Shown: positions 1 through 64,000 of the stretch, piece after piece
Numbering within the stretch: the stretch's first letter is position 1
Layout: every line of letters begins with the position of its first letter
DNA from: Escherichia phage inny
Length of the DNA stretch: 64,000 bases
Direction: 5' to 3' (one strand)
Sequence record: MN850601.1
The notes under the pieces: model-generated
Told to the model about the DNA's origin: nothing
The model's input: only the letters and a program-made list of their open reading frames with translations
The model's database searches: none
Made by a program: the position numbers and the translations under genes

Positions 1-568
1 CATCTCCTTCGTTGGTGTGTATATTAATAAGGTCACAAAACAAAGTCAAGTGTTTTTGTGTTGGATGAAAACGATCTGCTCCTTGATAGATAGGATACTC
101 AAACACACCCTTATGGTAGGAAGCATTGAAGGTTGGCTTCGAACCTTTAACACAAACAATAGCCATCTCTTTAGCGTTACTAAGATAGTTAACACCACTG
201 TTGATGGGTACAGGGTTTGTTTTAATCCATTCGATAGTACGGAACATACGAAAACCAAGCGGTTCAAGGATTTCACGTAGCTCCTGGATCTTCCAGATAT
301 CATACCAAACTATGCAAGTACCACCTTTTCTAAGCACCCTGTAGGCTTCTTTGAATACTTCTTTAAAATAAGGAATATCTACAACATCCCAATCACCGAA
401 GTTGTAAGATACACGGAATCTATCCGTATCTTTTCCAGTAGGCTCTCCAGACTGAAAATTTGTGTCACGAGAAATAGCATATGGTGGGTCAGTAAGAATC
501 AAATCTACACTATTGCTTTCGAGGGTTTGCAGGTAGTTTAATGCAGTGTTGTTTACAAATTCGCTCAT
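1..568 (-). CDS. DNA methyltransferase, beta-class (N6-adenine/N4-cytosine type), partial; 3' end lies beyond window start
   Basis: Truncated by window edge so absent from ORF track; minus-strand ATG at 568 preceded by GAAGGAG; translation MSEFVNNTALNYLQTLESNSVDLILTDPPYAISRD... has DPPY motif near N-terminus, uninterrupted to position 1. Confidence 0.75.
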   Translation of the reverse strand, partial: MSEFVNNTALNYLQTLESNSVDLILTDPPYAISRDTNFQSGEPTGKDTDRFRVSYNFGDWDVVDIPYFKEVFKEAYRVLRKGGTCIVWYDIWKIQELREILEPLGFRMFRTIEWIKTNPVPINSGVNYLSNAKEMAIVCVKGSKPTFNASYHKGVFEYPIYQGADRFHPTQKHLTLFCDLINIHTNEGD

Positions 569-628
569 TATATCTCCTTCAAAGAAAAGGAGCCGTTAGG
601 CTCCTTATATTCACACAATACTTAACTA

Positions 629-1576
629 TTAGAAACAGTGCAGGAAGTTTCGACCATACTGCAAACCAATAGGAGCAAATGGGATATCATCATCGAAATC
701 TTGAACAACAGGTTCTGGTTCTTTCGGTGCTGGTTCTTTCTTCTCTACTTTTTTAGTTTCTTTCTTAACTTCTTGTACTGGGGTAGACATTCCACGGATA
801 GCAGCAGCTACTTTATCAGACAAAGCAAGAACTTCACGAGCAGCTTCAATAATCTCTTCTGCCGTTACAGTTTTACCTGTATGATCACGACAAGCGTTAA
901 GAATTGCGTGTCCAACTGAAGCACCAAGATCATAGTCAGTCACATCAACGCCACGATCTTTAGCAATTTCTGCTTTCAGAGTAACAGTTGCAGATTGTAC
1001 CACACCAGCCAAGTCGAAAGCATCACCTTTCACACCAGCACGTAGAAGCTCCAGAGCGCCGTTTACAGCGTGTCCTGTTTCAATCCCTACGGTATCACGT
1101 TTTTTGTAGTTAGGCTTGCTACCTTCGTTATTAGATGGCTTATTTCCACCTTTTGAAGAAGATTGTGCTTGCTGAACACCTTCTGTTGAAAGAATAGTGA
1201 TTTTACCTTTAGAGGAATTGTAGTATGTTTTGCCATTCCATTCAGAAGGTTTAACATCCATAGTTAGTTCTACACCTTTTTCGATAGTAACCCACTTATC
1301 ACCATCTTTAACTTGCAGGTTTTCATGTTCTGGGTGCAGTTTAACTTCACCTAGGCTAACCCAAACACCTTTATCATCAGCACCAGCACCTTTCTCTTTA
1401 ATAAGCAGGGATGCTTTGTGAGTTGATTCAATTTTCTTATCTGGTTGACCTGCAACCTTAATATAAGAGACTTTCATTTCATCAAACTTATCCAGTTTGA
1501 CATATTCAACGATACCTTCAGCCCAGAATGCTTCTTTTTTAGTACGACGGTCGATTTCAGAATTAATTACTGGCAT
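629..1576 (-). CDS. ssDNA-binding protein-like
   Basis: 315 aa; C-terminal region ...EPVVQDFDDDIPF matches E. coli SSB acidic tail motif (here followed by 15 more residues); Gly/Ser/Asn-rich linker. Confidence 0.45.
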   Translation of the reverse strand: MPVINSEIDRRTKKEAFWAEGIVEYVKLDKFDEMKVSYIKVAGQPDKKIESTHKASLLIKEKGAGADDKGVWVSLGEVKLHPEHENLQVKDGDKWVTIEKGVELTMDVKPSEWNGKTYYNSSKGKITILSTEGVQQAQSSSKGGNKPSNNEGSKPNYKKRDTVGIETGHAVNGALELLRAGVKGDAFDLAGVVQSATVTLKAEIAKDRGVDVTDYDLGASVGHAILNACRDHTGKTVTAEEIIEAAREVLALSDKVAAAIRGMSTPVQEVKKETKKVEKKEPAPKEPEPVVQDFDDDIPFAPIGLQYGRNFLHCF

Positions 1577-1592
1577 AAATTCTCCTCTATAA

Positions 1593-1991
1593 TTACATTA
1601 CTTTAACACAAAACTCTCGTAAAAGAGTAGCGTCAGTTTCTTCCAACAGGTATTTACCAAGACCAATACCAAATCCTATTTCACCACTTTCGAAATGGAG
1701 GATTTGTATCTTTTCTCCACCAAGATTAATTACTTTTGCTTTTCCAGGATTATCCAAAACATCTCGTATTGTATCCTGTAGTAACATAAGCTCACGTTTT
1801 GTGATAGTGGTTTCAGATATCTCTTTGTTTTCTACTCTCACTGTTAAACGATTGTATCCACCAAAGAGACATAGTATTTGAATAAAAAAGGTATTATCTT
1901 GAGGTTCAACATCTTTTTTGGTTAGCTCAAGACGATTAGTTTCTCTACTGTAGAACGTCTCGACTAAGATTTTAGAACGATTATCTGTCAT
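1593..1991 (-). CDS. hypothetical protein
   Basis: 132 aa ORF, co-directional with leftward block. Confidence 0.5.
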   Translation of the reverse strand: MTDNRSKILVETFYSRETNRLELTKKDVEPQDNTFFIQILCLFGGYNRLTVRVENKEISETTITKRELMLLQDTIRDVLDNPGKAKVINLGGEKIQILHFESGEIGFGIGLGKYLLEETDATLLREFCVKVM

Positions 1992-2034
1992 TCAAGTCCT
2001 CATAATAACACATAATTATAATGTTTGTCAACAC

Positions 2035-2628
2035 TTAAATTTTAAATTCTTCATTGTTAAATGAATCCAGTGTACGTACTTCTGGTTCTTTGGGAATGAA
2101 AACGTCTTTTACAAAACGGAACATAGGGAAACGTTCTGCCATTTTACGGACGTGTGCTTCTTTACCCGTGTATCGGTGATTAATAGTACAAATATTAGTT
2201 TTCAGTGCAAATTCAAAATCTGGATGATATACGTAATTTTGACCATCCCAGTAACACAAGCAAATAGCTACATCAAAGTTCCATACGATTTCACTGCGTA
2301 CACCTTCTTCCATGATCATAAAGTTAAACTTAAGATCTTTATAGTATGCTTCAAATACCCATTTCAAATGTGGTAGTTCGGCATAAGTGTGTTCTGTTTG
2401 CTTAGTAAGTTGTTTAACATTACGTGCACCAACACCCAACATCAAAAATTTCTCTACTAGTACGAGTGTATTGTGGTTAGGCATACGCAAGTAAATATCA
2501 ATATCTTGCGCAGGTTTCTCTAATCGCCAGTCACGTACAGCGCCGCCAGCTACAATTGCAAACGGATCTACCAGTTGGCACATACGTAATACTTCTAAAG
2601 CTCGTACTTTTTGATCTTCAATATTCAT
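2035..2628 (-). CDS. nucleotidyltransferase (Pol-beta superfamily; CCA-adding-enzyme head-like)
   Basis: 197 aa; motif IVAGGAVRDWRLEKPAQDIDIY (GGxVRD...DxD). Confidence 0.6.
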   Translation of the reverse strand: MNIEDQKVRALEVLRMCQLVDPFAIVAGGAVRDWRLEKPAQDIDIYLRMPNHNTLVLVEKFLMLGVGARNVKQLTKQTEHTYAELPHLKWVFEAYYKDLKFNFMIMEEGVRSEIVWNFDVAICLCYWDGQNYVYHPDFEFALKTNICTINHRYTGKEAHVRKMAERFPMFRFVKDVFIPKEPEVRTLDSFNNEEFKI

Positions 2629-2767
2629 ATTTTCTCCTATCTCTTATGGTCTTTGCGTTATTCTAGATGTTCAAACATCTAATTATGAAATGGTTTAAAA
2701 GTGCGGAACAACCTTGGCAATCACAGATTGTTCCACATAAAAACTCCTTATAAAACAATATGTTAGA

Positions 2768-5347
2768 CTAGTGACAAGACGCCCATGAGTTACCAACATC
2801 GTAACCAGCAGTGAGAGGTACATTAAGATTGTAATACTCACCAGCTTTATTAACAGCGATAGATGCTAATTCTCCAGCACGACTGTAGGCTGTAAACCAA
2901 CCACCTTTCGGAGATTCATGTACGTTAGCCCAAATCTTGCCAGTACGTTTCTCTTCCTCTTCTTTCCAGGCATTAACCTTATCCAAACATTCTTTATCAA
3001 TTTTCTTTTGTTCTTCTGGATCATCAACTTGAGTCCAACCTAAAGATTCTTTAGAAAACCATTTAAAATGCACCAGATCACGAGTTACTTCAAGCTGTGC
3101 TTCATCGTGATATGCAATCATTTGTTGAACGAATGACTTATTTTTCCAGTCATCAACAAAAAAGTCAACAGCTAATCCTTCTTCTTCGATAAGATCGTCG
3201 TAGATAACCATTGCTCTTTTTGCACAAATAACACCACCACTCTGGAACAGAGAGTTAAGTATTGCGTGTGCAGATCGTGTAGGTACTTTTCTACCATCAA
3301 TACCAAGAATGTATTTCTTACCTGTTTTAACCCAAAAATCATGCAGACGTTCTTTAAGAAGCGCAAGAGGTTTTGCAGCTTCCCAGAAAGCATCGTATAC
3401 AAGTTGTCCTGTATACATATCACTACCTATAGTTTTTGCTACTTTTGCAGCTTGAGCACCATAAGTAATACCATACTTAACAGATTTAGCAGGGCTTCGT
3501 TCAAACTTACGACCAATAGTGTCAGAAATACGTCGAGCCATCATTGTATGAACATCATTAGGTTTTTCCAATAATAGAGCATTACAATATTCGTGTGGTT
3601 CCTGCTCGTACCGCCAACAGTAGTGTGATTCTATTTTTGCCTCAAGAGAATCAAAGTCATAACCAATTTGGAAGTATTTTGGAACTTCTACACCAAATAA
3701 GTTACGCATTTCATATCCGTACAGAGATGTTACACGTGGGATATTTGCTACTAACCTATGTTTCATACGAGACGTAGCTGCATCACACGTTGCAGCAGGG
3801 GTTGGTATACGACCATCAGCCCTTACTGCCGCCAGATAACCTTTATCGTAATCCTCTTCATCTTCTTCCCAATCAGCACCACCACCTAGGATAGAGTTTC
3901 TACGATGTTTATACGTAAGATATTGCACAATCTGCGTAGCATAAGGAAACTTTTCACCCAGTGCTTCCAAGTTAGGACAAATATCTTTCTCTTGCCCTTT
4001 TGTAAAGGAAGGGTTAGTAAGCACTTTAACACCACGACCTTTAGCTTTAGCAATACGATCTCTTAGTTTCCATTCCAAAGTTTCTGGTGTGCACTCCAGA
4101 TGATCACATCTGTCCTGGCAGAAGTTAGATGCTAATGTTTGATCAACATAGTCACGAATAGCTTTCTCCATTTGTGCTTCATCTTTCTTAATCTTAGTGC
4201 CAGATTTAAGAGTGATATCTTTATCTTTATATTCAGATGGACTCCAACCTAAACCAACTAACCAGTTTTTAATATGTGTAGTGTCGTCTAAAGTAGCAGG
4301 TACTGTAGGATCACAAATAGGTTCTTCTGCTGGAATAGGGAGTTTAAACTCTTTACCTAATGCAAATAGCCACCAACCATCTTCTTTTTGTACAAGTTCA
4401 CCAGAATGTTTCTCTGCAAACTTTATCATGTTACTTGAAGGTTCACCATTCTTTTTAAACTGTAGTTTAGGTGGAATGAATGATTTCAAATAACCTTTAG
4501 TAGCAGGTTTAGGAGGTAACACAGGTTCTGCCTCTAAACGACATGCTTCCATTCGAGCATCCAGATCACGAATATTATCTTCTGCTTGTTTCATATTGAA
4601 AGCAAAGCCACGGTGCTCTTGACGTGTAATAATATCAGCTACACGTTGTTCTAAGTTAAAGGGTTCAGACCATTTATTATAATCACCCCACTCTTCCATC
4701 AAATAACGGAATACTGCGGTGTTAGCTTTGTTATCGTAAATACAGTAATACAGCATATCTGCTGCAAATGTTTTAAATCTTTCAGTTTCAGGAATGTTTT
4801 TTCTAAAATCAATTTTAACATCCCCTCCAGCTTTCTTAGATAACTCTGCCAGACTATGACCACCGAAGCGATCAGGGTTTAGTGTCTTACTTAAGATCAT
4901 AGTATCACAAATTTCAATGTTACTATTACCCCAAGTATTGTACTTAATACTGTAGTTGAGTTTAAAAAATAATTTAATTGCCAGTAAGTCAAAGTTAATG
5001 ATGTTATGTCCAACTACTTTGGTAATTTTATAGTTTGAATTACCTTTAAATTTACCTGTTCCATTTACAAAATCAGGAAAATCTTTAAGAGGGAAATGGG
5101 TATATTCTAAATGCTCATATTCCTCCAGTCGGTATTCATACTTTCCGTCAGTCTCAACATACGGACGACCATCGAAAAGATATTTATCACCATCATGGAA
5201 AGCAATAATCTCTCCAGTATCATGACTTTCGCACACAATACAGTGCATTGCAAAACTATCTTTTAAACGATATGGACTTGCCAAGTAATCTACACTTTCG
5301 TCATTAAGCAAGTTGTTACTTTCAATGTCGAAAGTAAAAGCTCCCAT
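2768..5347 (-). CDS. DNA polymerase, family A, with 3'-5' exonuclease domain
   Basis: 859 aa; exo motif FTFDIESNN at N-terminus; motif A-like GYDFDSLEAK, motif B RSPAKSVKYGITYG, motif C AYHDEAQ. Confidence 0.9.
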   Translation of the reverse strand: MGAFTFDIESNNLLNDESVDYLASPYRLKDSFAMHCIVCESHDTGEIIAFHDGDKYLFDGRPYVETDGKYEYRLEEYEHLEYTHFPLKDFPDFVNGTGKFKGNSNYKITKVVGHNIINFDLLAIKLFFKLNYSIKYNTWGNSNIEICDTMILSKTLNPDRFGGHSLAELSKKAGGDVKIDFRKNIPETERFKTFAADMLYYCIYDNKANTAVFRYLMEEWGDYNKWSEPFNLEQRVADIITRQEHRGFAFNMKQAEDNIRDLDARMEACRLEAEPVLPPKPATKGYLKSFIPPKLQFKKNGEPSSNMIKFAEKHSGELVQKEDGWWLFALGKEFKLPIPAEEPICDPTVPATLDDTTHIKNWLVGLGWSPSEYKDKDITLKSGTKIKKDEAQMEKAIRDYVDQTLASNFCQDRCDHLECTPETLEWKLRDRIAKAKGRGVKVLTNPSFTKGQEKDICPNLEALGEKFPYATQIVQYLTYKHRRNSILGGGADWEEDEEDYDKGYLAAVRADGRIPTPAATCDAATSRMKHRLVANIPRVTSLYGYEMRNLFGVEVPKYFQIGYDFDSLEAKIESHYCWRYEQEPHEYCNALLLEKPNDVHTMMARRISDTIGRKFERSPAKSVKYGITYGAQAAKVAKTIGSDMYTGQLVYDAFWEAAKPLALLKERLHDFWVKTGKKYILGIDGRKVPTRSAHAILNSLFQSGGVICAKRAMVIYDDLIEEEGLAVDFFVDDWKNKSFVQQMIAYHDEAQLEVTRDLVHFKWFSKESLGWTQVDDPEEQKKIDKECLDKVNAWKEEEEKRTGKIWANVHESPKGGWFTAYSRAGELASIAVNKAGEYYNLNVPLTAGYDVGNSWASCH

Positions 5348-5410
5348 TCTCCCTCCTTAAAATATTTCTAAAGTCTTAATTTGTTAATACTGTACCACAA
5401 ATTAATTGTT

Positions 5411-5437
5411 TTGTAAAGGGGCTTTCGCCCCTTCTTG
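5411..5437. terminator. GC hairpin (GGGGC-TTTC-GCCCC) just downstream of leftward gene; possible terminator
   Basis: Perfect 5-bp GC stem with 4-nt loop flanked by T-rich sequence, 6 nt after stop of 5438..5833. Confidence 0.35.
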
Positions 5438-5833
5438 TTATTTATTGTCAGCACTTAGTTGTACTTTAATAAGGCAATTAGGGACACCATTGGTATTTCT
5501 CAAGCCTACACGTTCAATTTTAACAGTGCCTGTCAAACCATTAAAAGTGGAAACAATGTTATTAATGTTTTCATCCTTACTAGTGATATCAAGAATAACT
5601 TTATCACTAACATTTTTCAACATACGATCTACAAGCTCTCCCACAAAACCACTGGTAGTTTGAATGAGAAGGTATAGACAACCATCTTCAAACCACAAAT
5701 GTTCACCATAAGCATAACCGTATGGTTCTAATTCTGATCCGTCTTGAAATTTAAACTTAGCAATAGTTTTCGTATAATCATACGCTAAAGCAGAAGGGCA
5801 TACCCCATAGAGGATATTTTCGTTGTCTTTCAT
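5438..5833 (-). CDS. hypothetical protein
   Basis: Track ORF 5438..5962 trimmed to internal ATG (MKDNENILYG...) preceded by AAGGAG, avoiding 119-nt overlap with upstream gene; 131 aa. Confidence 0.5.
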   Translation of the reverse strand: MKDNENILYGVCPSALAYDYTKTIAKFKFQDGSELEPYGYAYGEHLWFEDGCLYLLIQTTSGFVGELVDRMLKNVSDKVILDITSKDENINNIVSTFNGLTGTVKIERVGLRNTNGVPNCLIKVQLSADNK

Positions 5834-5843
5834 ATTTTTCTCC

Positions 5844-7616
5844 TTAATAAGAACCAGCAGAAATATTTTCTGGGTTACTTGTGTATTGATCGTAATCGTG
5901 AAGTGTAGCTGTTTTAATCTCATAAAAGAAACTACCTGCTGCACCAGTCTCTGAAAACTCACGGTTCTTTAGAATGTAGCAATATGTGCGGTTACGTTCC
6001 ATAGGATCTTCAGCTTGTTTATCACGCTCCAGCGCAATTGTGATACCAGCACCTTTAGCAAGGAAGCTACTACCCATTGCATCATCTTCTACAATATGTT
6101 CATTACTATTGTTAGAAGACTTTTTAACGTGTGAAATTACAACAATGGTTATTGCGTACTCTTTCATAATGCGTTTCAGCCACGTCGCAAGTTCCTCTTG
6201 TTGTGACACGTCCATACCAGAAAGCAAGTCAGAATAAGGGTCGATAACAAGAATGGTTACTCCGAAATAAATAATCATTTCCAGAACCTTCTCTTTAATC
6301 ACATCTACGTTAGCTCCACGATCATCACAAACATAGAAACGTGGTGTTCCATCTTCTCGTTCGTAAAAATCACGAATCTTTTCTTCATTATCTTTTAAAA
6401 TCTTTTCCTTCTCTTCTTTCGTTTTACGGTGAAGAGGGATATGCAAGAATGAAGACAGTAAGTTACGAGAATACTTCTTATACGTTGCCTCCAAAGATAA
6501 AATACCAAGAGTATGTTCTGGGTGTGCAAGAATAATGTGTTTCGTAATCTCGTTAACCAACAGTGTCTTACCGATACTTGTTTTTGCAAGTATAACAGTA
6601 ATTTCTTCTTCTACCAAGCCTCCACCTAACATATTTGAAGCAACACGCATGAATGGAGGAAGGGTGATCATTTTAGCTTCCAGGCATTCCAAGGCTGCTT
6701 CATACAGTACGTTAGAAGCGTAAACACCAGCAGGTGTGTACAGTTTAGCTTTGAAAAAGCGATCAATAAAATGATCAATTTTTCCTTCTACTAGTGCCTG
6801 GTTAGGATCTTTAACATCAGTTAGTTCCATCACGTAAACTTTATTACGTGGTAAGATTTTAACACATTTCTCAACTGCTGCACGTCCAGCTTCATCATTA
6901 TCCATACATAGAACAATCTTTTTAAATTGGTCTAAGAATTTATAACGATGTTGAAGCTGCTTATGCAGAGATGTTTCGCCACAAGTACCAGATACTACAG
7001 CAGGAACAGGATATTTACCACCCTTGTTATAATCTTTTAGCATCTGTGTTGCAGCCAGCATATCGTGTTCACCACCAACGATTAGAATAGTACCGCTGTG
7101 GTTACGATATTTAAACTCCCCAAAAAGATCACAATCCTTTCCTGTTTCACCGATAGGATGTGAGAAATCTTTTGGATCGATACGTTGTTTATACCCAGCA
7201 ATATTGTAATCTTTAGTTGTAGGGTATAGTGTTGAAATTACTTCGCCAGTAGCTTCATCGTACATATAACGTACACCGAAAGGCTTAGAGATATCTTCAC
7301 GAATACCGCGATAACCTTTTGGATTAGTTCCAGTGCTGGCTTTTAGTTTATCATGTACTTCTGGATTAAACTCACTACCCAAGATATCCTCCTCTTCAAT
7401 TTCTTCGCCGTGTGCATTTAACCATTTTTGATCAGGGATAGTAAAGCCACAAGAAAAACAATGTGCGCCTCGATGGTCTTCATCGGCATCTAAGCCATAT
7501 ACCATCAAATTGTTTTGTGATCGATCACGCCCTCCTTTCATACAACGAGGACACCCAGTATGTCCTTCTTGACTCAGATCAATGTTATACCCATATTTAT
7601 TTACAACATAAGACAC
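5844..7616 (-). CDS. DNA primase-helicase (T7 gp4-like, DnaG-type primase fused to DnaB-type helicase)
   Basis: 590 aa; N-terminal zinc finger CPRCMKGG...CFSCGF; TOPRIM-like VLCMDNDEAGR; helicase Walker A LAKTSIGKT. Confidence 0.9.
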   Translation of the reverse strand: MSYVVNKYGYNIDLSQEGHTGCPRCMKGGRDRSQNNLMVYGLDADEDHRGAHCFSCGFTIPDQKWLNAHGEEIEEEDILGSEFNPEVHDKLKASTGTNPKGYRGIREDISKPFGVRYMYDEATGEVISTLYPTTKDYNIAGYKQRIDPKDFSHPIGETGKDCDLFGEFKYRNHSGTILIVGGEHDMLAATQMLKDYNKGGKYPVPAVVSGTCGETSLHKQLQHRYKFLDQFKKIVLCMDNDEAGRAAVEKCVKILPRNKVYVMELTDVKDPNQALVEGKIDHFIDRFFKAKLYTPAGVYASNVLYEAALECLEAKMITLPPFMRVASNMLGGGLVEEEITVILAKTSIGKTLLVNEITKHIILAHPEHTLGILSLEATYKKYSRNLLSSFLHIPLHRKTKEEKEKILKDNEEKIRDFYEREDGTPRFYVCDDRGANVDVIKEKVLEMIIYFGVTILVIDPYSDLLSGMDVSQQEELATWLKRIMKEYAITIVVISHVKKSSNNSNEHIVEDDAMGSSFLAKGAGITIALERDKQAEDPMERNRTYCYILKNREFSETGAAGSFFYEIKTATLHDYDQYTSNPENISAGSY

Positions 7617-7628
7617 AGGATTCTCCTA

Positions 7629-7898
7629 CTAAAATGATTCGTTTGTCTCCATAATATATTGCATTTCCAAATCTTCCATATGTTTCTTAAATTGGTAAAC
7701 AATTTCCGATGGGGAAATATCTATATCAAAAAGTTCTTTTGTACCAGAATAAAATCTAATACCATCAACAATAAGACCACCATAATAATCCCAATCACTT
7801 TCTCGTGAGAAAGGGTTAGGTTCTTCATAATAGTAATCTACTTCAACAATAATAGGTTCTTTATTATCTTGTTTATACTCAAAATCAAAAGTGTTCAT
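7629..7898 (-). CDS. hypothetical protein
   Basis: 89 aa ORF in leftward block. Confidence 0.5.
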   Translation of the reverse strand: MNTFDFEYKQDNKEPIIVEVDYYYEEPNPFSRESDWDYYGGLIVDGIRFYSGTKELFDIDISPSEIVYQFKKHMEDLEMQYIMETNESF

Positions 7899-8842
7899 TA
7901 TAAATCCTCGATAAGCAGTCTGCGGGTTTCATTTAAATCATCAATATTGTAGTTATCTCTTACATACTTAGCAAGAGCCAATCCCTTCTCAATACAAACA
8001 TCAGGAGATTCGATTAAGTATTCTACAATATCTTTCCACTCTTTAACTGAATCAGCAAAGAAGATTAGATCTTTAAATTCTTCAGTATAATAGTTCTCTC
8101 GTGGTGAACAAACGAGTGGCAAACCTTTAGCACCAGCTTCAAGAATTTTTAAATTACTTTTGGCATTATTAAAATGATTATTTACTAATGGAGCTATGGA
8201 GATTTGATGACCATCGTATGCTTCCATATAACACTCATAAGGACGAATACCTTCATAAACACAATCTGGTTGAATATCTTCTTTAATTTGCAACCATTGA
8301 GCACTACTTAACTCTTCGTGATCTCTACGAAATCCACATAAAGTTAAATCTTTACCAAAACCAGGAAGAATTGCTAAATCATGTTTATGTGTTTCACTTC
8401 CCGCCCAAACTAGTGGACTTTTAGAATAACGGTCTTTCGTAAGAACAAACTGTCCTTCATCAAAAGGTAATCCGTTAGGCACAATATGTACATTATCATT
8501 GTATTGGCTTAATTCAACCTTTAATGCCGGAGTTGTTGTAGTTACAAGATCGCTTCTTTCAAGGAACCATTTTAGGTCATCTCGGATTTGATTTTCAAAT
8601 AGTCCTTCAAGCATATGCCCTTCAGGAATAATTAAAGAATCATCCAGATCCATTACCAATTTAAACCCAAGTTGTTTAAGAGCCAGGAAACCTGGCTTTC
8701 CACGTGTTGGTACTCCATTGAACACAAAAATATTATGCTTAGGATTAATTGTCAGTTTGCGTTTATATGGCAAAATGATTCTATGAAAATCACATATACT
8801 ATACTTTTCATTTCCGCGTGTGTCAAGAATAATATTAGGCAT
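7898..8842 (-). CDS. glycosyltransferase (GT-B fold-like)
   Basis: 314 aa; C-terminal KILEAGAKGLPLVCSP resembles GT-B donor-binding motif; paralog of next gene. Confidence 0.55.
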   Translation of the reverse strand: MPNIILDTRGNEKYSICDFHRIILPYKRKLTINPKHNIFVFNGVPTRGKPGFLALKQLGFKLVMDLDDSLIIPEGHMLEGLFENQIRDDLKWFLERSDLVTTTTPALKVELSQYNDNVHIVPNGLPFDEGQFVLTKDRYSKSPLVWAGSETHKHDLAILPGFGKDLTLCGFRRDHEELSSAQWLQIKEDIQPDCVYEGIRPYECYMEAYDGHQISIAPLVNNHFNNAKSNLKILEAGAKGLPLVCSPRENYYTEEFKDLIFFADSVKEWKDIVEYLIESPDVCIEKGLALAKYVRDNYNIDDLNETRRLLIEDL

Positions 8843-8853
8843 ATATCTCCTTG

Positions 8854-9828
8854 TTAAAGACTTTCAATAACTTGACGACGCAGTTCATTGGCATCTGCAA
8901 GATTATAATTAAGACGAACGTGTTCTGCAAGCATCATACCACGATCTTCTGTGTATCTAGGGTTCCTCATTAGCTTGACAACTTCATAATGCCAAGATGC
9001 TTTAGAGTCTGCATAGATAACAGCCTTTGCATCTACCGGATTGAAGTACGGCAGCACAGGAGAACAGATAATAGGAAGACCCTTTGCACCTGCTTCCAAA
9101 ATCTTCAAATTGCTTTTACAGTTGTTGAAGTCATTATCTACCAGGGGAGCAATTGCAATACTGTGACCGTCATACACAGACATATACTCACCTAAATTTT
9201 TAATAGCTGGTTTATACTGTGCATTTGGAATCTTACGTTTTATTTTAACCCACTCCGCAGTAGTTAGATACTGACTATTATTTCCAACAGGTGCAGAAGG
9301 ATACACTTCATACCCTGCAATTGTCAATAGTGTATCATCAAATGTATTAGCTACAAGAGATAAATCAGGTTCGTGGCTTGCTCCTCCAGCCCAGATAATA
9401 GGCGTGTCAGAATTACGGTCTTTTGTCAAAGTAAATTGACCTTCGTCGTAAGGTAGTGCGTTTCTAATAACGACAACATTACGATTTAAATGACGAATTT
9501 TGTAAGCTAGGTATTCTGTTGTTACAGTAACAACATCTGCTAACTTGACCATCTCTACAATAGTCTTTGAGTGATTAGTAAATACGCCAGCCATATAATG
9601 TTCAGGATTAAGTGAATAAAAATCATCTAAATCAACAATAATCTTAACACCTTGTGCCTTCAGGCGTTTAACCTCGTCTGCTCCACGAGAATACACTCTA
9701 TTAAAAACTAAAACGTCTTTCTTAGGTTTAAACGTATTTCCAGCAAATGGCATTACAATACGATGGTAATCACAACCACTGCCTAACTTATTATCACACT
9801 TAAGTACAGGAGTATTAGGATTTACCAT
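8854..9828 (-). CDS. glycosyltransferase (GT-B fold-like), paralog
   Basis: Track ORF 8854..9867 trimmed to ATG (MVNPNTP...) with GAGGAGG SD; shares FNRV/FNGV, DLDD and KILEAGAKGLP segments with 7898..8842. Confidence 0.55.
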   Translation of the reverse strand: MVNPNTPVLKCDNKLGSGCDYHRIVMPFAGNTFKPKKDVLVFNRVYSRGADEVKRLKAQGVKIIVDLDDFYSLNPEHYMAGVFTNHSKTIVEMVKLADVVTVTTEYLAYKIRHLNRNVVVIRNALPYDEGQFTLTKDRNSDTPIIWAGGASHEPDLSLVANTFDDTLLTIAGYEVYPSAPVGNNSQYLTTAEWVKIKRKIPNAQYKPAIKNLGEYMSVYDGHSIAIAPLVDNDFNNCKSNLKILEAGAKGLPIICSPVLPYFNPVDAKAVIYADSKASWHYEVVKLMRNPRYTEDRGMMLAEHVRLNYNLADANELRRQVIESL

Positions 9829-10501
9829 ATTTTTGAGCCTCCTCATAAGAGATAAAAGTTTTACCATTGCGAAGATCCTCCAGTGATTGTTTATATTGTT
9901 CCCAGTTTACACCAATCCCCTGTTCTTTCTCTTCTTTTGACAGATTCGCAAAAGGTAAAGGATTATCTCCAAATACATCATCAGGATGGATAAACGCCAT
10001 AATTCGAATAGGACATGGCACGCCTTGAATACCTCGGTTCAAACCTGCCAGTGGAACGCGATGAATCCACTCTGCATCTTCATATCCATAACCGTGGGTG
10101 TATGAGCGGAAATAGCCAGCTTTCTCAATAACTGCACGGGAATACATACCAAACTGGCACATACCTAGTTCCCAAATAACCACTTCCCCTTCAATACCTT
10201 TTACTTTATCTTTAAAGTATTCAGGCATACCAAAGAAATCCCAACCATTTTCCTTCGCCTGTTTTACAAAATATGTTTCCCAACCTTGAACAACAGGATA
10301 GCAATCATCATCAAAAATAAACCAGTAATCATACCCTTCATCATAAAACTTTTTCATCAGTTCATTACGAGCATATGCAACACCTTTTCGTTCACGATCA
10401 TACTGTACAACAAAAGTAGCATTAGGATCAGTCACAAGATAATCTTTAAGAGGACGCTTACCTACAGTAATAACACCAACACCAATTTTTGTATTTTCCA
10501 A
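9815..10501 (-). CDS. glycosyltransferase (GT-A fold-like, DXD motif)
   Basis: 228 aa; YWFIFDDDCYP acidic DXD-type motif typical of nucleotide-sugar transferases. Confidence 0.5.
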   Translation of the reverse strand: MENTKIGVGVITVGKRPLKDYLVTDPNATFVVQYDRERKGVAYARNELMKKFYDEGYDYWFIFDDDCYPVVQGWETYFVKQAKENGWDFFGMPEYFKDKVKGIEGEVVIWELGMCQFGMYSRAVIEKAGYFRSYTHGYGYEDAEWIHRVPLAGLNRGIQGVPCPIRIMAFIHPDDVFGDNPLPFANLSKEEKEQGIGVNWEQYKQSLEDLRNGKTFISYEEAQKYGKS

Positions 10502-10510
10502 AATAACTCC

Positions 10511-11074
10511 TTAAATAATTTTATTCATGTCTTGACAATGTAAAAGGTGTGAAACAGCTTTTCTAGGATCATCATTACCTAAACGGTAGGTGTGAAATAA
10601 ATATAACCCACGTAATAAACCTAGCCTTTTGTTGTTAGCATGTAATGCTTTAGAGAAAATTATATCAAACTGTATTGACCTTTCCTCAAAAGGGATTTCA
10701 TTCCACAGACTCTTACGAAAGAGAAGAAAGAATCCTGCTAAGATAGCATCTGTAGGTACTTCCTCTATTGAGTTTCCCCATTCTAGATGTGCTCTTTTTG
10801 CAATCTCAATGTGGTGTAATATATTCGGATCTTCACTTCTTTCATTATTAAATAATTGATATGTTGATCCCAATCTGTTACAAGATGCACCAAGAACATC
10901 AAAATCAGGATTTGAACGGACAATTGATTCCAGCCAAGCAGGTTGTTCTGGAAGAAGAAACATTGTATCAATGTCTCTTAGGCAAATCCAACTATCTTCT
11001 GGTAAGACACTTATTGTGTCATTGATACCTTTTCCAATATCTCCAGAAAGATAGGGAGTTATGTGAAATATCAT
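10511..11074 (-). CDS. hypothetical protein (possible nucleotide-sugar transferase)
   Basis: 187 aa; CLRDIDTMF DxD-like segment; adjacent to glycosyltransferase genes. Confidence 0.45.
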   Translation of the reverse strand: MIFHITPYLSGDIGKGINDTISVLPEDSWICLRDIDTMFLLPEQPAWLESIVRSNPDFDVLGASCNRLGSTYQLFNNERSEDPNILHHIEIAKRAHLEWGNSIEEVPTDAILAGFFLLFRKSLWNEIPFEERSIQFDIIFSKALHANNKRLGLLRGLYLFHTYRLGNDDPRKAVSHLLHCQDMNKII

Positions 11075-11131
11075 ACTCCCTCCGTATTATTACTTTAGCA
11101 TTTTTAGACTAAAAAGTCCAAATGGTTTTAC

Positions 11132-11326
11132 CTATTGATTACGTTTTGCGAGTTCCATTTGGATAGCTAAACTGTGATCTCGTGCTTCCATATACTCTTT
11201 ATATGTTTCATTAAGATGATCACAACAAACATCACGCAGTTTAATCAGTTTATCTGTAGGGATACCACTAAGATCATCCCAAGATTTTACAACTTCACCA
11301 GTATCATTGATCCCAATGGTTTTCAT
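11132..11326 (-). CDS. hypothetical protein
   Basis: 64 aa; strong SD (AAGGAGG) upstream of ATG. Confidence 0.5.
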   Translation of the reverse strand: MKTIGINDTGEVVKSWDDLSGIPTDKLIKLRDVCCDHLNETYKEYMEARDHSLAIQMELAKRNQ

Positions 11327-11534
11327 CTACAACCTCCTTAATTGCTACAGCACAGTTTTTGCAGATACACTGCCCTTTACCTTTAGAAATCTGAATGTAA
11401 GGTTCATTTTCATTTTCGCCCTTACGTGAGTCATATATTACAGTATTGAAGCACACAACGCAAATATTTTTTAAGATTGTATACTTATCAACTTTCTTTT
11501 TTGTTTTAAAGTTAACTTCAATAACATCAGCCAT
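11304..11534 (-). CDS. Cys-rich zinc-finger-like small protein
   Basis: Track ORF 11304..11582 trimmed to ATG overlapping upstream stop (ATGA); CVVC...CICKNC cysteine pairs. Confidence 0.45.
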   Translation of the reverse strand: MADVIEVNFKTKKKVDKYTILKNICVVCFNTVIYDSRKGENENEPYIQISKGKGQCICKNCAVAIKEVVDENHWDQ

Positions 11535-11812
11535 CAGTGTAACACTCCCAGTATGTTGCTTTGTGACATAACCATAGAACATTCAACATTATCGTGACTA
11601 CGTGAAAAACGTTCCCAAACCTCTTCATCGACTCGTAAAGCTATACAAGGATAGACGTTATCATTGATCATTTCAATTGAATAAACATCCATATTGTCTT
11701 CGTCTTCGATGAACATCATTGCAAACTGTTCTAAATGTTTCCTAATGTAATGTACATCCTCTTCTGTAAGACCAATAACAAGATAACTTGCAACGATAAC
11801 GCCATCTTTCAT
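11534..11812 (-). CDS. hypothetical protein
   Basis: 92 aa ORF in leftward block. Confidence 0.5.
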   Translation of the reverse strand: MKDGVIVASYLVIGLTEEDVHYIRKHLEQFAMMFIEDEDNMDVYSIEMINDNVYPCIALRVDEEVWERFSRSHDNVECSMVMSQSNILGVLH

Positions 11813-11822
11813 CTATATCTCC

Positions 11823-12332
11823 TTAGCGATAAAATTGATGTTCTTTGTAGCGGTACACTAGAACCATATCTTTTTCCCAGTGTGCTCTTATTGTAGATTT
11901 TTTAAAGTATAATGCTCCTTTTGTAATATCTAATGCAATTCGTAATTCTGGAAAATGCGTATCGAGATAAAGTAGACGTTCTGCTATAGCCTTAGCTTCC
12001 TTCCACTTATCACGTTCCATAACGTTGAATGTCTTTGTGTAAGAGAATTGTCCTTTTTGAAACAAAACTTCTTTTATAGTATCAGGGAAATATGAATCTC
12101 TAGCCCTATTCAATACTACATTACCAACAGCAGACATACCGCGCTTTCCTTGATTACGACTTTCTGCATAGATTGCACAAGCTAATAGATTTTCTTTACT
12201 ATCACGCTTTGTACACTTGTGAACTACTTTAGCAGTTTTTACGTTTGCAGCTTCGGCTTGCGCCACAACAGGTGTAAATGTAAAAGCAGTTAAGGATAGT
12301 AACGCAATTGCGACAAAGGTTTTTATTGACAA
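11823..12332 (-). CDS. secreted cell-wall hydrolase (SleB/CwlJ-like)
   Basis: 169 aa; N-terminal signal peptide MSIKTFVAIALLSLTAFTFTPVVAQA; LLACAIYAESRNQG...VGNVVLNRARDSYFPDTIKEVLFQKGQFS resembles Hydrolase_2 family. Confidence 0.55.
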   Translation of the reverse strand: MSIKTFVAIALLSLTAFTFTPVVAQAEAANVKTAKVVHKCTKRDSKENLLACAIYAESRNQGKRGMSAVGNVVLNRARDSYFPDTIKEVLFQKGQFSYTKTFNVMERDKWKEAKAIAERLLYLDTHFPELRIALDITKGALYFKKSTIRAHWEKDMVLVYRYKEHQFYR

Positions 12333-12425
12333 ACTTGCCTCCTATTTTGTTAAACGAACTTTTATTGTAACACAGAAGAGGCTGTTTTGCAAGTGGAGGG
12401 GGGATAATCCCCCTCTTAGACTCTG

Positions 12426-13028
12426 TTAGATATTGTAAACCTTTGTATGAGTTACTACACCATCTTCTACAAAATCAATACGTTCTTGATCCGTAACTAG
12501 TGCAGACAACACTTTAAATTTAATTTTTACACGTTCAAAAGCTGGTTGACCATCTTTAAGATAATTATGTTCGGTTGTCACTGTCTTGTTTACAAAATCA
12601 ACTTTCGCTTTACCGTTTTCGCGCAAGTGGAATGTTTTTCCTGCTTTATACACAATTTCAACATTACCTTCGAGAGTAATTCCTTCAAAAAGTTCACCCT
12701 CTTCTTCATTTTCTTCACTTTTGAACAGACGACGAAACTCTTCCATATCAAGATAAACAACATCTTCAGAATAACTATCAGTAAGGTATGTCTTACCATC
12801 CATTAACCCGAAATATTGCCAGATCGCAGAATAAACATCACTAGTTGATCCAAGGGTTTCTCTGAGTTTAGTTCCACGGATTACTTCATAAACTTCAAAA
12901 TTGAAACCAGACTGCAAAGCATCAAACAGTACATCACTAACTTCTACAGCATAATCTTGATTGTTGTCAACATCCACAAGAAAATTGCCGCTACGAATAA
13001 GTTTTTGACCTTCTAAAGTAATACCCAT
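12426..13028 (-). CDS. hypothetical protein
   Basis: 200 aa; GAGGAG SD upstream. Confidence 0.55.
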   Translation of the reverse strand: MGITLEGQKLIRSGNFLVDVDNNQDYAVEVSDVLFDALQSGFNFEVYEVIRGTKLRETLGSTSDVYSAIWQYFGLMDGKTYLTDSYSEDVVYLDMEEFRRLFKSEENEEEGELFEGITLEGNVEIVYKAGKTFHLRENGKAKVDFVNKTVTTEHNYLKDGQPAFERVKIKFKVLSALVTDQERIDFVEDGVVTHTKVYNI

Positions 13029-13040
13029 TGTTTTCTCCTC

Positions 13041-13072
13041 TTTTATTTAAAATATGCGCCCCGAAGGGCGCT
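13041..13072 (-). terminator. hairpin GCGCCC-CGAA-GGGCGC downstream of terD-like gene
   Basis: 6-bp GC stem followed by AT-rich tract on minus strand, between 13081 stop and next gene's RBS. Confidence 0.4.
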
Positions 13073-13080
13073 ATGATTTA

Positions 13081-13677
13081 TTACTCGAACCAATCGTCGC
13101 CAGCGCCAAACGCTTTAACTACATCGTAAATGTCAAGCCCAGCTTTACCCACACCATACGCTTTCAGTTTCCATTCGCTATCTTCTCGCACCAGGGAGGC
13201 AACGTGGCAAATGGTATTACCTGCAAGTTCTGGAGCTAAGAAATCAAAATCCAGCAGTTCAACGTTACGTTCATCATCGAAGATTTTAAGGAAACCTTCG
13301 GTAGCGTGACCAAGGCGTTTTTTACCCGTTTCGTCATCAATAGTAATTACGAATGCAATTTCCTGTGCTTCAGCAGAGATATTATCCAGCGTAACATCAA
13401 TCTGCTCCATCTGTCCTACACCGTCACGAACATCTTCACCTGCAAAAGTAGAACGTTCAGGATCAAATTTCTGTGCGTAGCATACCAGGTGGCGAGGAGA
13501 CAACAGTTCCGGCAGACCAGATGCATTGTGTCGGCAAATCAGAGCACTAACATCCAGATCCAGTTTTTCGTTAGATTTCCAAGAGAATTCCAGACGAATG
13601 CGTTTCAGTGCTGGTGCAATCTTTTTCAGAGAAACTTTTTCGCTAGAACCTTTTTTCAGGGAAATTTTCTGAGTCAT
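13081..13677 (-). CDS. terD: TerD-family protein (tellurium-resistance TerD/TerE/TerZ domain)
   Basis: 198 aa; ISLKKGSSEKVSLKK, DLDVSALIC, AFVITIDD, FLKIFDDERNVELLDFDF, EWKLKAYGVGKAGL align with canonical TerD from memory. Confidence 0.85.
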   Translation of the reverse strand: MTQKISLKKGSSEKVSLKKIAPALKRIRLEFSWKSNEKLDLDVSALICRHNASGLPELLSPRHLVCYAQKFDPERSTFAGEDVRDGVGQMEQIDVTLDNISAEAQEIAFVITIDDETGKKRLGHATEGFLKIFDDERNVELLDFDFLAPELAGNTICHVASLVREDSEWKLKAYGVGKAGLDIYDVVKAFGAGDDWFE

Positions 13678-13749
13678 AATTTATTATCTCCTTTGTTGTT
13701 AATTTACGTTGTCTATTTTACTAATCTTTTCTACAAAGTCAAGCGTTTT

Positions 13750-14544
13750 TTACGCTTTTGCTCCAAATTTTTTAACCCACTCGCCAAACTCTTCGGATAG
13801 CAGTTTATCGTAAAGTTCTTCGTCAGACAAGGACAAATCTGCAATACCGATAAAATCAACATTATCGTATTCTTTTGCCAAGTCTTTCAGGAATTTAAAG
13901 TTTGCATTACCTACACCAACCATAAACCAGTAAACAGGAGTGTTGCGGTGTTTGTTCAGCAAACTACGTACTGCTGAAGTATCCATGTTCTCCCCGTCAG
14001 TTTGGAAGAAAATCATTGCAGGAGTACGATCAACTTGTGCATCAGTATCTACAACCTGTTCTACAACAGTACGTGTAACTTCTACACGTTCTTTTTTACC
14101 AGTTAGTTTAGCAAGGAAGCCCTTAGCCGGAACTTCTTCATACTCAACGACTTCGCGTGTAATATTTTTCATAGGTACACTACCGAAGTATGTATCATAG
14201 ATCTCTTGCATTACTGGAGCATAAGCTGTACCACCATTGATGCAAACATTAGACATACAAGAGCCGACATAATCATCATATACATCAGCCGTTGCAGGAG
14301 GCAGTTCAAAAGAAGAACTATTGAAAGCCCACATGTCAATCTGTGCATTATCATCAAACTTCATACCAAACGGCAGCAGCTTACCTACAAAATCACTGAC
14401 AGTGCCATCACGATACAGCTCACACATACTACCCGAAATATCTAAGGCGCTACCTACACGAAGAACAACATCGTTAATCTTTTTCTTACGCAGGGATACA
14501 GTAAGAGTTTCTTGACGTTTTTTAAGACTGATTTTATTGGACAT
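13750..14544 (-). CDS. von Willebrand factor A (vWA) domain protein, TerY-like
   Basis: 264 aa; MIDAS motif VGSALDISGSM; N-terminus MSNKISLKKRQETLTVSLRKK echoes the TerD N-terminal motif. Confidence 0.7.
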   Translation of the reverse strand: MSNKISLKKRQETLTVSLRKKKINDVVLRVGSALDISGSMCELYRDGTVSDFVGKLLPFGMKFDDNAQIDMWAFNSSSFELPPATADVYDDYVGSCMSNVCINGGTAYAPVMQEIYDTYFGSVPMKNITREVVEYEEVPAKGFLAKLTGKKERVEVTRTVVEQVVDTDAQVDRTPAMIFFQTDGENMDTSAVRSLLNKHRNTPVYWFMVGVGNANFKFLKDLAKEYDNVDFIGIADLSLSDEELYDKLLSEEFGEWVKKFGAKA

Positions 14545-14545
14545 A

Positions 14546-14815
14546 TTATTTCTCCTTTCTGACTGTAATGTTAGTAACTTCTAAATCCACTTCTACCACT
14601 TCTGTATCATATAAAATACAGTTAAGTTGACCTCTTTGTGAACCGTTCAGACACATTGCTTGGTTTGTATTAACCTTAATAAACACTAAGTTTCTGAACG
14701 TATCTAAACCAGCATCTTGATAGGCAACATAATATACGAATGTATCACCTGTGTCAAGTTCTCCAAAACATTTAGGTTCATCTGATTTGTCGTCTTTGAT
14801 ATTAAATTTAAGCAC
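14546..14815 (-). CDS. hypothetical protein
   Basis: 89 aa ORF. Confidence 0.5.
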   Translation of the reverse strand: MLKFNIKDDKSDEPKCFGELDTGDTFVYYVAYQDAGLDTFRNLVFIKVNTNQAMCLNGSQRGQLNCILYDTEVVEVDLEVTNITVRKEK

Positions 14816-15371
14816 TGTCTTCTCCTTTACCTGCTCTCAAGCCTAAATAGAAAGCCTCTCTGGTGATCTTTTGCAACTCGTTTAAAGAGATAGTTACAAC
14901 TAAATCATCTTCAATTTCTAGCTTTGAGTCTTCTTCTGTCTCAATGCAAGTATTATGCACTTTGTGGTAAGGATTGTCAACACGTTTAAATTTATTATTT
15001 TCAGTGCTGAAGAAGCAATCTGGATCTTCTTCCCCATCACCCCAACCCTGGTTAGGATCTTCTTCAGATCTTTCTGTTGGGATCTCGCCTGTAAAGTGCT
15101 CTTCTAATACCAGAGCAATCCCATCTCCAAGATCGGAAGAGAACATCAAATTACAAACTTCTTCCCAAGGCATAGACCACTTAAATCTTTTACGATTGCC
15201 ATGTTTATCTTCTTCGTTAGAGAAAACACTACCATAGCTATCATAATTCCCATACATCTCTTCGACAACCTTACCACCTTTCAAAAGAAATAGGTAGCAA
15301 GGAGAGCCATCGAAAGAGGTAGAAAGAGCAGCATTACCAGACTCTTTGCACAAGAAACTAAAACACCCCAT
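14808..15371 (-). CDS. hypothetical acidic protein
   Basis: 187 aa ORF. Confidence 0.5.
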   Translation of the reverse strand: MGCFSFLCKESGNAALSTSFDGSPCYLFLLKGGKVVEEMYGNYDSYGSVFSNEEDKHGNRKRFKWSMPWEEVCNLMFSSDLGDGIALVLEEHFTGEIPTERSEEDPNQGWGDGEEDPDCFFSTENNKFKRVDNPYHKVHNTCIETEEDSKLEIEDDLVVTISLNELQKITREAFYLGLRAGKGEDSA

Positions 15372-15571
15372 TATACACCAGCCTTAAGATCAATTAAAGC
15401 CAAAGTTGTTTCAGAGTGTGTTTGCTCGTCTACAGGTGCAGTCATATGATAATACAAAAAATCTTCGGCATCATACCAATCTGATTCTTGACCTTGTTTC
15501 CAACCATCAATGAAAGCATCTTCCATAATGGTTTGCAATTCTTCACGAGTTAAGTGAATATCTTTACTCAT
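15371..15571 (-). CDS. hypothetical protein
   Basis: 66 aa ORF, overlapping stop/start with neighbours. Confidence 0.45.
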   Translation of the reverse strand: MSKDIHLTREELQTIMEDAFIDGWKQGQESDWYDAEDFLYYHMTAPVDEQTHSETTLALIDLKAGV

Positions 15572-15777
15572 TACACATTTTCCTCTTTTACCAATTCCAT
15601 TGTTGAATTGTCAAAACCATCTTTAGAAGAATAGGTATAGACAGCACGTAGTTCTCGCAGGACAGTGAATACATTAGGATCATCTAACCAAGCATCCTGG
15701 AGGAGAACATAACGATCTTCATTGTCATACTGGACAGCAATCATAGAGCCAGACAGTTTGTAAATTTTAATATTCAT
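15571..15777 (-). CDS. hypothetical protein
   Basis: Track ORF 15571..15804 trimmed to ATG (MNIKIYKL...) with AAGGAG SD. Confidence 0.45.
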   Translation of the reverse strand: MNIKIYKLSGSMIAVQYDNEDRYVLLQDAWLDDPNVFTVLRELRAVYTYSSKDGFDNSTMELVKEENV

Positions 15778-15790
15778 AATATATTTCTCC

Positions 15791-16894
15791 TTAAAGTAGA
15801 CCACGTTTAACAGTTTGAATCATACCATCTTCAAGAGATTGCACTTCTTGAATGTAATCAATACGAGCAGCACGGGCTTCAGTGTTGATTCGGTTAGTTT
15901 CTTCCAACATTTTAACTAAGTTTTCTTGATCACGACGCAATGTTTCAATATCCAATACTTGACGATTAGCAAGTTGTGTAGCTTCAATCTGGTTTTGTGC
16001 AGCCAGATCACTACCCATTGCAATAGCAGCATTAAATTCATTCAGTACGTTGTTCTGTGTATCGGCTGCTTTCTTCTGGCGCAGACTTTCAATATACATA
16101 GAAAAGTTTGCAGAGTAAGCAGGAATAACATTGTTCACAATATTACGGGCTGATCGCATCAAACTTGCAGATACTTTCTGCATACTTTGTACACGTGGCC
16201 CCATCTGAACGCACAGTAAGCGTAAGGCTTTCAGGTCTGCAATACGAATTTCAAGCAGATCCATAGTGTCACGAGTACGTTGACGCTCTTCTACTTCATT
16301 TTCAGGTAGTGTATTAAGGCGAACTTCTTCTTTTTCATAAGTAGCTGTTAGAAGCTCTATATCCCTGTTTAAGCTAAGAGCATATTTTGCAATAGCCTCC
16401 TCTAAACGTTGCAGATATCGTAAAGAATCTTCTTCTTTTTTCAAGTCTGTTTGGAGTGTCTTTACCAAACCCTCAATACGATTATTGATGGTGTCAAATT
16501 CTCCAAACAAATCTTCTTTCATACCTAATACTTTCTTAACTAACTTACCTAAACCTTTAGATTGTTTAATAGAATTAGGATCAAGTTGCTTTGCTTGCTT
16601 AATAAGTGCAGTTAAACGTTCACTCATTTCATCTCCCTGAGATGAACGCTGGTGTTTAAGCACTTCAGCATTAAGGTTACGAAGAGTAAGTCCTGCATCA
16701 GCACCAACTTGTTCAATCTCTTCACGAGACATTGGAGGCAGCATTTGTACAGGTCGTGCAACAGCAGGGGCATATACAGGACTTGCATCCATAGCACTTG
16801 GAGCAAACAAAGACTTACTTTTTTCTGTTGTTGCCGTGAATACACTCATTTCAGACGGTTTGCTTTTTACGGCACTGATAAAAGGACTGGACAT
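15791..16894 (-). CDS. TelA/KlaA-like toxic-anion-resistance family protein
   Basis: 367 aa, coiled-coil rich; KQLDPNS and C-terminal LDIETLRRDQENLVKMLEETNRINTEARAAR resemble TelA family as recalled; sits inside the Ter-like cluster. Confidence 0.6.
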   Translation of the reverse strand: MSSPFISAVKSKPSEMSVFTATTEKSKSLFAPSAMDASPVYAPAVARPVQMLPPMSREEIEQVGADAGLTLRNLNAEVLKHQRSSQGDEMSERLTALIKQAKQLDPNSIKQSKGLGKLVKKVLGMKEDLFGEFDTINNRIEGLVKTLQTDLKKEEDSLRYLQRLEEAIAKYALSLNRDIELLTATYEKEEVRLNTLPENEVEERQRTRDTMDLLEIRIADLKALRLLCVQMGPRVQSMQKVSASLMRSARNIVNNVIPAYSANFSMYIESLRQKKAADTQNNVLNEFNAAIAMGSDLAAQNQIEATQLANRQVLDIETLRRDQENLVKMLEETNRINTEARAARIDYIQEVQSLEDGMIQTVKRGLL

Positions 16895-16962
16895 TCAATT
16901 TCCTCCATATTCTTTAGTAGATGGTGATACCTCTGTACCACCATCATAACACAAATTAAGTA

Positions 16963-17814
16963 TTAAACAAACATATCTAAATAATTTGTAGTAATAAATG
17001 CTCCATCTGCTTCCAGATTAACATAACCAGTAGCATTAGTGGTTAAGAAATCCAGATCGAAGGACTCTTTAACACCCCGTACCTCAACACGAGAGATATC
17101 GAATACAGGTAGTGTAACAGCCTCTTCGTGCAATACCGTACCTTTGTAGGTTGCCTTAATGATAAACTTGATATTACCCGTTCCAGCATCATACAAAACA
17201 CTTTCAAACCCTTTGAGAGTATATTTATCACCAGAAGTGAAGTGCAAAGTTGCTTTGTTTACAGTACGTTTTTTACGAGGAGTTCCTTTCACACGTTTAT
17301 GATCACTACGTTTTTTGTATTTAGGAATGAATACAAACGATACACTCTCAAGAAAGGTATCAACATCAAGGATTTTAATATCCTCTGTTGCAGCAAATTT
17401 TGAAGTCGTTGCATCAAAATGCTTTTCCCTGCGATCATACATAAAGATATCAAACCGATCTTCTAAATCAAACAAATTATGTATTTTAATTTCAGAATGC
17501 TTGCGCATTGCAGCAACCTTGAACTCTTCAAAACGTGGGTGTTCTACAAGTTCTTCAAGTTTTACACCAAAGACAGTATATTGCTTCGAAGTCTTTTCTG
17601 GTGTTGGCATTACAGAAGCATAATCACCGATTGCGCTCTTAAAGCAAAATTGTTCTTGACCTGTATTTTTACCAACGAATTTACAGTATTCGTCATTGTG
17701 CATACTTTCCTTAGTAGTACCAACAAACTCAAAACCATCTTTATTCTTCTCAAGGATTTCTTGATTAAAGATCCAACCTTCCAGGCGATATACTTTACCA
17801 ACTTCTAGTTTCAT
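16963..17814 (-). CDS. hypothetical protein
   Basis: 283 aa ORF. Confidence 0.55.
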   Translation of the reverse strand: MKLEVGKVYRLEGWIFNQEILEKNKDGFEFVGTTKESMHNDEYCKFVGKNTGQEQFCFKSAIGDYASVMPTPEKTSKQYTVFGVKLEELVEHPRFEEFKVAAMRKHSEIKIHNLFDLEDRFDIFMYDRREKHFDATTSKFAATEDIKILDVDTFLESVSFVFIPKYKKRSDHKRVKGTPRKKRTVNKATLHFTSGDKYTLKGFESVLYDAGTGNIKFIIKATYKGTVLHEEAVTLPVFDISRVEVRGVKESFDLDFLTTNATGYVNLEADGAFITTNYLDMFV

Positions 17815-17849
17815 CTGTTTCTCCTTCTTATTTAATCTGTATTAAATTA

Positions 17850-18440
17850 TTAACGACGACGTGAGCTACTAAAACTACGTTTCGACGAAGAATAACTTTT
17901 CGAAGACTTACTATAAGAGCTAATAGGGCTTGAGTAAGACTTACGAGCAGAGTAATCACTATTCACTTTTGTTGTTGACGGGCGTGAATACGTTTGTACA
18001 CTTTGCTGCTTAATTGTGTTTTGTTTAGTGGTTGTATATTTATTTCCTTGTTTATCATAAAAACTATGCTTTTGTGTTGTATATGCTTTACTGTTAGTTG
18101 TAGGAGCAGCGTTGTTATTAATAATTGTTGTACTGCTACCACCATCTCTATAACCGCCACCGCCACTATTACCACTCAACATATGACCAAGAAGCATACC
18201 TGTAGCAAACTCACCTACACCAGAAGAACCACTGCCGCCTCCTTGCACAACAACTGTTGAAGGTTGTGCAGGTGCTGCTTGAACAACTTGAGGTGCAGGT
18301 TGATTTACATATTGTTCATCTACCATCTGATTTGGTGTTTGTTGGTAACGTTGATTTTGTACATTTTCAGAATCATCACAACCTACCAGCAATGCACTAC
18401 CTAATACAACTGCAACAATAAAAGATTTAATGTTTTTCAT
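17850..18440 (-). CDS. lipoprotein
   Basis: Track ORF trimmed to ATG (MKNIKSF...) with GAGGG SD; signal peptide + lipobox LLVGC; Gly-rich then S/Y-rich tail. Confidence 0.6.
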   Translation of the reverse strand: MKNIKSFIVAVVLGSALLVGCDDSENVQNQRYQQTPNQMVDEQYVNQPAPQVVQAAPAQPSTVVVQGGGSGSSGVGEFATGMLLGHMLSGNSGGGGYRDGGSSTTIINNNAAPTTNSKAYTTQKHSFYDKQGNKYTTTKQNTIKQQSVQTYSRPSTTKVNSDYSARKSYSSPISSYSKSSKSYSSSKRSFSSSRRR

Positions 18441-18633
18441 TTGTAACCCTCTCATTTAAAGTCTCAACACAATTTTTAAAATCCCTAGAGAAACAATACA
18501 TCTGTTCTCCGTTCCTGTTGATAGTAATTGTATGGTTATCAATATATGTTGTCAAGATAAAAATCAAACAAAACAACCCTAGAGCAAAACAAATATTTTC
18601 AAACAGAATCCAAAGAACACGTAAAACCACCAT
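18427..18633 (-). CDS. small hydrophobic protein
   Basis: 68 aa with hydrophobic stretch; short and overlapping. Confidence 0.3.
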   Translation of the reverse strand: MVVLRVLWILFENICFALGLFCLIFILTTYIDNHTITINRNGEQMYCFSRDFKNCVETLNERVTNEKH

Positions 18634-18672
18634 CAGATCACCTCAACAAAGCCCCCGAAGTGGCTTAATGAA

Positions 18673-19650
18673 TTAAGCAACAGTCTGGTCTTCTTTTTCA
18701 GGGAAGATTAAACTTGCAATAACACCCAACCCAAGAGTACCTAACACAATATACATACTGATCGTCGGATCAATGTGTGCTGGCAGGAAACTCACTTTTG
18801 CGTGCAGAGTTTCTGCAAACGGATGATACATCAGTTTTACACCCACAAACACCAGGACTACGATAACTGCTTTCTCCAGATGAACCAAATACTTCAGTGC
18901 AACACTAAGAACAAAGAACAGAGCACGTAAACCTAAGATTGCACAAAGCATCGAAGAGAACACCAGCAGAGGTTCTTGTGTCACTGCAATTACTGCTGGA
19001 ACAGAGTCTACTGCAAAGATTACGTCTACCATTTCCATTACAAACACACAAACCAGAGCCGGAGTTGCTACACGAACACCATTTTTGATTGTGAAGAACT
19101 TCTCACCATCCATCTGATCAGATACAGGGAACAGCTTACGAACAATACGAGTAGCCCAGTGTTTAGAGTAATCAATTTCTGCATCATTATCCCCAGCGAA
19201 TACCATTTTAGCCGCACAGAAAAGGATGACAGCACCGAAGAAGATATTAACATACCAGCCCAAACTCAACAAGTAAGTACCTACTGCTACAAACACACCT
19301 CGGAAGACAATTGCACCTGCAATACCCCAAAGTAGAATCTTGTGCTGCAAGTGTGTGCTTTTAATACCAAAACTTGCGAAGACTGCCACAAATACTACTA
19401 AGTTATCTACAGAAAGAGATTTCTCCAACACATAACCACTCAAGAACAAGCTCGCAAAATCAGCACCGTGTTGGAAGTATACAAAACCATAGTAGGCTAA
19501 TGATACCCCAATCCAGAAAATTGACCAACCAATTGCAGATTTAAATGAGATCTCTTTGTTTTCTCTGTGTCCAAAGAAGTCAATACAAATCGACAAGACT
19601 AAAATACCCACTAAAACAACCACATCAATAATTGGGAAACCCAGTTGCAT
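18673..19650 (-). CDS. terC: TerC-family integral membrane protein
   Basis: 325 aa polytopic; LEKSLSVDNLVVFVAVF and AVDSVPAVIAV repeat motifs. Confidence 0.8.
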   Translation of the reverse strand: MQLGFPIIDVVVLVGILVLSICIDFFGHRENKEISFKSAIGWSIFWIGVSLAYYGFVYFQHGADFASLFLSGYVLEKSLSVDNLVVFVAVFASFGIKSTHLQHKILLWGIAGAIVFRGVFVAVGTYLLSLGWYVNIFFGAVILFCAAKMVFAGDNDAEIDYSKHWATRIVRKLFPVSDQMDGEKFFTIKNGVRVATPALVCVFVMEMVDVIFAVDSVPAVIAVTQEPLLVFSSMLCAILGLRALFFVLSVALKYLVHLEKAVIVVLVFVGVKLMYHPFAETLHAKVSFLPAHIDPTISMYIVLGTLGLGVIASLIFPEKEDQTVA

Positions 19651-19664
19651 TCTTTTCTCCTCTT

Positions 19665-19690
19665 TAATGCGGAGGACAATCCTCCGCTCT
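19665..19690 (-). promoter_or_regulatory. hairpin GCGGAGG-N5-CCTCCGC in 5' leader of terC-like gene
   Basis: 7-bp inverted repeat 15 nt upstream of the terC-like start. Confidence 0.3.
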
Positions 19691-19727
19691 ATGTCTTATA
19701 CTATAAACTGTTTTTAAAGAAAGTCAA

Positions 19728-19976
19728 CTAGTTCAGTTCTGTAATTTTAAGTTTATCTTCTTTGTTAATGATAGGGAAAGCTACAGCATCACCTACGTCA
19801 TCAATAAAGCAAATAGCAATACCACCTTCCACTTTGCTAATCTGACCATTAAAGGCATGATACGGGGCAGGAACTTGATCTCCATCTTCAAGGAGAATAG
19901 CCTCGTAAACCTTGCCGATAGTACAATCACGAGTGTTTCTAAATTTTTCAAGCACTTCAACATTTACTTTACGCAT
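19728..19976 (-). CDS. hypothetical protein
   Basis: 82 aa ORF. Confidence 0.5.
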   Translation of the reverse strand: MRKVNVEVLEKFRNTRDCTIGKVYEAILLEDGDQVPAPYHAFNGQISKVEGGIAICFIDDVGDAVAFPIINKEDKLKITELN

Positions 19977-19990
19977 ATAAAAATCCTCTC

Positions 19991-20197
19991 TTATTTGTTA
20001 GATTGAAAGATACCACGAAGTACCGCAAGAATGAACGTCACACAGACTACACTCCAAAACGTTACAGGAACATGATGCCAGTCTAAACCGATAATGTCAA
20101 TCATATAGTTGTATGCTAAAAGCAGTAGCCAACTAGGGATTAACACAATCAAGAACACAACAATAAAACAACCTAATACTGCTAAAACACCTGCCAT
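19991..20197 (-). CDS. small membrane protein
   Basis: 68 aa, two hydrophobic helices. Confidence 0.5.
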   Translation of the reverse strand: MAGVLAVLGCFIVVFLIVLIPSWLLLLAYNYMIDIIGLDWHHVPVTFWSVVCVTFILAVLRGIFQSNK

Positions 20198-20206
20198 ACT
20201 TTCTCC

Positions 20207-20923
20207 TTATTTCAGTTTGTAAACAATTACATTTAAACCTTTGTTCACTAGAGTTTCTTCGATCATAAGTTTTACAATATTCCAAGAACCTCCAGCCAAA
20301 CCACAACCAAGCATTGGTAAACCTACAATTTTACCGCCTGAAGATACAACATCGTCTCCCATACTATCTAACGCATTGTAGATAGCTTCATAATTCAGGT
20401 CACGCTTACCTTCCTCACGACGACTATAACCATATTGTCCATATAAATTATAAATTGTCAAATTGTTTTCTGTATATTTGGTAAACGTACCTAATTTTTT
20501 ATAATCACCACGTTTAGTGGCACAATCTGCTTTAAACGCACCAGGCCACTTGCTTTTAATTTTTGGTGCAATACCACTACCCATAGTGCAAAAACAGTTA
20601 CAGCAGTGTGCTATAGCGTCTATATCGCCTCTCTCGGCTGCTGCTAAAAGATCACCGTATACCTCAATGATACCTGCCGGATAACTTGTTACAATTTCAT
20701 CTTCCCAATACATTTTCTCTACACCACCGATCAGTGCAAAGTTTTGTGTAATGCGATCATCAATATAGTTAAGACCTGAAACATACACAGCGTATTCATC
20801 CTGTGCTGTAATACCTTGCACACGAATTCTTAAGACACCATCTTTATCTGTTGCTACACGCCCAAAATCTTTTTCTGTAATATTGGTGATAGGATCTCCG
20901 AAAGTCATTACTTTATTAGACAT
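20207..20923 (-). CDS. macro-domain (ADP-ribose binding/processing) protein
   Basis: Track ORF trimmed to ATG (MSNKVMTF...) with AAGGGGA SD; IDAIAHCCNCFCTMGSGIA and LPMLGCGLAGGSW resemble macro motifs. Confidence 0.6.
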   Translation of the reverse strand: MSNKVMTFGDPITNITEKDFGRVATDKDGVLRIRVQGITAQDEYAVYVSGLNYIDDRITQNFALIGGVEKMYWEDEIVTSYPAGIIEVYGDLLAAAERGDIDAIAHCCNCFCTMGSGIAPKIKSKWPGAFKADCATKRGDYKKLGTFTKYTENNLTIYNLYGQYGYSRREEGKRDLNYEAIYNALDSMGDDVVSSGGKIVGLPMLGCGLAGGSWNIVKLMIEETLVNKGLNVIVYKLK

Positions 20924-21773
20924 AATAATCCCCTTTAACATTAGGTTTGTTGATAATGTTGCTTTCAAAAAATTGACGTAGGAAATCAAAGTTCTCTTTG
21001 TATTTTTCAATGTTATTGTAACCTTCTGCAAGGCAACCAAAGAACAGTTGTTCTACATAATACAAAGGAAGTTGTGAAAGTGCAATTTTAAAATCAACTT
21101 CGCTTTGACTCATTAGATACTTAATAGGACGAACCAAACATTTAGCATCAGCTTCTTGCTTAATCATTTTAATAAAAGCTGCCAGATTATTGATATAGTT
21201 GAAGTTAAGTGCAGCTTCGGTGTTGGCTTCTGTACCTTCATACTTTGCAAAGTACAGGAAAAACGTATCGTTTTCAACACCTTCTTTGTCTAAAATTTCA
21301 ATAAGTTTTTCTTCGTGTGTTCCTGTAATATTAACATCATCAATGAAAATCAGAGTTTTATTACCCCAGAAATCACGATTGATAGAGAAAGTGTCACCAT
21401 CGATCAAAGCCTTACGATCTTCTTTGCTAAGAAATCCATAATCATTGATATAGCTCACTTTACGATGAACGATATCCCACTCCACTGGTTTACCACCTTT
21501 GATAGAGATTAGGTAGTTGAGGTGATCTACAAAATGTTCAGATAACACTGTAGCTGCATTTTTCACATAGTTATATGGAGATGGAATAACAACAAAACTT
21601 TCATTTACCAGTCGTTCTTCATACTTAGAAAAGAAACTTTCAGCCAGAATGCGCCCCATTCTTTTTGCTGCCTGGTTACTACCAAACTTTAGTTTGGAAT
21701 AATCTGCAATGTTAAATTTTGCTTCCTTCAGGTTAGTAAAAGTATTAGCAAAATGTTGAATTTGATTACGCAT
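20916..21773 (-). CDS. phosphoribosyltransferase (PRTase)-like protein
   Basis: 285 aa; TLIFIDDVNITGTH resembles PRPP-binding motif. Confidence 0.5.
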   Translation of the reverse strand: MRNQIQHFANTFTNLKEAKFNIADYSKLKFGSNQAAKRMGRILAESFFSKYEERLVNESFVVIPSPYNYVKNAATVLSEHFVDHLNYLISIKGGKPVEWDIVHRKVSYINDYGFLSKEDRKALIDGDTFSINRDFWGNKTLIFIDDVNITGTHEEKLIEILDKEGVENDTFFLYFAKYEGTEANTEAALNFNYINNLAAFIKMIKQEADAKCLVRPIKYLMSQSEVDFKIALSQLPLYYVEQLFFGCLAEGYNNIEKYKENFDFLRQFFESNIINKPNVKGDYYV

Positions 21774-22422
21774 TAATAAGTTCCTCTTTTTTAAGTTTAG
21801 CCAACAAGTCTTCTGGATTAATAATATGACAGAACTTCATCCCTATGTCAACAGCTTTTCCATCATAAATCAAACTATCTCCAACGTGTAAAATCTCTTC
21901 TGGTGCGAGATCAAACGTCACCATTTCATCAAAAGAGAGTTTAAAAAACCTAGGATCTGGTTTACACAAGCAAAACTCGTCAGAAAAATGCATAAAGTCA
22001 AATGGTAATTTTGTTAAGCCAGAATATACAGCTAAGAAACTACCTGGTACAAAATTAGTATTGCTCTTAATACTCAAAGAGTAGGTTGAACTTAGCTCTT
22101 CCAACTTCTTGCAAAGTTCAGGATTCAATGTTGGAGGATGTTTTATAAACATTGCCAAACAATCTCTTTTTAACCCATCCACTTTATCAAGATCAATGTT
22201 CAAACGAGTAGAAAGTGTTACCCAAGCATCCTTAGACGTTCCACAAATGCCTTTTTCTGCTTTTAAATCCAAGAAAGTTTTTACCTCTTTGTATACGGTA
22301 GCTGCTTCTGCCTCAGAGCAAGAGGCATACTCGGCAATAACCTTGTTGCGCTCTTCTGCATACAAAGGGTTAGCAGTAATAAGAGTATTCCATACATCAA
22401 AAGAAATATGCTTAACAGTCAT
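21766..22422 (-). CDS. HAD-superfamily hydrolase
   Basis: Track ORF trimmed to ATG (MTVKH...) with GGAGGA SD; motif I ISFDVWNTL, motif IV HVGDSLIYDG. Confidence 0.55.
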   Translation of the reverse strand: MTVKHISFDVWNTLITANPLYAEERNKVIAEYASCSEAEAATVYKEVKTFLDLKAEKGICGTSKDAWVTLSTRLNIDLDKVDGLKRDCLAMFIKHPPTLNPELCKKLEELSSTYSLSIKSNTNFVPGSFLAVYSGLTKLPFDFMHFSDEFCLCKPDPRFFKLSFDEMVTFDLAPEEILHVGDSLIYDGKAVDIGMKFCHIINPEDLLAKLKKEELINA

Positions 22423-22591
22423 TTTTAATCCTCCGTCCAAAAGAATATCATCTGCTTAATTTTATTGATTTCTTGATGTAGTAACTTTCCAGCATGTGAT
22501 TGATCTTTAATATTGACAGCAAGAATTTCAAGTTCCGTTAGTTTTTCTTGGATAGCTTTATATTCATCATCTGTAAGCATTTTCTTCCCCT

Positions 22592-22783
22592 TTAGAATGG
22601 TAATCTTTGTATGTCACTTATCCCCACACCAAGAAGTCTAGCAATATCCTTATCTAAAAGCAACTCTTTTTGTTCTAAAATGTTAATCAGATCTCCTAAT
22701 ACTTCTTTAATGTCACGATCATTTTTAGCAACGTGACCACCTGCTGTATCAACTTTATCTTTAAAAACAAAGTAATGATCCAT
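22592..22783 (-). CDS. hypothetical protein
   Basis: Track ORF trimmed to ATG (MDHYF...) with GGAGGG SD; 63 aa. Confidence 0.45.
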   Translation of the reverse strand: MDHYFVFKDKVDTAGGHVAKNDRDIKEVLGDLINILEQKELLLDKDIARLLGVGISDIQRLPF

Positions 22784-22795
22784 AATACCCTCCAT

Positions 22796-22828
22796 ATAAA
22801 TAAAGGAGGCTTTCGCCTCCTTTTATCA
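22796..22828 (-). terminator. hairpin GGAGGC-N4-GCCTCC with flanking T tracts
   Basis: Perfect 6-bp stem immediately downstream of AAA ATPase gene stop. Confidence 0.45.
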
Positions 22829-22829
22829 C

Positions 22830-23990
22830 TTAGTAAGAACGACCACCAAACACATACTCTGTGTAGTTTTTACGTTCTTTGTTTTTAATAACAACTTCAA
22901 TGTTGTTGCCTTTATCATCGGTGAACACAAAGTGATAACCGTCACCACCCATTGTACGGATGTGTTTTTCATCATACGTCAGCAAGATACGGTCTACACC
23001 CCAGTAGTAGTCACCTTCTTCATCTTTGTCTTCTACTGTAACGACCCCTTCCATTTCAGGAAGATGCTCCTCTCCTAGCTTATGGTCTACAGCTACAACA
23101 TAACGATTACCGCTAAACAAACCCTGTGCTGTCATACCGTCAATATCGGTATCTGCCGAAACATCTCCTGTACGATCTACACCGTTAACTTTCAGGAGTT
23201 TAACTTCTTTTGCAGCATAGCGGTGTTCAGTAATACTGATACCCATTAATGCAAGTGCATCAGAGAATTTGTCATTAGGGTAACGGTTAAGTTCTTCTAC
23301 TAGTGACTGAACAATATCAAAGTTCAAGTCCACGGAAAGATTATAAAGCGTTTCAAAATCTGGTAAAAAGGCTTTGTTCTCCAGATTTTTAGCCAGATAG
23401 TCATCCATAGTAGCTTTAGGTAGTTTCTTATAGCTAAAACTGTAGAAAATACGGCTAGGACGATTACGCAAAAATTCTGATACATAACCATCATTTTTAG
23501 TCAATACAAACAGCTTGTCATAGCCACCTACACCATCCAGCAGAGTAAGCAAACCATCCTGTGCATCTTTTTCAGCATACAGTTTATCAAATTCATCGAT
23601 CATAATCATCACAGGTTGTGTGATTTTAGACATAAAATTGATAAAGCCTTCGCCATTAAAAGCACTACCGATAGAAATAGTAGGAATACCCATTTCACGA
23701 AGAGCAGAAGACAGCATTTTAGCTTGCAAAGTTTTACCACTACCCTTCGTACCCTCAAGGAGAACACCTGTGTTTTTACCTTTGCGGCTAAGGAACGTCT
23801 TGATAATACGTTCTGATTTATCATCAGTATCACCGTATGTTACTGAAGGGACTTCCATATCGTTTTTAGGATACAGGAAGAACTCACCACTTTGAGTAAC
23901 ACCTACACCAAAAGTTCCTGCTGGAATTTCTTCAATATCTGTACCAGATTTCTGACGCAGGAAGATTTGATTGCCGAATACTGTAAACAT
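22830..23990 (-). CDS. AAA+ ATPase (classic AAA clade)
   Basis: 386 aa; Walker A GTKGSGKT, Walker B IMIDEFDK, LLTLLDG, FLRNRPSRIFYSF; paralog of 39536..40663. Confidence 0.75.
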   Translation of the reverse strand: MFTVFGNQIFLRQKSGTDIEEIPAGTFGVGVTQSGEFFLYPKNDMEVPSVTYGDTDDKSERIIKTFLSRKGKNTGVLLEGTKGSGKTLQAKMLSSALREMGIPTISIGSAFNGEGFINFMSKITQPVMIMIDEFDKLYAEKDAQDGLLTLLDGVGGYDKLFVLTKNDGYVSEFLRNRPSRIFYSFSYKKLPKATMDDYLAKNLENKAFLPDFETLYNLSVDLNFDIVQSLVEELNRYPNDKFSDALALMGISITEHRYAAKEVKLLKVNGVDRTGDVSADTDIDGMTAQGLFSGNRYVVAVDHKLGEEHLPEMEGVVTVEDKDEEGDYYWGVDRILLTYDEKHIRTMGGDGYHFVFTDDKGNNIEVVIKNKERKNYTEYVFGGRSY

Positions 23991-24010
23991 AGTTTTCTCC
24001 TCTATTTAAT

Positions 24011-24481
24011 TTAGTCAGATTCCCAAATGTTGTCTTTCTTAACCCACATTCGTTGATTATCTGAACCTCTATAACGTTTCGTTGTTGGTTGATTCATATC
24101 ATACTTACCATCTATCACTATGTCAACCAGTTTTTTAATTTTCTCTGGAATTTCTTCAAAAAGATATCCTGTATATAAGACAATATCTTTTTTGTTTCCA
24201 AAACAATCTCTTACCTTCTCAAGAACATACTCTACAGTGTCAATGTTCTCTTTGTCAAGAGGTTCACCACCTAAAACTGTTAATCCTTTAATGAAAGGTC
24301 GAGATAAATCTTCCAAGATAAGATCTAATGTTTCAGTAGTGAACTCTTGTCCGTAGTTATACGACCAGGCTTTCTGGTTAAAGCAGCCACGGCAACCGTG
24401 GCTACAACCGCTCACCCACAAAGAGCATCTTACACCATCACCGTTGAGCATGTCAACAGGTTCATATCCGGCGTAATTCAA
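24011..24481 (-). CDS. nrdG: anaerobic ribonucleotide reductase activating protein (radical SAM)
   Basis: 156 aa; LNGDGVRCSLWVSGCSHGCRGCFN (CxxxCxxC cluster); directly downstream of nrdD. Confidence 0.9.
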   Translation of the reverse strand: MNYAGYEPVDMLNGDGVRCSLWVSGCSHGCRGCFNQKAWSYNYGQEFTTETLDLILEDLSRPFIKGLTVLGGEPLDKENIDTVEYVLEKVRDCFGNKKDIVLYTGYLFEEIPEKIKKLVDIVIDGKYDMNQPTTKRYRGSDNQRMWVKKDNIWESD

Positions 24482-26277
24482 AAATGTTTCTCCCTTTCTA
24501 GTACCTCTTGCATTTTACCTTTATTATAAGGGCGAGAGTTAGGGGCAGAAAGGTATCCTGACACTCTTCTGATTACAGATATAGATTCTTCCTCATGATT
24601 GCCACAACTTGGACACTCGAAGCCTTTAGCTGTTGCCTTAAATTCACCATGAAAACCACATTTGAAACACTGATCTACAGGTTGGTTCACGCCAAAATAA
24701 GGAATTTTGTTGTAGGCATAATCTACAAGAGTTTCCAGTGCTTGCAAGTTATTTTTAAGGTTTGGTGTTTCTACATAACCTATGTTCCCACCGTTACTGA
24801 TTTGTGCAAAACCTTCCTCATAATCCCACTTTTGGAACGGGGTAGTGTGCATCCACACAGGTTGATGGAAAGAGTTTGTCAAGTAGTCACGATCAATAGA
24901 ACCAGGATAGCGATCATTTAATGCTTTGGCAAATTTATAGCACAAGGATTCTGCTGGTGTTCCATACAAACTAAAAGCTAAACCAGAACGTTCTTTAAAT
25001 GTGCCACAGATATCCTTCATATATTGAAGGATGTTTTTACCCATTGCTTTTGGATTGGTGTTACCTGGGTATAAAATCTCCATAGCTTCTGCTAAACCTA
25101 CATAACCGATACTAATAGAGGCATAACCACCTTCAAATAGTTTACCAATCTCTTCATTAGCTTCTAGTCGAGCTAAAGCCCCTTCCATAAACAATGTAGG
25201 GTTTTGAGATGCTTTGGTATGTCTAATACGGTTAACACGTAGCATATGTGCCTTATACGCCATCTCCATATGTTGTTCCAACAGTTCAGTAAATAAGATG
25301 CCCTTTTCACGGGACTCTGCTGCAATGATAGGTAAGTTTAAAGAAACTACGCCTAAGTTGAAACGACCATCATATTTTTCACCTTGCTCTGTTGCATAGT
25401 ATGACAAGAAGCTACGGCAACCCATGCTTGTGACGCGACCATCTGAAGATCCTGTAACTTCTTTATTTAAAGGTACAGAGATAAAATCAGGATAAATGCG
25501 TTCAGCACAACACTCCATTGCCAGTTGCTTCAAATCATAGTTTGGATCGCCAGCTTTCATGTTAACACCATCTTCCAAGAAGAAGATAACTTTAGGAAAC
25601 ACAGGAGTTACCCTATCTTTTCCCAATCCTTGTTTGTGCACCATTAGGTAGTTTTTAGTGATCATTCTACCAAAAGCAGAGGTATCCAAACCTAAACTAA
25701 TTGTTATAAAAGGTGACTGACCATTTACACTCATTAGAGTGTTCACCTGGTAGATTAAAGTTTGCATTGCATCATAGACCTGTTTATCTACCATACGCAT
25801 AGCAATATCATAATCGCCAACATCGGCATATATTTTATTAAAACTTGCTTTAACGTATTGACTAAGCCCAGTATCAACATGTGCACAAGTTTGTCCACCA
25901 TATTGGCTAGAAGCTACTGCTTGAATAATTTGAGTTAGGACAGTAGTCGCTACACCGATAGATTTTGGTTTTTCAATATGTGCATTACCAATACGGAAAC
26001 CGTTCTCAAGCATATCTTGGTAATTTACCAGGCAACAATTAGTTAAAGGTGAGAGTAAATAATCTAAATCGTGAATGTGACCATACCCACTTTTATGCCA
26101 TTCTGCCAGATCTTCCGGTAAAATATGGGTCATTGCCATGTGCTTGCTTAGGATACCTGCTAGTAAGTCTCGGTGAGTATTAACAATCATTGCAGGTTTG
26201 TTTGCATTTTCACGAGTAAATTCTTCGGATGTTTGTTCGAGGAATCCGATTACATCCTCATATAGTTTTTGGGTCAT
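24478..26277 (-). CDS. nrdD: anaerobic ribonucleoside-triphosphate reductase
   Basis: Track ORF trimmed to ATG (MTQKLYED...) with GGAGGA SD; C-terminal zinc ribbon CFKCGF...CPSCGN and glycyl-radical region IRRVSGYLSAPNSRPYNKGK. Confidence 0.92.
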   Translation of the reverse strand: MTQKLYEDVIGFLEQTSEEFTRENANKPAMIVNTHRDLLAGILSKHMAMTHILPEDLAEWHKSGYGHIHDLDYLLSPLTNCCLVNYQDMLENGFRIGNAHIEKPKSIGVATTVLTQIIQAVASSQYGGQTCAHVDTGLSQYVKASFNKIYADVGDYDIAMRMVDKQVYDAMQTLIYQVNTLMSVNGQSPFITISLGLDTSAFGRMITKNYLMVHKQGLGKDRVTPVFPKVIFFLEDGVNMKAGDPNYDLKQLAMECCAERIYPDFISVPLNKEVTGSSDGRVTSMGCRSFLSYYATEQGEKYDGRFNLGVVSLNLPIIAAESREKGILFTELLEQHMEMAYKAHMLRVNRIRHTKASQNPTLFMEGALARLEANEEIGKLFEGGYASISIGYVGLAEAMEILYPGNTNPKAMGKNILQYMKDICGTFKERSGLAFSLYGTPAESLCYKFAKALNDRYPGSIDRDYLTNSFHQPVWMHTTPFQKWDYEEGFAQISNGGNIGYVETPNLKNNLQALETLVDYAYNKIPYFGVNQPVDQCFKCGFHGEFKATAKGFECPSCGNHEEESISVIRRVSGYLSAPNSRPYNKGKMQEVLEREKHF

Positions 26278-26290
26278 TAATCCTCCGTGG

Positions 26291-26318
26291 AAAATAAAAG
26301 CCAGCATTAAGCTGGCTT
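26291..26318 (-). promoter_or_regulatory. stem-loop AAGCCAGC-N5-GCTGGCTT + T tract abutting nrdD RBS (terminator/attenuator)
   Basis: 8-bp perfect stem followed on minus strand by TTTTATTTT, about 14 nt upstream of nrdD ATG. Confidence 0.5.
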
Positions 26319-26366
26319 TAGGGTGGATCTTTATTTTAAATCTTTTTCGTAAGATTGTCCTTGATC

Positions 26367-27317
26367 TTAGTCAAGGTTTTTGGTAATACGTGTACAACCA
26401 TCAGAAGTCAAACCGTCAACTTGAGTTTCCCAAGTGCCATGAATATTTCGGAACAATGTTGTTACACCTTTTGGTTCATTAATAATGATTGCCATAACAA
26501 GTTTAGGATCGATAACAGACATAATCTTTTCCTCAATACCCTCTGTAATAACATTATTACGCACAATATTAATTACATCTTCTTGTACAGAAAGGGTACT
26601 TACGTTCTTAAGAGTATATACCTGCTGCGTAGTGTAAATGATACGAACATAACTTACAGAACGAGTAGGCACAGGTTTACGCGGTCGGCGAAAACGTGGT
26701 TTTGGTGAAGATTCAGTCTTACTTTCATTTTTTGAATAATACTCCTCAAACAGTTTAGTAAATGTTTTTACATCAACTACAAACCGATCTTTCCTATATG
26801 GAGAATTCTTATGTGCACCATTAATACCACTGTTTTCATCGAAGAAAGTAATGTTTTCTTCAGTTGAATATGTTAGATAATGGTTTGCATCTTTCCAATG
26901 TGGTTGTGGACAATGCGGATTACAAACGGAAAGCAGATAACTAATATCTTCTTCCGTTGCACTAGTATCCAAGAAACACGTATTATGCACAGTCAGTTCT
27001 ACTTTTGCAACCATATCCATTTCTTTATCCTCATTGGCAAGATATTCAGTACGAATAATCTCCAGAAAACCTTCAGGTGTTACTTCCATAAATGTGTATT
27101 CAGGGTGAAGTTCCATATATTCAAATCCACAACCATCTAATTGCTGTAGGAAGTTAGGATAGAAGAACAAGTCATTAACACTATGAATCAGATCATTGAT
27201 TTCTGCTTCAGATGTGTAACCAAAACTTTTGTGAATTGCTTCATTAAGAATATGCAGGATACCCATCTCTTCTGCTGCTTTTTTAACTTCCAGTTTATTA
27301 GCGTAAAATGCAATCAT
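26367..27317 (-). CDS. hypothetical protein
   Basis: 316 aa ORF. Confidence 0.55.
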   Translation of the reverse strand: MIAFYANKLEVKKAAEEMGILHILNEAIHKSFGYTSEAEINDLIHSVNDLFFYPNFLQQLDGCGFEYMELHPEYTFMEVTPEGFLEIIRTEYLANEDKEMDMVAKVELTVHNTCFLDTSATEEDISYLLSVCNPHCPQPHWKDANHYLTYSTEENITFFDENSGINGAHKNSPYRKDRFVVDVKTFTKLFEEYYSKNESKTESSPKPRFRRPRKPVPTRSVSYVRIIYTTQQVYTLKNVSTLSVQEDVINIVRNNVITEGIEEKIMSVIDPKLVMAIIINEPKGVTTLFRNIHGTWETQVDGLTSDGCTRITKNLD

Positions 27318-27334
27318 TATGTTCTCCTTCTAAA

Positions 27335-27769
27335 TTAGTTTAAAATTTCTTTGGCAATGGTAGAAGCAAGTTTTCCATCATATTGATTAGGATACTCTGC
27401 TTTAAGGTGTTTCATCATATCTGGCATTTTCTTGCCTGTCAAGGCAAATTCTTCAGCAATCGCTCGAAGGTCATCTTCAGATAGCATTTCTGGTAAATAT
27501 TTTTCCAGAGTGGTGATATCACGCATAGCTCGCTCACATTTGCTAATGGAAGCATTAACTTTCTTAAGTGAGTCTAGCTCCTCTTTAGCGTGTGCAATAC
27601 CAATCTTAACAATGTTAATCATAATATCATCTTCTGATTTATTTAGATTTGCCTTTTGAGTACGAGCAAGGTCAAACTCACCAATAATATTAGTTAACAA
27701 AGCAAAAGCACCCTTATCGGTTGTACGTGCTAAGATACGATCTGCTTTCATTTGTGTCACAATAGACAT
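27335..27769 (-). CDS. GatB/YqeY-domain protein
   Basis: 144 aa; KYLPEMLSEDDLRAIAEEF...MKHLKAEYPNQYDGKLASTIAKEIL resembles YqeY family. Confidence 0.65.
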   Translation of the reverse strand: MSIVTQMKADRILARTTDKGAFALLTNIIGEFDLARTQKANLNKSEDDIMINIVKIGIAHAKEELDSLKKVNASISKCERAMRDITTLEKYLPEMLSEDDLRAIAEEFALTGKKMPDMMKHLKAEYPNQYDGKLASTIAKEILN

Positions 27770-27781
27770 TCTATTCTCCTC

Positions 27782-28354
27782 TTATTTGCTAATGCTTTGA
27801 ATCTTATTTACAACACGGTTTATTGCCAGTGAAGCCCTAGGCTCCGCAATACCTGTTGCATAGATATAAGGATGACCTTTTGGAGACTCCCTTATACCGA
27901 ATGAACCTAATTCTAAACCATATTCATCTTCTACGTCAACCCCAATATTAGTGGGTACTAAATATGTTTTAACTCCATAATAAGTAGAGAAGAAACAGCG
28001 CATAGAGTTAGCATACTCTTCAATTGTAGCATCAGGGTAGAACTCAATCAACTCCAATTTCAAGAAAATATTAAAATGAGTATCATCTAAATTTTCTTCT
28101 GTACGGTAACATGGTGTTAGTGCCATATAAGGATTACCTGCTGCAAATTCAAAACCATCCTTCTCCATTTGCAGGAAAGATTGTTCTGCACTGGCTACAT
28201 AGTATTTACCGTTAGGATGCCCTAATGGGCGATCCTCTTTATTTTCTGGTAGTGTGTACGCCAGTATATCAGCATCCACGAGATATGGAACTTCCAACAT
28301 CTGTGCAAACCGACCATAGTAATCAATAGCTTGAGCTATTACTTCAACATTCAT
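27782..28354 (-). CDS. hypothetical protein (possible class II aaRS-like minimal catalytic core)
   Basis: 190 aa; YRTEENLDDTHFNIF (motif-2-like fRxE...HxxxF) and GLELGSFGIRE (motif-3-like); tentative. Confidence 0.5.
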   Translation of the reverse strand: MNVEVIAQAIDYYGRFAQMLEVPYLVDADILAYTLPENKEDRPLGHPNGKYYVASAEQSFLQMEKDGFEFAAGNPYMALTPCYRTEENLDDTHFNIFLKLELIEFYPDATIEEYANSMRCFFSTYYGVKTYLVPTNIGVDVEDEYGLELGSFGIRESPKGHPYIYATGIAEPRASLAINRVVNKIQSISK

Positions 28355-28602
28355 GAGCGACCTCCATTGCGGAATGCACGTTTAGTAATGTTCGACATAG
28401 TGATCAAATCTTGAAGCGTCATATCAGGAAAATGCTGTTCAAGAACACCTTCAACAGCGCCTACAATATCTGATAACTCGATAAGTTGCATCAGCTTGCA
28501 ATCTTGATCAATAGCATCCTGAAGTTCATAAAGCTCTTCTTGAATTTTAGCAATAGAACCATATTCCTCTTTGCTAATCTCCTTCAAATGATACCCTGCC
28601 AC
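28351..28602 (-). CDS. hypothetical protein (possible MazG-like all-alpha NTP pyrophosphohydrolase)
   Basis: 83 aa; EEL.EL.DA and E.V.E glutamate-rich helices; C-terminus resembles 56277..56594 product. Confidence 0.4.
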   Translation of the reverse strand: MAGYHLKEISKEEYGSIAKIQEELYELQDAIDQDCKLMQLIELSDIVGAVEGVLEQHFPDMTLQDLITMSNITKRAFRNGGRS

Positions 28603-28612
28603 TTTAACCCCC

Positions 28613-30349
28613 TTAGTTTACCAGTTTATTTATATCTGGTAAAAGATTTATTTCACCTAAAAAATCACCTTCACCTTCCTCTAACCAACTCTCATATGCT
28701 TGTGCATGATTATAGTTACCATCAAAAGAATCTGCAACAAATTTTTCTACAGCTTTTCGAGATGTGCCAGTGCCAAATACACCAAGTTTAATACCATTGA
28801 TCGGTAAAGTGGTGCTTGTTGGTACTTTCTCTGTTGCAACACGGTTAATATCTATAATCTCCTGTACGGTTGTGTTCCATTGTAAGCATTTAACACAACG
28901 GGTATGCGCTACATACAGTAGGTTTCGCTCTGCCTCTTCCAGTCCTATCCATTGACCAGTCTTTTTATCATAGTTGGAAGGAAAATCATTAGCAACAATA
29001 ACCTGATCCCACTCCAAACCTTTAGACTTGTGTGCTGTAGTCAGTGTGACTTTTGCTGTAGGAGAATTTCTATGCGTTCTAAGTGTATGTGCTATAGTGT
29101 TTGCCTTACCAGAAACTACGATGTTTAACAAGCGTTTAGCATCTGGATCAGCCTCTGCACACTCAACAAATTCATTCCAGTCTGCGTAAGGTAATACAGT
29201 TTCATGTTTTACTTTCTCAATATCTCCTCTCCGAAGAGCATTAACACTATCTACCATAGAGATAAAATCCCTGGTATCTACGTTAATAATAATTTCTTCC
29301 CCATCTGCAATACGATCCATTGCCTCCATAAGCAAGGTTAAATTCTTGCGAAAGATGATAGTGTAAGGTTTTGTATAGTCTACAACATCTGATTTGTAGC
29401 TACCTACTACAGTATCAAAGCCTTTACCAACCAAAGGATGACGCAAAGGTTCTTTATCGCTTAAAATCATATTGGCAATGTTTGCCACTTTGGGGCCAAA
29501 ACGGAAGCAAGCAGTTAATGGAAGCTCTGCCCCATATGTAGAGGTTTCCTTCATCATATTTTGGCTTCCACGGAACTGGTAGATGCTCTGATATTCGTCA
29601 CCCACCACTACTACTTGTTTTGCAGATTTAGCATTTCGCAGAATAGACAAGAATGCAGGGTTAACATCCTGAAATTCATCACCAAAAATAATATCATAAC
29701 CAAGATCAGCACCAGATAATTCAAACAATTTTACATAGGTATCATGCGTCATCAAAGTATCTGTATTAGGATCGATGCGCTCTCGCCACAATTGTTTTGC
29801 ATACTTAACTACTTCTGTAATTAGTTTGTGTTCGTTAATACCTTTTCTTTTAATATCTGCAAGATGTACACTAGGAAAATGTTTACGGCTGATAAAAGGA
29901 TCATCCGAAAATTCAAACTTACCTACGGTTTGCTTGATCATTAAACCAATCATAGCACGAGTTAAAAGTGTTTTCCCTCGTTTATCAATAAGATTATTAA
30001 TCTTAAATTTCTTTGCTATCTCACTACCTGTACCTGCAACGTTAACATACTGTCCTTCTGGTCGTGACAGTTTTGCACGTAAACGATGATCCAGGAATTG
30101 ATAGCAAATAGAATGCAATGTACGGCATTCTACATTTAGTGGCATCTTACGTCGTGCTTCTTCTGCCATGCTTTTATTGAAAGCTAAGTAAAGAATGCGA
30201 TCTTCTGTACTGTTAGCCAGCAAATAAAGTGTTGACGTTTTGCCTGATCCAGATTTAGCTTGGATAGTTAAAAAGCGATGGTCTGGAAAAGCCTCCTTAA
30301 TAGCTGTTTGCTCTTCTGTTGGAGTGAAGCTCAACTCTTTCTTAGCCAT
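28613..30349 (-). CDS. UvrD/Rep-family superfamily 1 DNA helicase
   Basis: Track ORF trimmed to ATG (MAKKELSF...); Walker A AKSGSGKTS, motif II FGDEFQDVN. Confidence 0.8.
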   Translation of the reverse strand: MAKKELSFTPTEEQTAIKEAFPDHRFLTIQAKSGSGKTSTLYLLANSTEDRILYLAFNKSMAEEARRKMPLNVECRTLHSICYQFLDHRLRAKLSRPEGQYVNVAGTGSEIAKKFKINNLIDKRGKTLLTRAMIGLMIKQTVGKFEFSDDPFISRKHFPSVHLADIKRKGINEHKLITEVVKYAKQLWRERIDPNTDTLMTHDTYVKLFELSGADLGYDIIFGDEFQDVNPAFLSILRNAKSAKQVVVVGDEYQSIYQFRGSQNMMKETSTYGAELPLTACFRFGPKVANIANMILSDKEPLRHPLVGKGFDTVVGSYKSDVVDYTKPYTIIFRKNLTLLMEAMDRIADGEEIIINVDTRDFISMVDSVNALRRGDIEKVKHETVLPYADWNEFVECAEADPDAKRLLNIVVSGKANTIAHTLRTHRNSPTAKVTLTTAHKSKGLEWDQVIVANDFPSNYDKKTGQWIGLEEAERNLLYVAHTRCVKCLQWNTTVQEIIDINRVATEKVPTSTTLPINGIKLGVFGTGTSRKAVEKFVADSFDGNYNHAQAYESWLEEGEGDFLGEINLLPDINKLVN

Positions 30350-30350
30350 T

Positions 30351-30827
30351 TCAACCTCTCTTAATTTGTTTAACAAGCATAGGAACAAAATCTCGTTTTA
30401 AAATTTGTTCAATAATATGATCAGGTAGCTGTTGGAAATTATAATTAAAAGCTACTGTCTCACCTTTAGGTGTTTCTACCCGCACATATAACATGTTACG
30501 AAGTTTATCCACTTGTGCTGTATATTCTAAACCATGTAATTGATGCATTGCAAACATCAAGTCATCAGTTTCAGTTTGGAATCTATCATTTGCTTGCATT
30601 AAGGACAAGGTAAAAGGTAGATTTTCCCTAAGAGCCACCTTCTTAGGAACTAGTGAAGGAAAATACTCACCAATAACTTCCTGTGTAAGCTGGATACACT
30701 CTTTTTCAAGTTGGTTTTGTTCCTTAAGTTCACAAACACTTTTTTGTAAAGTGTTAACCTCTTTTTGCAAAGCTGCTAGTTGAGCACTTAACTTTCTTTT
30801 TTGATTACGACCAAAACGTTTAGACAT
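30351..30827 (-). CDS. hypothetical protein
   Basis: 158 aa; N-terminal coiled coil. Confidence 0.55.
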   Translation of the reverse strand: MSKRFGRNQKRKLSAQLAALQKEVNTLQKSVCELKEQNQLEKECIQLTQEVIGEYFPSLVPKKVALRENLPFTLSLMQANDRFQTETDDLMFAMHQLHGLEYTAQVDKLRNMLYVRVETPKGETVAFNYNFQQLPDHIIEQILKRDFVPMLVKQIKRG

Positions 30828-30835
30828 ATTTCCCC

Positions 30836-31351
30836 CTAGTAAAACCCTTTAACAATCTGTATTAACTCGGCACAACGGTTGACCAACTTTTCCTCATACA
30901 ATACACGTTGTGGCATATGTTGTATAATATACTCCATTTGCTCATGCCATGTCCACTTTTCTTTTTTGTCTGGGATAACATCACTAGCACGAGAATTATC
31001 TTTTAATGTTTGTATAATCCAATTGCTTGGAAAGTGCTCTCCACCTTTCTTAAATGGTTTATAGTGGCCTAGAGTGAATTGAGAATCCCCTGTTAGAGCA
31101 CCCAATTTATTTAAATGGATAATCAAACTACGAAACACGTAGTATTCATAGATGTTATCCACCGTATAGCAAGCATAATATTTCAAGATGCCCTTATCTC
31201 GCGGATACTTACCAACATCCAGATTGCACCAGTTGACATTTTCTGGATCATAGTGGTGTTCCTTAAGCCATATTTCTCTTTCATCAAAGTCTGGATATAT
31301 TACCGCCCTGCTTACAGAGTCAACAAGTGGAAATTGAGCATCAAAAAACAT
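30836..31351 (-). CDS. hypothetical protein
   Basis: 171 aa ORF. Confidence 0.55.
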   Translation of the reverse strand: MFFDAQFPLVDSVSRAVIYPDFDEREIWLKEHHYDPENVNWCNLDVGKYPRDKGILKYYACYTVDNIYEYYVFRSLIIHLNKLGALTGDSQFTLGHYKPFKKGGEHFPSNWIIQTLKDNSRASDVIPDKKEKWTWHEQMEYIIQHMPQRVLYEEKLVNRCAELIQIVKGFY

Positions 31352-31372
31352 TATATTTTCCTTATTGGTTTG

Positions 31373-31738
31373 TTAAACGTTTTCTAAATCTTTTAAGGCA
31401 TTACCCAACGTTAGAACAATAACATCGTTTGCTGCCTCTTCCCCATTGATATTGGTGAAATTTGGTGTGACAAAAGTAACCATATAAAACTCGTCTACCT
31501 GGAAGACAGCAATAACACCATCCATCTTAACATCTTGACGAAAGGAAAAACCAATCATCTTCTCTTGCAAAGGCATATCCCCTTCCTTCATTACCGCTAG
31601 GGAGTTTTCAGGAATGTTATATTTATCTGCTCCGATGTAGATGTACGTAATGTTATCTTTATCGTGATGATACAGGGTTGCTTTTTCCATATCTAAACCT
31701 GACAGATCAAATACGTTAATTTCTTGTGTAGTCTTCAT
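31373..31738 (-). CDS. hypothetical protein
   Basis: Track ORF 31373..31813 trimmed to ATG (MKTTQEINVF...) with GGGAGGA SD. Confidence 0.5.
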   Translation of the reverse strand: MKTTQEINVFDLSGLDMEKATLYHHDKDNITYIYIGADKYNIPENSLAVMKEGDMPLQEKMIGFSFRQDVKMDGVIAVFQVDEFYMVTFVTPNFTNINGEEAANDVIVLTLGNALKDLENV

Positions 31739-32102
31739 AAATATCCTCCCAAATCCAATAATCATCTGTGTAAGTAGGATGCCTTTTATCCCACTCTGTT
31801 CTAGCCCAAGCAACCGCTGCTACTAACACATCACCATGACAAGGTTGAGGTGAGCAGAAGCAAACTAAGTCTTTCCCTTCTAATTCTAACAAATCCTCAA
31901 GAGTGATTTTACCACAACGAATTTGTTCCCACAACCACTCTTTATATCTTTGTATAGTTGACCCTCGTGGTTCATCATCCTTTAACTTAAAAGGATTTGC
32001 AAACTTTGAGGCTTTTAACCCCATATGAGGCATAGCTCTGCCAATGTAAACTGCACCTTCAGGTATTACTTTACCTAAGTGGTAAAAATTTAATACTTTC
32101 AT
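31716..32102 (-). CDS. conserved hypothetical protein with CxC...PxPCHxD motif
   Basis: Track ORF trimmed to first ATG (MKVLNFYH...); motif GKDLVCFCSPQPCHGDVL. Confidence 0.5.
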   Translation of the reverse strand: MKVLNFYHLGKVIPEGAVYIGRAMPHMGLKASKFANPFKLKDDEPRGSTIQRYKEWLWEQIRCGKITLEDLLELEGKDLVCFCSPQPCHGDVLVAAVAWARTEWDKRHPTYTDDYWIWEDIYEDYTRN

Positions 32103-32103
32103 A

Positions 32104-32454
32104 TTAACCCAAACACATCTGTGCAATCAAGCCCTGTATAAATTTATTAGCTTCTTTACTGTCGTAGTCAGTCTCTTCTGGATATCCATCTTCATCGTAC
32201 ACAACTGTACCTTCAATATACCCTGCCTCAATTAAGGCGCGGATCATATCAAATTGCCAGCATGAGTTACCAAATGGACGTTTACCATTAAAACACTCTT
32301 CTTCTCTCCATAACGTAGAGAGTAGTTGTCGGAAATATTCCCGTACAGTGACAGTACCAAGATCTGAATCCTCAAACATAACATCCAAGGCATCAGGATT
32401 GCTTTTCTCTACATAAGGAATATATTTAACACCATTAATAGTTACATCAAGCAT
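32104..32454 (-). CDS. hypothetical protein
   Basis: 116 aa ORF. Confidence 0.5.
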   Translation of the reverse strand: MLDVTINGVKYIPYVEKSNPDALDVMFEDSDLGTVTVREYFRQLLSTLWREEECFNGKRPFGNSCWQFDMIRALIEAGYIEGTVVYDEDGYPEETDYDSKEANKFIQGLIAQMCLG

Positions 32455-32817
32455 TTATTTCTCCTTATCATCATATTCTAGGAACATATCTGCACGATAT
32501 GCTTTACGCTCTTCAAACTTAGCAGGATCTACAACAATAAGCAATACAAGGTTAACATCTAAATACTTCTTAACAAATAGAAATAAATCTTTTCCACAGT
32601 TAAAACCTACACCAGTATAGGCATCCCCATATTGATCTACTGATTTAATCTTCTTACTAACCGTACACTCTATGCTATTCTTTTCTTCTTGGTATAAGGC
32701 TTTCCCACCCCAATATGTAAAGAATTTAGTACCGTCAGCACCAAGTTTAAAACCCTCTGTTGCATGTCCCGCAAATGAAAGTAAACATAACCAAGTGATC
32801 ATCAGGTACTTTAGCAT
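32455..32817 (-). CDS. secreted/periplasmic hypothetical protein
   Basis: Track ORF trimmed to ATG (MLKYLMITWLCLLSFAGHA...), signal-peptide-like N-terminus. Confidence 0.5.
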   Translation of the reverse strand: MLKYLMITWLCLLSFAGHATEGFKLGADGTKFFTYWGGKALYQEEKNSIECTVSKKIKSVDQYGDAYTGVGFNCGKDLFLFVKKYLDVNLVLLIVVDPAKFEERKAYRADMFLEYDDKEK

Positions 32818-32818
32818 T

Positions 32819-33301
32819 TTAACCACCCAATTGCAAATGTTTAGAAAGAACAATATCCCACTGATCACCACAACCGTTATCTATGCGGAACATAATGTAC
32901 GTATCATCTTCTTCTACAACATACCGTACCTCATAGGAGTTACAACAGCCTTCCCAATTTTTAACGGCTTCTGGTGTATGATGTGTAAGAATTTCATTAC
33001 CATCATATGACCAAAACAAAGGGGTAAGGTTTTCGAAGGTCAGTGAAGTAGGGTTTACTTCGTCTTTAACTGCTTCCTCATATTCCTTATGCGTTTGTAC
33101 TGCTTTAGTTAGTGTACTCATGTCTATCTCCTTTTCTCCTTCTTGACTATAGAGGATAGCGAACTCTCTAAACTCCACTTCACGCCATGTTTTCAGGTAG
33201 TGCTTTATAATTTTATCAACATCTGCCTGTTCAACATTACTTTTCAAGCAATAGTAGTCATGGTCTTCACCCATTCTACCCCATATGCTATACATTATCA
33301 T
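32819..33301 (-). CDS. hypothetical protein
   Basis: 160 aa ORF. Confidence 0.55.
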   Translation of the reverse strand: MIMYSIWGRMGEDHDYYCLKSNVEQADVDKIIKHYLKTWREVEFREFAILYSQEGEKEIDMSTLTKAVQTHKEYEEAVKDEVNPTSLTFENLTPLFWSYDGNEILTHHTPEAVKNWEGCCNSYEVRYVVEEDDTYIMFRIDNGCGDQWDIVLSKHLQLGG

Positions 33302-33569
33302 CTGATTGATCCTTCACATTGCTCTTGGCATACACAGGAATAACATCATGGTGATCTTTATTACTTTCGTCTGTTAAAGCCCAAAACAACTTACCTGCCG
33401 GATGTTTAAAGATGTAAGCAATAGGTTCCTCTTCCTGTGCCTCTTTGCTACGGATGCCATCCCGCCAGGCAAGCCAAGTGTAGATCATCATCTCTTGACG
33501 TTCTTCTTCATTAGGCCACAGATGGGGTAGAAAGTTTTTATCAAACCATTGCTTAAATTCTTCAGTCAT
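33288..33569 (-). CDS. hypothetical protein
   Basis: 93 aa ORF. Confidence 0.5.
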   Translation of the reverse strand: MTEEFKQWFDKNFLPHLWPNEEERQEMMIYTWLAWRDGIRSKEAQEEEPIAYIFKHPAGKLFWALTDESNKDHHDVIPVYAKSNVKDQSDDNV

Positions 33570-33579
33570 AGTCTACTCC

Positions 33580-33744
33580 TTAGCGTACAAAATTAACTTC
33601 TGCTTCTTTCAGCTTTGACACTTCTACATAACCACCATGATCATCTTTAATCCATTCTTTTCCTTTACGGATGATAACAGGATATGTAGAGTGAGTAAGT
33701 TTAGGTACAGATCTTTTTGTTTTAGTGATAGAAATGTTTTGCAT
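33580..33744 (-). CDS. small hypothetical protein (about 54 aa)
   Basis: Below ORF-track size cut-off; ATG preceded by AAGGAG; MQNISITKTKRSVPKL...; coordinates approximate. Confidence 0.35.
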   Translation of the reverse strand: MQNISITKTKRSVPKLTHSTYPVIIRKGKEWIKDDHGGYVEVSKLKEAEVNFVR

Positions 33745-33804
33745 AGTAATCTCCTTAGTAAACTTTACATAGAGTTTAGATTATTTAGTAGGTAGAGTCA
33801 ATAA

Positions 33805-34071
33805 CTAATTACTGTTAGATCTGTATTCTGTCTTCCATTCACAATGGTAAACTTCAACAGGTTCTAACTTCCAATGTTCAGGAACTAATTCAGGGCAATA
33901 TCTACAAAAGAGAAATAGATAGATAACTAAGACAGGTATTAAATAGTAAAATGGTATACGATCATAACCATACTTACGAGATAACATGTAGACATATAGA
34001 TAGGGTATAACAATTAATCCTATAACTATAAGTAAGAAGAGAAGTATAAACCTTAGTGTAGTAACACCCAT
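33805..34071 (-). CDS. small membrane protein
   Basis: 88 aa, two hydrophobic helices. Confidence 0.5.
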   Translation of the reverse strand: MGVTTLRFILLFLLIVIGLIVIPYLYVYMLSRKYGYDRIPFYYLIPVLVIYLFLFCRYCPELVPEHWKLEPVEVYHCEWKTEYRSNSN

Positions 34072-34235
34072 AGCATTCTCCTATACAGTAATATACTCTG
34101 TTCCTGCCCCTCCATGAGTGACAGGAACAATATCTATAGAGAATACTAACTCGCTTCGCTCGTCACCTTTCAGGTTTAGGGTAGCATGTTTTTCTGAAAA
34201 AGTCAATACTCTCCACAAAACTTTACAAAATACTT

Positions 34236-34508
34236 TTACATAGGTACAACAGAGTCTGTTTTGAAGTCGTACATATGATTTACACCTGTGATTTTTGACA
34301 TAGAGATTGCACGTTTAGCACCTGCAATTACCTGGTCTGTCTTCTTAATCTCTTCACGGAACTTACGTACAGTTAAAGAGAAGAAACGATGATCCATCCA
34401 TTGACGATTCACACGATCACGCTTGAAGTGACGGAAATCTTCAATCTGTTTATTGCGCAATCGGCGCAGTACATGCAATAGTTTATAGTAAGGGTGTTTA
34501 TTTTTCAT
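34236..34508 (-). CDS. hypothetical basic protein
   Basis: 90 aa, Arg/Lys-rich. Confidence 0.5.
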   Translation of the reverse strand: MKNKHPYYKLLHVLRRLRNKQIEDFRHFKRDRVNRQWMDHRFFSLTVRKFREEIKKTDQVIAGAKRAISMSKITGVNHMYDFKTDSVVPM

Positions 34509-34511
34509 AAT

Positions 34512-34940
34512 TTATTCTCCAAATCGAAAATCGTCAATATCATCAAACCATACACAATGGCGAGTCCTTTCTTTTTCTGTTGCAGACATTGTTTCAACAG
34601 CTTTAGGACTAAGCACAACAGGAATGTAACGAACAGGTCGTTCATAATAGTAGCCATACTTTTCTGTATTAGCTGCCTCAAAGACTTTACGGCGTTCTTC
34701 AAGATCTTCTATGGTGAATCCTACCATATAACCATCATGTTTGCTACCCCATCCTTCCTCACTTTCAACAATCGGGATATAAAAGCCGTTACGCGTCCCT
34801 GACGCTGGTTCTTCTTGAGCCTGAAGGCAAGCCTCCCATCCTGCTTTAAAGACGTTATAGAGCGATTTACGCACGTTATGAGTGCCGCTTTCGCTTGCTG
34901 GATAGAGTTCATTAAATTTGTCTTGGATTTGTTGTGTCAT
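34512..34940 (-). CDS. hypothetical protein
   Basis: 142 aa ORF. Confidence 0.55.
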   Translation of the reverse strand: MTQQIQDKFNELYPASESGTHNVRKSLYNVFKAGWEACLQAQEEPASGTRNGFYIPIVESEEGWGSKHDGYMVGFTIEDLEERRKVFEAANTEKYGYYYERPVRYIPVVLSPKAVETMSATEKERTRHCVWFDDIDDFRFGE

Positions 34941-35083
34941 ACTCGCCCCTTAGTGATTATTTGACCAGCTAAACAAATAGCTTGTAGTACAATAAAGAAG
35001 TAGCCTAATTTTACACTACCCAATACCCAGAATGCAATGTTTGCAAACAAACAAAAAGCAATATTAAGTCTAAAGAATAACAT

Positions 35084-35284
35084 TTAATCCCCTTCATATT
35101 TAGGTAAAGGCATATATGCCACAATAGGAGGGTAATCAAAGTGAAAATGATGGTTCACCACAATAATCTTACCAGACATACTTTTATGCACTTCACAATA
35201 CCCTTTTCCACCATCTTCCATTACCACCACATACTCACCTAGTGGGATATCGTATGGGTCTTCTACTTTTACCCATTCTGTCAT
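35084..35284 (-). CDS. hypothetical protein
   Basis: 66 aa ORF. Confidence 0.45.
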   Translation of the reverse strand: MTEWVKVEDPYDIPLGEYVVVMEDGGKGYCEVHKSMSGKIIVVNHHFHFDYPPIVAYMPLPKYEGD

Positions 35285-35550
35285 TTTGGAAACACCTCTT
35301 GTCCATCTTCATGCATTTGTAGTAAAGTTTCACAGATTTCATACACATCTTGATATGTTACAACTGAGAGATCAGATTCTTGATCTTCGACAAGCATAGC
35401 ACAAAGAGCTTTAATGTCAATACCTTTACAATGTTCCGTAGCTATACGGTACATTTCACCATCCTCCCAAACAATTGGTTGCGGAAGCAAAACGTCTGTA
35501 CCATCTTCACAAGTTACAATGTAGTCTGCAATATTATCACGAATTTTCAT
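35281..35550 (-). CDS. hypothetical protein
   Basis: 89 aa ORF. Confidence 0.5.
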   Translation of the reverse strand: MKIRDNIADYIVTCEDGTDVLLPQPIVWEDGEMYRIATEHCKGIDIKALCAMLVEDQESDLSVVTYQDVYEICETLLQMHEDGQEVFPK

Positions 35551-35804
35551 TGTACTACCCCCTTAAATCCAGATGTGCTGCCAGTTTTAACTTTTGCTTT
35601 AAGATGTTCCAACTCTACCATAGGTGTTGCTACTTGTATAGGATTTTCCTCAACCTCATGGATATAATATTCATAATAAGCATACTTACCAATAGAGTGC
35701 AGATACTTAATTGCATGTTCAGGCGAATCTGCTTCGACATACCCTAAATCTTTTGTGGTACGACCTTCGCAATCACCTTCGGTAGTTACATGATAAAGTG
35801 TCAT
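35547..35804 (-). CDS. hypothetical protein
   Basis: 85 aa ORF. Confidence 0.5.
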   Translation of the reverse strand: MTLYHVTTEGDCEGRTTKDLGYVEADSPEHAIKYLHSIGKYAYYEYYIHEVEENPIQVATPMVELEHLKAKVKTGSTSGFKGVVQ

Positions 35805-35953
35805 AAAACCTCCTCATAGTAAGGTAAAGCCTTGATCAGTTGTTCTGAAGTGCCATTTTGTACCCACGTAACACCATTGTCAACAGAAACATACCCTTTT
35901 TTGTCAATAAATTTACGCAGACAGCCAGTGAACTTATTTTTGTAGATAACCAT
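35801..35953 (-). CDS. small hypothetical protein (about 50 aa)
   Basis: Below track cut-off; GGAG upstream of ATG; stop overlaps next start (ATGA); coordinates approximate. Confidence 0.35.
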   Translation of the reverse strand: MVIYKNKFTGCLRKFIDKKGYVSVDNGVTWVQNGTSEQLIKALPYYEEVL

Positions 35954-35962
35954 GTTTACTCC

Positions 35963-37066
35963 TTAATCAATTTTTTCACTAACAAAATTTTTTATATTTT
36001 CATAATCTTCTAGATTATATGTTTCTGTATATCCATCCGGTAGCCACTCTTTTAAGCATAAAGAGCGGTTAAAACATTTTTTAACTTCTTTCTCCAAAGC
36101 GAAAATAGTAGCATAATCTCCACTGAAACTGTCAAGTAGATAATGCTTAAACATGCTGTTTTTACTTTGCTCTTTGATTCTACGATCAATATCTACCGTA
36201 ATCCCTGCTTTCAAGCAGGTATAAAACGGAGAAACCAATTTTTGTATATAAAAACACCAATTTGATTGTTGGTTTTCGGTGTACGGAATTTCTTTTACTC
36301 TTTTTTGCTTTTTAACATTCATCTCTGTAAAGGGTAATGCTTTATAGAGTGATGTTTGACCGTGGCGTGTCTCTACAGAAAGAACTCCCATATCAACAAA
36401 CATATTTATAATATTGCGTACCTGACGATCACTAACCATTCCAATATTAGCTAATGTTTTTTGAGTAGCGTAACATTCTTGCCCTTGTTCATTGAATCCA
36501 GCTATATAGCTATAGATTTCAACGGCTGGCAGTGTAGCGGTGTATTCATTACCAGATGGTGAATACCATTTTTTAAACATTTTCCATTCTGTAGGGGGAA
36601 GCTGTTCAGGAACAGCTTTAACAGTAGATACTTGCTCTGTCTGTGGCTTTTCTGCATTTACAGAGGCTTTCGCTTCTCTTGGGGGAGTAATATGTGCATC
36701 TGTGAGAGGTAGCGCACGTAATTTTAAAGGACGTTTTGGAATTCGTTCTCCGACCTCTTCTAAAAGACCGATTTTAATCATAATACCAATCAATTCATTA
36801 ACTGTCTTACGGCTACAGCTACAAACTTTACTTAACTTCGTTTGTGTTTCAAAACATATTCCCCCTGATTTATCCCAATCTGAAACATAGCAATATAATT
36901 TTTGCATTTCTACACTAAACTTAACTTTTCCACCACCAACACTTGAGGAGTAGATAAACTCAATCTCACAAAAGTAATGAGGTATATTCAAAGTTCGGTC
37001 TTTAATTTCTCCTGTTTGTTTATCAACATACTGGTATTTTTCACGAATCAATTTAATTTTAGACAT
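35963..37066 (-). CDS. putative DNA-binding protein with two helix-turn-helix-like segments
   Basis: Track ORF trimmed to ATG (MSKIKLIREK...) with AGGAG SD; HTH-like SRKTVNELIGIMIKIGLL and SDRQVRNIINMFVDMGVL. Confidence 0.5.
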   Translation of the reverse strand: MSKIKLIREKYQYVDKQTGEIKDRTLNIPHYFCEIEFIYSSSVGGGKVKFSVEMQKLYCYVSDWDKSGGICFETQTKLSKVCSCSRKTVNELIGIMIKIGLLEEVGERIPKRPLKLRALPLTDAHITPPREAKASVNAEKPQTEQVSTVKAVPEQLPPTEWKMFKKWYSPSGNEYTATLPAVEIYSYIAGFNEQGQECYATQKTLANIGMVSDRQVRNIINMFVDMGVLSVETRHGQTSLYKALPFTEMNVKKQKRVKEIPYTENQQSNWCFYIQKLVSPFYTCLKAGITVDIDRRIKEQSKNSMFKHYLLDSFSGDYATIFALEKEVKKCFNRSLCLKEWLPDGYTETYNLEDYENIKNFVSEKID

Positions 37067-37103
37067 TAGAATAATCTCCTTATAAATCACGCTTAATGCG
37101 CTA

Positions 37104-37286
37104 CTAAAGTGAATGAGGATCATTTACCTTTTTTTGTTTGATATTCTCTGCTGCTTCAGTAATGATTTCTAACATCAAATCACTGACCATAATTTGCCTT
37201 TTCTTGGCTTCAGCAAATAAAACCTTGAAGATTTCAGGGTCAACGTGTAGGTAAGTGCGCGGAATTGGTTTCTTAGTTTCGCTCAT
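37104..37286 (-). CDS. ribbon-helix-helix (CopG/Arc-like) small DNA-binding protein
   Basis: Track ORF trimmed to ATG (MSETKKPIPRTYLHVDPEIFKVL...) with AAGGAG SD; beta-strand + two helices pattern. Confidence 0.45.
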   Translation of the reverse strand: MSETKKPIPRTYLHVDPEIFKVLFAEAKKRQIMVSDLMLEIITEAAENIKQKKVNDPHSL

Positions 37287-37299
37287 AGTTTTCTCCTTA

Positions 37300-37653
37300 T
37301 TACATCCACAGATTATGGAAATACTTAGCAAACAAAATACGACCTTCTAAACGATCTTGCCGCTGTTTTTCATTAACTTCTTCTGGTGGAGTTGAGTCCT
37401 TAAAAGAAGACTCCATTTTTTCAAGAATTTCTAACCAGTGTTCTGCTGCTCGTTCTTCCATATAAGGTAGATAGTCACCTTTAGCGTGTGGGTACATCCG
37501 ACGAAGTAACCCACTAGGAATTTTAACATTGTTTGTGGCTATCACTTTTGCACGATATGCAGAAAGTGCATTGTAGATCAGTTTACTTAGTGTCACATCT
37601 AGATCAAGAAGATCACTCTCTTCAAATTGAATTTCATCGTGTACAATTTTCAT
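37300..37653 (-). CDS. hypothetical protein
   Basis: 117 aa ORF. Confidence 0.5.
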   Translation of the reverse strand: MKIVHDEIQFEESDLLDLDVTLSKLIYNALSAYRAKVIATNNVKIPSGLLRRMYPHAKGDYLPYMEERAAEHWLEILEKMESSFKDSTPPEEVNEKQRQDRLEGRILFAKYFHNLWM

Positions 37654-37664
37654 ATCACTCTCCT

Positions 37665-37955
37665 TTATAGTAAAACACGTTTTGCACTGCTTGGTGCATT
37701 GTCGAACATGTTTATCACTTTGTCAAGTTTGTGTATTAACTCGTTCGTAATGTTCCACTCTTTGTATGATCTCCATTGTTTCTTATTCTCACCTACCTGG
37801 TGTAAAACTTTGATTGGTGCATTCAAACGTACATTGCGTTCTTTGTCCTCTTCAAAAGAGGCTAACCATTTTTCGTTATGCCCATGAACAGCAATAATAA
37901 TGCCAAAACCATCAAAAGTTTCTGTAATATTCTTAGTTGCTAGTGTGATGTTCAT
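37665..37955 (-). CDS. hypothetical protein
   Basis: 96 aa; first gene of leftward block. Confidence 0.5.
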   Translation of the reverse strand: MNITLATKNITETFDGFGIIIAVHGHNEKWLASFEEDKERNVRLNAPIKVLHQVGENKKQWRSYKEWNITNELIHKLDKVINMFDNAPSSAKRVLL

Positions 37956-38014
37956 ATCTAACCTCTTTTGTTACGATGCACACAGAGTACCAGAAATTAA
38001 TTTCAGATCAAGTA

Positions 38015-38042
38015 TTGACATACTGTTTTATTGTGCTAATCT
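38015..38042 (+). promoter_or_regulatory. sigma70-like promoter (TTGACA-N16-TAATCT) at strand-switch region
   Basis: Consensus -35 with spaced -10-like hexamer about 35 nt upstream of first rightward gene. Confidence 0.4.
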
Positions 38043-38074
38043 TAATGCATACACAAATGAGAGGAGATAAACGA

Positions 38075-38626
38075 ATGCAAAACATCGATCTGACTTGGAT
38101 AGAAGCCAAAGAAGCAATGTTAAAAGGCAAACGCGTTAAACATAAATACTTCTGCGAAGGAGAATGGTTTGAAATGTGTAACCGATCCATTGTAGATGAA
38201 AAAGGGAATGACATGCAACAATGGTTCAAAAATGAAATTTGGCAGGGAACAGGTTGGTCTATAGTTGAAGAGCAGCCTAGCTCAAGCGCACTGTTTAGCC
38301 CTATTATGTATCGCGTTATCGGTGCTTTAGTTGTTGATCACGGGATTGCAGTGGAAAAAGAATGCTGGGAAGAGGTATCTTTTTTCAACCTGGCTTCTTA
38401 TGCAAAAAGCCATATGCACTTGTTTGAAGAAGGGGATGAATTTGTTCTTCGTATGCGATATGGCAAAGAATTCAGATTACCACTTGATAACGATGTAGAC
38501 ACTGTTGTAAAATGGTTAGCAGAGCATTACGCTTACGATGCAATTTGTGGTCGCAGCTTCGGCAACGAACGCTGGGACATGATTTGTGAAAAATATGATT
38601 TTGAGCCGGAGTACGGAGTTTTATAA
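38075..38626 (+). CDS. hypothetical protein
   Basis: Track ORF 37976..38626 trimmed to ATG (MQNIDLTW...) with GAGGAG SD. Confidence 0.55.
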   Translation: MQNIDLTWIEAKEAMLKGKRVKHKYFCEGEWFEMCNRSIVDEKGNDMQQWFKNEIWQGTGWSIVEEQPSSSALFSPIMYRVIGALVVDHGIAVEKECWEEVSFFNLASYAKSHMHLFEEGDEFVLRMRYGKEFRLPLDNDVDTVVKWLAEHYAYDAICGRSFGNERWDMICEKYDFEPEYGVL

Positions 38627-38877
38627 TGTTAAGTATCAAACCTAAAATGATAACAGAAGACGAAGCAGACTTTATTTTCAAATGTGGACGTGTATGGAGA
38701 GAATTCACAAAAGGGAATGAAGTGGTGGTTGTTGTCGAACACAAGATATCTATCCAGGATCTGTTTGGACAATATGTTGATGTTATTAAATTAGGTATTG
38801 ACAAGGGTTTAGTTGAGGTGTTAACATTAGATCAAGTTGAAGCAGAGCACCTCGACAAAGTAGTGGTTGAATTTTAA
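38626..38877 (+). CDS. hypothetical protein
   Basis: 83 aa ORF. Confidence 0.5.
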   Translation: MLSIKPKMITEDEADFIFKCGRVWREFTKGNEVVVVVEHKISIQDLFGQYVDVIKLGIDKGLVEVLTLDQVEAEHLDKVVVEF

Positions 38878-38897
38878 AATACAGATGGGAGAAAGGT

Positions 38898-39071
38898 ATG
38901 AGTTTCTTTGTTACAGTATTTATGGCTATCTGGATTGTAGTCTCACTCGTTCTTTTCCTGGTGGGTTGTCTGGAAGAGATTAAGAAAGCGGTTATTTGCG
39001 GTTTCTTTGGCTTTATTATCTCTCCTGCCTGGATGTGGTTCTTCATTATGATTGGTTTCCTTAAAAGGTAA
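38898..39071 (+). CDS. small membrane protein (57 aa)
   Basis: Below track cut-off; GGGAGAAAGGT upstream of ATG; MSFFVTVFMAIWIVVSLVLFLVGCLEE... Confidence 0.4.
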   Translation: MSFFVTVFMAIWIVVSLVLFLVGCLEEIKKAVICGFFGFIISPAWMWFFIMIGFLKR

Positions 39072-39085
39072 GTGAGGAATAAAGA

Positions 39086-39523
39086 ATGAGTAAAACAAAC
39101 GCAATCGCAGATAAAGCAACTGATGTACTTCTGAACATGGTTAACGTCACTATTCAAACAATGAGTGATGTTGTAGAGTTTGGAAAACAACAAATTCCAG
39201 AAGTAATTCATCAATTATTAATGTGGAAAGCAGTATCCGCAGGTTTATGGCAACTTTTTAGTATTTGCTTTATGTTTATTACTTTTATTGTTGTGCGGAA
39301 CCTCATAAAAGCAATTAAAGATAAAGAATGTCTGTGGTCACGAGATCGCTATGGTGAGGTATCTGCTTTGCCTATTGTTGGTCTTGTTGTCTGTGCTTTC
39401 TTTTTCTTTTTAGGATTTGTTATTTTCTTTTCGAATTTCGATTGGCTAAAAATTATTATTGCACCAAAAGTGTATCTGATTGAATTTGCTGCTGATTTAA
39501 TTCGTTCATCTCAACAAAGATAA
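39086..39523 (+). CDS. membrane protein (two TM helices)
   Basis: 145 aa; GAGGAA SD; hydrophobic segments. Confidence 0.55.
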   Translation: MSKTNAIADKATDVLLNMVNVTIQTMSDVVEFGKQQIPEVIHQLLMWKAVSAGLWQLFSICFMFITFIVVRNLIKAIKDKECLWSRDRYGEVSALPIVGLVVCAFFFFLGFVIFFSNFDWLKIIIAPKVYLIEFAADLIRSSQQR

Positions 39524-39535
39524 AAGGGGTTTAAA

Positions 39536-40663
39536 ATGAAATACACGATTTATGGTGATATTGTAAGTGTAAATAAAGATATGGGCGTGGAATCTAACTA
39601 TCTTCCACCTGGATTCTATACTGTTAGTCGTGATCCCCTTGGCAATTACTTTTTAAGCCGTGGTAATCTAACAGGTGTACCGGATGTTCTGTATGGTGAA
39701 ACAGAAAAACGAGCAAATCACGTTATTCGTACATTCCATCGCCGGAGTGCACAAGGTAAAAACACAGGTTTGCTCCTGACAGGCACTAAGGGCAGTGGTA
39801 AAACTATGTTAGCCAAACTCATTAGTCGTGACCTTGTAGAAGAAGGTATTCCAACTATTATGGTTACTCAAGCCTACAGCGATGCTAATTTCATTGAACT
39901 TATTAGCAAGATCACCGACAAAGCAGTGATTATTTTTGACGAGTTTGATAAAGTATATGAGAAGAAACAAGATCAAGAAGCACTTCTCACTTTGTTAGAT
40001 GGTACTGGCAGTGGTAATAAACTGTTTATTCTAACTAAAAACAGTGGCTTTATCTCTGAATTCTTTCTAAATCGTCCTAGTCGTGTGTTTTATAATTTTA
40101 ATTATGATAAAATCTCACTAGAAACTATGATTGACTATTTAGATAAAAACCTGGATAACAAAGCACACTTTGATAATTTCCAAAGGCTTTGGGATGTAAG
40201 TTTAGAGTTGTCCTTTGATGTGATCCAAGGTATAGTAGAAGAACTTAATTTCTACCCTGATTTATCCTTTAAAGAATGCATCTCTATGATGGGCGTTTCT
40301 TTGGGTGGTGGTAATAAGTGGGATATCAGCAGCGTTGTTATTAATGGGAAACTTCAGAAAGTTAGCTGGGTATCTAGTTGGCATAACTTCACACCTGCAA
40401 TCTTTTTAGGTGGCTCGTGCACACTAGACGTGTACTTGTCATCTCCAAGTGATGCAGACTCTAAAGAAGCCCTTGCTAATAGCTCTTACGTGGTTTTTGA
40501 TGATGAAGGAGATGCTCGAATTCCATTGAATGCGACAAAAATGAAAGCAGATCTTATTACAGGCGGTAAAATCGTTGTGTTTAGTGATGATCCAGAAGAT
40601 TCTTTCCGTATTGTTCTGGAACCAACTATCACCAATGGTGCAACTTTGGCAAGCGTGTTTTAA
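39536..40663 (+). CDS. AAA+ ATPase (classic AAA clade), paralog of 22830..23990
   Basis: 375 aa; Walker A GTKGSGKT, Walker B IIFDEFDK, LLTLLDG, FLNRPSRVFYNF. Confidence 0.75.
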   Translation: MKYTIYGDIVSVNKDMGVESNYLPPGFYTVSRDPLGNYFLSRGNLTGVPDVLYGETEKRANHVIRTFHRRSAQGKNTGLLLTGTKGSGKTMLAKLISRDLVEEGIPTIMVTQAYSDANFIELISKITDKAVIIFDEFDKVYEKKQDQEALLTLLDGTGSGNKLFILTKNSGFISEFFLNRPSRVFYNFNYDKISLETMIDYLDKNLDNKAHFDNFQRLWDVSLELSFDVIQGIVEELNFYPDLSFKECISMMGVSLGGGNKWDISSVVINGKLQKVSWVSSWHNFTPAIFLGGSCTLDVYLSSPSDADSKEALANSSYVVFDDEGDARIPLNATKMKADLITGGKIVVFSDDPEDSFRIVLEPTITNGATLASVF

Positions 40664-40679
40664 GTAAGCCAGCAAATAA

Positions 40680-40702
40680 AAACCCGCTCCGGCGGGTTTT
40701 CT
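40680..40702 (+). terminator. rho-independent terminator
   Basis: AAACCCGC-TCCG-GCGGGTTT followed by TCTTG, 17 nt after ATPase stop. Confidence 0.6.
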
Positions 40703-40737
40703 TGTATTGATGCCAGATTTAATAAGAGGAGTAATAG

Positions 40738-41910
40738 ATGACAGCACCAAAATCATGGGAACAATATAAAGAAGAATTAACACCCCTTGCTAAAAATCGC
40801 AATATTCAAATCCGGGGTTATGTTGGTGAATGGAAAGGGAACAAGACTAAACTTAAGCTATCTTGCCCTAAACATGGAGAGTGGAACACCACGAACATTA
40901 ATGATTTTAAGAAGGGACGTGGTTGTCCTATCTGTTCTGGTAAGAAGCCGTTAACATGGGAAACAGAATTGCCGATCTTGGAAGAGATAGCACAGAAGAG
41001 GGGGTATCAGGTGTTAGGGTACGTGGGAGAATGGAAAGGGAATAAAACAAAACTTGATTTGTTGTGTCATTGTGGTAATAAATGGGATACTACAAGTATT
41101 AACAATTTTAAACGTGGTAGCGGTTGTCCACAATGTAAGAGGGAGAGACAAACAATGTCCGACGATCAACATATTGCAGATTTCTTTTCTACAGGGGAAT
41201 TTAAGGAAGGCACTATCTTCACCAATACAGGGAAACGTAACAAGCGTGATGCAGTATGGATGGTTGAGTGTCCTGTTTGCTCCCATGATGAATATGTTCA
41301 AGCAGGTGTTTGTGATGGTAAATTTTACTCTGCAGGACATAACCTTAAACAAGGGTATATTCCGTGTCGTTGTGGGAACTATCAGTATACAGAAGACCAG
41401 ATCACCTATAGGGTAAAAAAGGAAGTAGAAGGGAAAGGGTATGTCTGGGTAGATTGGATTACCAAACCCTCTTCTATAGGTAAGTTTAAATATCTTTGTC
41501 TTGTGCATGGTGAGCAGATAGGGAGTGCTCGTAATTTATTAAGCCTCGGTCAAGGTTGTCCACAGTGTGCTGGTCATAATCAACAGCAATTATATATTAA
41601 TATTGTTAAAGATAATGATATTATAGTTGCTCTTAAGTTTGGTATATCTAAAGATAGCGATAGACGATTAAACGGTCAAAATAGCCGTAATCTGTTTTTT
41701 ATGGAGCGTATTTGTTTATATGATTTTAGCACAGTGAAACAATGTAGGGCTGCTGAAAGAGCTATAAAGAAAAAATTAAAAACTGGTATTTTAACGGCAA
41801 GAGAGTTGAAAGATGGTTATACAGAAACAGTAAGTGTTTCTGATTTGGAAAATCTTCAAAAAATTATTACACAATATGGTGGCAAATTAGTATACAGTAA
41901 GGAGATGTAA
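40738..41910 (+). CDS. multi-zinc-ribbon repeat protein (possible nucleic-acid-binding/nuclease)
   Basis: 390 aa; four repeats of GYVGEWKGNKTKL...W.TT.IN.FK.G.GCP.C type; CxxC pairs. Confidence 0.55.
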   Translation: MTAPKSWEQYKEELTPLAKNRNIQIRGYVGEWKGNKTKLKLSCPKHGEWNTTNINDFKKGRGCPICSGKKPLTWETELPILEEIAQKRGYQVLGYVGEWKGNKTKLDLLCHCGNKWDTTSINNFKRGSGCPQCKRERQTMSDDQHIADFFSTGEFKEGTIFTNTGKRNKRDAVWMVECPVCSHDEYVQAGVCDGKFYSAGHNLKQGYIPCRCGNYQYTEDQITYRVKKEVEGKGYVWVDWITKPSSIGKFKYLCLVHGEQIGSARNLLSLGQGCPQCAGHNQQQLYINIVKDNDIIVALKFGISKDSDRRLNGQNSRNLFFMERICLYDFSTVKQCRAAERAIKKKLKTGILTARELKDGYTETVSVSDLENLQKIITQYGGKLVYSKEM

Positions 41911-42462
41911 ATGCGGATTACTGATAAGTATGTGTTCTTCTTCTCGGCAAAAGATGAATTTAGCAACTGGTATCTATCATCTTTTATTGAACCTTTAGCT
42001 CCCAAGTATAATAATTCTATTACAAGTTCTGTTGAATTTACTTGTGTGGAACAATATATGATGTGGAGAAAAGCATGTTTGTTTTATGATTACAACATTG
42101 CATCTTCTATTTTAACCGGAGATCTAAGATATACAGGAGAAAAAGAACAGGCATATTATAAGCGACTAGGTAGATTAGTTAAAGATTACGATGAAGCTAC
42201 TTGGACTTCTTTACGGGAGAAGATTGTCAAGCGTGGTTTGTATCTTAAATACACACAAAATGAAGATCTCAAAAATAAACTTATCGCTTACGCAGATAAG
42301 GAGTTCGTAGAGGCAAGCCCTTATGATTCTATTTATGGTATCAAAATGGGAATGTGGGATCGTGATGTGGAAAATAAGGACTGTTGGAAAGGACAAAATC
42401 TTTTAGGAAAATGGCATACAGACCTTGCTGTTTATCTAAAAGCACAATCTGATATTTCCTGA
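41911..42462 (+). CDS. NADAR (YbiA-like, DUF1768) domain protein
   Basis: 183 aa; FFFSAKDEFSNWY, FTCVEQYMMWRKA, EASPYDSIYGIKMG, WKGQNLLGKW align with YbiA as recalled. Confidence 0.7.
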   Translation: MRITDKYVFFFSAKDEFSNWYLSSFIEPLAPKYNNSITSSVEFTCVEQYMMWRKACLFYDYNIASSILTGDLRYTGEKEQAYYKRLGRLVKDYDEATWTSLREKIVKRGLYLKYTQNEDLKNKLIAYADKEFVEASPYDSIYGIKMGMWDRDVENKDCWKGQNLLGKWHTDLAVYLKAQSDIS

Positions 42463-42678
42463 TATTTTGAAAATTTTTATTTTTATAAAAAGGGGTGTGG
42501 GTTTCATGTACGGAAATCCACCCTCTGAATAATATATCCAGAGTAAATATTATTCTGTACTCTGTTAATAAAGTATTTAATTTGTTTGTTTGACTATGGT
42601 ATCTGATCTTTAAAAGACATACTATCTCTTAACTACTACTTATAACAGAACAGTAAAATCATTTTTATAAAAAGTACA

Positions 42679-42885
42679 AAATTATTTAAAGTTTTTACAG
42701 ATTTTTGGGTACAAATTTTGAAAATGAAAAGTTCAAGTTTGGTCAAAATTATTTAAAGTTTTTGTACGTATTTCTGTCCAGATTTTGAAAATGAAAACTT
42801 CAATTTTTTAAAAATTCCCCAGTTTATTTAAAGTTTTTTTGCCTTTTTCCGTAGAAAAATCAAAAATGAAAAGTTCAATTTCGTG
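42679..42885. repeat. three tandem copies of a ~66-bp unit (ATTTAAAGTTTTT ... TTTGAAAATGAAAAGTTCAA)
   Basis: Direct repeats seen at about 42679, 42746, 42811. Confidence 0.7.
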
Positions 42886-42899
42886 TTTTTATAGGTGTG

Positions 42900-43015
42900 T
42901 TAATGAGAATCATTTTCGTTTGTAAATGAGAATCATTATCATTTAACTATGTAAGTGATAATCATTCTCAGTAAGAGAATGAGAATCATTAGCAAATGAG
43001 AATTTTCTCATTTAG
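42900..43015. promoter_or_regulatory. cluster of five ATGAGAATCATT-type palindromic boxes (Fur-box-like)
   Basis: atgagaatcatt x2, gtgataatcattctca, aatgagaatcatt, aatgagaattttctcatt; ATGAGAATCATTATC matches 14/15 of the Fur consensus core. Confidence 0.45.
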
Positions 43016-43244
43016 AGAATAACGCGCAGGGGCGGTGTTTGTCTCGCGCTCCCGTGTCCCCTCGCCATACAATAAGAATAGCATAACCAACAACAAAAGC
43101 AAGCGATTATTTTTATCTTTACATTTCTTTACAAATTTATTTTAGACGAGCTACCGGCGATCAACCTTCCAACCAGTGCCCCCTGGTATGTTAGCCCCGC
43201 CTTTACGCCGTGGGGGTGGCGTTTCCTCTTCTGTATGTAAAACA

Positions 43245-43272
43245 GTATAAGCCCGATCCCTGGGCTTGTCAA
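43245..43272 (-). promoter_or_regulatory. orphan sigma70-like promoter (TTGACA-N17-TATACT) reading leftward into GC-rich non-coding DNA
   Basis: Reverse complement of tgtcaa...agtata; no ORF with plausible start downstream. Confidence 0.35.
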
Positions 43273-43274
43273 GA

Positions 43275-43541
43275 TTATTTTTTGTTTTCTTGCCAGGATA
43301 GGACACCTAACCAAAAATACATGTCGCCCCGCGCCCCTGGCGGGATCTTGCTTTCCCCGCCGCCACTACAAGCCCATAGATAACCATTAGCGAACGGATC
43401 AAAATGATCTATTTCTTCCACCTTATGATCGCCCAGGTTGAGAACGGTTTCAACCTTTAAGCCCGTTGCGCTTGCTACCTGGTGCACCGTGCCGCCTTGC
43501 CAGCCTAATGAGTGCATGAGGTGTAGAGTAGTATTTGTCAT
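43275..43541 (-). CDS. hypothetical protein
   Basis: 88 aa; led on minus strand by hairpin + CATCAAAGAAAGGG RBS like the rightward cassettes. Confidence 0.5.
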   Translation of the reverse strand: MTNTTLHLMHSLGWQGGTVHQVASATGLKVETVLNLGDHKVEEIDHFDPFANGYLWACSGGGESKIPPGARGDMYFWLGVLSWQENKK

Positions 43542-43544
43542 GGT

Positions 43545-43640
43545 ATCGCCCTTTCTTTGATGTGCGCCCTGGTTGGCGCGGTAGAAAGATAATAGCCCTT
43601 TCCTTTATAGATAGCAAGCAAAAAAAAGAAATGAAAAAAA
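43545..43640 (-). promoter_or_regulatory. promoter + stem-loop cassette (minus-strand copy)
   Basis: On minus strand: TTGCTT-N17-TATTAT, then hairpin GCGCC-N6-GGCGC, then ACATCAAAGAAAGGG. Confidence 0.4.
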
Positions 43641-43664
43641 GATTAAAAAAGGGGTTGACGTTCC

Positions 43665-43693
43665 TCACCTGGTAGCGTATTATTCATCTTGTC
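43665..43693 (+). promoter_or_regulatory. sigma70-like promoter (TTGACG-N17-TATTAT)
   Basis: Divergent from minus-strand cassette. Confidence 0.4.
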
Positions 43694-43810
43694 GAGGGGG
43701 GCGAGGCACAACGACAATAAACAAAAGGAGGGCGCAATGTAGGACGGGCAAAGGTGAGGATCTCCATAATCCACCGTCACAATAACATTACTTATAAAAG
43801 GTTGATAACG

Positions 43811-43906
43811 ATGATCAAGAAAGAAAACAGCTTGACGGTTGGAACGATTAACGCTATCATTCTTGCCGTTCCATTTTGGATTGTAGTTGCGGTTATTATT
43901 TTTTAA
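43811..43906 (+). CDS. tiny hydrophobic peptide (31 aa), speculative
   Basis: MIKKENSLTVGTINAIILAVPFWIVVAVIIF; weak SD. Confidence 0.25.
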   Translation: MIKKENSLTVGTINAIILAVPFWIVVAVIIF

Positions 43907-43914
43907 AAATATTC

Positions 43915-43970
43915 TTGACAACGTTTTTTAATCTGATAAGATGTATCACATAGGGCGGCAATAGTGCCGC
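43915..43970 (+). promoter_or_regulatory. early promoter + 5' stem-loop cassette
   Basis: TTGACA-N16-TAAGAT, then CATAGG + hairpin GCGGCA-ATAG-TGCCGC. Confidence 0.55.
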
Positions 43971-43994
43971 TCATAACAGAAGAGAGAAATAATC

Positions 43995-44267
43995 ATGGCA
44001 TCATATAGCGCATCAATGATCGTAATGGGCATCACTGGTAAACCTATGCGCGGTGGCGGATCTTTCGCTAACATCAATATTGATGGGCGTTTATCCCTGG
44101 ATGCAGCGATCACCGTGGCACGGGAAACATTTAAAAAAGAATGTAATTTCAATAAACAAGATTATCTCGGTTTCGCTATTGAAAAAACCGCGCGATTTGT
44201 GGATTATAAAAGCCCGAAAATGATCGACACTACACTAAAAGCGCAAGATGTAGCGTTTTTGCTTTAA
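43995..44267 (+). CDS. hypothetical protein
   Basis: 90 aa; follows cassette. Confidence 0.55.
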   Translation: MASYSASMIVMGITGKPMRGGGSFANINIDGRLSLDAAITVARETFKKECNFNKQDYLGFAIEKTARFVDYKSPKMIDTTLKAQDVAFLL

Positions 44268-44269
44268 GT

Positions 44270-44330
44270 CTTGACACTGAAAAATAATTTGGTAATATAT
44301 ACTCCATAAGGCGGGAAATGGTTTCCCGCC
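44270..44330 (+). promoter_or_regulatory. early promoter + 5' stem-loop cassette
   Basis: TTGACA-N16-TAATAT, hairpin GGCGGGAAA-TGG-TTTCCCGCC, then CATCAAAGAAAGGG. Confidence 0.55.
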
Positions 44331-44355
44331 AGGCCATCAAAGAAAGGGTAACACA

Positions 44356-44718
44356 ATGAGCAAGCAAATCAATACTATCATGTTAAACCTGGTATCTTTC
44401 CGCGACGACGTGAAAAATCTTCCACGTGATGCAGTGGATGCACGGATCGAAAGCTATCGCTCACAGATCGCAACGCTACCGCTAAAACGTGATCAACATG
44501 CCGCTAATATGATGCTTAATGCTATGCTTAAAAAGATGATTCAATGTGATCTTACCCTGGCTTATGAATATGCTGGCGATCTCTTTGTAACATATAGCAA
44601 GCCCGTACCAGGTATGAGCACAACGGAAGAATTGCATGCCTTAAATCTGCGACAAGATGCATGGGATAACATGCGCCGTGTTATGGTATGGGTAGAAAGC
44701 GGTAAAATTTACGAATAA
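44356..44718 (+). CDS. hypothetical protein
   Basis: 120 aa; follows cassette. Confidence 0.55.
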   Translation: MSKQINTIMLNLVSFRDDVKNLPRDAVDARIESYRSQIATLPLKRDQHAANMMLNAMLKKMIQCDLTLAYEYAGDLFVTYSKPVPGMSTTEELHALNLRQDAWDNMRRVMVWVESGKIYE

Positions 44719-44724
44719 AAACGG

Positions 44725-44778
44725 TTGACATTGCACTAAAACCTGATAAGCTATCTTAAAGCGGGAATAGTTCCCGCT
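44725..44778 (+). promoter_or_regulatory. early promoter + 5' stem-loop cassette
   Basis: TTGACA-N16-TAAGCT, hairpin GCGGGAA-TAG-TTCCCGC. Confidence 0.5.
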
Positions 44779-44796
44779 TACATAGGATAAAACTTT

Positions 44797-44943
44797 ATGA
44801 AACAATATGTAATGAGTATTCACACCAAAAACGGCGCTACTGTTACGACTCCGGCACGGTTTGCACTTGTAAACCGTTGCAAGAGACTAAAACGAGAGCT
44901 AAAAAACAACCGTGCAACGGGCTTTAAACGCTGGGGAGGATAA
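44797..44943 (+). CDS. small basic protein (about 48 aa)
   Basis: Below track cut-off; MKQYVMSIHTKNGATVTT...KRLKRELKNNRATGFKRWGG; coordinates approximate. Confidence 0.4.
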   Translation: MKQYVMSIHTKNGATVTTPARFALVNRCKRLKRELKNNRATGFKRWGG

Positions 44944-44945
44944 TC

Positions 44946-45206
44946 TTGTTTTTTCTAAAAGTTTTTGATAATGTGATCGCTTTTGAACATGCTACAACGT
45001 TCAACCTGGCGAGATACGCTATCAGGTTTAAAGATAATGTTTATCCCCGTGCTGGCGGCGGTTACACTATTTTTAATCATCGTAATGCGCAACTAACAGA
45101 TATAACGAATCCAGATCCTGGGGTGTATCGCATAGGCTGGCTACCGTCAAAAGACGCGGCAAGCATGTTTAAGGTATGTAAACTACTAACAGAAGAGGCG
45201 AACTAA
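44946..45206 (+). CDS. hypothetical protein (TTG start)
   Basis: 86 aa; GGAGGA 5 nt upstream of TTG, coupled to previous stop. Confidence 0.4.
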   Translation: MFFLKVFDNVIAFEHATTFNLARYAIRFKDNVYPRAGGGYTIFNHRNAQLTDITNPDPGVYRIGWLPSKDAASMFKVCKLLTEEAN

Positions 45207-45207
45207 C

Positions 45208-45762
45208 ATGGGGCGTGAATATGTGATCCAGTCCTGGGTAAAGCATGATGCTAATGATCCGCGCATAATACCAGATGACATGATCGATCACATGGTAGGA
45301 TATAGCGGGGAGCAGATAGGAAATCGAGCGGCAAAGAGCAACGGCAACACAAAGGCGCGATCCGTTCGCCCTGGTTGGCTGGCAAATGGTAACGCTGACA
45401 TTGCAAGCGCCGCAGATCCAAGCGATGACGCTAAAAATAATCCCTTATACAGCATTGATCCGGCTTTTAAGGTGTTAGAAGAGTATCCCGCTAAATTAGC
45501 CGCACTAGATAAGGCATACGAAGAAAAGCGCATGGCATGGACTGTATACAACACCGCTAAAATGGTGCTAGATGCAAAATTGATTAAAGCCCAGGAGAAG
45601 ATCAATAAACTTGTTGCAGTAGCGCAAGAGGAAGACCAGGACGACCAGGAGGAAGAGGAAGAAATCATGCCTACCCTGGAAGAGGAAGAGATCCAGCCAT
45701 ACATGCCGACGGAAGAGGAAAAAAGACAAGCCCTAAAAAATTATGAAAATTGTATTGTGTAA
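45208..45762 (+). CDS. hypothetical protein with strongly acidic C-terminal region
   Basis: 184 aa; QEEDQDDQEEEEEIMPTLEEEEIQPYMPTEEE. Confidence 0.55.
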   Translation: MGREYVIQSWVKHDANDPRIIPDDMIDHMVGYSGEQIGNRAAKSNGNTKARSVRPGWLANGNADIASAADPSDDAKNNPLYSIDPAFKVLEEYPAKLAALDKAYEEKRMAWTVYNTAKMVLDAKLIKAQEKINKLVAVAQEEDQDDQEEEEEIMPTLEEEEIQPYMPTEEEKRQALKNYENCIV

Positions 45763-45765
45763 GGC

Positions 45766-45871
45766 TTGACATATGCAAACAAGCCCCGTAATATGTACCA
45801 CATAAAGCGGGGCAACGCCCCATAAGGTGAAATAAAAAATCACTTGACACCTGAAATCAGTAAGCTATAAT
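45766..45871 (+). promoter_or_regulatory. tandem early promoters, first with stem-loop
   Basis: TTGACA-N17-TAATAT + hairpin GGGGC-AAC-GCCCC; then TTGACA-N16-TATAAT. Confidence 0.5.
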
Positions 45872-45908
45872 GCTTATATAGATTGAAACATTACTAAGGA
45901 ATAAAAGC

Positions 45909-46088
45909 ATGGCTATTATTGCAAATACTGAGATCGTAGGTTTAGATTCTATCATCCTGGCATATGAGGAAGCTATAGAAATGTATGTGGTTTCCTATGG
46001 TGATTATATCCGTGAATATAAATCTATTGATCTAGCTTTTGAATGTTATATTCGCCAGGTCAATAAAGCCTATGATGATTATCGTTAA
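45909..46088 (+). CDS. small hypothetical protein (59 aa)
   Basis: Below track cut-off; AAGGA upstream; MAIIANTEIVGLDSIILAYEEAIEMYV... Confidence 0.4.
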   Translation: MAIIANTEIVGLDSIILAYEEAIEMYVVSYGDYIREYKSIDLAFECYIRQVNKAYDDYR

Positions 46089-46107
46089 AAGTTTTAGTCT
46101 TGTGCTA

Positions 46108-46136
46108 TTGACAACGAACGATAGTACAAGCATAAT
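46108..46136 (+). promoter_or_regulatory. sigma70-like promoter (no stem-loop)
   Basis: TTGACA-N17-CATAAT. Confidence 0.4.
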
Positions 46137-46183
46137 AACTTTTATCGGGAATACTCCTAACTAATCAAAAGAGATTAAAGACT

Positions 46184-46549
46184 ATGGCTAAAAATATCAA
46201 TGTTTCTGCTTATGCTACCCTGGCTAACACTGCTAAAATTGAACTATCCAGCATTGAAGCGGTACATATTAGCGCCCGTCGCTGGTTTCAAAAGTCTTAT
46301 GGTAATACTTATTTCTCTTTGATGGTTGACGTTGAGATCGGCGGTAAACTGATTGAAGTCGTTAACGTTCCGTTTCAATATGGTTATGGTGATCATTTTG
46401 ATACCGTTGCCCTAGAAGAGTTTAGCAAGGTTATCAACCTGGAAGGTAAAGACTTTTCAAATTATGCTTACCTTTCCCGTTTTTGCCGTGACAATGGGAT
46501 CGCTGTATACAGTCATGCAAGCGATGTTAAACGTAAAAAAGATCTATAA
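46184..46549 (+). CDS. hypothetical protein
   Basis: 121 aa ORF. Confidence 0.55.
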   Translation: MAKNINVSAYATLANTAKIELSSIEAVHISARRWFQKSYGNTYFSLMVDVEIGGKLIEVVNVPFQYGYGDHFDTVALEEFSKVINLEGKDFSNYAYLSRFCRDNGIAVYSHASDVKRKKDL

Positions 46550-46555
46550 AAAGCA

Positions 46556-46612
46556 TTGACAACAGAAAGAAAAAGAGTAAACTGTATCACATCAGGACGG
46601 GGAACGGTTTCC
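46556..46612 (+). promoter_or_regulatory. early promoter + 5' stem-loop cassette
   Basis: TTGACA-N16-TAAACT, hairpin GGGGAA-CGGT-TTCCCC, then CTAACAAAGAGAG. Confidence 0.5.
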
Positions 46613-46638
46613 CCCTCCTAACAAAGAGAGAAATAAAA

Positions 46639-46821
46639 ATGGCTAAATGCACTATCTGTAAGAAAGAAATAGTATTAGTTCCAAGCGCCCGTGAACGTGC
46701 CGCTAAGTTCGGTGGCAAACCGTCAGACTATACGAAAATGTTTACTACCCATGCAGCTTGTCAGGTAGCAAAACGTTCACAAGAAAGCGTAGAATTAATG
46801 CGTAAACTTTCCAAAAAATAA
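46639..46821 (+). CDS. hypothetical protein
   Basis: 60 aa; follows cassette. Confidence 0.5.
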   Translation: MAKCTICKKEIVLVPSARERAAKFGGKPSDYTKMFTTHAACQVAKRSQESVELMRKLSKK

Positions 46822-46823
46822 TA

Positions 46824-46883
46824 TTGACAAAGTATTTTATTACTATATAATGGTTTACATCGAGAGCGGGAATAGTTCCCGCC
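46824..46883 (+). promoter_or_regulatory. early promoter + 5' stem-loop cassette
   Basis: TTGACA-N16-TATAAT, hairpin GCGGGAA-TAG-TTCCCGC. Confidence 0.55.
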
Positions 46884-46906
46884 TCACTGAAAAAGAGATT
46901 AACATC

Positions 46907-47146
46907 ATGGCTAAATCAAAAATGTTCTTAGGTCACAAAAATAAAACTCATTGGAATGTAAGCCTTTGGATCAACAACGATGAAGGTTTTTATAATCTTG
47001 CGCGTGAATTTATCGCAGCTAACACCAATAAGAATGACGCAGCGCGGGATATGATGTTATTCCTTGAAAGTATGGATCAAGATAAAACGCCAGACGGTTA
47101 CAAGTTCAGTAAAACTGCAATCCGTGCCGCTATGGTAGGAATGTAA
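46907..47146 (+). CDS. hypothetical protein
   Basis: Track ORF 46850..47146 trimmed to ATG after cassette (MAKSKMFLGH...). Confidence 0.5.
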   Translation: MAKSKMFLGHKNKTHWNVSLWINNDEGFYNLAREFIAANTNKNDAARDMMLFLESMDQDKTPDGYKFSKTAIRAAMVGM

Positions 47147-47155
47147 TAAAATAGC

Positions 47156-47216
47156 TTGACACTGTTTTTTATTCTGGTATAGTTTATCACATAGGGCGGG
47201 AAATGGTTTCCCGCCA
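47156..47216 (+). promoter_or_regulatory. early promoter + 5' stem-loop cassette
   Basis: TTGACA-N17-TATAGT, CATAGG + hairpin GGCGGGAAA-TGG-TTTCCCGCC, AAATCAAAGAAAGG. Confidence 0.55.
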
Positions 47217-47237
47217 AATCAAAGAAAGGTTATTATT

Positions 47238-47465
47238 ATGGCTATCGTTATTGTTCGCGTATCCGGTACGGTTGGAAGCTCCCAAGTAGTAGCAGTTATC
47301 ACCGAGAAGAAAGGGGATGATCTTCACTCTTCCTTGAATAGCTGGGCGGTCGCTAACTTCGGGCAATGGTCGAGCGTTGAGTACATCGAATCCTACCAGG
47401 TGCCAACGATTAGCCTAACAGATCTGAATGTTGATCGCTTGTTGTGCCTGGATGGATTAAACTAA
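47238..47465 (+). CDS. hypothetical protein
   Basis: 75 aa; follows cassette. Confidence 0.5.
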   Translation: MAIVIVRVSGTVGSSQVVAVITEKKGDDLHSSLNSWAVANFGQWSSVEYIESYQVPTISLTDLNVDRLLCLDGLN

Positions 47466-47473
47466 AAATAATC

Positions 47474-47530
47474 TTGACAAGATAACTAAAATCAGTAAAA
47501 TGTAATGCATAGGGCGGCAATAGTGCCGCT
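47474..47530 (+). promoter_or_regulatory. early promoter + 5' stem-loop cassette
   Basis: TTGACA-N16-TAAAAT, CATAGG + hairpin GCGGCA-ATAG-TGCCGC. Confidence 0.55.
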
Positions 47531-47552
47531 CATAGTAAGAGAGATTATCAAA

Positions 47553-47768
47553 ATGGCTAATATCCGCACACTGTTAAAAAATGCAAGTCAAGTTTTATTT
47601 TCAGATGACGAGTATTTCAACAAAGACATTACAGGCGTGAAAAATTTAAAAGACGTGAAGGATGTTATCGGTATCCGTGGATCTTTACGTAAAGGTGACA
47701 TATACGGTAACAAGGTGCAATATAAACTGTCAAAAGATTATGATTTTACTTTGACAATTATTTCATAA
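47553..47768 (+). CDS. hypothetical protein
   Basis: Track ORF 47505..47768 trimmed to ATG after cassette (MANIRTLL...). Confidence 0.5.
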   Translation: MANIRTLLKNASQVLFSDDEYFNKDITGVKNLKDVKDVIGIRGSLRKGDIYGNKVQYKLSKDYDFTLTIIS

Positions 47769-47774
47769 AACCGC

Positions 47775-47836
47775 TTGCAATACTGCAAAAATAAAGTAAA
47801 CTGTATTCATCAAGGCGGTGGAATAGCCCACCGCCT
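47775..47836 (+). promoter_or_regulatory. early promoter + 5' stem-loop cassette
   Basis: TTGCAA-N17-TAAACT, hairpin GGCGGTGG-AATAGC-CCACCGCC. Confidence 0.5.
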
Positions 47837-47859
47837 AACAAAGAGAAGAGGAAAACATC

Positions 47860-48030
47860 ATGATCACTTTCGCTACCCGTGAAGCCGCTCGCAACGTTGC
47901 ACGTAAAGTTAACGCCGCCAACCTGGGCGCTACGCTTAAAGCCCCGGTAAAAGATGAATCAGGTAAATGGATCTTCCCTGGTTTGCGTCACGCTGATAAG
48001 CTGGGAACGTTAACGTTAAAAAATAAATAA
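47860..48030 (+). CDS. small hypothetical protein (about 56 aa)
   Basis: Below track cut-off; MITFATREAARNVARKVNAANLGATLKAPVKDESGKW...; coordinates approximate. Confidence 0.4.
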   Translation: MITFATREAARNVARKVNAANLGATLKAPVKDESGKWIFPGLRHADKLGTLTLKNK

Positions 48031-48037
48031 TATCCGC

Positions 48038-48098
48038 TTGACAGTAGCATGATTTATAAGTAAAGTAACAACAACGGCGGGAAATGGTTTCCCGCCAT
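48038..48098 (+). promoter_or_regulatory. early promoter + 5' stem-loop cassette
   Basis: TTGACA-N17-TAAAGT, hairpin GGCGGGAAA-TGG-TTTCCCGCC. Confidence 0.55.
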
Positions 48099-48116
48099 CA
48101 ATAAAGAGATAAGATT

Positions 48117-48476
48117 ATGAAATCAGCAAAAGCAATTAAAACTTATATTGTGTCGGCTATTTCTTTTGAAGGTACTACAACCGAAAAAGAAAAGATCACC
48201 GAACTGATGCGCCGTTTTAACTCTGAATACTGGTATCCCGATAATCAAAAACGTTACAATTATAACGTGATCAAGGCGATAGCCTCATGGTTACAAGGTT
48301 TACCGTCAGAAATCAATATTGCTTTTGATTATAACGAGATCGATCACTTATTAATTGAATGGAAGTACATAAAAGAAACAAGCAAAGAAACAACCGTTAC
48401 CCGTGAGCGGGAAAATTATTGGTTATATATTGCAAGCATGATCGTAATCCTGGCAAAACAGCATAACGTGGCGTAA
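48117..48476 (+). CDS. hypothetical protein
   Basis: 119 aa; follows cassette. Confidence 0.55.
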   Translation: MKSAKAIKTYIVSAISFEGTTTEKEKITELMRRFNSEYWYPDNQKRYNYNVIKAIASWLQGLPSEINIAFDYNEIDHLLIEWKYIKETSKETTVTRERENYWLYIASMIVILAKQHNVA

Positions 48477-48490
48477 TTAAGAGGAAAAAC

Positions 48491-48628
48491 ATGAACGCAT
48501 CACAGCAGATCGAAAAATTCAACCGCAGCAAGGCGCGTAAAGATTGGAACGAAGAGATCACCAAAAAAGGCGACAAGCGGAACAAAACAAAGAGAGATCG
48601 CAGCACAAAAAGATACTGGAACGAATAA
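48491..48628 (+). CDS. small basic protein (about 45 aa)
   Basis: Below track cut-off; AAGAGGAAAAAC upstream; MNASQQIEKFNRSKARKDWNEEITKKGDKRNKTKRDR... Confidence 0.35.
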   Translation: MNASQQIEKFNRSKARKDWNEEITKKGDKRNKTKRDRSTKRYWNE

Positions 48629-48633
48629 CAAAA

Positions 48634-48656
48634 AAGGGCGCTTATTGCGCCCTTTT
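48634..48656 (+). terminator. rho-independent terminator
   Basis: AAGGGCGC-TTAT-TGCGCCCTTTT. Confidence 0.6.
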
Positions 48657-48746
48657 AGCTTATATAGAGGCTTGTTACCCATAGGCAATGGTAACGCCAG
48701 GATAAGCCTATAAACCACGTTAGACAGCTTTACAGGAGCTTTAAAA

Positions 48747-48929
48747 ATGAAATTAGAAGAAATAAGCAAGGCACTAGCCCAGGGGCAAAGGTTAAACGCC
48801 CGTTATCGTGATCAATATGGCTTCATAACCAGCGGCGTGATCCTGGGGATTGAAGGCAATAAGATTTTTATTGACACGTTGAAAAACGTTGTATATAGTG
48901 ACAATATAATCTCAATAAAACATATATGA
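48747..48929 (+). CDS. hypothetical protein
   Basis: 60 aa; AGGAG SD. Confidence 0.45.
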   Translation: MKLEEISKALAQGQRLNARYRDQYGFITSGVILGIEGNKIFIDTLKNVVYSDNIISIKHI

Positions 48930-48937
48930 GGCAAGAA

Positions 48938-49339
48938 ATGAAAAAATTATTGATCGCTGGTTTAATCTCTTTTGGCATGGTTGGAACATCTAGCGCGGCG
49001 ATATCCTCCACAGTAGCAGAATTAAGCGCCGTTGATGCAATGGAAAACGTGATGCTTATTAATAATGCGATCCCCGATGAAATCATGGAGGATTCACACA
49101 TGATCGCTTATGGTGCTGTTACACAACTAACGGCAAAAATAGATAAATCTATTGTTAATGGCTTAAATGAAGATGTACCATGTGAAATTATTACCAGTGT
49201 GCTCACTACTCAAAATTTTACGCCGTGGTTAAAAAGTATTCAAAAAGTACACAGTACAGCCGCAGATCGTAGCAATGAAAAACTAGTGTCAGCACTTGCA
49301 ACGTATACCCTGGCAAAATGCACCGAGATAAAAGATTGA
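48938..49339 (+). CDS. secreted hypothetical protein
   Basis: Track ORF trimmed to ATG (MKKLLIAGLISFGMVGTSSAA...), signal-peptide-like. Confidence 0.55.
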   Translation: MKKLLIAGLISFGMVGTSSAAISSTVAELSAVDAMENVMLINNAIPDEIMEDSHMIAYGAVTQLTAKIDKSIVNGLNEDVPCEIITSVLTTQNFTPWLKSIQKVHSTAADRSNEKLVSALATYTLAKCTEIKD

Positions 49340-49364
49340 CAACATAGAAAGCACGTTATAAGAT
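49336..49364 (+). promoter_or_regulatory. sigma70-like promoter (no stem-loop)
   Basis: TTGACA-N17-TAAGAT. Confidence 0.4.
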
Positions 49365-49386
49365 ACACACAACAAAGGAGAACTAC

Positions 49387-49689
49387 ATGAACGGCATAGC
49401 TAAAACGTTTTTTCTTTTTTCTGGTGTAAATGATCCATCAATAAAAGTCGATAGTGTAAAAGAAAACAATACTATCACCGCTAAATTGTTTCAAGATGAA
49501 ACAAATAACGTGCTAATCATTAATCTTAAAGAAATAACGAAAGGTTATTGTACTATTGCTTACCATGCAATCTATCATGCTGGTACTAGTGAGGAAGTGC
49601 AAACAAGCAACAACGAAAGCGCGGCGCTACCTGGTGATCTGGTGCTGGGCGTTATCAGTTTAATTGTCAATGATTTTTTTAAGGAGTAA
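49387..49689 (+). CDS. hypothetical protein
   Basis: 100 aa; AAAGGAG SD. Confidence 0.55.
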   Translation: MNGIAKTFFLFSGVNDPSIKVDSVKENNTITAKLFQDETNNVLIINLKEITKGYCTIAYHAIYHAGTSEEVQTSNNESAALPGDLVLGVISLIVNDFFKE

Positions 49690-49693
49690 AACC

Positions 49694-49789
49694 ATGCCCT
49701 ATTTACATTTATTTTTCGGGATCTTATTGTCAGGATCTTTTTTCTTCTGTATACTTGTTTCTATTGTAAACCACGTTTTAAGACATTAA
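49694..49789 (+). CDS. tiny hydrophobic peptide (31 aa), speculative
   Basis: AAGGAG SD; MPYLHLFFGILLSGSFFFCILVSIVNHVLRH. Confidence 0.25.
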   Translation: MPYLHLFFGILLSGSFFFCILVSIVNHVLRH

Positions 49790-49798
49790 GGAAACAAC

Positions 49799-49918
49799 AT
49801 GAAAATTATTCCCGTACAGTATAGCGTAATAAATCCAGCATATGAGGAAGGAAGGAAAACAAGCATGGTTTTATGTTATATTGCTACTATAGCCATGTTG
49901 TTATATATTGTGTTTTAA
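49799..49918 (+). CDS. tiny membrane peptide (39 aa), speculative
   Basis: MKIIPVQYSVINPAYEEGRKTSMVLCYIATIAMLLYIVF. Confidence 0.25.
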   Translation: MKIIPVQYSVINPAYEEGRKTSMVLCYIATIAMLLYIVF

Positions 49919-49947
49919 TAGGTTTTATAGTTGTACGCTTTAAAGGC

Positions 49948-49975
49948 TTGACAATTTTTTGTTATGCTTTAAAAT
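49948..49975 (+). promoter_or_regulatory. sigma70-like promoter (no stem-loop)
   Basis: TTGACA-N16-TAAAAT. Confidence 0.4.
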
Positions 49976-50018
49976 ATATCTTGAAAACGGCAAAGGCCGC
50001 AAACAAAAGGGTAAAATT

Positions 50019-50342
50019 ATGAAATCTGTGATAGGTGTTTATTTGGATAACTCTGATTTTTTCTATCATCGCGCGCGTTTACTTGATGCTATTGAAATGA
50101 TAGAATCAGGCTTTAAAGAGTATCGCCTTGCACATGATGACCTGGAAGCATTACAGGGCAATAGTGTTTTTACATTGCAAGCGAAAGCACTATGCAAAAG
50201 CCGGATCGAGATTGCGAGCAAAAAGATAGAACGCGGCATGTCCTGGTTGCGCACCGCAGAAATCAACATGGGGCAATGGTACGGCGAAAACTTAGAAAAT
50301 AAACATACTTTTGTCAATGTAGAAAATATTGAAGATTATTGA
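50019..50342 (+). CDS. hypothetical protein
   Basis: Track ORF 49959..50342 trimmed to ATG (MKSVIGVY...). Confidence 0.5.
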   Translation: MKSVIGVYLDNSDFFYHRARLLDAIEMIESGFKEYRLAHDDLEALQGNSVFTLQAKALCKSRIEIASKKIERGMSWLRTAEINMGQWYGENLENKHTFVNVENIEDY

Positions 50343-50343
50343 T

Positions 50344-50406
50344 TGACAGCACACCGAACGGGTAGTATATTGTATCTCATAGAGCGGGGAAATGGTTTCC
50401 CCGCCT
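50344..50406 (+). promoter_or_regulatory. early promoter + 5' stem-loop cassette
   Basis: TTGACA-N17-TATATT, CATAGAG + hairpin GCGGGGAAA-TGG-TTTCCCCGC. Confidence 0.55.
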
Positions 50407-50424
50407 TAAAAGAAGAGATAAGCT

Positions 50425-50709
50425 ATGAAGATCACAAAAGCACTTTCCAACTATGCAGCACGTCGCGGCTTATGTTTAACCGTTGAAAACTTAGGGAAAG
50501 AAGATTTTTTGTGCTTTTGGGAGCTTGAGAATGATAATGAGTGGATCTTCTCTTATTCTATCTGCGAAGATCAAAACGGTTGTTTATTAACCTGGCGCGG
50601 TAATATCTATCTACCGGAAGAAATCAAAGAAGAATTACCAGGCACGATCATGACTGAGAAACAGCTTAAGGAAGTGATTAATTTTGTAGGGCAAAACATT
50701 AAAAAATAA
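50425..50709 (+). CDS. hypothetical protein
   Basis: 94 aa; follows cassette. Confidence 0.55.
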   Translation: MKITKALSNYAARRGLCLTVENLGKEDFLCFWELENDNEWIFSYSICEDQNGCLLTWRGNIYLPEEIKEELPGTIMTEKQLKEVINFVGQNIKK

Positions 50710-50710
50710 T

Positions 50711-50771
50711 TTGACACTAGGCAAACAACGTAGTAAAGTTTATCACATAGGGCGGCAATAGTGCCGCTCAT
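50711..50771 (+). promoter_or_regulatory. early promoter + 5' stem-loop cassette
   Basis: TTGACA-N17-TAAAGT, CATAGG + hairpin GCGGCA-ATAG-TGCCGC (near-identical to 43915 and 47474 copies). Confidence 0.55.
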
Positions 50772-50790
50772 AACAGAAGAGAAACAAATC

Positions 50791-50961
50791 ATGATCCCGA
50801 CTATGTTTTATGTATCGCGCAAAGGTCACAATATTTTTTGGTCTGAAGATTTAAATGAAGCCATGACGTTTGCCCGTGATCGTGTAGCTATCGGTGGCGT
50901 TAACATCACCGTAACCGATGAAAACGGCATTGAATACTATAACGGCGACGATGAAGAGTAA
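50791..50961 (+). CDS. hypothetical protein
   Basis: Track ORF 50761..50961 trimmed to ATG after cassette (MIPTMFYVSRKGHN...). Confidence 0.45.
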   Translation: MIPTMFYVSRKGHNIFWSEDLNEAMTFARDRVAIGGVNITVTDENGIEYYNGDDEE

Positions 50962-50965
50962 TTAA

Positions 50966-50992
50966 TGAGGCGGGGGAGTATTCCCCGCCGTC
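50966..50992 (+). promoter_or_regulatory. 5' stem-loop without obvious own promoter
   Basis: GGCGGGG-N-CCCCGCC hairpin then GTCAATAAAGAGG before ATG of 51009. Confidence 0.4.
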
Positions 50993-51008
50993 AATAAAGA
51001 GGTAAATC

Positions 51009-51278
51009 ATGAAAATATCTTTGGACGTTGCAATCAAGGCCATCGAATCCGGTTACACCCTGGTAAAAGATGATAAGGCTAAAACCGTGCACCACGTTAA
51101 CAAGGAAACAGGCGAAAGCATGATCACATATAAAGCCGCCTACTTTCTCCAATCAGTAGCAGATCCGCGCGTACAACGCCAGGTTACGGCGGCTATTGCT
51201 AAAAAATTATGTGCTTTACAGGGTACAAGTTTTAACGAGATCGCCCCGTGTTTTGACTGGTCGAGCTTGAAAAAATAG
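51009..51278 (+). CDS. hypothetical protein
   Basis: 89 aa ORF. Confidence 0.55.
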   Translation: MKISLDVAIKAIESGYTLVKDDKAKTVHHVNKETGESMITYKAAYFLQSVADPRVQRQVTAAIAKKLCALQGTSFNEIAPCFDWSSLKK

Positions 51279-51280
51279 TT

Positions 51281-51340
51281 TGACAATACGCGGTTATCTG
51301 GTAAAGTGTACGACATAGGGCGGGGCAATAAGGCAACGCC
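51281..51340 (+). promoter_or_regulatory. early promoter + 5' stem-loop cassette
   Basis: TTGACA-N16-TAAAGT, CATAGG + GC-rich hairpin (GGGCGGGGCAATAAGGCAACGCCC). Confidence 0.5.
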
Positions 51341-51360
51341 CATTAATGAGGGTAGAATCA

Positions 51361-51465
51361 TGTTAGAGAAAATTTTCACGGTTGTAGTAGTGGGCCTGGC
51401 GTTATCGGTTGGAGTGGTTGCAACTATGGCTAACATGATCCTATCTTCCCACGGTATTGGATAAG
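51361..51465 (+). CDS. tiny membrane peptide (about 34 aa), speculative
   Basis: MLEKIFTVVVVGLALSVGVVATMANMILSSHGIG; coordinates approximate. Confidence 0.3.
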
Positions 51466-51474
51466 GTGAATCAA

Positions 51475-51690
51475 ATGATCACGAATAAGACAGGTAAAAC
51501 GGAATTCTTGCGCGGCTTGCAAATAGGTAAACCTGAGATCTGGCATTGCACTAAATCCGCGCATAATGAAATGAAAGATTTTACCGCTACTTTACAACGT
51601 GTTAAAATATCTATCACGCAGAAAAAAGCCTTGTTAGTAGTAGAAAACGAGATACCGCAAACCATTATTATTGTCGAGCGTACAGCATGA
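51475..51690 (+). CDS. hypothetical protein
   Basis: Track ORF 51457..51690 trimmed to first ATG (MITNKTGK...). Confidence 0.45.
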   Translation: MITNKTGKTEFLRGLQIGKPEIWHCTKSAHNEMKDFTATLQRVKISITQKKALLVVENEIPQTIIIVERTA

Positions 51691-52073
51691 AAACTGAAAT
51701 CATTATTGAAATCATCAACGGTTATAAAGAAGCCTTTATTTTTGCTGAATCAGCCAGGGATCATGAAGGTAATTTTATAGATGACATGACTGATCATGAG
51801 TTTTCAGATCAAGCCCATCAGCGGATCATACATGACGTGGCGGCGTTTTGTGATGCCAATGATGCCGCTATCTCTGAGGCAATGAGCGACGGCGCTACAG
51901 CAAACCAGATCGGGAATGACTTACATTTCACCCGTAACGGTCACGGTGTAGGCTTTTGGGATCGCCCTGAAATATACACTACTAACACCGCCAACCGCCT
52001 AACAAATGCAGCTAAATTAATGCCATCGGTGCATGCTTACATTGGTGAAGATAATTTGATTTATATTGAATAA
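51687..52073 (+). CDS. hypothetical protein
   Basis: 128 aa; start overlaps previous stop. Confidence 0.55.
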   Translation: MKTEIIIEIINGYKEAFIFAESARDHEGNFIDDMTDHEFSDQAHQRIIHDVAAFCDANDAAISEAMSDGATANQIGNDLHFTRNGHGVGFWDRPEIYTTNTANRLTNAAKLMPSVHAYIGEDNLIYIE

Positions 52074-52079
52074 AAAGTA

Positions 52080-52137
52080 TTGACACCGATCCCCAATATG
52101 GTACTATTTACCACGTAGGCGGGAAGTGGTTTCCCGC
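52080..52137 (+). promoter_or_regulatory. early promoter + 5' stem-loop cassette
   Basis: TTGACA-N16-TACTAT, hairpin GGCGGGAAG-TGG-TTTCCCGCC. Confidence 0.5.
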
Positions 52138-52161
52138 CAGGTAATCAAAAAGGTAAATACT

Positions 52162-52551
52162 ATGCGCAACCTGGTTTCTGTTTCTAACGTTGAAAAATTT
52201 CAATCTTTACAGGGTATCGTTAACAACGTAGCGCCTTTTTTAGTCAACGGCTTGATTGCAAAGATGAAAAATAAACATCATGCGGCATGGTCTGCTTACT
52301 GCTTTGATAATGATGAAAAAGCGGCTGAAATGATGTTAAATATGCTGTTAGACAGTGTAGAATCATCTTTACCGGAAAACATCGCAGAAGAGATCACCTA
52401 TCGTTATAATATGGCGATCACTTACCAGGAGGTTGCGCAATTCAACATGATGGATGATGACGAACAACAGGATCAGGAAATGTTTTGGGAGTATGCAGAT
52501 CGTCAATCGGCTTTTGATGAAAAATTAGCGATGTATTATAACGAATATTAA
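52162..52551 (+). CDS. hypothetical acidic protein
   Basis: Track ORF 52126..52551 trimmed to ATG (MRNLVSVS...); acidic MMDDDEQQDQEMFWEY. Confidence 0.55.
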   Translation: MRNLVSVSNVEKFQSLQGIVNNVAPFLVNGLIAKMKNKHHAAWSAYCFDNDEKAAEMMLNMLLDSVESSLPENIAEEITYRYNMAITYQEVAQFNMMDDDEQQDQEMFWEYADRQSAFDEKLAMYYNEY

Positions 52552-52566
52552 TACACGGTAAAAGAA

Positions 52567-52592
52567 AGGGGCGCACTAAGCGCCCTTTTTTG
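52567..52592 (+). terminator. rho-independent terminator
   Basis: GGGGCGC-ACTAA-GCGCCCTTTTTTG. Confidence 0.6.
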
Positions 52593-52936
52593 TATTCTTT
52601 TTTCACGATGGAAGTAACACGTAAAGAATAGGCGTAAAGGTGGCGTAAAACAGCCTAAAACCGATTATAACCGCTTAAACAAGGTAATAATGATTAATCA
52701 CCTTGCCAGGATGAAAAAGCTGTTATAAAGCTATTTAGAGCGTTTAAAGCACATAGGAAATAATTTGCTTTTTATCTTGCCTTTTATCCTGCTTTTGATT
52801 ATTATTATGGAACGGGCGGCACCTGGGAGCAGGGGAAGATAATCACCGGACGATCTTATTATATATTGATAGCTTCCACCTATCAAATAACAAAACATCA
52901 AAGAAATAAACTATCAAATCTTTACAATTCTACCTA

Positions 52937-52996
52937 TTGACACCGGATCGCCCTTATACTAAGATGTATCACGTAAGGCGGGAAGTGGTTTCCCGC
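52937..52996 (+). promoter_or_regulatory. early promoter + 5' stem-loop cassette
   Basis: TTGACA-N17-TAAGAT, hairpin GGCGGGAAG-TGG-TTTCCCGC. Confidence 0.55.
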
Positions 52997-53015
52997 TCAA
53001 TATAGGAATCATATC

Positions 53016-53246
53016 ATGATCGAACAAATTAAACGCGCTGAAGCTATTAACGGCAATGTGATCTATTCTGTCAGCAATAACGAAAAAGGCGTACCCTATG
53101 CAGCGGTGATAGTACAGCCTGACGGTGATTATTGGTTTACTGTATACGGATCTTATTCTTTTGGGCGTCCAGTACATGATAAAATTTTGAAAGTAGCTAA
53201 TCCCACTGGGAAGAATATCACAGTAGAAAAATTTTTTGAAAAATAA
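53016..53246 (+). CDS. hypothetical protein
   Basis: 76 aa; follows cassette. Confidence 0.5.
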   Translation: MIEQIKRAEAINGNVIYSVSNNEKGVPYAAVIVQPDGDYWFTVYGSYSFGRPVHDKILKVANPTGKNITVEKFFEK

Positions 53247-53321
53247 CTTGCTTTATAGCCTCTGTTAACTTATAGTTATCGTGTAGGGCAAATCATTTTA
53301 AACGGTAAACGAGGAATCACC

Positions 53322-53705
53322 ATGAGCAATATCATCAACCTGGCGGCTACTGTAAACGGTAAAGATTTTAACGGCGCTGTAGATCGTGATCCTATGTGGT
53401 GCTTATCAGTGTTTAAAGGTGACTTGGTTGAAGTTAGAACAACCGAAGGGTATAGCGATGATTATAAATGCGAGATCCATTTACATAACTGGTACACGGG
53501 TAAAACTTATGCGCTGAATCACGCGTTTATCGGGAAAATTGAATATCGCGAGATGATCGACGAAGAAACGGGGCAAGATTTTAGCCAGCATGTTTATATT
53601 CGTTCCGAAACATTAGCCGAACGTTTGATCGAGAAAATGAAAGCAAAAAATAAAATTAATTTATCTCATTGGATTGATATAACAAACGATCCGGCTTATA
53701 AGTAA
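53322..53705 (+). CDS. hypothetical protein
   Basis: 127 aa; GAGGAA SD. Confidence 0.55.
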   Translation: MSNIINLAATVNGKDFNGAVDRDPMWCLSVFKGDLVEVRTTEGYSDDYKCEIHLHNWYTGKTYALNHAFIGKIEYREMIDEETGQDFSQHVYIRSETLAERLIEKMKAKNKINLSHWIDITNDPAYK

Positions 53706-53719
53706 ATAACATTTCACAC

Positions 53720-53748
53720 CAGGGCGCACAAAGCGCCCTTTCTTTTTA
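53720..53748 (+). terminator. rho-independent terminator
   Basis: GGGCGC-ACAAA-GCGCCCTTTCTTTTT. Confidence 0.55.
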
Positions 53749-53951
53749 CCTAAAGAAAGATGATAGCTTTTACCTATCAAAAACGTTCACCGAAAAAAGT
53801 GAATAGATCGCGGTATCGAGCTAATCAAGGAGCAGATGAACAACCATACCATGAAGATCATAAGGCGCTTACAACGTGTTTTAGACCGCTTATTTTTAAT
53901 TTCTTCATGCAACTATCTGGCAAAAACAGCCTTTTTCTTGTCTTTCCCCTT

Positions 53952-54025
53952 AAATGATAATCATTCTTATCTATAGCTGATTATTTATGCAATAAATTGC
54001 ATAATGCAATAATGATAATCATTCC
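53952..54025. promoter_or_regulatory. two Fur-box-like palindromes
   Basis: AAATGATAATCATTCTTATC and ATAATGATAATCATTC against consensus GATAATGATAATCATTATC. Confidence 0.45.
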
Positions 54026-54319
54026 TAACTTAAGACCATCTAACCTATAAAATAATAAGTTATCTAACTAAATTAAAACTAATTATCTCACTTTTATTTA
54101 TAACTTACTGTTACTATCTCATTGATAACATTGTATTAAACAACAATAACTAATATAAATCATTACTAAGCTAAATATAATCTATCTAACCCTTAAAACT
54201 ACAATTATAATCTATCGAATTGTTGCACAAAGTAACTATTAAATTGTTAGTAACATTACTAAATAATTCACATCCTATCTATTTATGATCTAATCTTTAC
54301 CTTCCTATCTATTACTTAG

Positions 54320-54371
54320 ATAATCATTTCATACAGTAACCATTTCATGTAGTAATCATTCCATACAATAA
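54320..54371. repeat. three tandem ~17-bp iteron-like repeats
   Basis: taatcatttcatacagtaac / catttcatgtagtaat / cattccatacaataac. Confidence 0.6.
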
Positions 54372-54503
54372 CTATAACAAGAAATATAATTCGCAAGCGT
54401 ATCATTAGCAGCCTATGCCGGACACATAGGCGGCTAATAATAACGCAACTACACACCCCACATAATAACCATCACCGATAGTCATTATTTGTGCTTATGT
54501 AGC

Positions 54504-54563
54504 TTGCAACAACTGCAAGCGCAACAATATACAATTGTATATTGTATCCCTTACATTGTTGCG
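54504..54563. repeat. nested inverted repeats around a perfect 20-bp palindrome
   Basis: TTGCA-ACAAC-TGCAA; GCAACAAT ... ATTGTTGC flanking CAATATACAATTGTATATTG. Confidence 0.6.
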
Positions 54564-54892
54564 GTGCGTTATTATTAGCTAATGTTTAGAACATTGGCTA
54601 TAATATAAGCTAAATAATAAGCTATACAATAATAAACATCGTGAATAATGATGCTGATGATCATAATGCGCCACCTTCCAGGGGGCGCTATGTGAACACA
54701 AAGAAATCTTTCTTGTCAAGAAAAATATTAACACTATTGCGCAAAATTATTTATATATGAATAGATGGTTTTTCATACTATTGTTATTATTTATCGGGCA
54801 TAGTTATAGCCTATTTGTTGAGCCTACTCTTTTAAAAGCGCAATAAAGTAGAATTATCTTGATTTTTAGTCGGTTTTATAGTACAGAAAGTA

Positions 54893-54915
54893 TGCAAATG
54901 ATAATCATTATCAAC
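54893..54915. promoter_or_regulatory. near-consensus Fur-box-like palindrome
   Basis: AAATGATAATCATTATC matches 16/17 of Fur consensus TAATGATAATCATTATC. Confidence 0.5.
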
Positions 54916-55078
54916 TATCTTCCACGGGTGGCACTATTTCACGCCAGATCATTTCATTTGGCAAGGTGTATATAGATGTTTAGACTTGCCAAGCCATTGA
55001 TTTACTTAGAATTTATCTGTTTTGTTGTGAGTAGTACCTTTCTTGCTCAGAAAATAATCAAAAGTCTTATAAGTCATT

Positions 55079-55110
55079 GAATGATAATGCAAATGATAAT
55101 TATTCTCATT
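55079..55110. promoter_or_regulatory. tandem Fur-box-like half-sites
   Basis: GAATGATAATGCAAATGATAATTATTCTCATT. Confidence 0.4.
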
Positions 55111-55229
55111 GATATTTGAGGGGGACGGTCGGCAGAAATCGGGGGGGCGCTGAAAATCGCGTTAAGCACCTCTCGCAAGCGAGCAGTGTTTTGCGGCAAG
55201 TTATTGATATTATTGACTTTACGCTTATG

Positions 55230-55342
55230 AAAAGGGGGTGTGTCGAAATAAATCGGGTATACCGGAAAATTTTTGTGGCATAGATATTTATTTGTCTATA
55301 TTATGTACAAAGGGGTGTGTTAAAAATAATAGGTATATATAG
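55230..55342 (+). promoter_or_regulatory. two copies of conserved motif AAAGGGG(G)TGTGT-N11-12-GGTATA upstream of rightward late-type block
   Basis: aaagggggtgtgtcgaaataaatcgggtata and aaaggggtgtgttaaaaataataggtatata; partial third copy near 42489. Confidence 0.35.
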
Positions 55343-55470
55343 AATAATTGATAGGGAAATCCTATACTAATCCCTCCATTAATGATGTTCCTAGATTACT
55401 GTTCTTGTAATAGATGAAAAGACGCTGTATAATGTGTGGCATGAAACGTAAACTTATAAAGGAGTCTGAT

Positions 55471-55848
55471 ATGTGTGTCCCTCTCAGCAGTCCACTGCTG
55501 TTAGAATTTTACAAAGCATGGATGGAAGATCATTCCTCAATGCATCGTGAGAATGTTGGTTTGTGTATTTGCCTTATGGATTATCTGGCAACCACTATGT
55601 CAAAGAAAAAACCTACGCAAGAAGATATAGAACATTTCAAGATGGTTCGTAGTAAAACGTTAGAAGAGATGAAATTGCAATTCACGTGTGCTGGGCTATC
55701 CTCCTTCCTGCCCTTTAATGATGACCTTCTGTGTTATGAAGATGAAGGTAAGAAACATTCTTGCCATACTAACCCAGGGAGATTGCAGTGGGTGAAAGAT
55801 CGTATTGCCGATTCATGTTTGGTGTTAGGGGGTGGTAATGAAAAGTAA
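55471..55848 (+). CDS. hypothetical protein, paralog family A (LLEFYKAW...CHTN..RLQWVKDRI)
   Basis: Track ORF 55414..55848 trimmed to ATG with AAGGAG SD (MCVPLSSPLLLEFYKAWMEDH...). Confidence 0.55.
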   Translation: MCVPLSSPLLLEFYKAWMEDHSSMHRENVGLCICLMDYLATTMSKKKPTQEDIEHFKMVRSKTLEEMKLQFTCAGLSSFLPFNDDLLCYEDEGKKHSCHTNPGRLQWVKDRIADSCLVLGGGNEK

Positions 55849-56206
55849 TATTCCGTTGAGTAGTGCAGCTTTAATACGATTCTATAAAGCATGGATTGCC
55901 AACCATCCGGCAATGAATCGCACAACGAGTGGCTTGTGTGGTTGTCTGGTAGATTATGTAGATGATTTTGTTGGCGAGGTAACTAGAGAAGAAGATAAAA
56001 GATGGCGTGATCGTTTGTTGGATAGTTTGAAATACGAAATGAGGAAACAATTTACATGTGCAGGACTGGACTACAATCTTCCGTTCAATGTAGATTGCAT
56101 GGATTACCTTTCAGAGTGTATAGACTTGGCGTGTCATACCAACACGTTACGTCTTCAATGGGTGAAAGACAGAATCGAAGATGCAAATAATGCTTGCATT
56201 GAATAG
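55838..56206 (+). CDS. hypothetical protein, paralog family A
   Basis: Track ORF trimmed to ATG (MKSNIPLSSAALIRFYKAWIANH...); shares GLCGCLVDY, FTCAGL, LPFN, CHTNTLRLQWVKDRIED. Confidence 0.55.
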   Translation: MKSNIPLSSAALIRFYKAWIANHPAMNRTTSGLCGCLVDYVDDFVGEVTREEDKRWRDRLLDSLKYEMRKQFTCAGLDYNLPFNVDCMDYLSECIDLACHTNTLRLQWVKDRIEDANNACIE

Positions 56207-56276
56207 AAATGTCTGTACACTGTGTTCCATAAGATATGCAATATCGCGCATAACAAACTACTAATGAGAGGTGTAA

Positions 56277-56594
56277 ATGAGAACCTTAGCTTTGTATATT
56301 GATCCTCACTCCATTCGAGAAATGCGAGATGTACAACAGGACTATGAATTCTACCCAGAAATTTGTGAACGCTATGAAACTATTCTTAGTTCTGTAGAAG
56401 ATCCAGATACTAGTGAAACAGGTGTTTCCCACTTACTGTGGATGTTGAATGAAATTCAGGATGGGTGTAATGGTATGTCTGAAACCAAACGCCATCGTTG
56501 GCTAGGCTATATTCAGGGTGTTATGGTTATGAAAAACCTTATTACAGTGAATGATGAACGTAATGCTACACGCCCTGTCTTTAATGGAGCATAA
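56277..56594 (+). CDS. hypothetical protein
   Basis: 105 aa; GAGAGG SD. Confidence 0.55.
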   Translation: MRTLALYIDPHSIREMRDVQQDYEFYPEICERYETILSSVEDPDTSETGVSHLLWMLNEIQDGCNGMSETKRHRWLGYIQGVMVMKNLITVNDERNATRPVFNGA

Positions 56595-56595
56595 C

Positions 56596-56811
56596 ATGAA
56601 AAGCATTCAGGTGTGTATTGAAAATAATTGTGGTTATCTGGGGTTGACACACGTTGCTTTCCCTCTTATGTTAGATGCCGATATCGCTTACAGCGGAGTT
56701 GCTTATGTGTCATTCAAGACAATGAGCCAAGTACCTGGCTGGAAGTGGGAAGTAGTTGATGTTGTTGAAGGAGAAGACTATGTTTTCCTTCCACACGAAT
56801 ATACTGTTTAA
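56596..56811 (+). CDS. hypothetical protein
   Basis: Track ORF 56551..56811 trimmed to ATG (MKSIQVCIENN...). Confidence 0.5.
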   Translation: MKSIQVCIENNCGYLGLTHVAFPLMLDADIAYSGVAYVSFKTMSQVPGWKWEVVDVVEGEDYVFLPHEYTV

Positions 56812-56826
56812 AAAGAGGAAAAGAAG

Positions 56827-57003
56827 ATGGATAAACAAACTACTGTATACTTAGTAACAAAGAATACCCCAGGCTGGAGCCAATGCAGCACTGTACCTTA
56901 CAAAATCTGTGCAACATTAGAACTAGCACAACGTGCAGAAGCAGAAGTGAATGCCATGCAATACAGCTATGGTGAAATCATTCCTTTTACTCTTGAACAA
57001 TAA
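56827..57003 (+). CDS. small hypothetical protein (about 58 aa)
   Basis: Below track cut-off; AAGAGGAAAAGAAG upstream; MDKQTTVYLVTKNTPGWSQCSTVPYKI... Confidence 0.4.
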   Translation: MDKQTTVYLVTKNTPGWSQCSTVPYKICATLELAQRAEAEVNAMQYSYGEIIPFTLEQ

Positions 57004-57014
57004 GGAGTTGTGTA

Positions 57015-57467
57015 ATGTTTGAAATTGGTAAAGTGTATCGTTTTAAGAACCCATCTTATATCCGTAAGTTTGCTAACGTGTCTGAGTGCAATAGCAGGAT
57101 TGCTTCTTTTTTAGGTGATTCCTATTTTCGTGTATTAGATGTGGATGACTGGTATGGTGTCACTGCTTTGCAATCCTTAGCAGGAGAACAAGAAATTATC
57201 GCTCAAAATGAAGGAGACTTTCTTCAGTGTTACACGTTACTTGCAAAAAGTGAGTTTGAGTATTTTGTAGAAGTCTTAGAGGAAGCACCAAAAAGTAAAC
57301 ACGAAGAGAAATACCTGCTTGTAGTGGATGGAGTTCCGATCATGGAAACCATCTCCCGTGAGGAAGTTGAAAAAGAGGCGAAACGTTACAAGCTGGATCG
57401 TACACAGAGTGTAGTTGAAGTCTATTCTCTTGTTGGTGTTGCAGATATTAGTGTGAACATCGTATAA
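57015..57467 (+). CDS. hypothetical protein
   Basis: 150 aa; AAGGAG SD. Confidence 0.55.
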   Translation: MFEIGKVYRFKNPSYIRKFANVSECNSRIASFLGDSYFRVLDVDDWYGVTALQSLAGEQEIIAQNEGDFLQCYTLLAKSEFEYFVEVLEEAPKSKHEEKYLLVVDGVPIMETISREEVEKEAKRYKLDRTQSVVEVYSLVGVADISVNIV

Positions 57468-57470
57468 TAT

Positions 57471-57683
57471 ATGTGTAATGACAGATACATTCTTCGTGTA
57501 TCTGATAAGTCTCCTATGTTTGACTGGCGGGGCTGGTGGCTACTAGCTCCGATGCAAGGTCTGACAGACGTGGAAAAGGAGGCTTATGTGTATACAAAAG
57601 AAGAGATAGAAGATAGCCTTTATTTGACAGATAACATTAAGAATGGTATCTTTGAGTGTAAATTGAAAGGAGAGGAAGAATGA
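57471..57683 (+). CDS. hypothetical protein
   Basis: 70 aa; no clear SD. Confidence 0.4.
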   Translation: MCNDRYILRVSDKSPMFDWRGWWLLAPMQGLTDVEKEAYVYTKEEIEDSLYLTDNIKNGIFECKLKGEEE

Positions 57684-57979
57684 CTATTACAGAAAAACTG
57701 CGCTGTATTGCAAAGCAAAGTGGAGAAGGTTTATGGTTTCCTATTGAGGAAATTATTCAGGACTGTTATGATCAGGCTAAGACTGGCAAATACTCCAAAG
57801 CATTTAAACCGTCTGTTTTCGGTTTGGATGACTATCCAAAAAATGAACAAGCAAAGAAACGACAAGTTGATTTGATTGATCTTGCTATGGAAGCACTACG
57901 AGAGCATGGGCTTAGTAAGGTGTATGCTTTAAACACCAAAGAGGGTTTTGTAGATTCAGTGATCGTAGATTGGTATTAA
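57680..57979 (+). CDS. hypothetical protein
   Basis: 99 aa; AAAGGAGAGG SD. Confidence 0.55.
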   Translation: MTITEKLRCIAKQSGEGLWFPIEEIIQDCYDQAKTGKYSKAFKPSVFGLDDYPKNEQAKKRQVDLIDLAMEALREHGLSKVYALNTKEGFVDSVIVDWY

Positions 57980-57988
57980 GGAGAGATC

Positions 57989-58207
57989 ATGCAAGACAAC
58001 AGTGGATGTAACCTGACTGTAGGTGATACTGTTATTTACACACCGATGAAACCCAATGATTTTCCTATGCTCGGTACTGTTGTAGATATTACAGACCGTT
58101 TTGTCACCATCTCTACAGGAGATATGCAGGTTGTACGTGATCGCAGAAATATCACCCGCTTTACGGACACTAAAACAACATCTGAGAAGTGGTATCCTGT
58201 ACACTAA
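57989..58207 (+). CDS. hypothetical protein
   Basis: 72 aa; AAGGAGAG SD. Confidence 0.5.
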   Translation: MQDNSGCNLTVGDTVIYTPMKPNDFPMLGTVVDITDRFVTISTGDMQVVRDRRNITRFTDTKTTSEKWYPVH

Positions 58208-58221
58208 AAGGAGTGTGTAAC

Positions 58222-58563
58222 ATGAAAAGCAGCCCCTATTTGCTAGAATTTTATAAGTGGTGGTTAGAACAAGAAGATACAAACTTTAGCAAAAAGCATT
58301 ATGGTCTTTGCACGTGTCTTGTAGACTTCTTATACAATATTGCTTGGATAAAAGATGTTGAGAGTGTATCAAAGCTCCAATCCTCTGTACGAGAGGAAAT
58401 GAAGGAACAGTTTAAGAAAGCGGGTTTGAACCATTTACATCCGTTTAATACGGATTTCTCGCACTACTTTACGGAAACAGAACTAGGCATTGCACACCTT
58501 AATAAAGAACGTGTACAATGGGTGATTGATCGTATTCGTGATATGGAGGAATACAATGGTTAA
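58222..58563 (+). CDS. hypothetical protein, paralog family A
   Basis: Track ORF trimmed to ATG (MKSSPYLLEFYKWWLEQ...); GLCTCLVDF, LHPFN, RVQWVIDRIRD. Confidence 0.55.
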   Translation: MKSSPYLLEFYKWWLEQEDTNFSKKHYGLCTCLVDFLYNIAWIKDVESVSKLQSSVREEMKEQFKKAGLNHLHPFNTDFSHYFTETELGIAHLNKERVQWVIDRIRDMEEYNG

Positions 58564-58765
58564 GTTTAAAACTTTCTGTGCAATCACTGTTTGTCTTATT
58601 CTTGCATACGTGTTATTCTCTAGTATCATTCGTTTAGGTGAGTATATGGCAAGAGAAGCTCGTGAAAGTGAAGCTAAAAAAGAACAGTGCATCGTGTTAA
58701 AGCACCAAAGGGATGCTGAAAAATTTCTTGAACAGGATTGTGGGCGCTATGTGAATTATAATTAG
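58556..58765 (+). CDS. small membrane-anchored protein, paralog family B
   Basis: Track ORF trimmed to ATG (MVKFKTFCAITVCLILAYVLF...); C-terminus KEQCIVLKHQRDAEKFLEQDC matches 63553..63777. Confidence 0.5.
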   Translation: MVKFKTFCAITVCLILAYVLFSSIIRLGEYMAREARESEAKKEQCIVLKHQRDAEKFLEQDCGRYVNYN

Positions 58766-58774
58766 GAGGGAAGT

Positions 58775-59023
58775 ATGTTAGATATTTTTACCTTTGATCG
58801 TGTTGGTACACCGATTACCGAAGAAGAACGTACCAAAATTGAACAAGAATTGGATGCTTTACGTGCGTCTCTTACAGACACAGCCTCACTACAACGTGAA
58901 GCTGCACATCTCACAGAGATCACTGGTATTCAGTGGAACACGGAGTGGGTTGTAATTACAATTGAAGCGGATATTTGGGGACATGAAGAGACGCTACGTA
59001 CCGGAGTAGTAACGGTTTGGTGA
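58775..59023 (+). CDS. hypothetical protein
   Basis: 82 aa; AGGAGGG SD. Confidence 0.55.
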   Translation: MLDIFTFDRVGTPITEEERTKIEQELDALRASLTDTASLQREAAHLTEITGIQWNTEWVVITIEADIWGHEETLRTGVVTVW

Positions 59024-59069
59024 TAGATGTTATTCTTTTGTGTTTCTTGATATATAAATAGGAGGGTTT

Positions 59070-59294
59070 ATGGTAAAACGTCTGGAATGGGATGCGTGTA
59101 CTGCTCACGCTTGTCACTGTGATATTGTTGAAGATCCTAATGGAGAGATGGTGTATTATGAGGATTACGAAGCATTGCACAATGCTGTGATTGCTTTACT
59201 GGATGATATTAGCTCACGCTATCCAGGACAACAATTCACGTGTCCACATATCCAACTATTAGCCGAACTTACGGAGTATCCAAGTGTTCCATAA
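59070..59294 (+). CDS. hypothetical Cys/His-rich protein
   Basis: 74 aa; AGGAGGG SD; CTAHACHCD ... CPH. Confidence 0.5.
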   Translation: MVKRLEWDACTAHACHCDIVEDPNGEMVYYEDYEALHNAVIALLDDISSRYPGQQFTCPHIQLLAELTEYPSVP

Positions 59295-59295
59295 T

Positions 59296-59463
59296 ATGGG
59301 TGTCCCTGAACAACTGCTCTTTATTGTAGGATTAGTAGGCTTATTGGCGGCTGGCGCTAAAGCCGCTTCTCACACGCATTACATAATGTTAAGATTTCTG
59401 TTCCTACTCCCTTCTATCCTTGTATTATTAGTCATATTGATTGATAACATTTTTCACAATTAA
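59296..59463 (+). CDS. tiny membrane protein (about 55 aa), speculative
   Basis: MGVPEQLLFIVGLVGLLAAGAKAASHTHYIMLRFLFLLPSILVLLVILIDNIFHN. Confidence 0.3.
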   Translation: MGVPEQLLFIVGLVGLLAAGAKAASHTHYIMLRFLFLLPSILVLLVILIDNIFHN

Positions 59464-59472
59464 GGAGAGGTT

Positions 59473-60057
59473 ATGAGTAAAATTATACCAAGCAGTTATG
59501 AATTATTGCAGTTTTATGTATATTACTTAGACTGGGTTAATAGATCGAATGTTAAAGACAATGCGATGTTTAGTAAAAACATCTGTTTAACAGAAAGTAT
59601 CTTCCGTTATTGGCACACAGGCAGAAAGTGTACACACAGTGAAGCTATGCGCATTGTAGGTGAATACCTGGAGCAATTGCAAAAAGCAGAACTTCCTGTC
59701 CTTCACCCATTCAACGAATCTAAAGAAGAATTAGAACAAGAGTGTAGAGAAGGTAAGTGCCATTTAAATGAAAAACGTATCGAATGGGTGAGGCAACGTT
59801 TAGCCGATGCAGGGAATCCTCCTAGTGACTCTGACTATACGTGGTATGATGTAGAGGGTTTAGTTCAAGGTTTTGAGGCTTGTGCTATAGGTAATACCAA
59901 CTTTGCCAAAGTTTTATGCGAGGTTTATGATCTGGCAGATAAAATCCGAAATCACGGATGGAAACAAGAGCATAAAGAATCATATGAACGCCTTGACAAG
60001 ATTTTCAAACAGATCTATTCTAACCACAAAGAGATGTTCCAAATGGAGGATGTGTAA
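59473..60057 (+). CDS. hypothetical protein, distant member of paralog family A
   Basis: 194 aa; AAGGAGAGG SD; LLQFYVYYLDW, LHPFN, RIEWVRQRLAD. Confidence 0.55.
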   Translation: MSKIIPSSYELLQFYVYYLDWVNRSNVKDNAMFSKNICLTESIFRYWHTGRKCTHSEAMRIVGEYLEQLQKAELPVLHPFNESKEELEQECREGKCHLNEKRIEWVRQRLADAGNPPSDSDYTWYDVEGLVQGFEACAIGNTNFAKVLCEVYDLADKIRNHGWKQEHKESYERLDKIFKQIYSNHKEMFQMEDV

Positions 60058-60743
60058 TGAAAGAGATTATGTTTGAAGGGCATCGTTACGAAGTTCCAGA
60101 CAATGCAAATTTCATGGCTCGTGATATCACTGGAGATGTGTTCTGGTTTGAAGATGAACCTGTGTTTTCTTCGAACAAACACTGGTTTTCACAACAATCT
60201 TCTTCGGAAAATATGACTTTTGGCTACGTAGAGCCTAAAGTGCGCTGCAAAGCAGCTTCTTCTTTGGTAAAAATTTCCCAAGATGATCAAGAAAATACTC
60301 CAGATGTTGTTAGTGCACTACTGAAGTACATTGCAGAACTTGAGAAGAAAATTAAAGAAGCAGAAACTAAGGTGAAAGCACGATCAGCCATCATTGAAGC
60401 TATGTCTGAACGTATCTTAGAGCTAGAAGATTTGTGTGGAGAGGCTTATCAAGTGGTTGGTGCGCTGGCTTGTGAAGCACAAATGTTTGAAACTTCAGAA
60501 CAAGTTTCACATATGTTAGATAATTTGAGTGAATGTAAAATGATTCATGATGATGTATTGCCATTTTGTTGCAATGTTAACAAAACAGAGCAAACACAAG
60601 ATTCAGAAACAGTTTATGTTCCGCTAATGTGTGTTCCAGATCATCTAAAAGGTGTATTCTCTTGTAAATGGTCGCTGTTGAGCGTTACTAATTGTGGTGA
60701 AAACTATTCTGCCAACATTGAATTGCTAAAACACGTTAAATAA
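60057..60743 (+). CDS. hypothetical Cys-rich protein
   Basis: 228 aa; GGAGGA SD; coiled-coil centre. Confidence 0.55.
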   Translation: MKEIMFEGHRYEVPDNANFMARDITGDVFWFEDEPVFSSNKHWFSQQSSSENMTFGYVEPKVRCKAASSLVKISQDDQENTPDVVSALLKYIAELEKKIKEAETKVKARSAIIEAMSERILELEDLCGEAYQVVGALACEAQMFETSEQVSHMLDNLSECKMIHDDVLPFCCNVNKTEQTQDSETVYVPLMCVPDHLKGVFSCKWSLLSVTNCGENYSANIELLKHVK

Positions 60744-60753
60744 GGAGAGTAAT

Positions 60754-61158
60754 ATGTGGTCTGTTAAAATCAAATATAATGCGCAGTATTATGGTGGAAA
60801 GCCTTACGAAGTTGTTATTTGTGACTGTATCTCTAAAGAAGTTGCACAGCTTTGTGGCGCTGGTGTTAGTGAAGCTATGAACAAAATGCATAACTCGACT
60901 GTGCGTTACCTGGATCAAGATATTCCAGAAGATGTAAATGACTATGCTTACGAAGTTATTTACAGTGAAGGTAAGAAGCTCTCTATTGAAGATGCACTTA
61001 AAGCACTACCTGCTATGTGCAGCCCAACGCCAGAAGCAGTTAAAGAGGTTTTACCAGAATCCAACCCCGATGAATATGCTTCTATGGTTGCTTCAGATAT
61101 GTGGAATCTCTGTCGAGAAACTATGATTAAAAATCTTGTGGAAATGGCGCATGAGTAA
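60754..61158 (+). CDS. hypothetical protein
   Basis: 134 aa; AAGGAGAG SD. Confidence 0.55.
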   Translation: MWSVKIKYNAQYYGGKPYEVVICDCISKEVAQLCGAGVSEAMNKMHNSTVRYLDQDIPEDVNDYAYEVIYSEGKKLSIEDALKALPAMCSPTPEAVKEVLPESNPDEYASMVASDMWNLCRETMIKNLVEMAHE

Positions 61159-61369
61159 AACACACTTTATACATCCGTTTGATCCAAAGAACAAGGCGGT
61201 TATACACCGCCGTTGGACTGAAACGCGCATTACAAAATGTCCTGTGCCAGCAGCACAGGAATATAACAAAACATATAAAGCAGAATTTGTGGAGTACACC
61301 TTTGTAAATAACAAAGGGAAGGAGGTTTATGTTCCAGAATACTGCCTTTGGATAAAATGGGAGGAATAA
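61151..61369 (+). CDS. hypothetical protein
   Basis: Track ORF 61136..61369 trimmed to ATG (MSKTHFIHPF...). Confidence 0.5.
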   Translation: MSKTHFIHPFDPKNKAVIHRRWTETRITKCPVPAAQEYNKTYKAEFVEYTFVNNKGKEVYVPEYCLWIKWEE

Positions 61370-61536
61370 TGCAAACATTTTTTATCGACAAGTTCAATAA
61401 AAGTATGAACACGTGGATGGCAACATTCACTATGCAATTTGCGTCATTTAAAGAAGCTCAAGAATGGTGCGATCAACACAAGGATTTTGATTTTTACTAT
61501 CAAGTTAATGCAAACCTTTCTCCAGAGGAGAAATAA
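61369..61536 (+). CDS. small hypothetical protein (55 aa)
   Basis: Track ORF 61348..61536 trimmed to ATG with GGGAGGA SD (MQTFFIDKF...). Confidence 0.45.
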   Translation: MQTFFIDKFNKSMNTWMATFTMQFASFKEAQEWCDQHKDFDFYYQVNANLSPEEK

Positions 61537-61537
61537 T

Positions 61538-61882
61538 ATGTTGGCTGATATTGAAATCCTTATGTACCGACAAGGTATGATCAAAATGTGGTTAGATTCT
61601 TTTAGCAACATATACTGCACAGTACGATCAGCAGACGAGCGTAAAACGCTTATTTTATCTGCTATTGTTGATAAACAACGTTTCTTCAAAGAAATTTTGC
61701 AAACAGGCTTCTCCGATGCAGGAGTAGAAATTGCAACTCTTAGTCTTGGGGTGCTGTCTTACTTGGAATCTGTTGTTTTATATGTCTTCTCTTTAGAGGA
61801 AGACTTGCAATTCGAAGCATTAAAACTTATCTTAGATGCTGCAATTGACATAGAACAAAATCGAATTGATTCTTTTGAATAA
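61538..61882 (+). CDS. hypothetical protein
   Basis: Track ORF 61439..61882 trimmed to ATG with GGAGAAATAAT upstream (MLADIEIL...). Confidence 0.5.
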   Translation: MLADIEILMYRQGMIKMWLDSFSNIYCTVRSADERKTLILSAIVDKQRFFKEILQTGFSDAGVEIATLSLGVLSYLESVVLYVFSLEEDLQFEALKLILDAAIDIEQNRIDSFE

Positions 61883-61897
61883 AATAAGGAGAAAACT

Positions 61898-62356
61898 ATG
61901 AAAGAGGTTAAACATTATCCACATGGTCGTAGTTTTGTAGCTGTATGGCATGTTCCTGCTCGTAATGAACTATTTTGTGCATCTTTTCATTACAAAGATG
62001 GACAATATTTCACCTATGACGAGACGATGGATGATTTTATCCCAGAGTGCGATCATGGGTATACACCAATGTTCTTTAAACGTATGAAAGCTCGTTTCTT
62101 CGTTACAGATGTTGATGGTGAACCTACTTGGCACATCGAAGAAGATTGGCAAGATTCTGTGGATATTAAAGAAGCCCCAGAATGGGCTACACTACTGGTA
62201 CACGTCAAAACCCCTACTCTTGACGTTATGGCGTGGGTTAATCATGATGATACCCATTACCAATACATAAATGGTAGCACAGAGATTTCTGGTGAGATTA
62301 TTGGTCGTTGGAAGCCTACGAATCAGGTTGCTATTGTCGGGTATAAGACAGTATAA
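61898..62356 (+). CDS. hypothetical protein
   Basis: 152 aa; AAGGAG SD. Confidence 0.55.
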   Translation: MKEVKHYPHGRSFVAVWHVPARNELFCASFHYKDGQYFTYDETMDDFIPECDHGYTPMFFKRMKARFFVTDVDGEPTWHIEEDWQDSVDIKEAPEWATLLVHVKTPTLDVMAWVNHDDTHYQYINGSTEISGEIIGRWKPTNQVAIVGYKTV

Positions 62357-62357
62357 T

Positions 62358-62552
62358 ATGAAAAATAGTGTAGATTGGGATGATTTATCCGATTTTGAAA
62401 AATGGTTCTTAGGTAGTGGTTGTTATGCAGATGGGGATCTCGAAAGAGATCCTTCTGGAAACTACACTATGCCATTAACCCAAGGTTTTTATGAGTGCTG
62501 GTGCGCAGCACAAAACAACGTACTGAATAAGGAGACAACACAATGCAATTAA
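62358..62552 (+). CDS. hypothetical protein
   Basis: Track ORF 62271..62552 trimmed to ATG (MKNSVDWDDL...). Confidence 0.45.
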   Translation: MKNSVDWDDLSDFEKWFLGSGCYADGDLERDPSGNYTMPLTQGFYECWCAAQNNVLNKETTQCN

Positions 62553-62782
62553 ACATCGGACAACCAATTTTTGATGCAGATACTGGTCAATATGCAGTGA
62601 TTGTTGCTCGTATGAGCGGTGATGACCTTATTGTTTCAGAACTACTCGGATCAGATCCGCAACTGCGCGTAGTATGTGACCTATATCTTCGAGACGAAAG
62701 TGATCGCATTGCACTGAAAGAAGATGGTATGCTCTACTATACCTGGACTAGAGATCCTGGGGTAACGGAGGTAGAGGTATAA
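62543..62782 (+). CDS. hypothetical protein
   Basis: 79 aa; AAGGAGA SD. Confidence 0.5.
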   Translation: MQLNIGQPIFDADTGQYAVIVARMSGDDLIVSELLGSDPQLRVVCDLYLRDESDRIALKEDGMLYYTWTRDPGVTEVEV

Positions 62783-63081
62783 TGGTAAGGAATAGGGGTT
62801 TACATAAAAGAAGACACCTTACTTACTGGCATCGTAAAGTACATGAACCTGTATCAAAGAAAGAATGGCAATATCTGCCTTATGGGAAGGAGCGAAGAAA
62901 GTATCTGTTAGCTCATTTAAGGGTACATGGTTCTCTTCCTGTTAACAGTAAGTGGCAATTGCAAACAGCTTATGACGAAGATATGAAATATCTGTTAAAG
63001 AGAGGCATTATTTGCCTTGTTAAGATAGGGCGATGGAAATCTCGTCAATCTTATATCGTACTTAAACAGGAGAAACCATGA
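62782..63081 (+). CDS. hypothetical basic protein (possible winged-helix DNA binding)
   Basis: 99 aa, Arg/Lys-rich; GGAGGTAGAGG upstream. Confidence 0.5.
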   Translation: MVRNRGLHKRRHLTYWHRKVHEPVSKKEWQYLPYGKERRKYLLAHLRVHGSLPVNSKWQLQTAYDEDMKYLLKRGIICLVKIGRWKSRQSYIVLKQEKP

Positions 63082-63329
63082 ATATCAAAGATGTTGTAGC
63101 ATATGTAGAAGATGAAGTTAAAAACCATACAAGTTTACTGAAAGTAATGGTTGTGGTTAAAGATGGTATTGGACAAGTAAACGTACAACATGTCTTATCT
63201 GACACTGTATACAATGTGTTTGAATGTAAAGAAACACCTCATGGAGTACGTGTGGTTTATATTGATAACAATTTCAAAGAATGTGTGAGACATACCTTAG
63301 AAGATGAACTAAGGATCACAATCTTATGA
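63078..63329 (+). CDS. hypothetical protein
   Basis: 83 aa; AGGAGAAACC SD. Confidence 0.5.
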   Translation: MNIKDVVAYVEDEVKNHTSLLKVMVVVKDGIGQVNVQHVLSDTVYNVFECKETPHGVRVVYIDNNFKECVRHTLEDELRITIL

Positions 63330-63499
63330 GTTATTATGTTGTACCTTATGCCAATAAGTGGAGAGTAAGAGAAACTTGTTTTCTATTCTCCTGGTGGGCT
63401 ACGTTCGGAGATGGTTGTGGAAATGATACAGGAAAGCCTGTAGAGTACGACACAAAAGAAGAATGTGAACAATGGATAAAATTAACACAAAGATGTTGA
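63326..63499 (+). CDS. small hypothetical protein (about 57 aa)
   Basis: Below track cut-off; MSYYVVPYANKWRVRETCFLFSWWATFGDGCGND...; coordinates approximate. Confidence 0.35.
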   Translation: MSYYVVPYANKWRVRETCFLFSWWATFGDGCGNDTGKPVEYDTKEECEQWIKLTQRC

Positions 63500-63552
63500 C
63501 ACGATCTTAACTTCTTGTTAGTATCAATGTGTACTAACGATAAGGAGGGTTT

Positions 63553-63777
63553 ATGAAGTCTGTAAACAAGTTGCAACAATTTTTGTTATCAACAGCAATC
63601 TCTTTGCTTTTGTTAATTGGTATTCTGTATGGTGCATCTAACTTGTACAATCTACATAATGATGTAGAACAGAACAAAGAGAAGTGCATCATTCTAAAAC
63701 ACAATAAACAAGCAGAAGATTTCTTAAAGAATAAGTGTTACAACTACATTGATTATGAGGAGACAAACAATGATTAA
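63553..63777 (+). CDS. small membrane-anchored protein, paralog family B
   Basis: 74 aa; AAGGAGGG SD; TM helix then KEKCIILKHNKQAEDFLKNKC. Confidence 0.5.
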   Translation: MKSVNKLQQFLLSTAISLLLLIGILYGASNLYNLHNDVEQNKEKCIILKHNKQAEDFLKNKCYNYIDYEETNND

Positions 63778-64000
63778 AGAATTAGGTATGCGAGTATACA
63801 GTGAGTGGACTCCAAGCAATGGCCCAGGAGTTGTTGCAGCTAAATGTATCAATGGTCGTATTGAGTACCTGGAAGGGTATGAAGATAATGAAGAGTTAGT
63901 AGATTATGCTAAATCTTTTATTGAAGATGATACAGACTTTATTGTATTATATGATACAGGAGAGTTAGAGTATGGATATGATGGAGATGGGGATATCTTT
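63770..64000 (+). CDS. hypothetical protein, partial (3' end beyond window)
   Basis: GAGGAGACAAACA upstream of ATG; MIKELGMRVYSEWTPSNGPGVVAAKCINGR... open to window end; coordinates approximate. Confidence 0.4.
   Translation, partial: MIKELGMRVYSEWTPSNGPGVVAAKCINGRIEYLEGYEDNEELVDYAKSFIEDDTDFIVLYDTGELEYGYDGDGDIF

Follow-up and report, generated by a model that had tools for sequence, protein, structure and literature searches.

The early regions of phages constitute the main reservoir of host-takeover and counter-defence functions that still wait to be discovered. In phage N4 this region is transcribed by the injected virion RNA polymerase (PMC4496689), and for the ea regions of temperate phages the C-terminal domains of Ea22 were described as 'portable domain' modules (PMC10834534). 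Two published phenotypes concern the phages discussed below: Vequintavirinae and phi92-like phages, Bas60-62 included, are 'exceptionally susceptible' to restriction-modification (RM) systems (PMC8594841), and Bas60 is blocked by cGAMP CBASS, with cGAMP accumulating in infection (bioRxiv 10.1101/2025.07.12.664507). Here we describe four related genes, pA to pD (Table 1), in the 64-kb stretch of DNA that was analysed (the window), which represents a phi92-like E. coli myovirus with 99% identity to EmilieFrey/Bas61. The finding is a useful lead rather than a discovery and the window brings no new sequence, the genes being 99% identical to those of a deposited phage.

Table 1. Features at the left end of the phage genome, in window coordinates
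Feature	Position	Strand	Description
Intrinsic-terminator-like hairpin	53721..53739	+	7-bp stem with 6 GC pairs, T-run; closes preceding transcription unit
Left terminal repeat homologue	54821..55163		UAB_1 annotated direct terminal repeat (343 bp, UAB_1 1-343)
Sigma-70-like promoter candidate	55405..55433	+	TTGTAA-17-TATAAT, ~40 nt upstream of pA start
pA	55471..55848	+	125 aa, N4-gp3-like domain; first gene past left terminal repeat
pB	55838..56206	+	122 aa; tandem sister of pA
pC	58222..58563	+	113 aa; Phi92_gp006 orthologue
pD	59473..60057	+	194 aa; Phi92_gp010 orthologue

In pairwise BLASTP comparisons (E-values scaled to a database of 1e8 residues) pA shares 46% identity with pB (E 2e-27) and 43% with pC (E 8e-21), pB and pC share 38% (E 7e-16), and pC and pD share 30% across 114 residues (E 7e-6); pA and pB match pD with just E 0.003-0.01, in the C-terminal half. 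The membership of pD is settled by the independent phrog_2510 profile, which matches all four proteins (pA E 3e-21, pB 8e-24, pC 1e-25, pD 5e-18). Moreover, phrog_27059 matches pD over its full length (E 1.5e-138), and VOG7392 is annotated on the pA, pC and pD orthologues of phage outra. The four proteins score 102-119 bits (pA 106 bits) against a family HMM of 111 sequences, and neither this HMM nor one of the four proteins finds a fifth copy in the window. By sequence comparison, pA-pD are paralogs within a single domain family that is restricted to phages (PHROG 2510/27059, pVOG 7392). The four-member paralog family that a preliminary description had proposed is thereby borne out: the reading frames are real and homologous, the similarity, whose significance had been named beforehand as the point on which the proposal would stand or fall, is significant by BLASTP and by profile, and the motifs quoted are present in the sequences. 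That description did not recognise the family, and curated collections likewise give nothing: Pfam yields nothing useful for the four proteins, for 111 relatives or for 10 fusion proteins, NCBIfam returns chance-level matches only, and the best hit of a profile search of PDB sequences has E 0.32. PADLOC defence models do not match pA-pC, and the match of pD (DzbA, E 0.015, within its C-terminal extension) is at chance level.

The gene boundaries are well founded. A Shine-Dalgarno sequence (AAGGAG for pA) lies 6-9 nt 5' of each start given in the preliminary description, the pA boundaries are identical in the GenBank records of the relatives Paula, ESCO32 and outra, and those of pB agree with the annotation of close relatives. 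The two genes overlap by 11 nt, pB beginning before pA has ended, an arrangement that may couple their translation. Bases 1-979 of Salmonella phage UAB_1 are 95.7% identical to window positions 54821-55799, and on this alignment the terminal repeat homologue probably marks the physical left end of the genome, so that pA would start ~650 bp from it and all four genes would lie, behind the repeat, within 5.3 kb of it. Between the terminator-like hairpin, at the equivalent of which phage Paula has annotated terminators, and pA there is ~1.7 kb of non-coding DNA; the ORF list of the window holds no frame of coding quality in 53760-55414, and an Rfam scan of 53-61 kb gave nothing useful. The promoter candidate has 10/12 consensus matches and is a pattern only; such matches are no commoner in the region than in shuffled sequence. 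As the first genes behind the left terminal repeat, pA-pD are probably early: their DNA would be some of the first to arrive in the cell, and their products would be made among the earliest. Nearness to the terminus and a single promoter-like match are poor guides to timing.

The family signature, S-S...L..FY..W / G-L-C / E-M..Q-F..A-G-L / P-F-N / Y..E / H-x-N-x-x-R-x-x-W-V, is complete in pA, pB and pC, and pC is the copy nearest to the family consensus. In pD everything except G-L-C is kept; there it reads 'KNICL', and the choice of alignment decides whether the Cys falls at 28 or at 30. Among the 111 sequences (pC numbering) Cys30 is the sole family-wide cysteine (99%), and Tyr11, Pro-Phe 74-75 and Arg97 are conserved alongside it. 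Divergent tandem repeats, and N4 gp3 as well, still retain C30, PFN, Y82, E85, N94 and R97. Cys32 occurs in 11% (Asn in 71%), Cys91 in 53% (pC has Ala at this position) and His92 in 69%, and these variable residues do not co-occur (Fisher p 0.54). The conserved Cys and His positions noted in the preliminary description therefore hold for pA and pB, while family-wide a single Cys is conserved, and a Cys/His zinc site is accordingly rejected.

Each domain, of ~105 aa, is predicted to be soluble and mildly acidic and to fold as a bundle of six helices. The AlphaFold2 (AF2) model of pC (pLDDT 92.1, pTM 0.85) has helices at residues 5-16, 22-26, 29-44, 49-66, 79-88 and 95-112, and the divergent N-terminal domain of pD (~residues 1-115) is modelled with the same helix order (pLDDT 60-93). 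The remaining ~80 residues of pD form a lineage-specific C-terminal extension, modelled as three low-confidence helices, for which a word-based homologue search gave no candidates. The family has a median pI of 5.2 and a median net charge of -4.4 (about -3 to -7). A membrane protein was considered and rejected, as no transmembrane segment is found. Foldseek against the PDB returned nothing useful (best E 4.7, short of what is commonly regarded as meaningful), and the top structural matches in BFVD are other members of the family, all uncharacterised phage proteins.

An exhaustive HMMER search yielded 1016 clusters (50% identity) at E<=1e-3, 326 of them at E<=1e-10, and the family is found in 178-226 phage records and in 1/72,556 plasmids. 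Its carriers comprise Stephanstirmvirinae, Vequintavirinae, N4-like and T1-like phages as well as phages of Rhizobium, Erwinia, Achromobacter and Pectobacterium; in temperate phages copies lie between abc2 and int of the P22-like PL operon. The domain also occurs as two or three tandem copies in a single chain, behind DUF551 (e.g., phage Av-05), and inside EaA/EaD-type mosaic proteins, a modularity that matches the 'portable domain' behaviour of Ea22 (PMC10834534). Yet it is a fusion partner or neighbour of Ead/Ea22 and DUF551, not a member: Pfam finds neither Ead/Ea22 (PF13935) nor DUF551 (PF04448) in pA-pD, nor in the neighbours at 60057-60743 and 60754-61158, despite such labels in the JLBYU50 record. 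Source names of 10 clusters read just 'hypothetical' or 'DUF551', and three distant members lie in arrays of small unannotated ORFs. No confirmed locus came from a degenerate-pattern scan of 185,579 bacterial genomes; the 111-sequence alignment was too diverse for deriving a search pattern. An IMG/VR scan gave only 3 loci, and prophage module DNA found no match in complete E. coli genomes. A 2115-aa match, P0033, was discarded as a spurious repeat protein. In the literature no mention of the PHROG identifiers was found, and the polyvalent-protein survey does not describe the domain.

The preliminary description placed the family in an accessory block and called it rapidly diverging. The first point agrees with the data, since the block consists of small genes without assigned function and copy number varies among close relatives. 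Justusliebigvirus phages carry 4, 3 or 2 copies, and one Phapecoctavirus has at least 7. pC is found in all 11 relatives examined, while pA/pB are missing from arall and two IMG/VR relatives. The second point does not agree, because the orthologues are under purifying selection, with dN/dS of 0.12 for pA (6 relatives), 0.11 for pB, 0.15 for pC and 0.11 for pD (6-11 relatives overall), within the range of neighbouring genes (0.04-0.21). Nor does the supposed expansion look like a single recent event: in a neighbour-joining tree only pA and pB are sisters, and pC and pD each group more closely with proteins from other phages than with one another. UAB_1 and JLBYU50 carry hybrid genes with the body of pA and the tail of pB, the junction falling within the common RLQWVKDRI motif. 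The repertoire thus changes by gene gain, loss and inter-copy recombination, not by fast point substitution.

As a whole, these observations are best explained if pA-pD are early, host-directed accessory effectors of the N4-gp3-like family, a reading whose probability we put at roughly 45%. Such an effector would bind, or possibly act on, a cytoplasmic target conserved across Proteobacteria. The putative site (pC numbering) would comprise Tyr11, Gly28-Leu29-Cys30 at the N-terminus of helix 3, Glu59/Gln63, the Pro74-Phe75-Asn76 loop, Tyr82/Glu85 and (Cys91)-His92-x-Asn94-x-x-Arg97-x-x-Trp100, and the specificity of each paralog might come from its C-terminal tail and from the segment that links helices 3 and 4, which is weakly conserved and rich in indels. 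We infer early expression, host-directed function, the binding site and the differences in paralog specificity; the conserved polar residues share helical faces with core hydrophobic residues and hence could form a buried structural network instead of a site. Of the roles suggested in the preliminary description, that of a host-range determinant is unlikely in the sense of adsorption, because the proteins are soluble and without a transmembrane segment. An anti-defence role is possible, although published phenotypes argue against anti-restriction and, as Bas60 carries orthologues of pC and pD, against neutralisation of cGAMP CBASS or sequestration of cGAMP. A housekeeping role, or one internal to the phage, would account for purifying selection and for the conservation between Rhizobium phages and coliphages no less well than a part in an arms race. 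Atd1, an anti-TIR gene described from Justusliebigvirus, was considered as a relative and rejected, being an unrelated MazG-like pyrophosphatase. One may also envisage, as an unlikely but far-reaching version of the effector reading, a novel fold whose Cys30/Arg97/Tyr11/Pro-Phe-Asn site sequesters or chemically inactivates an immune messenger of the host or else a conserved protein of defence or stress response, the paralog arrays (2 to at least 7 copies in phi92-, phAPEC8- and rV5-like phages) serving as a specificity repertoire. If this is true, the domain would define a new class of counter-defence protein with a very wide distribution among phages, and N4 gp3 would be its tractable model.

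It is rather improbable that the proteins bind or cleave small molecules, i.e., that they are sponges or Cys-dependent enzymes for a nucleotide immune signal or alarmone, with paralogs and tandems covering different ligands and with pockets between protomers. As the sponges Tad1, Tad2, Acb2, Acb4 and Sequestin (PF21825), of which Sequestin is helical too, family members are short, phage-restricted, mostly stand-alone and often tandem-fused (bioRxiv 10.1101/2025.07.12.664507); their invariant set is rich in aromatic residues, Arg, Asn, Gln and Glu, the 99%-conserved Cys sits at a helix N-terminus, and the pA/pB overlap would favour co-expression. However, pA-pD fall outside the known sponge families by sequence, with no Pfam match to Sequestin or another family, and by fold, with no match among solved structures, Tad1/Tad2/Acb2 included. 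They are also acidic overall, and Bas60, a phi92-like phage with two family members, does not blunt cGAMP signalling.

A phage-internal role is improbable as well, be it as a regulator or as an adaptor in the switch from early to middle genes, in genome entry or for further early proteins of the phage. Strong purifying selection and deep conservation would fit it, as would the fusions with phage-only modules (DUF551, the EaA/EaD N-terminal module) and the early-gene position in N4, next to the transcription cofactors gp1 and gp2 (PMC4496689). On the other side stand the variable copy number and the absences of pA/pB, a dispensability typical of accessory genes, and the spread of the domain over phages that transcribe and replicate in unrelated ways (N4-like, T1-like, large myoviruses, P22-like temperate), which makes a common phage-internal partner hard to name. 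A function as Cys/His zinc-binding or nucleic-acid-binding regulators is very unlikely, given one conserved Cys across 111 members, a pC without Cys91, the negative median charge, which disfavours nucleic acid as ligand, and structural matches that all stay below the meaningful level. Anti-restriction genes are common on plasmids, where this family is virtually absent, and an Ocr/ArdA-like anti-restriction function from first-injected DNA can hardly be credited: the leading-end position in a virulent phage and the small, acidic, probably early products recall T7 Ocr (gene 0.3), but with a net charge of only about -4 and no fold match among solved structures pA-pD resemble a DNA mimic neither in charge nor in fold, and the carrier phages are RM-sensitive.

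The family of these putative effectors is unusually tractable, with about a thousand 50%-identity clusters, a sharp signature with one invariant cysteine, a confident model without a solved relative, and members in two laboratory systems, N4 (gp3) and BASEL phages Bas60-62. Once its target is found, thousands of 'hypothetical proteins' would gain an annotation, and how the broad-host-range phi92/rV5-like phages considered for therapy behave could in part be explained.

Among known systems the ea regions of lambdoid and P22 phages offer one parallel. They too are transcribed earliest, the family domain behaves as an interchangeable module like their portable domains (Ea22 C-terminal domains, DUF551; PMC10834534), and in the P22-like prophage PL operon it occurs in EaA/EaD-type proteins, beside a DUF551 gene and a gene with a faint Ead_Ea22 match. 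Unlike ea-region proteins, pA-pD contain no Ead_Ea22 or DUF551 domain and match no solved structure, which should include the Ea22 C-terminal domain, and a pro-lysogenic role such as Ea22 is reported to have is excluded in a virulent phage. Another parallel is N4 gp3 (ABK54374.1), the best-known member, which belongs to the family by tblastn (E 1e-7), family HMM (66.8 bits) and phrog_2510 (E 8e-24). No published function was found for it in the literature, so that it is a model system without a mechanism; the paper on N4 gp8 and the clamp loader reportedly screened N4 early genes. N4 differs in having a single copy, in which Tyr11, Glu59 and Gln63 are lacking, and in early genes that use the injected virion RNA polymerase and not sigma-70-like promoters. 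Nevertheless, gp3, with its 104 aa, bears the same GLC...PFN...Y..E....CH.N..R..W signature, and its gene, the third from the left end of the N4 genome, lies among early genes and no more than 1.5 kb from that end.

Four open reading frames, here termed pA, pB, pC and pD, are present at the coordinates collected in the table, and each start codon chosen in the preliminary description is preceded by a Shine-Dalgarno sequence. The paralogy proposed for their products is significant by pairwise BLASTP (E values scaled to a database of 1e8 residues) as well as by the independent phrog_2510 profile, which is matched by all four proteins (E 5e-18 to 1e-25). The similarity is highest for pA-pB (46% identity, E 2e-27), followed by pA-pC (43%, E 8e-21), pB-pC (38%, E 7e-16) and pC-pD (30%, E 7e-6), and it is marginal when pD is compared to pA or pB alone (E 0.003-0.01); pD also belongs to phrog_27059, over its full length. 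When every window ORF of 40 aa or longer was searched with an HMM of the four proteins or an HMM of 111 relatives, no fifth copy was found. Over 55000-60500 the window shares 99.0% identity with Escherichia phage EmilieFrey (BASEL Bas61) and 95-98% with many other genomes of Justusliebigvirus (phi92-like, Stephanstirmvirinae), and all annotated relatives show the block as a one-strand array of small 'hypothetical protein' genes. Four records termed 'Campylobacter phage', with C. jejuni as host (MG065639, MG065645, MG065656 and MG065689), are 96.6% identical over the region, and probably carry a wrong host assignment or are contaminated. Orthologues of each paralog from up to 11 related phages gave dN/dS of 0.11-0.15 (Nei-Gojobori values pooled over pairs with the window; the comparisons are not phylogenetically independent), therefore all four are real, selected coding genes. 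The family had also been described as rapidly diverging, which does not hold for these orthologues, as their values lie within the range of the flanking genes (0.04-0.21).

Features of the window and their positions (nt)
Feature	Position	Remarks
Coding-strand change	~38000	GC skew turns from negative to positive; from ~38 kb to the window end everything, paralogs included, is on the + strand
Three Fur-box-like sites	42899-42993 (near 42.9 kb)	3 mismatches each
Last gene before the terminus	53322-53705	Clear T4 gp30.8-family protein (Pfam PF06019, E 6e-29); a distant relative of 154 kb has this family at the corresponding position
Strong terminator-like hairpin	53721-53739	Upstream of the terminal-repeat homologue
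AT-rich stretch	53760-55414	~1.7 kb without credible ORFs, between the hairpin and pA; several direct and inverted repeat families
AAATGATAATCATT repeat family	53952, 54010, 54896, 55091	4 copies, in non-coding DNA ahead of the first early gene
Terminal-repeat homologue	54821-55163	Corresponds to the 343-bp repeat of phage UAB_1
Fur-box-like site	54894-54912	2 mismatches; inside the terminal-repeat homologue
AAGGGGGTGTGTCGAAATAAATCGG repeat	55118-55333	3 copies; one of the repeat families of the AT-rich stretch
pA	55471-55848	+ strand
pB	55838-56206	+ strand
ORF	57015-57467	Annotated 'goF mRNA metabolism modulator' in Eryne; weak PHROGs support for this label (phrog_2980, E 3e-6, residues 8-71); best matches are families of unknown function
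pC	58222-58563	+ strand
Gene	58775-59023	Only 5 of 11 relatives have it free of gaps; 6 non-synonymous vs 1 synonymous (dN/dS 1.8), sites far too few to interpret; mislabelled 'M20/M25/M40 family metallo-hydrolase' in Paula
ORF between pC and pD	59070-59294	74 aa, Cys/His-rich; lowest dN/dS of the block (0.04); phrog_3592 ('Lar-like restriction alleviation protein') is matched weakly, at E 8e-4
pD	59473-60057	+ strand
Gene	60057-60743	Orthologue labelled 'ead/Ea22-like' in JLBYU50; no Ead/Ea22 or DUF551 domain in Pfam at E ≤ 0.01; coiled-coil-like centre
Gene	60754-61158	Orthologue labelled 'DUF551' in JLBYU50; no Ead/Ea22 or DUF551 domain in Pfam at E ≤ 0.01; ends ...DMWNLCRETMIKNL, like the ...WNACRAAMLNGGKS tail of P22-like EaA/EaD mosaic proteins
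ORF	61439-61882	C-terminus fused to pD N-terminal domain in P0014

The four proteins belong to a large family, for which a word-indexed search gave 29 relatives only; HMMER, run exhaustively against 1.84 billion cluster representatives, gave 1016 of them at E ≤ 1e-3 and 326 at E ≤ 1e-10. One HMMER match (P0033) was rejected as a spurious repeat protein, so these matches include at least one such sequence. The majority are stand-alone proteins of 100-125 aa. By tblastn the domain occurs in 178-226 phage records, usually in several copies per genome; of 72,556 plasmids, only 1 has it. It is found in phi92-like, phAPEC8-like and rV5-like myoviruses, N4-like podoviruses and T1-like siphoviruses, as well as in phages of Rhizobium, Erwinia, Achromobacter, Pectobacterium, Burkholderia and Delftia; gp3 of coliphage N4 is also a member (tblastn E 1e-7, family HMM 66.8 bits, phrog_2510 E 8e-24). 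No Pfam model was matched by pA-pD or any of the 111 relatives, and no useful match to the four proteins was found in NCBIfam, PADLOC or PDB sequences. Orthologues of pA, pC and pD were earlier placed together as VOG7392 by pVOGs, thus the family is catalogued, though uncharacterised, and since the window sequences are deposited and the family is clustered in both PHROGs and pVOGs, the window adds members to it.

Over 111 diverse members (pC numbering) Tyr11, Pro74, Phe75 and Arg97 are conserved in 100%, Cys30 in 99%, Leu7, Gly28 and Leu29 in 98%, Phe10 and Trp100 in 97%, Gln63 and Phe64 in 96%, Val101 in 95%, Glu59 and Leu69 in 94%, Asn94 in 92%, Ser4 in 91%, Tyr82 in 88%, Glu85 in 81% and Asn76 in 77%. 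The conserved Cys and His positions that were first noted exist in pA and pB, but in the family as a whole only Cys30 is kept: His92 is present in 69%, Cys91 in 53% and Cys32 in 11% (Asn in 71%). Co-occurrence of Cys32, Cys91 and His92 among the 111 members is not above chance, therefore the pattern is a feature of pA and pB and not a family-wide metal site. The most divergent copies (N4 gp3 and P0085, a protein with three repeats) may lack Tyr11, Glu59 and Gln63, and they still keep Cys30, Pro-Phe-Asn, Tyr82, Glu85, Asn94 and Arg97. The AlphaFold2 model of pC (23-sequence alignment; mean pLDDT 92.1, pTM 0.85) predicts six helices (5-16, 22-26, 29-44, 49-66, 79-88 and 95-112) and a long loop (67-78); residues ~37-55, from the end of helix 3 to the start of helix 4, are weakly conserved with many indels, and the C-terminal tails vary across the family. 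The first ~115 residues of pD are predicted to have the same helix order, followed by a lineage-specific extension of three low-confidence predicted helices, for which a word-based search gave no homologues. Foldseek against the whole PDB gave no match below E 4.7, and the BFVD matches are only uncharacterised phage proteins, themselves family members. The median pI of the family is 5.2, and pA-pD contain no hydrophobic segment that could form a membrane helix.

Salmonella phage UAB_1 has an annotated 343-bp left direct terminal repeat, and its bases 1-979 align to 54821-55799, which places the physical left end of the genome probably near 54821. The start of pA is ~650 bp from this probable end, and all four paralogs lie inside the first 5.3 kb. 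The AT-rich stretch is probably the genome terminus and early control region. A TTGTAA-17-TATAAT match precedes pA by ~40 nt; the promoter-consensus scan overall showed no enrichment over shuffled sequence. With the E. coli Fur box consensus GATAATGATAATCATTATC, 5 matches were counted on both strands vs 0.05 expected by chance, and these sites, together with the AAATGATAATCATT repeats, could serve iron- or Fur-responsive early promoters or Fur titration. Elsewhere, N4 gp3 is encoded at 1214-1528 of the N4 genome, in the early region, where transcription is by the injected virion RNA polymerase (PMC4496689). In N4-like, Rhizobium-phage and rV5-like records, other members lie no more than a few kb from the record start, which is not always a physical end. 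The PL operon of a P22-like prophage also encodes the domain, in the order N, cIII, erf, abc2, a faint-Ead_Ea22 gene, the domain-containing gene, a DUF551 gene and int. From the leading-end position, the N4 early region and the P22-like operon, early expression of the paralogs can thus reasonably be inferred.

What may such proteins do? In the best-supported reading, with a probability of roughly 0.45, they are early accessory effectors that bind or act on a conserved cytoplasmic target, with variable surfaces specific to each paralog. The proteins are small, soluble, phage-restricted, modular, dispensable in some close relatives and encoded by leading-end or earliest-operon genes, and the sharp conserved signature spans phages of alpha- to gamma-proteobacteria. 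It is unlikely that they act as small-molecule sponges or enzymes: general sponge traits fit the family, but it has no relationship to known sponge families, and the phi92-like phage Bas60, which has two members, neither escapes cGAMP CBASS nor stops cGAMP build-up (bioRxiv 10.1101/2025.07.12.664507). Equally improbable is a phage-internal regulator or adaptor, with which the purifying selection agrees and the variable copy number does not. The conservation pattern and the charge make zinc or nucleic-acid binding very improbable. Anti-restriction deserves still less credence, being contradicted by the exceptional RM sensitivity reported for the phi92-like group (PMC8594841) and the near absence from plasmids.

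Copy number differs among related genomes. Among Justusliebigvirus genomes, four copies are found in the window, Paula, ESCO32, outra, Eryne, EC_OE_11 and ESCO8, three in UAB_1 and JLBYU50, and two in arall and two IMG/VR contigs; one Phapecoctavirus has at least 7 within 24 kb. In UAB_1 (651-1016) and JLBYU50 (3440-3835) a single hybrid gene, with the body of pA and the tail of pB, replaces the pair, and its junction lies inside the RLQWVKDRI stretch common to both, where the coding sequence is identical; this gives direct evidence that the tandem paralogs have recombined unequally. A metagenomic variant of 166 aa (P0014) implies a ~1.9 kb deletion that removed the genes between pD and the ORF to which it is fused. 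Of the four paralogs, only pA and pB form a sister pair by neighbour joining; pC is placed in a clade of 20 members, and pD attaches only at the root. Taken with dN/dS, copy numbers and hybrids, the family here is therefore old and sequence-stable, and fluid in gene content. Its true size, link to N4 gp3, single invariant cysteine, lack of a solved relative, leading-end position and recombination-driven change of copy number were not found stated in the papers and annotations consulted, and the family is a good candidate for experimental follow-up. Two or three copies of the domain can occupy one chain (P0021, P0022, P0034, P0038, P0044, P0068 and P0085), it stands behind a DUF551 domain in Av05_0048, and it is an internal module of mosaic proteins, which in Salmonella phages have their N-terminal module annotated as EaA/EaD. 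Such mosaic occurrence agrees with what has been described for Ea22 as 'portable domain' mosaicism (PMC10834534).

What the first reader, a model, noticed from the sequence alone, without database searches (positions are those of the whole stretch)
58556..63777. Paralogous small membrane-anchored proteins with conserved C-terminal KE(Q/K)CI(V/I)LKH...FL...C motif
58556-58765 and 63553-63777 both have an N-terminal TM helix followed by a conserved Cys-containing C-terminal segment (KEQCIVLKHQRDAEKFLEQDC versus KEKCIILKHNKQAEDFLKNKC). They could be membrane-targeted effectors such as superinfection exclusion or lysis-timing factors.
Basis: seen in the sequence. Interest (0 to 1): 0.4.

Follow-up and report, generated by a model that had tools for sequence, protein, structure and literature searches.

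The report
Paired phage membrane-anchored mini-proteins, disulfide knob
Two small genes in the early region of a phi92-like E. coli phage are true duplicates that most likely encode inner-membrane-anchored mini-proteins displaying a two-cysteine helical knob in the periplasm; the family is real, phage-only and uncharacterised, and its function (best guess: blocking a second infecting phage) is untested.

Summary
Window 58556-58765 (69 aa, Phi92_gp007-like, "A") and 63553-63777 (74 aa, Phi92_gp022, "B") are intact ORFs with good ribosome-binding sites. Their C-terminal 30 residues are 50% identical (BLASTP E=1e-10). Each hits the other's PHROG, and there is no third copy in the genome.

The window is a Justusliebigvirus (phi92-like coliphage). 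An exhaustive profile search of 1.84 billion representative proteins found only 18 clusters. The 20 intact members I aligned (61-83 aa) share one plan:
- a sequence-variable hydrophobic N-terminal segment
- a 12-23-residue charged linker
- a conserved E-x-C-[IV]-x-x-K...A-x-x-F-L-x3-C-x2-[YWLF]-x2-[YW] module with an invariant C-x16-C

AlphaFold2 (pLDDT 81-84) gives one long helix, a turn and a short helix. Nothing matches in Pfam, NCBIfam, PADLOC, PDB or bacterial genomes.

Both genes are under purifying selection (pN/pS about 0.3) and lie far from the annotated lysis genes.

Best reading: N-in/C-out anchor-stalk-knob proteins with a periplasmic disulfide that bind a periplasm-exposed target. 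They resemble T4 Spackle and SPO1 gp56 in kind, not in sequence. Superinfection exclusion is the leading guess, but weakly supported. This is an ordinary kind of phage gene in an undescribed family, so interest is modest.

The parts
58556..58765 (+). Gene A: 69-aa protein, orthologue of Phi92_gp007, phrog_15662
   Evidence: ORF and translation. Annotated as a hypothetical CDS in every related record. pN/pS 0.30 across 6 genomes. phrog_15662 E=9.5e-33.
58545..58549 (+). GGAGG ribosome-binding site of A, 6 nt before the ATG. A's start overlaps the stop of the upstream gp006-like gene by 8 nt (ATGGTTAA, 58556-58563), which suggests translational coupling.
   Evidence: Read directly from the sequence. 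The phi92 record annotates the same RBS.
58574..58630 (+). A residues 7-25, FCAITVCLILAYVLFSSII: predicted membrane anchor, preceded by MVKFKT (+2)
   Evidence: Hydropathy 2.55. Part of the long helix 2-50 in the AF2 model.
58682..58759 (+). A residues 43-68, EQCIVLKHQRDAEKFLEQDCGRYVNY: conserved knob with invariant Cys45 and Cys62 (C-x16-C)
   Evidence: Alignments A1 and A2. AF2 gives helix to residue 50, turn 51-53, helix 54-59.
63553..63777 (+). Gene B: 74-aa protein, orthologue of Phi92_gp022, phrog_23204
   Evidence: ORF and translation. phrog_23204 E=3.1e-50. pN/pS 0.29 across 9 genomes. Present in all 55 Justusliebigvirus records and only there.
63496..63524 (+). Sigma-70-like promoter candidate TTGACA-17 nt-TAGTAT with a TG extension, in the 53-nt gap upstream of B. 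B would be the first gene of a transcription unit.
   Evidence: Consensus scan scored 10/12 and the sequence was read directly. Across the region such matches are no commoner than in shuffles, so this is a candidate only.
63543..63548 (+). AGGAGG ribosome-binding site of B
   Evidence: Sequence. Annotated in the phi92 record.
63580..63636 (+). B residues 10-28, FLLSTAISLLLLIGILYGA: predicted membrane anchor or long signal-peptide core, preceded by MKSVNKLQQ (+2)
   Evidence: Hydropathy 2.22. The phi92 record carries a SignalP 3.0 signal-peptide call with cleavage after residue 27.
63679..63756 (+). B residues 43-68, EKCIILKHNKQAEDFLKNKCYNYIDY: conserved knob with invariant Cys45 and Cys62
   Evidence: Alignment A2. 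In the AF2 model this is the best-predicted part, pLDDT 89-90 for residues 41-60.
58222..58563 (+). Neighbour of A, for context: gp006-like gene, one of four copies of a multi-copy early family in the window. Its stop overlaps A's start.
   Evidence: phrog_2510 E=1.1e-25. jackhmmer family survey. The same overlapping gene pair occurs in phAPEC8.

Best explanation
A and B are two diverged copies of one phage-specific gene family. Each encodes a bitopic inner-membrane mini-protein with three parts:
- a short positively charged N-terminus in the cytoplasm
- one hydrophobic helix as the anchor
- a 12-23-residue charged helical stalk carrying a roughly 26-residue helix-turn-helix knob in the periplasm

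The two invariant cysteines (C-x16-C) would be oxidised there by the host Dsb system, giving a disulfide that staples the knob.

The anchor and stalk only position the knob. The knob is the working part and acts by binding a periplasm-exposed partner.

The genes sit in the presumed early host-takeover block, and B has its own sigma-70-like promoter. The most likely job is therefore to alter the envelope of the already infected cell. My leading guess is superinfection exclusion: blocking the tail tip or DNA delivery of a second phage at the periplasm or inner membrane. T4 achieves this with the early proteins Spackle and Imm. The two paralogues would cover two targets or two variants of one target.

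Shown here: paralogy, coding status, family limits, the conservation pattern, the predicted secondary structure and the genomic position.

Inferred: topology, the disulfide, early timing, and the idea that the proteins act by binding a partner.

Guess: the partner and the phenotype.
For: Real paralogues:
- BLASTP E=1e-10.
- Window-wide phmmer E=3e-8.
- Reciprocal PHROG cross-hits.
- Structural match between the paralogues in BFVD.

Real genes:
- Strong RBS.
- pN/pS 0.30 and 0.29.
- Protein-level conservation in relatives whose N-terminal halves are unalignable.

Modular plan: in all 20 aligned members there is a 19-residue segment with hydropathy >=1.98, a linker of 12-23 residues, and an invariant C-x16-C. 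Only the C-terminal module is conserved: invariant E43, C45, L58, C62, and near-invariant K49, A54, F57.

Topology hints:
- The N-flank carries 0-2 K/R and almost no acidic residues.
- The C-flank is charge-balanced or acidic.
- The anchors are only 23% Gly/Ala/Ser/Thr on average, like stable anchors.
- The phi92 authors' SignalP run flags gp022 as exported.
- There are only two conserved Cys and no other conserved metal ligand.

Fold: AF2 gives helix ~2-50, turn 51-53, helix 54-59 for both paralogues, with pLDDT 84 and 81.

Context:
- About 75 consecutive small + strand genes of unknown function.
- A promoter-like site directly upstream of B.

Family limits:
- The family occurs only in ~150-kb Stephanstirmvirinae-type myoviruses of Escherichia and Klebsiella.
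- It is absent from 185,579 bacterial species genomes.

Precedents for the kind:
- T4 Spackle is early, periplasmic, 75 aa when mature, helical, and has one disulfide (PMC7677548).
- SPO1 gp56 is 79 aa and N-in/C-out, and its extracellular C-terminus is essential (bioRxiv 10.1101/2020.02.06.938217).
Against: - No experiment on any member was found.
- Topology rests on a weak charge bias. The stalks contain as many K/R as D/E.
- The disulfide is inferred from invariance. I could not read coordinates from the AF2 models, which in any case do not model oxidation.
- No partner is identified.
- Promoter-like matches in the region are no more frequent than in shuffles, and no transcriptome was found, so early timing is unproven.
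- pN/pS of 0.3 is higher than in most neighbours (0-0.14 in six of seven; gp008 gave 0.79 on very few changes).
- Database copies of A that are frameshifted before the knob exist, so the genes may be dispensable.
Confidence: 0.4

Rival explanations
1. Host-envelope modulator rather than phage excluder. The periplasmic knob binds a host inner-membrane or periplasmic machine, such as the divisome (FtsQLB), peptidoglycan synthases or a sensor kinase, and switches it off or on during takeover. SPO1 gp56 does this with FtsL/DivIC. E. coli MgrB, a 47-aa bitopic protein with periplasmic cysteines, does it with PhoQ (MgrB from my own knowledge, not checked here).
For: The architecture is the same as gp56: about 79 aa, N-in/C-out, with an essential extracellular C-terminus. 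The knob is conserved across phages of Escherichia and Klebsiella, which fits a conserved enterobacterial target. The genes sit in the presumed host-takeover block.
Against: There is no homology to gp56-type or MgrB-type proteins in any library searched. No host protein carries a detectable copy of the motif. No toxicity or filamentation data exist.
Confidence: 0.2
2. Lysis-timing factor. The protein is an antiholin or holin-like regulator whose periplasmic domain senses or restrains the lysis machinery, as T4 RI does with holin T.
For: It is a small protein with one membrane helix and a charged C-terminal tail, which is the generic holin/antiholin look. T4 rI also lies away from t and e (own knowledge). 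One endolysin-annotated ORF of this phage carries a signal sequence (window 11823-12332), so lysis control must act from the membrane or periplasm.
Against: - The genes are not next to the spanins (genome start) or to either endolysin-annotated gene.
- Only uncharacterised PHROGs are hit, and no holin or antiholin family.
- Conservation is in the exported knob, while the membrane helix is free to vary. That is the opposite of what a hole-former would show.
- The anchors are strongly hydrophobic and not SAR-like.
Confidence: 0.1
3. Secreted rather than anchored. The hydrophobic segment, at least in B, is a cleavable Sec signal peptide, and the product is a free ~47-residue periplasmic mini-protein. 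This is exactly the Spackle arrangement. A may stay anchored, so the duplication would have produced one tethered and one soluble form.
For: The phi92 record annotates a SignalP 3.0 signal peptide for gp022 with cleavage after residue 27, and none for gp007. B has the anchor richest in small residues (37% G/A/S/T) and a Gly at -1.
Against: The h-region of about 18-19 residues is long for a signal peptide. SignalP 3.0 is known to confuse signal anchors with signal peptides (own knowledge). No A-x-A-type site is conserved in the family. AF2 models one continuous helix through the site.
Confidence: 0.25
4. Inverted topology. The N-terminus is outside and the conserved module is cytoplasmic, where the Cys pair serves redox or metal binding, or the module binds a cytoplasmic host factor at the membrane.
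For: Several members have no charged residue before the hydrophobic segment, for example P0036, P0047 and phAPEC8_0031. The stalks contain several K/R.
Against: Most members start with 1-2 K/R and have no acidic residue before the helix. The region just after the helix is net neutral to acidic. Two cysteines alone, with no conserved His or third and fourth Cys, make a poor metal site. A 26-residue module is unlikely to fold stably in a reducing compartment (inference).
Confidence: 0.1
5. Membrane-damaging toxin of the Hok/Gef or small-holin type. The helix itself depolarises the membrane and the tail only tunes it.
For: Size and layout resemble type I toxins: N-terminal helix and an exported Cys-containing tail (own knowledge).
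Against: There is no HOK_GEF or other toxin family hit. The helix is the least conserved part. The genes lie in the presumed early block, and early depolarisation would harm the phage (inference).
Confidence: 0.05

Closest known systems
T4 Spackle (gp61.3), periplasmic superinfection-exclusion protein
   Same: It is an early phage gene product. It is exported to the periplasm, very small (75 aa when mature) and all-helical, and it is stabilised by a single disulfide. It acts by binding a periplasm-exposed target, the gp5 tail lysozyme of an incoming phage (PMC7677548).
   Different: There is no sequence similarity and no fold similarity. Spackle is a five-helix bundle released by signal-peptide cleavage. 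Here the model is a two-helix knob on a stalk that probably stays tethered. The target here is unknown.
SPO1 gp56, host cell-division inhibitor
   Same: It is about 79 aa with a single membrane helix and a predicted N-in/C-out topology. Its short extracytoplasmic C-terminus is essential, and the gene is a host-takeover gene of a large virulent myovirus (bioRxiv 10.1101/2020.02.06.938217).
   Different: gp56 has a 36-residue cytoplasmic N-terminus and works in a Gram-positive host. No Cys pair is described for it. No homology is detectable through the libraries searched. A direct comparison was not run because I did not hold the gp56 sequence.
T4 RI antiholin
   Same: It is a small phage protein with an N-terminal membrane segment and a periplasmic helical domain that works by binding another protein's periplasmic domain (own knowledge; review PMC6832632 was listed but not read).
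   Different: RI has a weakly hydrophobic signal-anchor-release segment, whereas the anchors here are strongly hydrophobic. There is no sequence or fold match. The genes show no link to lysis genes.
PHROG families phrog_15662 and phrog_23204 (function unknown)
   Same: A and B are full-length members: E=9.5e-33 and 3.1e-50.
   Different: PHROGs keeps them as two separate families. The cross-hits (6.9e-7 and 1.7e-8) and the joint profile show that they are one family with two branches.

Membership tests
phrog_15662 / phrog_23204 (uncharacterised phage proteins) | Full-length profile match | tested here: met
   A matches phrog_15662 over residues 1-68 of 69 at E=9.5e-33. B matches phrog_23204 over residues 1-74 of 74 at E=3.1e-50. 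Each also hits the other family.
The family defined here (anchor-stalk-knob, C-x16-C) | One N-terminal hydrophobic helix, a 12-23-residue linker, and a conserved E-x-C...F-L-x3-C module with fixed 16-residue Cys spacing | tested here: met
   All 20 aligned members, including A and B, meet this.
T4 Spackle (gp61.3) | Sequence or fold homology to the Spackle helical bundle | tested here: not met
T4 Spackle (gp61.3) | Exported to the periplasm, with one intramolecular disulfide | tested here: inconclusive
   Charge bias, the invariant Cys pair and the SignalP note in the phi92 record point that way. There is no experimental or coordinate-level check.
T4 Spackle (gp61.3) | Binds and inhibits the tail lysozyme of an incoming phage; confers exclusion | not testable with these tools
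   This needs binding and plating assays.
Holins / antiholins | Match to a holin or antiholin family | tested here: not met
   Only function-unknown PHROGs were hit, and no Pfam family reached its threshold.
Holins / antiholins | Linkage to endolysin or spanin genes (usual but not obligatory) | tested here: not met
   Spanins lie at EmilieFrey 1-667 next to terL. Endolysin-annotated genes lie at window 11823-12332 on the minus strand and at EmilieFrey 115104-115604. Both are tens of kb from A and B.
SPO1 gp56-type division inhibitors | Small N-in/C-out bitopic protein with a functional extracytoplasmic C-terminus | tested here: inconclusive
   The predicted layout agrees, but the topology is not demonstrated.
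SPO1 gp56-type division inhibitors | Binds FtsL/DivIC and blocks division | not testable with these tools
   This needs microscopy and interaction assays.
Hok/Gef type I toxins | Match to Pfam HOK_GEF | tested here: not met
   No such hit at E<=1.
Known anti-phage defence proteins (PADLOC) | Profile match | tested here: not met
   No hit for A or B at E<=1.

The most novel reading that the evidence does not exclude
The C-x16-C knob is a previously unrecognised minimal periplasmic binding module, about 26 residues with one disulfide. Stephanstirmvirinae phages would display it from the inner membrane to disable an envelope-level process. That process could be the genome delivery of competing phages, making this a new superinfection-exclusion class. 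Alternatively it could be a host defence or sensor that reads events in the periplasm. The phi92 lineage would have duplicated the module to hit two targets.
Probability: 0.15. Interest if true: 0.55.

Novelty: new member of a known kind. Interest (0 to 1): 0.3.

Why it matters
If the model is right, it would give a function to a gene family present in every phi92-like and phAPEC8-like phage. These broad-host-range phages are often proposed for therapy and biocontrol. Exclusion of co-infecting phages would bear on cocktail design.

It would also add a very small disulfide-stapled periplasmic binding module to the short list of characterised phage envelope effectors.

In practical terms, two PHROG families should be merged and annotated as one membrane-anchored family. 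As it stands, this is a well-defined but functionally open hypothetical-protein family, not a surprise.

Tried and rejected
- **Library searches.** Pfam, NCBIfam and PADLOC scans gave only sub-threshold noise.
- **Bacterial genomes.** A scan of 185,579 species genomes found no relative.
- **Functional link to the gp006-like neighbour.** I tested whether the adjacent gene points to a function. The pair abuts in Justusliebigvirus, phAPEC8, L005 and L013. However, the neighbour family has 4-5 copies per 10 kb, the gene order flips, and two lineages show no adjacency. Chance cannot be excluded. That family is itself uncharacterised.
- **Head-swap variant P0041.** This 131-aa protein has B's anchor joined to a different C-terminus. 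It is a chimeric 920-bp scaffold: homology to the window stops abruptly at 63682 and GC-rich foreign DNA follows.
- **Signal-anchor-release idea.** Rejected for most members, because their anchors are strongly hydrophobic and poor in small residues.
- **Literature.** I found no functional or transcriptomic work on these genes. The phi92 genome paper (PMC3457257) is not held.

Full report
**What the window is**

The last 7 kb of the window is 95-99% identical at the DNA level to 55 phage records. Nearly all are phi92-like coliphages of the genus Justusliebigvirus (Stephanstirmvirinae). The best matches are vB_EcoM_ZYD, EmilieFrey and muut.

In those records the two ORFs of the finding are always called as genes and always labelled hypothetical. 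They correspond to Phi92_gp007 (A, window 58556-58765) and Phi92_gp022 (B, window 63553-63777). Phage Eryne was annotated with Pharokka plus the structure-based Phold (PMC11984140), and even there A remains hypothetical.

**Checking the observation**

Both ORFs are present at exactly the stated coordinates and translate to the quoted sequences. The similarity is significant by four tests:
- BLASTP aligns residues 39-68 of both proteins with 15/30 identities and 21/30 positives, E=1e-10.
- When each protein is searched against all 1314 six-frame ORFs of the window, the other copy scores E=3e-8 and nothing else scores below E=0.5.
- Each protein hits the PHROG of the other: A to phrog_23204 at 6.9e-7, and B to phrog_15662 at 1.7e-8.
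- The predicted structure of B retrieves only its own orthologue and the A-type paralogue from the viral structure library, TM-score 0.81-0.86.

A family HMM, and an HMM of the C-terminal module alone, were run over the window plus the remaining parts of the EmilieFrey genome. They find exactly two copies per genome.

**Are they real genes?**
- A has a GGAGG box 6 nt upstream. Its ATG overlaps the stop of the preceding gene (ATGGTTAA).
- B has an AGGAGG box. Directly upstream, in a 53-nt intergenic gap, lies TTGACA-17-TAGTAT with a TG extension. Consensus promoter matches in this AT-rich region are no more frequent than in shuffled sequence, so that site is only a candidate.
- Pooled pairwise pN/pS is 0.30 for A (6 genomes) and 0.29 for B (9 genomes). 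That indicates purifying selection, but looser than in six of the seven neighbouring genes measured, which gave 0-0.14. The seventh, gp008, gave 0.79 on very few changes.
- The strongest argument is deep conservation, described next.

**The family**

Word-indexed searches found only close relatives of A and B. I then built a profile of seven sequences and searched it exhaustively against 1.84 billion cluster representatives. It found 18 clusters at E<=1e-3.

Two of those clusters are broken or artefactual (P0030, P0041). P0050 carries only the module, on an N-terminus without a hydrophobic segment. The 20 intact members I aligned are 61-83 aa.

The alignment shows N-terminal halves that are essentially unalignable in sequence. 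The C-terminal module is conserved: invariant E43, C45, L58 and C62, and near-invariant K49, A54 and F57 in B numbering.

The consensus is [KE]E[QE]C[IV]x[LFWY]K[HY]xKxAxKFLxxxCxR[YW]Vx[YW].

Every one of the 20 members has three features:
- a 19-residue window with mean hydropathy >=1.98
- a linker of 12-23 residues (mean 17.5) rich in E, K, A and Q
- an exact C-x16-C spacing

*Distribution.* B-type copies occur in the 55 Justusliebigvirus records and nowhere else in the phage collection. A-type copies occur in 122 records, which also include Phapecoctavirus (phAPEC8, ESCO5/13) and ~150-kb Klebsiella phages. The nearest relative of B outside the genus is P0038 (41% identity), on a 151-kb metagenomic scaffold. 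The B branch is therefore older than the genus.

No relative was found in one genome each of 185,579 bacterial and archaeal species. The family is phage-only and narrow.

**Structure and topology**

AlphaFold2 gave the same picture for A (7-sequence alignment, pLDDT 84) and B (20-sequence alignment, pLDDT 81). There is one uninterrupted helix from about residue 2-4 to residue 50, a turn at 51-53, a short helix at 54-59 and a short tail.

Cys45 lies in the last two turns of the long helix, and Cys62 just after the short helix. In an antiparallel hairpin these positions would face each other, so an intramolecular disulfide is plausible. I could not measure it.

The conserved residues (I46, V/I47, L48, A54, F57, L58, Y65, V/I66, Y68 and the two Cys) are mostly what a tiny hairpin would need as its core. 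Much of the motif may therefore reflect fold rather than interface (inference).

*Topology hints:*
- The N-flank has 0-2 K/R and almost no acidic residues.
- The segment after the helix is net neutral to acidic.
- The phi92 depositors' SignalP 3.0 run calls gp022 a signal peptide with cleavage after residue 27, and gives no such call for gp007.
- The anchors average 23% Gly/Ala/Ser/Thr, so they look like stable anchors rather than releasable ones. B is the richest in small residues at 37%.

Together with a strictly conserved Cys pair and no other conserved metal ligand, this favours an N-in/C-out layout with an oxidised knob in the periplasm. I put this at about 0.7. Whether B stays tethered is an open sub-question.

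**Genomic context**

A and B lie in a run of about 75 consecutive small + strand genes, almost all of unknown function. The run is flanked by replication and nucleotide-metabolism genes on the opposite strand. This is the usual look of an early host-takeover block, but I found no transcriptome to prove it.

The lysis genes are elsewhere. The i- and o-spanins sit beside the large terminase at the conventional genome start. One endolysin-annotated gene is at EmilieFrey 115104-115604. A signal-sequence-bearing, endolysin-annotated ORF is at window 11823-12332 on the minus strand.

A is translationally coupled to a gp006-like gene. The same overlapping pair is present in phAPEC8, and in two metagenomic relatives the order is reversed but still abutting. 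That neighbour belongs to a family with 4-5 copies per 10 kb, and it is absent near the gene in other lineages. I therefore do not treat the linkage as evidence of joint function. That family has no Pfam or PDB relative either.

**Comparison with what is known**

In kind, it resembles two characterised phage effectors:
- **T4 Spackle** is an early product exported to the periplasm. It is 75 aa when mature, helical, carries one disulfide, and blocks the tail lysozyme of a superinfecting phage (PMC7677548).
- **SPO1 gp56** is a 79-aa predicted N-in/C-out protein. Its extracellular C-terminus is needed to inhibit the divisome through FtsL/DivIC (bioRxiv 10.1101/2020.02.06.938217).

T4 RI is a further analogue from my own knowledge.

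**Mechanism**

I commit to an anchor-stalk-knob protein whose knob binds a periplasm-exposed partner. Rough weights for what that partner is:

| Reading | Weight |
|---|---|
| Superinfection exclusion | 0.3 |
| Host-envelope or divisome/sensor modulation | 0.2 |
| Lysis timing | 0.1 |
| Something else | remainder |

The exclusion idea is better placed than the lysis idea.

**Verdict**

This is a genuine paralogous pair in a genuine, narrow and uncharacterised phage family with a neat and testable architecture. It is an ordinary kind of phage gene, and nothing here would surprise a phage biologist.

Noticed in passing
window 55414-55845, 55829-56203, 58222-58563, 59473-60057 (+ strand): This is a multi-copy early gene family (phrog_2510/27059). 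Its motif is LLxFYxxWL...GLCxNL...QFxxAGL..YPF..Y...H.N..R..WV..R. There are four copies in the window and 4-5 per 10 kb in metagenomic relatives. It has no Pfam or PDB relative. It often abuts the TM-Cys gene.
   Followed up: partly
window 57989-58207: An insertion of about 208 bp lies after roughly codon 5 of gp006. Among the genomes compared it occurs only in this window and in vB_EcoM_ZYD. It creates a new 72-aa ORF that borrows gp006's start codon, and gp006 then restarts at an internal ATG (58222).
   Followed up: partly
window 58676-58681 (A6 run in gene A): Database variants of A truncated before the knob (P0029, P0030, P0031) are +1/-1 frameshifts in this A6 run. P0028 is a 1-nt deletion in codon 54. 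These are either sequencing errors or natural knock-outs of the knob.
   Followed up: partly
L023 (ENA scaffold, 920 bp) against window 63275-63682: P0041 (131 aa) joins B's anchor and stalk to an unrelated Cys-containing C-terminus. DNA homology stops abruptly at window 63682 and GC-rich foreign sequence follows. It is most likely an assembly chimera.
   Followed up: yes
window 11823-12332 (- strand): This 169-aa ORF matches the gene annotated as endolysin in phage Eryne. It starts with a clear signal-like sequence (MSIKTFVAIALLSLTAFTFTPVVAQAEA). Related genomes annotate a second endolysin elsewhere, and I saw no annotated holin.
   Followed up: no
window 59284-59463: Phi92_gp009 is a 59-aa protein with two hydrophobic segments. 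It is another tiny membrane protein, lying between A and the next gp006-like paralogue.
   Followed up: no
public records matched: vB_EcoM_ZYD is filed under Vequintavirus although it is 98.7% identical to Justusliebigvirus phages. Four 'Campylobacter phage' records, one 'Serratia' and one 'Salmonella' record are >=95% identical to these coliphages. The taxonomy and host labels look unreliable.
   Followed up: no
window 63770 onward (gene after B): B's last codons overlap the start of the next gene (ATGATTAA, Phi92_gp023-like), which runs past the window end. B may therefore be translationally coupled to its downstream neighbour.
   Followed up: no
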